DNA of 22,560 bases from Paraphysomonas bandaiensis (Eukaryota > Protista > Chrysophyceae), in the NCBI GenBank assembly GCA_965644295.1, contig CBFFRP010000626.1:1-22560 (forward strand), given 5' to 3'. Position 1 is the stretch's first letter; each line of letters begins with the position of its first letter. The notes beneath the pieces were generated by a model. The model searched no databases. It was not told the DNA's origin and saw only the letters and a program-made list of their open reading frames with translations. A program made the position numbers and the translations under genes. This document shows positions 1 through 22,560 of the stretch, one piece after another.

Positions 1-1756
1 GCTCCTGCGATCTTCTGGTTTTTGTCGGTATCATTTGCCTTGTCTCGCGCCTATGTTTCCTCCTGTGAGCCTTGCCTTGTGCGCAGCCATCACAAAGGCC
101 TTCTGGTAGCTGTGGCGAGCTCAGGTCGGATTTTGAAATAGTGATTCCTTTCACAAGATTCAACTTTAGTGCTTTTTGAATTAAGCCAATGGATGCGTGG
201 GTCAACCTTCGATGTGCCAGGGAGATCGAGGAACCGCTTGATGTAGATGCCAAGTTGCACTGGTCTTGGATGTAACCTAAATCGGATAATTTGATCTCGT
301 ATAGACCGTTTTGTTTCCTGGCTGTGGTTAACAAAATTCCATCGTGGTATACGCGTGCCTCGTTTGGTCCGAATATAATATTGCAGTTGGCGTCTGTTGT
401 CAACTGGCTGATAGAAATTAAAGTCTTTGACGCGTCTGGAACTAGCCTGCACTTGCTAATCAGTCCAAGCTTGCCGTATCCCAATGCCTGCATTTCTGAT
501 CCTGATTTGGCGGTGTAAATTGTGGTTTGATCGTAAGTGAATTCGGAGAGTAAGCTTCGTGCTGCTGTAATTGATATTGTGCAGCCAGAGTCTAGAATGC
601 CAAATTCCTGCTTCTCGTGTTCCGTATGTAGGACGTGGTTGTCTGTGATCATCCCAGAGAATGCACTGTAGTCATTGTCATCGTTTGGCCCCTCATCGTC
701 ATAGTCTTCCAGTCTTAAGTTCGAATCCCGATGACTGTTTCTTGGGTATTTTGATGATGTGTTCTTGGAGTGATGCCCTTTCCCTCTTTTGTCGTCGTTT
801 CGTTTGTTTGTAGACTTCTGCATCTGTTGTATGTGTTCCCACGAGTGCTTGCACTCTGCTGCAATGTGGTTGGATCCATTGCATCTGAAGCACTTAACTT
901 CGCGCGAGGCTCTTGTGACTTTGCTGGGCTTGTTGAATTTCTTCTGTTTTCGCTGCCCGTTGTTGTGCTTCTGCTTCTTCGGTAGACGGGGGTTAAACGG
1001 CTGTTTGCCTGTTGAGCTGTAGTTTGCGCTGTCCCGTTTGGTTTCCGTATTTTGTGATAGTAGGGAGCCTACAGTGGAATGCTCGAATGCTCTCAATCTT
1101 CTTATCAGCGTTTTATAATCATCAATTGGGTTCATTTGGAGGTTGATTGCCAGGTCCTTATAGGTCTGGTTCTCATTTGAGACCATCCCTTGTCGTATTC
1201 TTGAAATAAGGTCTTGTTCAGAGACTTTGTGGCCATGTGTAGCGAGCTTTAATCGCAATTTTTCGACTTCGTCCAGGAATTGATTGATTGTTTGAGCTTG
1301 CTTGATTTTGATTGATTGCAGTTGGCCAATGAGGTCGGTTATCGTATCATTTGAGGTCTTGTCTTTGAAATGCTTTTCGATCTCTGACCATGCCCTTTTT
1401 CCATCTCCTTCAGGGACTGTTTCGATAATACCCTCTGCTTCCTCGTTTTGGCCAATCACCGCGCTGGATAGAAGTGACCATAGGTAATTGTTGCCCTCCT
1501 CGAAATACTGCATATTTTCGTCGTAGGCGTTTTTCCTGTATAGGTAGTCCTCTTCTGTTTCTTCCTCTTGACGTATAGGCTCCTCTGGCGCATCGTTTCT
1601 TAGGATGTATACTATCTTAGGCTTACGAAAGAACCAGGCTCTACTTTTCTTCTGCCATTTTGAGAAGTTCTTGGCGTCGAAGGGTGGCATGGAATCCTTC
1701 CTCTTGTCCGATGAGTCGGAGTCGGAGTTATCGTAACTGTTAGTCTTAGAACTCAT
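1..1756 (-). CDS. Copia Gag-Pol polyprotein, N-terminal ~585 aa (partial; missing from the ORF track because it has no stop in the window)
   Basis: Manual translation from ATG 1756: MSSKTNSYD...MPPFDAKNFSKWQKK...GDGKRAWSEIEKHF (gag), zinc knuckle CFRCNGSNHIAAEC, protease ILDSGCT, integrase Zn motif AHRRLTH...CDGC; no stop down to base 1. Confidence 0.9.
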   Translation of the reverse strand, partial: MSSKTNSYDNSDSDSSDKRKDSMPPFDAKNFSKWQKKSRAWFFRKPKIVYILRNDAPEEPIRQEEETEEDYLYRKNAYDENMQYFEEGNNYLWSLLSSAVIGQNEEAEGIIETVPEGDGKRAWSEIEKHFKDKTSNDTITDLIGQLQSIKIKQAQTINQFLDEVEKLRLKLATHGHKVSEQDLISRIRQGMVSNENQTYKDLAINLQMNPIDDYKTLIRRLRAFEHSTVGSLLSQNTETKRDSANYSSTGKQPFNPRLPKKQKHNNGQRKQKKFNKPSKVTRASREVKCFRCNGSNHIAAECKHSWEHIQQMQKSTNKRNDDKRGKGHHSKNTSSKYPRNSHRDSNLRLEDYDDEGPNDDNDYSAFSGMITDNHVLHTEHEKQEFGILDSGCTISITAARSLLSEFTYDQTTIYTAKSGSEMQALGYGKLGLISKCRLVPDASKTLISISQLTTDANCNIIFGPNEARVYHDGILLTTARKQNGLYEIKLSDLGYIQDQCNLASTSSGSSISLAHRRLTHASIGLIQKALKLNLVKGITISKSDLSSPQLPEGLCDGCAQGKAHRRKHRRETRQMIPTKTRRSQE

Positions 1757-1765
1757 CCGCTGCCA

Positions 1766-1961
1766 AAATAAGATTTAAGGTTAGTCTTAATATTTAGTAA
1801 GAATATACTTGATATTATTAGAGATAAAGATTGAACGATAAGGCCTAATAGTATAATAGCAAGACACGTTTGAGCAGAGCGTTAGCACCACACACATGTG
1901 CGTATCTTGTACAGTCGCGTATCATGTATAGTTTGGTAATTATTCAGTCTATTTGGTAACA
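1766..1961 (-). repeat. Putative 5' LTR of Copia element 1
   Basis: Starts TGTTA on the minus strand and ends just before the TGG of the PBS; no partner LTR in the window; no terminal CA. Confidence 0.5.
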
Positions 1962-2249
1962 GAAGTTGACATTATTTGCTAAGGTTTACTATTCTCAACT
2001 GATAAGATGAAATTATAAACATTACATGATAAAGAACCTAAGTTGTGTTCGATGTGTTCAACACCATTCATTTACTACTATAGTGTACAAACCACCCACT
2101 CAGTGATCGTATCCTGTATAGTCATCCACTTCTACTTCAGTTTCATACTACATAATATAATGTACTAATTACATATATATCTTTCGATCCTTGCATCTCA
2201 CATAATACTGCACTCAATTGCAAGTATATAGAATCTTCAGATCTCAACA
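1957..2249 (-). repeat. 3' LTR of Copia 2
   Basis: Matches 6958-7250; minus strand TGTTGAG...CTTCTGTTA. Confidence 0.93.
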
Positions 2250-2260
2250 CTCCCCCTCAA
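2250..2260 (-). other. Polypurine tract of Copia 2
   Basis: TTGAGGGGGAG directly before the TG of the 3' LTR on the minus strand. Confidence 0.85.
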
Positions 2261-2374
2261 TTGAGTGTTGTACTTATGACGCCTCCCAGCTATTGAATGC
2301 CTGAGATAAAAAAATTCTTGACAGTAAAATAGACTCATCTCTAAGTCTAAACCTCTGTCTAAAAAACTCAGTAC

Positions 2375-5300
2375 CTACTTGCGCCTTCTTTTATCCCTTG
2401 GTCCCTCATTAATCACTTCAGTGGAACTCTTAACTTTCTCTCCAAGATTTCTCTTTCTCTGCTCCATATATGATAAACCAACCAATGACTTTGTATAAAT
2501 ATCTGCTGCTTGTTGCGATGTATGCACATGCACTAACTTAATCGTATTGAACTGATTGGGATCCACGTGCTCTCTCACCATGTGATACTTAATCTCAATG
2601 TGCTTCGACTTCTTGTGAAACACTGGGTTTTCGGCCAAATCCTGGGCACTCTGACTGTCGATGAAGAATGGTGTGGGTTTGATGAGCCTCAACTTAATCT
2701 CACCCGTCACCCCCCGAACCCATAGCACTTCTTGGAGACCCGAGTAAATACACTGATACTCAGACTGCATGCTTGACGTTGCCACTGTCGTCTGCAGTTT
2801 GGACTGCCAGACTATAGGCCCTCCCGCTGCAAACCCAACGTACCCCGACGTGGACTTCCTGGAGAGCTGATCTCCCGCCCAATCCGCGTCAGTAAACATA
2901 TGGAAGTCGAACCGTCTACTCCCATATTGAATCCCTTTGTCAATAGAACCACGAATATATTGCCATACATGTGTTAATAGCTTGCATACTTCAATATTCA
3001 CCTTATTACTGAACCGAGACAGTACTCCCACTGCATAGGCTATATCCGGCCTCGTGTTCATCGATAGATATAGTAATGCACCTATCAGCGGCCGATATGG
3101 GAAGTTATCTACTATAAGCTGTTCCTCCTCGGTATGCTCATGCCGCGCCCCTTTTGCCACTAAATCCATTGCTTCCGCCGGTAGAGGACTCTTCCGTACC
3201 TTTCGCGGTGACCCAAGATACTTTTCAAACTTTTCTAAGATCTTAGCCGCATATACTGATTGGTCAAGACGAATATACTCTGGCGTTCTTGTGACTCGAA
3301 CATTGAGAAAATGTTCCATCTCGCCCATATCCTTCATATCAAACCGGGCACACAGTTGAGCTTTAATATCCTTCACTATGTTGACATCACGACCTAACAC
3401 TAGGATATCATCCACATATATCGTTAATAATATCAATTCATCGCCCTTATACTGATAATACAAACACGGGTCTAATACACATGGTTTAAAATGCATAGAT
3501 CGTATGAATTTATCCAATGTTTTCCACCACGACCGCGGGGAACTCCGAAGCCCGTATAACGACTTCTTCAGCTTAAAGCAGTACCCCTCAGGCAGCTGAA
3601 AGTCCGGAGTTGCCTTCATATATACATCCCCCTCTATATCTGCATATAGAAATGCGTTAGACACATCCAGTTGATGAATTACCATGTTCATCACGAAAGC
3701 TATGGCGATTAACAGTCGCACTGTTACCCCCTTAACAACGGGTGCGAAATGGTTCGCCCAACCACTCGACTGCTGTCCACAACCGATCGCTACAAGACGA
3801 GCCTTATATCGGCGGACCTCTCCCTCCTTATCGTACTTCTTTCCATAGACGTACTTGGAGTGCAGTGGGACGACTCCGTCCGGTATACGAGTCACCTCCA
3901 TGGTATCTCGCTTCGCCAAACCCTCTCGCTCTACACGGCGAGCTCGTCTCCACTCCCTGTGCTCGGCACTCTCCAAGGACTCACGATGTGTCTGAGGCAC
4001 TGTCGACTCTTCCGCTGACATCCACACTGAGTCTGCCTCCTGTAAAAGGTCACTCACATCACTCTCATCACTCAAATGATGGATTTGTCCTAACACCGAC
4101 ACATTCGTTACCGTCCTTGGAGTTCTTGCGCGTTTGCCGTGCGGATGATTCTCGGCAGGGGCCCCTTCCCCCGAAGGTAATGCTGAGTCAGCCTGGGGCT
4201 GCACCTGCCCACTTTCCGACTGCTGTGGCACCACTCCGCTGATACCGCCGTCACGGTTGTCAGTAACTCTGGCCCTAACCACCCTCTGCGCAAGATCCTC
4301 TGTCATCTTCTTGATGTCAGCAATATGAATAGGAGTTTTATCCTCCACTTGAACCTGGTTACCAGTAACCAACGACCGGTATCCCACAATAAGTCCCTTC
4401 CTTATCACCACTCTGTTAGTCTTGTATAGCAGACCACCATCCTCATGGTGCTTTCCGATAAGATACTCAAACTCACCCGGTTGACGAGCCTCGGGATCTA
4501 TAGCCACTTGAGCCTCCTCCAGCTCTCTATAATAATCCTGAGACCTCTCAGGTACCGATTCATCAAATAATACATGTACAGAGTGTACTACGGTGTCCCC
4601 CACTAGCACCTTGTATCCTTTTCGATCAGCTGGATACCCTATGAAATAACCTGTCATTGCTTTGTCCTCCCAGTCCTTCCTCCTGTCGGCCTTGGGTGTT
4701 AGCACATATGCTTTGCACCCCCATTTCCGTAGCCACGATAGGCTGGGAACGCTCCCCCCTGGGACACACTCATATGGAGACATCCATCCTTGCCACGTCC
4801 GAGTTGGCATTCGTCGCACAATGTAACATGCAGTTTGATAAGCATCAAACCAGAACGACTTTGGAAGTCCAGATGCCGTCAACATCGTCAGTGTCATCTC
4901 CCCAATTGTTCGGAATTTCCTCTCAGACACCGCGTTGAGCTCTGGCGTGTCTCGTGTTGTATGTGACACCCGAGTCCCATATCGCTGCAACAGATACTCT
5001 CTTATCTGCTGACTAATAAGTTCGGATCCTCCATCGGCATGATACTCCACTATACGGTTCCACCCCTCGTACTTCACTAAGTGGACCTCGCACAAGTGTC
5101 GTAGACATTTGAACACCTCCTCTCCGCTTCGAGTCCTCAGTCCATATTCCCATATCATCTTTGTTGCTAAGTCCGTAAATAGGAGCACGTACTTATACCC
5201 TTGTCTGGATTCACAATTGAGATAGACGGAGATGTCCGCTGTTACTCTTTCCAGGAACCTGACTGCGCTTAGCTCTTCGTTGTCCCGTGATTTGAACGAA

Positions 5301-6973
5301 TGCCTGGTTATCTTCGCCTTGGCACACCATTTACACAGGGGTTTCTTGCAACTCTTCTCCTTTGCCTTCGAAAGGTGATGTCGTTGTAGTCCTGATCCTC
5401 TGAATAACATGTGTCGGTGAGCTTCTAATAACTTCGATTTCGAGACATGTCCAGTACGCTCATGTAAGCGATCCAACGCATCTTGTCCTGTATTATCCGA
5501 CAAATTTACCTCCTCCATCTGATTGCACATAGACACATTTGGCAGATTTAACACCTCCATCAAGTCCACATACGGCATCCCTCCATGCTCATCGTACTCT
5601 CCAGTCAACACCTCGTTTCCAGAGTCCAATTCCACGATTTTAGGCTTTCGAAGCAGTTGTAATCCGTATCCCATTGATCTCAGCATCCCTCCTGACACAA
5701 TGTTCTTCACCGCTTCTTCACTAACTCTGATGTCTCTCCATTCCCCGAATGTACCAGTTCCCTGTGTCTCCAATTGAGAACCCTTTCTAGTTAGTTGGAT
5801 TGCCCCAAACTCAGGAGTAAATGACTCCAGTGCAATTTTATCCTTTACTATAAACAGTCTTTTACTTGCACAACTGTCCAGATATACACGAGGTTCTTCC
5901 GACGTATCCACCGATAGCAAAACCTCTTCTCCAAACATATTCGCTTCATCATCCGACGACTCTCCGTCGTTGACGTATTTCTTCCATTCTGTCTCGAATT
6001 TCCTGTTCGATTTTCGAGGATTCTCATTATCCGGGTTTTTTATGTTCTTCCGTTTTTTCGACTTGCACTGTCGGGCTTTATGACTAAAATCTCCACAGAT
6101 ATGACAACCAGTATAATCCTTTGATCCTGGCTGCTGCACACTCTTCGAAGCCTTTTCCTTTGTCTTCCCTTTTCTTTTGAACTTATCCATTTTTCTTTGT
6201 CGTTCCTTAGCATAACAATTCGCTGCTACATGTCCCTTCTTCCGACAAAATGAACAAACCACTGGCTCCTTCGACGCCGTAAAATTGATCTCTTCAGATT
6301 TGTCTCCCTTTAGTTTCTTCAGCTGCGTCATAGCCTCGTCATACTCTTCACAAGCCTCTTTCACCGAATCAAATGTAGTTGTTGCTTTAGGCATCATCGC
6401 TACCGACATCCATAAATCATGTAATTCCTCTATCTGCAGCGCTGCTTTTATCTTTGCTAATTTACTTGCCTCTGTCTGCGGTTGTCCCAATTTTATGAGC
6501 TTCTGGATTATACCGTTCAGTCGATCTACCCCAACAGACACCTTTTCCCCCGGCCTTATTTTGAACGAATGGTATTCTGCCGTAGTCTTCTCCAATACAG
6601 TCCCAATCTCGCCTCTGAACCTATCAACCAGTGTCTGAAGGAGCTCACTGGATAACACCTCCTTAGCAGGATCATCAGCAGGTAAAATTGCCTTCCCCTC
6701 CAAATATTGATTGGCTACCTCCAACACATCAGGGTCATGCTCGCAAGCCTCCCAAATAGTACTAACACAGGTATCATTACGCTCTCTCCATGACTCTAAA
6801 TTCCTTCCTCCGGCTGGCGGGTCCTCCAAGCCAAGATGGTTTCGGTTTTTCTTCATTAGATGCATCTTGATTTTTCTCGCTGAATAGTCTGCTTGGTTCT
6901 TGTCAAACCGTAGCTTCTTGTCATCTTCCCCATCCCTACAACTAGCATTCGCTACCATAACAGAAGTTGACAT
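2375..6973 (-). CDS. Copia Gag-Pol polyprotein (Gag with two CCHC knuckles, protease, integrase, RT, RNase H)
   Basis: CSFCRKKGHVAANC and CHICGDFSHKARQC; YLDSCAS; LHERTGH...CKWC; integrase TADI/ADGGSE/AVSER; RT QLDVSNAFL, KSLYGLR, YVDD; RNase H TDADWAGD, KHIEIKYH. Start is either 6973 (inside the LTR) or 6958. Confidence 0.97.
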   Translation of the reverse strand: MSTSVMVANASCRDGEDDKKLRFDKNQADYSARKIKMHLMKKNRNHLGLEDPPAGGRNLESWRERNDTCVSTIWEACEHDPDVLEVANQYLEGKAILPADDPAKEVLSSELLQTLVDRFRGEIGTVLEKTTAEYHSFKIRPGEKVSVGVDRLNGIIQKLIKLGQPQTEASKLAKIKAALQIEELHDLWMSVAMMPKATTTFDSVKEACEEYDEAMTQLKKLKGDKSEEINFTASKEPVVCSFCRKKGHVAANCYAKERQRKMDKFKRKGKTKEKASKSVQQPGSKDYTGCHICGDFSHKARQCKSKKRKNIKNPDNENPRKSNRKFETEWKKYVNDGESSDDEANMFGEEVLLSVDTSEEPRVYLDSCASKRLFIVKDKIALESFTPEFGAIQLTRKGSQLETQGTGTFGEWRDIRVSEEAVKNIVSGGMLRSMGYGLQLLRKPKIVELDSGNEVLTGEYDEHGGMPYVDLMEVLNLPNVSMCNQMEEVNLSDNTGQDALDRLHERTGHVSKSKLLEAHRHMLFRGSGLQRHHLSKAKEKSCKKPLCKWCAKAKITRHSFKSRDNEELSAVRFLERVTADISVYLNCESRQGYKYVLLFTDLATKMIWEYGLRTRSGEEVFKCLRHLCEVHLVKYEGWNRIVEYHADGGSELISQQIREYLLQRYGTRVSHTTRDTPELNAVSERKFRTIGEMTLTMLTASGLPKSFWFDAYQTACYIVRRMPTRTWQGWMSPYECVPGGSVPSLSWLRKWGCKAYVLTPKADRRKDWEDKAMTGYFIGYPADRKGYKVLVGDTVVHSVHVLFDESVPERSQDYYRELEEAQVAIDPEARQPGEFEYLIGKHHEDGGLLYKTNRVVIRKGLIVGYRSLVTGNQVQVEDKTPIHIADIKKMTEDLAQRVVRARVTDNRDGGISGVVPQQSESGQVQPQADSALPSGEGAPAENHPHGKRARTPRTVTNVSVLGQIHHLSDESDVSDLLQEADSVWMSAEESTVPQTHRESLESAEHREWRRARRVEREGLAKRDTMEVTRIPDGVVPLHSKYVYGKKYDKEGEVRRYKARLVAIGCGQQSSGWANHFAPVVKGVTVRLLIAIAFVMNMVIHQLDVSNAFLYADIEGDVYMKATPDFQLPEGYCFKLKKSLYGLRSSPRSWWKTLDKFIRSMHFKPCVLDPCLYYQYKGDELILLTIYVDDILVLGRDVNIVKDIKAQLCARFDMKDMGEMEHFLNVRVTRTPEYIRLDQSVYAAKILEKFEKYLGSPRKVRKSPLPAEAMDLVAKGARHEHTEEEQLIVDNFPYRPLIGALLYLSMNTRPDIAYAVGVLSRFSNKVNIEVCKLLTHVWQYIRGSIDKGIQYGSRRFDFHMFTDADWAGDQLSRKSTSGYVGFAAGGPIVWQSKLQTTVATSSMQSEYQCIYSGLQEVLWVRGVTGEIKLRLIKPTPFFIDSQSAQDLAENPVFHKKSKHIEIKYHMVREHVDPNQFNTIKLVHVHTSQQAADIYTKSLVGLSYMEQRKRNLGEKVKSSTEVINEGPRDKRRRK
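6946..6957 (-). other. Primer-binding site of Copia 2
   Basis: TGGTAGCGAATG immediately after the 5' LTR; primer tRNA not identified. Confidence 0.65.
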
Positions 6974-7250
6974 TATTTGCTAAGGTTTTCTATTCTCAAC
7001 TGATAAGATGAAATTATAAACATTACATGATAAAGAACCTAAGTTGTGTTCGATGTGTTCAACACCATTCATTTACTACTATAGTGTACAAACCACCCAC
7101 TCAGTGATCGTATCCTGTATAGTCATCCACTTCTACTTCAGTTTCATACTACATAATATAATGTACTAATTACATATATATCTTTCGATCCTTGCATCTC
7201 ACATAATACTGCACTCAATTGCAAGTATATAGAATCTTCAGATCTCAACA
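6958..7250 (-). repeat. 5' LTR of Copia 2
   Basis: Matches 1957-2249 with one substitution. Confidence 0.93.
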
Positions 7251-7672
7251 GGGAGTAGCCTAAATATCACTATATAGTGCGGGATATATCACCTCGTAAT
7301 ATCGATATGGATACAAGATAACACCTTCATTCATTCATAATAATCAACTACAGAAGCATTATTACGTGTGCAATTATGTGTTCTTTATTCAAATTTAAGC
7401 AGAACTTTACAAATATGACTCTCTCGAGACATACTGACGATTGCTTCCTCTTTCTAATTTAAACTATCTGCGAATGGCTTTCTACTACTATTCGGTGCTT
7501 CCGACAATGATGGGAATATGCCATTTAAATTTAGAGATACCTCACAAGTTGCAACATATAAATAAATATTCCATTCTACTACATTTTTTCCACAAGAATT
7601 CAAGCGACAATAAATGCATATTCCAATAGTTGCATTGGCCAACCAGTAAGAGTATAGGTCTACTTGACACGA

Positions 7673-8788
7673 CTAGACGGCATCAGCAGGATACAGATCT
7701 TCCATGGGAATGTGAAAGCGCGGGCCCCAATAGCTCTCGCTGTGAGTAGCGCCCTCATCCACGTAACGAAACACGTCCACATTTTCCTGGAATCCGTCAG
7801 CAACCATCTGCTCATAGATGTCCAGAGTGTATGCTGTGCACTCCTTCTCTCCCAGAGATCCAGTGCCAGAATCCATATATATGCGCGGTAGAGGGGCGGG
7901 CGGAACAGAGGCGGGAATCACATTTTTTTGGAAGTCATTGTAATCCCACCAGAATGAGCTGGACATACATCCGGCTTTGCCATACACCTGCGGGCGGGTC
8001 CACACGGCGTAGCAACTGATAAGTCCGCCCAGAGAGGAGCCTAGAATACCTAGGTTATCCCTAGTAACTTCAACACGAAACTCAGATTGTACAAGTGGAA
8101 TAAGGGTGGACTCGATCCAGTCTAGGTAGAGGTCACCCTTGCCTCCAGCGCCCTCAGAAGGATCGTAAACGTAAGTGTACTCGTTAATCCGGTCAGGGGT
8201 GTTGTATGCACCAACGATCAGAACTTCGTCCGTCTGGCCACCAATAATAGTCTCATCGAGGGAGTCCTGGCACATCCAGGCGTTTCCCATATATGCTGTA
8301 CTTCTGTCGAACAGGTTCTGTCCGTCGTGCATGATTAGAATATTGGTGTGCACCTTGAGAGTATTTTCCAGATAACTCGGAGGCAGATAAAAAATAACAT
8401 CTCGAAAATTGTTTAACTCCTTTGAGTACACATTTTTAATAGTTGTTAATGTGCCTTGATATGTGTAGAACCAAGGGTACAAGGTGGACGAGAGAGGGGA
8501 CGAGGTCATGCTGACGTGGTGGTTGGACCCCAACATCCACACCTTATCATCAACCAATACCTTCACCTCAACAGATTCAACGCTATCAGAACACGATATA
8601 GTCACAGTCCACGAGTTGTTCTGGCTCACATCCATCTTAATACCTCTGTCCCAGTTAAGCCCACAGCTGTCTCCCCTCAAATACAGTGAAGAGACAGAGT
8701 GAGGATACATCGCCTTAATCTCAATCTGACTGCATTCAGACAAACACAGCAGCGAAAGCGCCGAAAAAAGAAAGAATATTTTGACCAT
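7673..8788 (-). CDS. Secreted alpha/beta-hydrolase (putative esterase, PF00756/COG2819-like) with a small N-terminal carbohydrate-binding-like domain
   Basis: 371 aa, no introns; hydrophobic signal peptide; YLPPSY, MHDGQNLF, nucleophile elbow GSSLGG, SSSFWW, YMDSG, catalytic-His motif HSESYW. Confidence 0.88.
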   Translation of the reverse strand: MVKIFFLFSALSLLCLSECSQIEIKAMYPHSVSSLYLRGDSCGLNWDRGIKMDVSQNNSWTVTISCSDSVESVEVKVLVDDKVWMLGSNHHVSMTSSPLSSTLYPWFYTYQGTLTTIKNVYSKELNNFRDVIFYLPPSYLENTLKVHTNILIMHDGQNLFDRSTAYMGNAWMCQDSLDETIIGGQTDEVLIVGAYNTPDRINEYTYVYDPSEGAGGKGDLYLDWIESTLIPLVQSEFRVEVTRDNLGILGSSLGGLISCYAVWTRPQVYGKAGCMSSSFWWDYNDFQKNVIPASVPPAPLPRIYMDSGTGSLGEKECTAYTLDIYEQMVADGFQENVDVFRYVDEGATHSESYWGPRFHIPMEDLYPADAV

Positions 8789-8859
8789 TCTAGACGACAG
8801 TGAATACTATTAAAGTAAACTAATTACAACCAACCCACCTCTATATACACGATAGATAC

Positions 8860-9006
8860 ACATACATACATACATACATACATACATACATACATACATA
8901 CATACATACATACATACATACATACATACATACATACATACATACATACATACATACATACATACATACATACATACATACATACATACATACATACATA
9001 CATACA

Positions 9007-9037
<31 letters not shown>

Positions 9038-9494
9038 CATACATACATACATACATACATACATACATACATACATACATACATACATACATACATACAT
9101 ACATACATACATACATACATACATACATACATACATACATACATACATACATACATACATACATACATACATACATACATACATACATACATACATACAT
9201 ACATACATACATACATACATACATACATACATACATACATACATACATACATACATACATACATACATACATACATACATACATACATACATACATACAT
9301 ACATACATACATACATACATACATACATACATACATACATACATACATACATACATACATACATACATACATACATACATACATACATACATACATACAT
9401 ACATACATACATACATACATACATACATACATACATACATACATACATACATACATACATACATACATACATACATACATACATACATACATAC
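8860..9494. repeat. (ATAC)n microsatellite, left arm, ~635 bp
   Basis: Near-perfect tetranucleotide run with one extra T near 9007. Confidence 0.99.
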
Positions 9495-9700
9495 TGTGGC
9501 ATGAAACTCCTAGTTTTAGGGCTTGGGAGTTTCTCTCCTTCTGGAAACATGGGGTTTCCCTTCAGGATACGGTAGTCGAGTGGCAGTAGTTTCATGCCAG
9601 ACTATTCATACATGATTCTTATATACATAATAATCATATATTCTAGTCCTGCTCTGTTCTTGCTGTTAGCTACGTACTTGTAGGCAGTGGTTTGGGCACA
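9495..9700 (+). repeat. 5' LTR of Gypsy element
   Basis: TGTGGCATG...GGGCACA; identical to 13792-13997. Confidence 0.95.
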
Positions 9701-9939
9701 ATATCGATATTTTCCTGATTGTCTAGAAGGACTACAGCTTCCGCAAGGAAGGAGTGTGTAGAGCAAGAAGGGGGATGGCCAGGGGAGCCGATAACCTCTA
9801 GCTCGGGTTGTTGAGGGAAGGAGGAGGTTTTCTAGGGACCTCGTAAGCTCCAACCCTGATACTGGACTGCAGAGGGTTGCAGTGACCATGTAGAAGATCA
9901 TGGGGACTCAGAGGAAGGCTCAAGTGGACTTAGAGGTGT

Positions 9940-11055
9940 TGCGAAGGAGCAGCAGGGTACTCTGTCCCTTGATGCAGATAGAGACTCTGATGTGTCCATT
10001 TTTGATTAGTGCTTCCGAAAGGAAGGAGTGTGTTTTGTTGTGTATGGGACTTTGAGTAAGCTGCGAGAGAGCAGCTGGGTACTCTGTCCCTTGTGATGTG
10101 TCTATCTTTGATTAGTGCTTCCGAAAGGAAGGAGTAAGTTAGTTGTGTATGGGACTTTGAGTAAGCTGCGAGAGAGCAGCAGGGTACTCTGTCCCTTGTG
10201 ATGTGTCTATCTTTGATTAGTGCTTCCGAAAGGAAGGAGTGTGTTTTGTTGTTTATGGGACTTTGAGTAAGCTGCGAGAGAGCAGCAGGGTACTCTGTCC
10301 CTTGTGATGTGTCTATCTTTGATTAGTGCTTCCGAAAGGAAGGAGTGTGTTTTGTTGTGTATGGGACTTTGAGTAAGCTGCGAGAGAGCAGCAGGGTACT
10401 CTGTCCCTTGTGATGTGTCTATCTTTGATTAGTGCTTCCGAAAGGAAGGAGTAAGTTAGTTGTTTATGGGACTTTGAGTAAGCTGCGAGAGAGCAGCAGG
10501 GTACTCTGTCCCTTGTGATGTGTCTATCTTTGATTAGTGCTTCCGAAAGGAAGGAGTGTGTTTTGTTGTGTATGGGACTTTGAGTAAGCTGCGAGAGAGC
10601 AGCAGGGTACTCTGTCCCTTGTGATGTGTCTACCTTTGATTAGTGCTTCCGAAAGGAAGGAGTGTGTTTTGTTGTTTATGGGACTTTGAGTAAGCTGCGA
10701 GGGAGCAGCAGGGTACTCTGTCCCTTGTTGCAGATAGAGAGATTAGTGCTTCCGCAAGGAAGGAGTAAGTTAGTTGTGTATGGGATTTAGAGTAAGAGAG
10801 TAAGCTGCGAGGGAGCGGCATGGTACTCTGGTTCTGGAGATAGATAGAGACTCTGATGAGTCCTTTAGATATGGGACATATAGAGGAAGCTGCGAGGGAG
10901 CAGCAGGGTACTCTGTCCCTTGATGCAGATTGAGAAATTAGTGCTTCCGAAAGGAAGGAGTAAGTTTAGTTGTGTATGGGGCTTAGAGGAAGCTGCGAGG
11001 GAGCGGCATGATACTCTTTTCCTTGTGATAGTTAGAGACTCTGATGAGTCCTTTA
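9940..11055 (+). repeat. Tandem array of ~105-106-bp units in the Gypsy leader
   Basis: The ATTAGTGCTTCCG(A/C)AAGGAAGGAGT block recurs near 10004, 10110, 10215, 10321, 10427, 10532, 10638, 10741 and 10936, with degenerate units at both edges. Confidence 0.97.
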
Positions 11056-11294
11056 GAACCGGGGCCCAAGAGATGGTCACCGGCTTTGATAAGTGATTTA
11101 TGAGCGCGGTCAGCGCAAGGCGAGCAGCCAACGTAGTGGGGGACAATGCATTCCCTCTTGCGAGAGAGAGAAATGATCAGTCCGGGGGAGCAGTGTCTCC
11201 GAGCCTTGGCGTGTACGCGTTTTACCCTTGTGGGGGGGAACGAGCCAGCGTTCGTCTTCCACTACGTAAAAATTAATCTTGAGGTCCGAGGGAG

Positions 11295-13500
11295 TTGGCC
11301 CCTCTGGACGTAGGAATCAGTGATATAGGGGAAGAGTGGTCGTACCCAGCGGAGGAACAGCTGCTTTCGCTGGGAGAAGATCTTTCAAATTTCTCAAATG
11401 GGTCGACAAGGGACCGAGAGGATATGAAAGAAATTCGCAACGATCAGTTAGACTCCATTGACTCTGATTATCTAGACTCTGAGGGTGAGTCTCCTACGAT
11501 TCCAGAAAAGGTTTATGGGTCACCGGACCTACAAGAAAAGATTCGTGAGGTCCTGTGGGATACAGGGATATCTTTCGATTAGGGATTCGAAAAGGAAAGC
11601 CCACGAAGTTGGAACTTTTAGTTAGAGAAGTCCGGAACCCAGCTGAGGCATGGCTGATGCCGGCAATAAATTGCCTCGTAGGAGGTTGGATAGGAGTCGT
11701 CAGCGCGAACTCCAACGTGGAGTGGAAAAGTTAGAGCGGTTGAGAGCGATCCAACCTAGCTCGACCACTCATTATAGTCATTCTTTTGTAGTTCCGTAGC
11801 CAAACAATAAGTGGCGATTAGTGTTGGATTATAAGAATCTCAACAAGGTTAGATCTGGCCAATTCCGAACATTAGGGATATGATTTATCGGATTGGTGCC
11901 AGTGGGCGAGGAGTCCCGTAATTGGGTCGCCTTTATTACTCAAAACGGGGTGTACGAGTGGCTCCGGCTCCCCATGGGTTTGAAAGGTGTCCCGTCCTTC
12001 TTCCAGCGGCAAATGCAAAGTAGTGCTAGCGGGTTTAGTGTATGAGATTTGTGAGATATATCTCGGTGAATGTGTTATATTTGCTAGCTCGGAAGAGGAG
12101 CTGATTAAGGATTATCAGCGGGTTTGGAGATATTTAGGAAGTTTGGCCTAGTACCCAGAAGGGGTTCATGGGTGTGGCAAATTTGGTGAGAGATTGCGTA
12201 CGCGAATATGCGCTGATTGCGAAACCATTGCATGCAATGTTGGGGAATTATACTAAGTCGCAGGCTAGACTTAAGGTATTGCAGTGGACGGAGGAGTCCA
12301 GTGTTGCCTTTGATGTGCTAAGGGAGCGCATTCATGAGTGTCCCTTATTATTTTTTATGGATGATGTTTCCCCCATCTTCCTATATACTGACGCGTCAAT
12401 AATTGGTATAGGGGCACACTTGGTGCAAGTCGTGGAGGGTCACGAGCGCACAATTGGGATGATTAGTAAGGCGTTCGACTCAACGTTAGCTAAGTGGCAC
12501 ACCTGCGAGCAGGAAGGTTTTGCCATCTTTTATGCACTAAATAAGTGGGAATACTTGTTGAGGGATCGACGTTTTACGGTTCGAACCGATCACGATAATT
12601 TACGCCAACTCAAGCAGGAGTATGGCCACATTAAGCGAGTGCAGCGCCTGTTTATGTGTTTTCAGTCGTTTGATATCGTGTTCGAACACCTTCCAGGGGA
12701 AATGAATGTGGTGGCTGATGCTCTTAGTCGAGTTTGTGGGGTGGACGCATCCGACAAGATCGATGACAATCTGTGCTCTTCTCTCGAGCGGTGCCTGGAG
12801 GAAGAGTCACATACTGAGGATCAGCGCATCTCTAATCACCTCTGGGAGGCGATTAAGGCTTGTCACAATAGTGTAGTAGGCCACCATGGGGTGGAACGTA
12901 CAATGGGAAAGTTGCGAAGGAGCAACAATGATTGGAAGAACATGCGTCAGCATGTTATACGTTTTATTAAGTGTTGTGTGTGTTGTCAACAGATGTCAAC
13001 CATTAAGCTGGATGTGGGTTCGGCTTTTTCCTCTATCTAAGTATTCCATGGGTGAGTGCATCTATAGGGATTATATTGAGGGTTTAATTCCCGGTGAGAA
13101 TGGGTATACTAGTATTCTGGTGATGATAGATATATTATTCGGGAGGTAAACTTTTATTAGGAGTGGAGCACTCCTTTACAGTAGAGTACTCAAAGGAAGA
13201 GAATGGTATGGTTGAGAGGGAGAATAAGGAAATTCTCCGTCATCTAAGGAATATTATTTTCGAGAAAGTGGTCTGATGTTCTGCCAATGGTGCAGCATAT
13301 TTAGAATGCGGCAATTCATGGGTCGACAGGAGTGGCCCCGGCACAGTTCTAGTGTATGGAGATGCCATAAACCTAGATGCAGGTTTTATTGTGGATAGGA
13401 AGAATTTGTCTCCAAGGGAGGAGAAGGATCTGTCCGAGTGGGTTGACAGTACGAGGAACAGATGCGTTGTTGAAGTATTTGAAGGCTCACTCTAACTATG
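11295..13500 (+). pseudogene. Decayed Gypsy pol (RT remnant, RNase H, integrase remnant, possible chromodomain tail)
   Basis: VVP*PNNKWRLVLDYKNLNK, WPIPNI, AFIT..GVYEWLRLPMGLK, YLGE instead of YLDD (~12059), RNase H YTDASIIGIGAHL/EQEGFAI/TDHDNL/NVVADALSR, integrase HNSVVGHHG...CVCCQ; stops, frameshifts and deletions. Confidence 0.9.
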
Positions 13501-13773
13501 CAGTACGAGCCCTACTACCCAAGAGAGAAAAGAAGCGCTCCAGGTCTCCGAACACGGCGGCAGAAGAAGTCATTTCGAGTGAGGATGAGTCGTCGCAGCA
13601 GTCAGGAGCTTGATTTATGAGTTTTGACGGTTAAAATCCGCTCTGTCCAGGTGACGGACACCTATGAGAAGGTTCTCATACATCACAATTTCGTTGGAGT
13701 GATCAGATAGTAGGGGTGATTTTTTTGTTGTTAGAGTATGTCGTTTTTTTTAGTACATGTGCCACATTTTTCC

Positions 13774-13791
13774 AAAAAGGGGAAGGGGTAG
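13774..13791 (+). other. Polypurine tract of Gypsy element
   Basis: AAAAAGGGGAAGGGGTAG directly before the 3' LTR. Confidence 0.88.
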
Positions 13792-13997
13792 TGTGGCATG
13801 AAACTCCTAGTTTTAGGGCTTGGGAGTTTCTCTCCTTCTGGAAACATGGGGTTTCCCTTCAGGATACGGTAGTCGAGTGGCAGTAGTTTCATGCCAGACT
13901 ATTCATACATGATTCTTATATACATAATAATCATATATTCTAGTCCTGCTCTGTTCTTGCTGTTAGCTACGTACTTGTAGGCAGTGGTTTGGGCACA
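13792..13997 (+). repeat. 3' LTR of Gypsy element
   Basis: Identical to 9495-9700. Confidence 0.95.
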
Positions 13998-14077
13998 ATA
14001 CATACATACATACATACATACATACATACATACATACATACATACATACATACATACATACATACATACATACATAC

Positions 14078-14108
<31 letters not shown>

Positions 14109-14215
14109 CATACATACATACATACATACATACATACATACATACATACATACATACATACATACATACATACATACATACATACATACATACATACATA
14201 CATACATACATACAT
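13998..14215. repeat. (ATAC)n microsatellite, right arm, ~218 bp
   Basis: Near-perfect run with one substitution near 14078. Confidence 0.99.
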
Positions 14216-14290
14216 CTGCACTCCTGGTGCATGTGCAGGTTACGGTTGTGTATTGTACATCCAGTTCTGTTTTGAGTCGCTGGGGTGGAT

Positions 14291-15674
14291 ATGAGTGGGG
14301 AGTCTTCAGTTGAGTGTTCATCTGATGATGAGTGGAATATTATGGAGACGAATACTTTGGTTTGGAAGGAGGATATGGTAAACGACTACAGGGTCATAGG
14401 GGAGCTGGGCAAAGGTACCGCTGTGTATCGTGTACGTGTCTCTCGCTGACAGGGTGTGTTTGCGACAGGGAGTTTCGGTATTGTTAAGAAGTGTCAGCGC
14501 GAAGTAGGCCCAGAGCCGTTTCGAATATTTGCCTTGAAGGTAATATACGTATACATCTGTCTGTTGGAGCATACATGATGATATTCTTCAAGTTTCTCAG
14601 TAAAAAAAAGTTGAGGAAGTGTGTTGATACAGTTCTCGATGATACTGGGTTCCCATGCCGAATTACAGGAATTGACAAGCTCAACAATGAAATAAATCTG
14701 ATGCGAAGGCTCTTTCATAGAAATGTATCTATATTGTTTGAGGTTGGTCGTGAAGGACTGGGCTAGTTGTTGCATGTAAACTTGTTCAACAGGTGATAGA
14801 TGATTCTGATGAAGATAGTGTTGTGCTAGTTACGGAATATATGGCTGGAGGTGCCGTTATGAACTACGTGCCGTCTCGTGGGGTCTATCAATACTCTGCA
14901 TTTTCTGCTGCAATATTGAAGGGTCAAGGAAAGGTTTTCGGTGATACTGGTATGTTTGAAGTATATAGTATGCTTCCTGGTTTTAACCTAGGGTATAGTT
15001 TTGGAAGCGTCGGACCTAGAATTCCCCAGACCTATGACAAATGAGGAATGCGCGTCGTTGTTTTGTGATTTGTTAGAGGTATGGCGTCTGGGCTGTGACA
15101 TTGAAGTCTTGTCATACATGTACTTTAGGGTGTGAGTTTTTTACACTCGAAAGGTATATGCCACCGCGATCTGAAGCCCGACAACCTTCTGGTGCACGAA
15201 TCGGGCTCTCTTCGTATATCTGACTTTGGATGTGCTGTGCAACTGGACCTGCAGTCGAATCCTAGAGGTCTAGTGTCTAATACCGTCGGTACTCTTGCAT
15301 TTTGGCCCCCTGAGGCGCTGTTGGATCCCACTGCTGATGATGATGTAATGCTGGGGCCGGATCCGAAGGAGTATTCCGCTTTTGACGCAGATGCGTGGGC
15401 TGTAGGGATGGTGCTGCACTGCTTTCTTTATGGCAAGCTCGTGTTTCCTTTAGTTGGAAGGAGCCACGTGGACATAATTCAGAGCATTCTTGCATTCAAC
15501 TCGAGTGATATAGATAGTGCTACTTCAGAATGTGACTATAACCAGAGGGATGAAGCTGCTAATTATGTGTGGAAAAATATGCTCATCCAAGACCGAGATG
15601 TCAGGTGGAATATCACGAATGCTATGCATTCTGAGTGGATCTGTAAAGAACTTCAGCGTAGAAAATCGTCGTAG
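14291..15674 (+). CDS. Ser/Thr protein kinase, CAMKK-like; 6 exons (14291-14414, 14469-14539, 14593-14742, 14793-14949, 14999-15078, 15129-15674)
   Basis: Manual splicing of five 49-54-nt GT-AG introns gives one frame: VNDYRVIGELGKGSFG, FALK, NEINLMRRLFHRNV, LVTEYMAGG, HRDLKPDN, DFG, GTLAFWPPE, DAWAVG. Subfamily judged from motifs only. Confidence 0.88.
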
Positions 15675-16483
15675 GTGACAATGCGTTCGTTATATATACT
15701 TTTTTGTGTGGAATGCTAAGTGATGACGTTTTGAGTCTCTGCGCACAATGTAGCCTAATTCTTGGCACTGTTGATAGCCTAAATTCAGACTGGACTGTTT
15801 GTCGCTATTATTTCGAGTGTAATATAGTAAGAAATATTGTTGAGTTCAACTGTATGATAACCTATGTATTGAGTAATAGAAGGGAGTTAATTTTGTACAA
15901 TTCTATACCTGTAAATCTCATAGTAGAATAGATGACAGATCATATTAAGTAATCAGAGGATGTATGAATATGATGTGAGTTGTTCAACAATATAATCTCT
16001 AAATACAATAATTACACAATTATTGTGGATTATTAGTTTCTAGAATTACAGAAGTACACAATTTATTGATGTAAAACGCCGCTGACAATTTAACTTAAAA
16101 ATCTTGTATCTTGTGTCAAGTTTGTAACGAATAAACGCTCAATCAACTTAATTTTTATAGCTTTTGTCACTCCCAGTCATTGTCAAGGTCAAATAAAGTG
16201 AAAATGTATTGGATTGCAATATATTGCAATTATTTATTTTTGCTTGCTACAATATATATAATATTATTTTAGCAAATTTGACCTCGCATTGTATTGAGAA
16301 ATATATATTGCAACATATTTATTAATTATTATTGGCCTTTAGAATAGTATTATTATTACGTTTTTTCTGGCAATATATATAGTATAATATACTGTATTGT
16401 TATCGTCCTTTGGTCAATGCTATCGTTGCAATTAATTAATAGTAGTGATCACTATTTCCCAGGGCTGCGTTATATAATATAAA

Positions 16484-16705
16484 TTGACTTCATTAGGCGG
16501 CCCAATATCCCCGGTTACCCTTAAGGTGGGCCCTGTCCCGGATGCTTGAATTCATCAAGGCCCAAAGACGTCTACACAAGTGATACTTATTAGTGTCCCT
16601 TGTGTAACACACAAGCATTCGGCTATGATTGAGCAGAACAATATCTGCTGACTATGTATGTACTTATCCCCCAGAACACCACGAAAAGGTGTGAGTCCAA
16701 CTTTG
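16484..16705 (+). ncRNA. Unidentified structured element, copy A (candidate ncRNA)
   Basis: Homologous to 17659-17889, with invariant blocks, indels in loops and linkers, and pairing-preserving substitutions; strand inferred from G-U pairs. Confidence 0.5.
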
Positions 16706-17658
16706 TTGAAAGAATTCGTAAGAAAGATACTTGTGATCAACATGTTGTTGTGGGTTTGGTCTAATTCCAAGTGAAATAATATCATGTCTAGTTGTGCAAT
16801 TACGGAACGACAATAAATTGTCTCAATCATGTGTGTCAATAGAGTTACAGAGCGAATTTGAATATCAGCTTTTGATGTACACGGCGTTAAAACCCATCAC
16901 AAGACACTCTACTAGTGTCGTGCGTCATCTGCTGGTGGACAATGTAACTTTCTTATAGCGTTGCTTTCGAAAAAAGGCAGTCGTGAAAATAATGCTAAAT
17001 TGAATAATTTATTTAAACAAAAAATAATGATAAAAAAATGTTTTTGCTCAATGTGGAAGATGATGATGAAAGTGGGTCCAGTTCAGAATGTCAACAAAAC
17101 ACAGAATTTTATTGATTACAACAACGGAAGCGGAAGCGAGCACGTTTTAACCAGCACGCTTGATTCCACAGTATGAAGCACGTGCAAGTTTATTCTCAGT
17201 AGAGCTCATCAGTGAGAATGTTATGGCTAATATTCAAGAGCTACTACTTTTCATGCATGAATCACGCCTCAGTATAGTTTTATACGAAAGTAGTGTATAG
17301 TATCAATTAATTGAGACGGCAGATAATAATTACAATTATAACTAACTATAAACTACAAACTGTGCCAATAAATTGTTACGCAGCCGTTCTATTTCCATAG
17401 CCTAGCCCTGTTGACAAAAACCTTGCAACCATTTTGTATAGTGATATGCGTATGCATTGTACATTGCACACACTATGGTACCACGTTGGCTTTTTATATT
17501 TTATCATATTAAAAGTCTTTTATTTTTAGCAATAGGCGTTAAAAACCTGCACCAACTTAGTAGCTAGATGAATGCTAGACAAACTATAGTTAAACCTCTA
17601 CCTGTAACTAATCAGTACACACTTTTTTTATCCTACTATTTAACGCTACGGAAGTTGC

Positions 17659-17889
17659 TTGACTTCATTAGGCGGCCCAATATCCCCGGTTCCCTTCCGG
17701 TGGGCTCTATTTATTCGTCAGGGCCCAAAGATGTCTACAAAAGTGACACTTATTGGTGTCCTTTGTATTCGGCTATGCGTGGGCAGAAGAATATCTGCTG
17801 ACTATGTTTGTGGCTCACGTTAGTTTCCCAGAGAGAATCTCTCCGGTAATTATCCCCCAGAACACCACGAAGGTGCGAGTCCGACTTTG
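17659..17889 (+). ncRNA. Unidentified structured element, copy B (candidate ncRNA)
   Basis: As copy A; carries an extra inserted hairpin (CCAGAGAG-AAT-CTCTCCGG). Confidence 0.5.
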
Positions 17890-18396
17890 CAGAGGGATAT
17901 TTTATCAAGCGGCTGCTCTACCAGAATGTGCATACCATCGTCATTAGTTTACTGTCGATATGATTGCTATTTTACAGCTCTTCCACCTGCGATAAAGGCA
18001 TGCTACATGCTAATAAGTAGAAAGGTATGTTAATATACAATATACAATACGGCCGTGTGAGTATTATTTAATATATATATTTCTTTCGCTTTATGTGAAA
18101 ATAAATAATATATGATGCAATTTTATGTATAGATTATAGATTATAGTTAATCTTAAATACATTATATCACATCTCTCCCTTTACATATCCTAATTCCTAA
18201 TCTTCCTCAAAGTAGCAATACTAGTATAATACTGCTTAATTCACTTACAATATTTATTATTTAATGCCTTACTTAGGCTTGAGATCTCAACTACTCTACC
18301 CACATTGGATGCAAGATCAGGGGAAAATAAAATACCTAATCATGCAAGTCACACACACCAAATCTTTCGCATTCAACAACATTACATCTCGCAACA

Positions 18397-19569
18397 TTAA
18401 ATACTGGCCTCATTATTATCCACTTTCGAGAGAGATTGCGCGTCGGGTATGTCGTTATGCTCAGTAGCGTTGTCCTCTGTACTATTGAGATCAGGAGGAA
18501 GGGCAATCTCAACATCATCTTCTCGTGCAATATCGTCTTCCGCCACAACAGCACTTGGCTCTCGCGGACTTTTCTCTGGCGTTTTATAAGGCTTTTTAGC
18601 AGCCATTTCGACTCCGTTTCCGGAGGCCGAGCGAGAACGAGGCTGTTTGGCCACAGAGTAAAAGGCTTTATCTTCACTCTGGCCGCTGTTTCTAAACACA
18701 ACATTGCTTCTATGAAGGAAGTCCGCAAACAGAACCTGCGACAGCGAGATCTGTCTGCACACGATGCGTCATAACGCTGAGCCCGATTAGCAAACCCAAT
18801 TCCCCAGCATTAGAAAGCACGGGGTATATACGCTGTCCAAAGCACTGACCCACGGCATGTAGCAGACTGAACGGGAGCATGTATCTCCAATAATAGTTGC
18901 GATTGCGTACACCGAGAGAAAAAATTCTTTGCATACCTAAACACAACACAGTTATTTACAATTTAACAAAACTAGAATCCTTGCCTTTGCATAACAATTG
19001 CAATCAGAATTGCGAATGCCGATAATAGCAATGACGGCAATAATGCCAGCCACAGATGTACAGACTTCGTACTTTCACCAAGCGTCTCATATCCAGCTAT
19101 TCCAGCATCTTTATCCTCATCATGTAAAAGGTCAAAATTCACTAAAATATTGACGGCAAATATCCCAATGGCATAAATTCGGACACACCATAATGAAATA
19201 CTAGCAATGTATCCCGACATCAACTCCCCTTGTTCGAATGGTATACATAAAAAGTGAGCCGTTCTAGACTGATGCAACCTGAAGGGTATTTCCAAAAACG
19301 GCTAAAATAAGCCCTGGTAATATTAAAGCTTGTGCGACGAAAACGAACTTAGCAAGGACGGAACGCTCGCTTATTCCTGTCGCCAATGGCTAAAACACAA
19401 TTTTCAAAAGCACATCAATAAACTCAGCAAGGGCAGTGCATGCACTGGAAGCATACTCAGCTTCTGTAGATACAAGAATTGCAATGCACAGAGCGTAGCA
19501 CTAATAGCAGCAAAAGCTATAAACAAAAACAAATTCATATATCTCGATATCGTGACCGACAAACGTCAT
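18397..19569 (-). CDS. Multi-pass membrane protein of unknown function with an acidic low-complexity tail; frame broken by about six single-base insertions (sequence error or pseudogene)
   Basis: Fragments join as MTFVGHDIE/MNLFLFIAFAAISATLC...CF/ENCVLAIGDR/ISERSVLAKFVFVAQALILPGLILAVF/EIPFRLHQ...IVMQR-intron-YAKNF/SLGV...AVAGS/FADFLHRSN...NEASI*; probable GC-AG intron at 18937-18984. Confidence 0.65.
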
Positions 19570-20043
19570 GATGCTATCAGATGAGTGCTGTCGATGCGTT
19601 TGTTATGTTATGGGCTGTTATAGTTGAGGCCAGATACAGCAGATTATCAACAACAGAGCATGGAATATTTTAAACCATAAGCTAGCCGCACCTGTATAGT
19701 CTTACCACCAGAGATAGCGCCACTGCTACGTGTTCGAGTTGTGCTCTGGCTCGGAGTATGTTAATGTCAGGAGCGTGTGGAGTCATCCACATGCATGCAC
19801 ACCATATACCACGTATACCGCGTATACCTCACGTATACCTCCAGATACGAATACCGAATACGACAATCGGAATACAGTACACACATATCTCCATCAGCGG
19901 TATACCACCTGTATACAGCGGTAGGCAGATACATGGCGAGATATTTGAATTTGGAGACGCGAGCAGTACACACACACACACACACGTGATCCATGTGACA
20001 TCCAGGCAGATAGTGACTGAACTAGACACATACAGACCACGCA

Positions 20044-22560
20044 ATGGAGGAGAAGTCCCTTGTTTCTGTGAGGGAGCTCCGAGATAACCTGAAGGAGGCT
20101 CTTCGTAAATCAGGCACGCTAAATACAGTCAAGGCGCACATCAGGAAGGAGTTCATCGAGAGTCTGTCTCGTCCAGGGACTAGATCAGGGACAGGGGCGA
20201 GGGAACAGACCACACCGCATTGAGAGAGTGCTTCCGAGATAACATACTATGTAGCGCCATATATCATCATCTGCGTAAGAGCGGTCTCACCCATACAGTG
20301 TCAGTGTTAGTGGCGGAGTATGGGCTCGAGAAGAACGGAATCATATCGGAGGCAGATATTGCAGAATCTGCGAAAATACCATCCAGCATAAGTAAGCGTT
20401 CCAGTAGTGGCGTAGAGAACGATACGCCTTCTGTTTTCGGAGGCCTTGTTTGACTGGCATTCGAAGTCTTTTGGAGCACGGGTACAAGCGGAGACTTCCA
20501 CACAAACAGACATTACCGGTCCTGGAATACGAGAAATTCTAGACAATCAAATTAAAGATTTACACCTTTCTTTTCTTTCAAGGAGGGAGACGGAGCGGTT
20601 GATGCCAACGAAGACCGTGGAGGAGCGAATGATCTCCTTTCAACGAGACTGTGAAGAGCGGATGAAGAGGGAGCTGGACGCTCAGGTCGGTAAAAGTTAC
20701 AGAGTGTATGTGATTTCATGGTACAGTTTGCCTACAGATAAACTACATGAGGACAACTGAAATCAATGCTATTCGCAATGAAGAATCAAGAAAGATGCGT
20801 TTGGAGGTAGAATCTCTACGCAAAGAGATGCGAAAGCTCATACCAGTCCCGTCTACAAGCCCACTCGGACAGGGAAGCCGAATCTGCTCGAATCGCAGCT
20901 GAGAGGGAGCGCAAGTTGAATCAGATGGAATTTGATTCGCGACAGCAGATGCAGATTGAAATTGAGGAGTTGCGGAGTCGCGAGGAAAGCATTAGGCGAG
21001 AAGCTGAGTTGGAACTGCAAGGCACCAGGATGCTGGAAACTAGGCTCAAGGAAATGAAAGTTGTTTTGGAATCCCGTGAACGTGAAGTTGGTCGGCGTGA
21101 GCGTGAGCTGGAGGTAAAGATGGCTGAGATGACAGCCATCGCGCGTGACGAAGCGAGATCCACTGTAGAAAGTGAACTGGAAAGTATTTTGAGGGAGAAG
21201 GCGACGCTTATGATTGAAAGGAAACGGTTCGAGGATGAGAGAGAAGCAGATGCTGCCTTACGTCTTGCCATATCGGATATGCAGCAAGCGTTATAGTGAT
21301 ATGGAATCTTCTCTACTCGACAAAGACGAGGAGATATCTGGATTGAGGAGGACTATTGCGAAGATGCAAGCGAGTTTGGCAGCAGAGAGCGCTGATGCCG
21401 CGGAGGTACTACCAGTTTTGTATTACTGGCTTCAACTGACTACTATATATGCAGCTTGTTGAGAAATATGGGTGCGTCAATGACGATTCGCTAAAAGATG
21501 GCAAGCTTGATGGTGTGATTACTCTTATTCGCAAGAATGTAGAGCTAGAGTCTATTATCAACCAATTAAAAAGAGATGTGCAGTCCATGTCTGAACACGT
21601 GAATGCGGAGAAACTGCGAAGCGCAGAACTGGTGGCGAATATCACGAATTTAGAAGAGGTTATGCACTCTTCTATTATGTTTCCAAGAAGTGAGCTCTAT
21701 TTCAGGAGCTTGGAAAGGCGAAGAGTTTGGCCGTCGCCGCAGAAGAGGTGAAAGCAAACACAATGAGGTAAACTAGGTCAGTTTGCTGCTATATACAGAT
21801 ATGGTCAGTAATGAAGTCAATGTAATAGAGAAACTGAAGCGCGTCGTTATCACCACGAGGAAGGCGAATTCTGTCTTAAAGCAGGATCGTAAAGATTTGG
21901 AACAGCTAGTTAGCGAACAGCGCACTGCTATCGATAAGTTGCGTAAAAATACCTCAAGACAGGAGTACAAGAACTCATACAACATGCCGATGCAAAGTGA
22001 GTCGCCTGTATACAAAGCATCCTATTGTTTCTAATACTCTAGTTTTATAGCTACTGTTGTACCTAGTTGGCTGCCTGTTGACCCCAACTCGATAGGTTGC
22101 TCCCATACTGGAGGACCAAAAGGCAATTCTATGTACAAGTTATATGATAGTGTGGTCACAAGTATTTTTGCAGATTTCGTGTATTCCAGTCGAATGGAGA
22201 ACGAGCTTTCTCTAAGTTCGAATCAACGCGATGATCAAAATATTGTGTCCAGGGCACACGACCTATCACGCATATTTGAATCTGATCGAAGCAAACTCGC
22301 CAAAACTGTGGCGAGTTATGAATACCCAGATGTCAACAGAGAACAGTCGACTATTTCAAGTCCTATTGGATAAAGAAAATGTGTCCCGTAGAAATCGCGA
22401 AGAAGAAGACGAAAGGCTGAGAAAGGAGAGGCTCCGGAGGCTTGAGGAGGGAAAGAAGAAGAATGAGAGAAGAAGAGCGGTTCCGAAGGCTGCGAAGAGG
22501 AAGAGAGGGAAAGAGAGAAGATAGATTACGTAGACTCCGTGAAACAGAGGAGAGGGAGAA
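20044..22560 (+). CDS. OFD1: OFD1-like centriole/basal-body protein (TOF + LisH N-terminus, long coiled coils); multi-exon, partial, several single-base frameshifts
   Basis: ELRDNLKEALRKSGTLNTVKAHIRKEFIESL (TON1/OFD1/FOP motif), LisH-like ILCSAIYHHLRKSGLTHTVSVLVAEYG, STQT, then an E/R-rich coiled coil; GT-AG introns 20686-20737, 21406-21454, 21659-21705 and more downstream. Confidence 0.72.

Follow-up and report, generated by a model that had tools for sequence, protein, structure and literature searches.

Two related stretches of a 22,560-nt piece of Paraphysomonas bandaiensis DNA, which was analysed over its full length and is called the window here, are very probably copies, decayed independently of each other, of a single SINE-like retroposon that is abundant, non-coding and ~481 nt long. 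On structural modelling we further propose, tentatively and at slightly less than an even chance, that the first ~88 nt of this element form an active HDV-like ribozyme of the L1Tc/Pr77 design, which would stand at the head of a promoter-less stramenopile retroposon with a LINE-like tail.

The two copies and their family

The stretches at 16484-16705 (copy A) and 17659-17889 (copy B) had been picked out in a sequence-only reading of the window, which took them for two diverged copies of a structured element of ~225 nt. The shared blocks are real: the two stretches align with long identical blocks, and their identity is 85.8% over the 197 aligned positions at which both have a base. When copy A was used as a query against the window's own assembly (62.5 Mb in 669 contigs), 2,047 first-look candidates were returned, and all 40 of the candidates that were scored matched. 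A 25-nt motif at one end of the element occurs 1,378 times at three or fewer mismatches, and for a 26-nt motif at the opposite end the genome-wide count is 1,232; the reversed control gave 0 occurrences in both cases. In most copies the similarity extends ~215 nt further on one side than the flagged stretch, and full-length copies are 93-95% identical over ~487 nt. The proposed borders of ~225 nt therefore have to be given up, as the element is ~481 nt long and the flagged part is only one half of it.

Copy B as a whole occupies 17509-17896 on the minus strand and retains 388 nt of the ~481-nt consensus by nhmmer and alignment. With a 481-position nhmmer profile built from 10 full-length copies, consensus 4-149 was matched at 17512-17661 and consensus 215-481 at 17656-17896. 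A 69-nt internal deletion lies between two TGCTTG direct repeats, and smaller deletions have removed 15, 13 and 2 nt. The insertion is flanked by a perfect 11-bp target-site duplication (TSD), ATATTTTATCA, at 17496-17506 and 17897-17907; the left TSD is followed by two extra bases, TA (17507-17508), before the element begins, and the right one abuts the ...CAGAGGG end with no extra base, which is the pattern of the family survey described below. Copy B is thus a complete insertion with internal deletions. Copy A (16484-16712, minus strand) is a fragment that corresponds to plus-sense consensus 218-481, that is, to the first ~264 nt in the sense that we assign to the element (nhmmer match, consensus 218-478 at 16484-16709). 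Within it ~36 nt are deleted, the LINE-like tail is absent and no TSD is visible. The 82 nt upstream of copy A are unique and unrelated to the family, the missing half of the copy is not present in the window, and no repeat abuts its break.

These structures also account for the way in which the pair had been delimited. The flanks were described as unrelated, which holds for A against B only, as the 150 nt upstream of the flagged part of B (17509-17661) and the last 7 nt are the same element. The common left border of A and B is a coincidence, because the breakpoint of A and the deletion endpoint of B fall at the same place. The extra hairpin ascribed to B is family consensus, and it is A that carries its ~36-nt deletion there. 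Relative to the family consensus, three differences are common to A and B and 14 are private to each; at the level of sequence, the blocks common to the two copies are simply unmutated consensus.

Identity to the consensus is 96-99% in most copies and spans 84.9-99% across the aligned set. The family is recently active and very abundant, and A and B, both at 92.4% identity to the consensus, are older than most of its members. The variant TTGACTTCATTAGGCGGCCCAATAT, which comprises the three substitutions common to A and B, is found together elsewhere only in a duplicate contig, and with one mismatch at C287:69371; its distribution points to a small old subfamily. The duplicate contig is C142, whose positions 25639-28860 are identical or nearly so to 14984-18205 of the window's contig, over more than 3 kb that include both copies, and which looks like a haplotig or an assembly duplicate.

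The element has no ORF of 100 aa or more. Within it, minus-sense consensus 181-240 and 241-300 form a diverged tandem duplication of ~60 nt (score 43, against 13.7 +/- 5.7 for shuffles), which lies at roughly 16484-16565 within copy A and which accounts for the repeated occurrence of CCCGGATGC as well as for copies in which a unit is added or absent. A search of a metagenome collection with two conserved 22-24-mers as queries yielded no match and no related DNA, and in open-access text we found no description of such an element in stramenopiles.

Insertion hallmarks

TSDs of 11-16 bp were present in 15 of the 19 full-length copies whose loci were fetched. Their variable length is a mark of target-primed reverse transcription and places the element among the retroposons. 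In 13 of the 15 copies, the TSD adjoins the TTGAGGG end (CCCTCAAC in the minus sense) without an extra base, and the other end (...GACTTTCAA) is followed by 0-11 mostly TA-rich bases before the TSD, which there mostly starts with TAT. A MITE or another derivative of a DNA transposon would likewise be short, non-coding, abundant and often clustered, and retroposon copies are indeed often clustered or nested; against this origin, which we regard as hardly credible, the termini share no inverted repeat longer than a 6-nt GAAAGTC/GACTTTG match, the length of the TSD is not fixed, one end bears a variable tail, and the element is linked to a LINE.

No head derived from tRNA, 7SL or 5S RNA with a polymerase III promoter was detected in tRNA scans or in Rfam searches of copies and halves: three whole copies gave no match in either type of scan, and each half of the element, searched separately against Rfam at E up to 10, gave none. 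The runs of T and A in the element also speak against polymerase III. Since a polymerase III-type head is lacking, the element falls outside the classical definition of a SINE; it works like a LINE-dependent non-autonomous retroposon.

Pairing and fold of the plus strand

The sequence-only reading had proposed that A and B belong to a clustered family of structured non-coding RNA genes, or to a new ribozyme family, maintained on the plus strand by selection on the fold. Part of what it described stands. The local hairpins that it named are present, with 92.9% of cells paired in a 33-copy alignment, and no catalogued RNA family was matched: Rfam 15, at gathering and at permissive thresholds on both strands of the window, returned nothing relevant, only chance-level matches at E >= 0.8, and a tRNA scan of the window found none. 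In particular, no Rfam covariance model for snRNA, snoRNA, SRP, RNase P/MRP, riboswitch or group I was matched, and the comparison with group I introns, which had been offered loosely, is without support. Copy A also folds somewhat better than its shuffles (z = -2.67); the corresponding values are -1.35 for copy B and -1.22 for a consensus-like copy, so that the fold is not unusually stable.

The differences between A and B do not, however, keep pairing in the manner claimed. None of the 38 named pairs shows changes on both sides in the 33 copies, the observed covariation score is reached by 460 of 500 shuffles, and in the A/B examples that had been cited only one side of the pair has changed, with a wobble or a mismatch as the result. 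The consensus fold found by RNAalifold is weak (-8.04 kcal/mol), and its covariation term, at +0.43, is unfavourable. In place of compensatory change, the pattern is that of the neutral decay of a hairpin-rich repeat, and the apparent covariation is what two independent copies of such a repeat, each decayed by ~7%, look like. There are at least 1,378 copies, with TSDs, truncations and internal deletions; no upstream promoter is common to A and B, as the upstream DNA of A is unique and that of B is the rest of the element; and the border that had defined the unit is the accident of breakpoint and deletion endpoint noted above. A family of RNA genes or a fold under selection on the plus strand is thus very improbable. 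What was found (many copies of a transposable element, some of them fragments, with no significant covariation) is the outcome that the sequence-only reading had itself named as contrary to its proposal. The DNA is indeed repeated, hairpin-rich and linked to a transposon; the further suggestion of a transposon-associated guide scaffold found no support.

Sense strand and the link to a LINE

It is well supported that the RNA of the retroposon has the sense of the window's minus strand, which makes the flagged stretch the 5' half of the element itself. This assignment is favoured by the exact TTGAGGG end, the ragged and TA-rich other end, and the sense of a block shared with a LINE. The 0-11 mostly TA-rich extra bases and the TSDs, which there mostly start with TAT, agree with a 3' tail that is short and variable and is primed at the target site.

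LINEs with AP-endonuclease and reverse transcriptase (RT) domains (PF03372 and PF00078), in ORFs of up to 2,256-3,731 aa, were found in the genome; a search for LINEs with PF14529 gave no match. One of the LINE families carries a 30-nt block identical to consensus 142-171 (plus-sense numbering), which lies on the sense strand of the LINE and is antisense to the plus orientation of the element. In all four testable LINE copies, the distance from the RVT_1 match to the end of the block is 2,381 nt: in C11 the RT match lies at 18486-19370 (plus strand) and the block at 21751-21780 (minus strand), in C15 at 16141-17022 (plus) and 19403-19432 (minus), in C25 at 50484-51365 (minus) and 48074-48103 (plus), and in C28 at 53852-54733 (minus) and 51442-51471 (plus). 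The LINE in C15 lies within a split copy of the element, which sets a bound on its 3' end: it stops at most 147 nt after the block, compared with 141 nt in the element. Seven further blocks that were tested, all outside the 30-nt core, were not identical in the LINE copies, so that either the two tails have diverged while remaining co-linear or the real partner of the element is a sister LINE. On the coordinates of exact blocks, on which the link rests, it is probable that the 3' ~170 nt of the element are co-linear with the 3' end of a family of AP-endonuclease/RT LINEs, with an identical core of 30 nt in common. The reverse transcriptase of the LINE would then recognise the shared tail and copy the element in trans. 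In copy B, the LINE-like 3' tail region occupies 17509-17661 (minus strand), at the 3' end in the assigned sense, and the LINE-identical core was mostly lost through the 69-nt deletion.

The GC-rich hairpin block at consensus 142-171 has 844-877 exact copies in the genome, compared with 231-343 for neighbouring blocks of similar length; it is probably common to the LINE and to other retroposon subfamilies. At C15:15484-19923, a 5'-truncated LINE is nested antisense inside one retroposon copy, which it splits near consensus 164-171. Both ends of the element flank an RT at this locus, and C15 was considered as a parent element; this was rejected, as block mapping revealed the LINE to be nested antisense in one copy.

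The same retroposon might instead be transcribed from the plus strand, in which case TTGAAAGTC would mark an AT-rich head and TTGAGGG the end of a folded 3' tail. Many copies do retain the TTGAGGG end without the other end, copy A would fit 5' truncation, and extra junction bases also occur at the 5' junctions of LINE-type insertions. However, about as many copies retain the TTGAAAGTC end without the other, and because either end is missing about equally often among truncated copies, truncation gives no decision on the strand. In 13 of 15 copies the TTGAGGG end is precise and the opposite end, ragged and rich in T and A, resembles a 3' tail; copy A is without a TSD, and the LINE carries the 30-nt core in the opposite sense and at a fixed offset near its 3' end. 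In plus sense, moreover, a run of seven T at consensus 110-116, in the middle of the element, speaks against an RNA polymerase III transcript. We consider transcription from the plus strand unlikely, and the minus-strand sense is used below.

A candidate HDV-like ribozyme at the 5' end

HDV-like ribozymes carry a catalytic C between P4 and the 3' strand of P2. The minus-sense consensus of the retroposon starts with CCCUCAAC, and with a simple descriptor its first 88 nt thread into an HDV-like nested double pseudoknot of 25 bp that is anchored at base 1. P1 is formed by 1-6/40-45 (6 bp), P2 by 14-21/82-88 (8 bp in the threading, with one bulge), P3 by 23-25/33-35 (3 bp) and P4 by 53-60/64-71 (8 bp); P1.1 would amount to a single A-U pair at best. 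Between P4 and the 3' strand of P2 stands C76-U-A-A, in which C76 is the candidate catalytic C. Only 22 of 3,000 shuffled sequences thread at all, and none of the 3,000 reaches 25 bp. P1-P4 are paired in 94.4% of cells in 31 copies, 13 of which pass a strict descriptor. The predicted cleavage site coincides with the 5' end of the element, where the TSD abuts base 1 in 13 of 15 copies, an agreement that shows position only. No HDV-like threading was obtained at the plus-sense 5' end, where there is no partner for P1.

From this modelling, we regard a ribozyme at the head of the element as plausible, with the chances about evenly balanced. Such a ribozyme would cut exactly at base 1 and thereby free the element from longer host transcripts. 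The earlier suggestion of a ribozyme thus remains live, although in a form different from that proposed: the candidate lies on the opposite strand, takes up only the last ~88 nt of the flagged unit, belongs to a known class and is damaged in both A and B.

It could also well be, although we would not count on it, that the retroposon and its minus-strand sense are as described and that the 5' ~88 nt are no ribozyme, the exact end arising from a fixed transcription start (an internal promoter) or from other processing. Several observations agree with this. The HDV-type models of Rfam, searched on both strands and including a 116-nt search at E up to 10, gave no match. Covariation in P1-P4 amounts to one double change, which 302 of 500 shuffles equal, a test of low power among neutrally decaying copies that are 84.9-99% identical; pair-keeping and pair-breaking transitions number 16 and 11 (p = 0.44), with no excess of the former. 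P1.1 is weak, and the descriptor is non-specific, as an internal site (position 296 in the true sense) also threads with 25 bp. Positions 27-77 of the L1Tc ribozyme (L1TcRz), rebuilt from the primers printed in PMC3185411, aligned to the element with a score of 14, compared with 15.6 +/- 3.1 for shuffles, which is not significant. In L1Tc, the same 77 nt (Pr77) are described as both promoter and ribozyme (PMC3383444, PMC1874656). On the other side, the threading starts precisely at base 1 and is equalled by none of the 3,000 shuffles, C-U-A-A stands at the place of the catalytic C in HDV-like ribozymes, and the junction reads GGAAACUAA in the element and GGAAGCUAA in L1Tc, a likeness of the form GGAA-N-CUAA.

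In the window, the degenerate candidate ribozyme region of copy B lies at 17811-17896 (minus strand); the descriptor, which threads the consensus, fails on B, in which a change of A6 to U leaves P1 with 5 bp, L3 is shorter by 2 nt and the outermost P2 pair is broken. In copy A, alignment places a remnant at 16660-16712 (minus strand), in which P1, the 5' strand of P2 and P3 are retained and P4 and the 3' strand of P2 are deleted. It is therefore likely that neither copy in the window is active: A lacks P4, half of P2 and the tail, and in B both P1 and P2 are weakened and the core of the tail is deleted.

Other features of the window

Several other mobile sequences are found in the window. An intact ORF of 1,532 aa at 2375-6973 (minus strand) belongs to a copia-type LTR retrotransposon (RVT_2, integrase core and retroviral SH3-like domains), and a gypsy-type pol fragment with RNase H-like and integrase zinc-binding domains lies at 12168-13040 (plus strand). 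The only ordinary-looking host gene seen in the window is a 371-aa ORF at 7673-8788 (minus strand) with a putative esterase domain (PF00756, E 4.5e-21). A different dispersed repeat at 16184-16401, with a core of ~110 nt, gave 171 first-look candidates, and its copies are 78-90% identical; it ends 82 nt before copy A. Between A and B, at 16751-17195 and 17271-17393, lies an older dispersed repeat whose copies elsewhere are 66-77% identical, and inside it, at 17022-17117, there are weak C/D-box snoRNA-like Rfam matches that are far below threshold (E 1.2 and 2.1).

Discussion

Stringent SINE/LINE pairs, such as UnaSINE1/UnaL2, share a 3' stem-loop tail. The element resembles these pairs in that its 3' part probably runs co-linear with a LINE 3' end, with the identical core in a stem-loop, and in that it has variable-length TSDs and no poly(A). 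It differs from classical SINEs, which have a tRNA, 7SL or 5S head with a polymerase III promoter, as no such head was detected.

Among LINEs, those of the RTE type also carry an HDV-like ribozyme at the 5' end. The same has been described for the R2 LINE (PMC3774820). In R2 and RTE elements, as may be the case for the candidate here, a ribozyme at the exact 5' junction can free the element RNA from a co-transcript; both, however, are autonomous LINEs, and R2 is site-specific in rDNA, whereas the element is non-coding and dispersed. Retrozymes are non-autonomous retroelements with hammerhead ribozymes (PMC4918200) and are comparable in combining a non-autonomous retroelement with a self-cleaving motif, which in our element is a candidate only. 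The hammerheads of retrozymes lie in LTR-like or tandem repeats and their RNA is circular, whereas the element is linear and LINE-tailed; Rfam gave no hammerhead match in the window.

By analogy, the closest described design is that of the trypanosomatid NARTc/RIME/SIDER group with its Pr77/L1TcRz head. Like the element, these are short, non-coding, LINE-dependent retroposons, and their first ~77-96 nt are an HDV-like ribozyme that cuts just upstream of +1 (PMC3185411, PMC4035085), for which the modelled head of the element is a candidate counterpart. The L1Tc ribozyme has a C at +1, a 3-bp P3 and a P1.1 of one or two pairs (PMC3185411, PMC4035085). The modelled head of the element is alike in its C at +1, which is paired in P1, and in its 3-bp P3, with a P1.1 of at most one pair, and the junction between P4 and P2 bears a similar GGAA-N-CUAA motif. 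There are also clear differences. The hosts belong to different eukaryotic supergroups, and overall the sequences are not significantly similar; the head of the trypanosome retroposons is also present on their parent LINE; and the tail of the element is a short TA-rich extension, in contrast to the poly(A) of the trypanosomatid retroposons.

The main value of this analysis is a negative one, namely that the pair formed by A and B should not be filed as a new RNA family. At the same time, the family to which they belong is of note for research on mobile elements and ribozymes, as it is abundant, has a LINE-like tail and no polymerase III-type head, and occurs in a free-living protist. If the ribozyme reading is true, a ribozyme head that replaces a polymerase III promoter would exist far outside the trypanosomatids. 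In that case, ~1,400 recent copies could cut host transcripts wherever they lie in sense, and host mRNAs could be affected.
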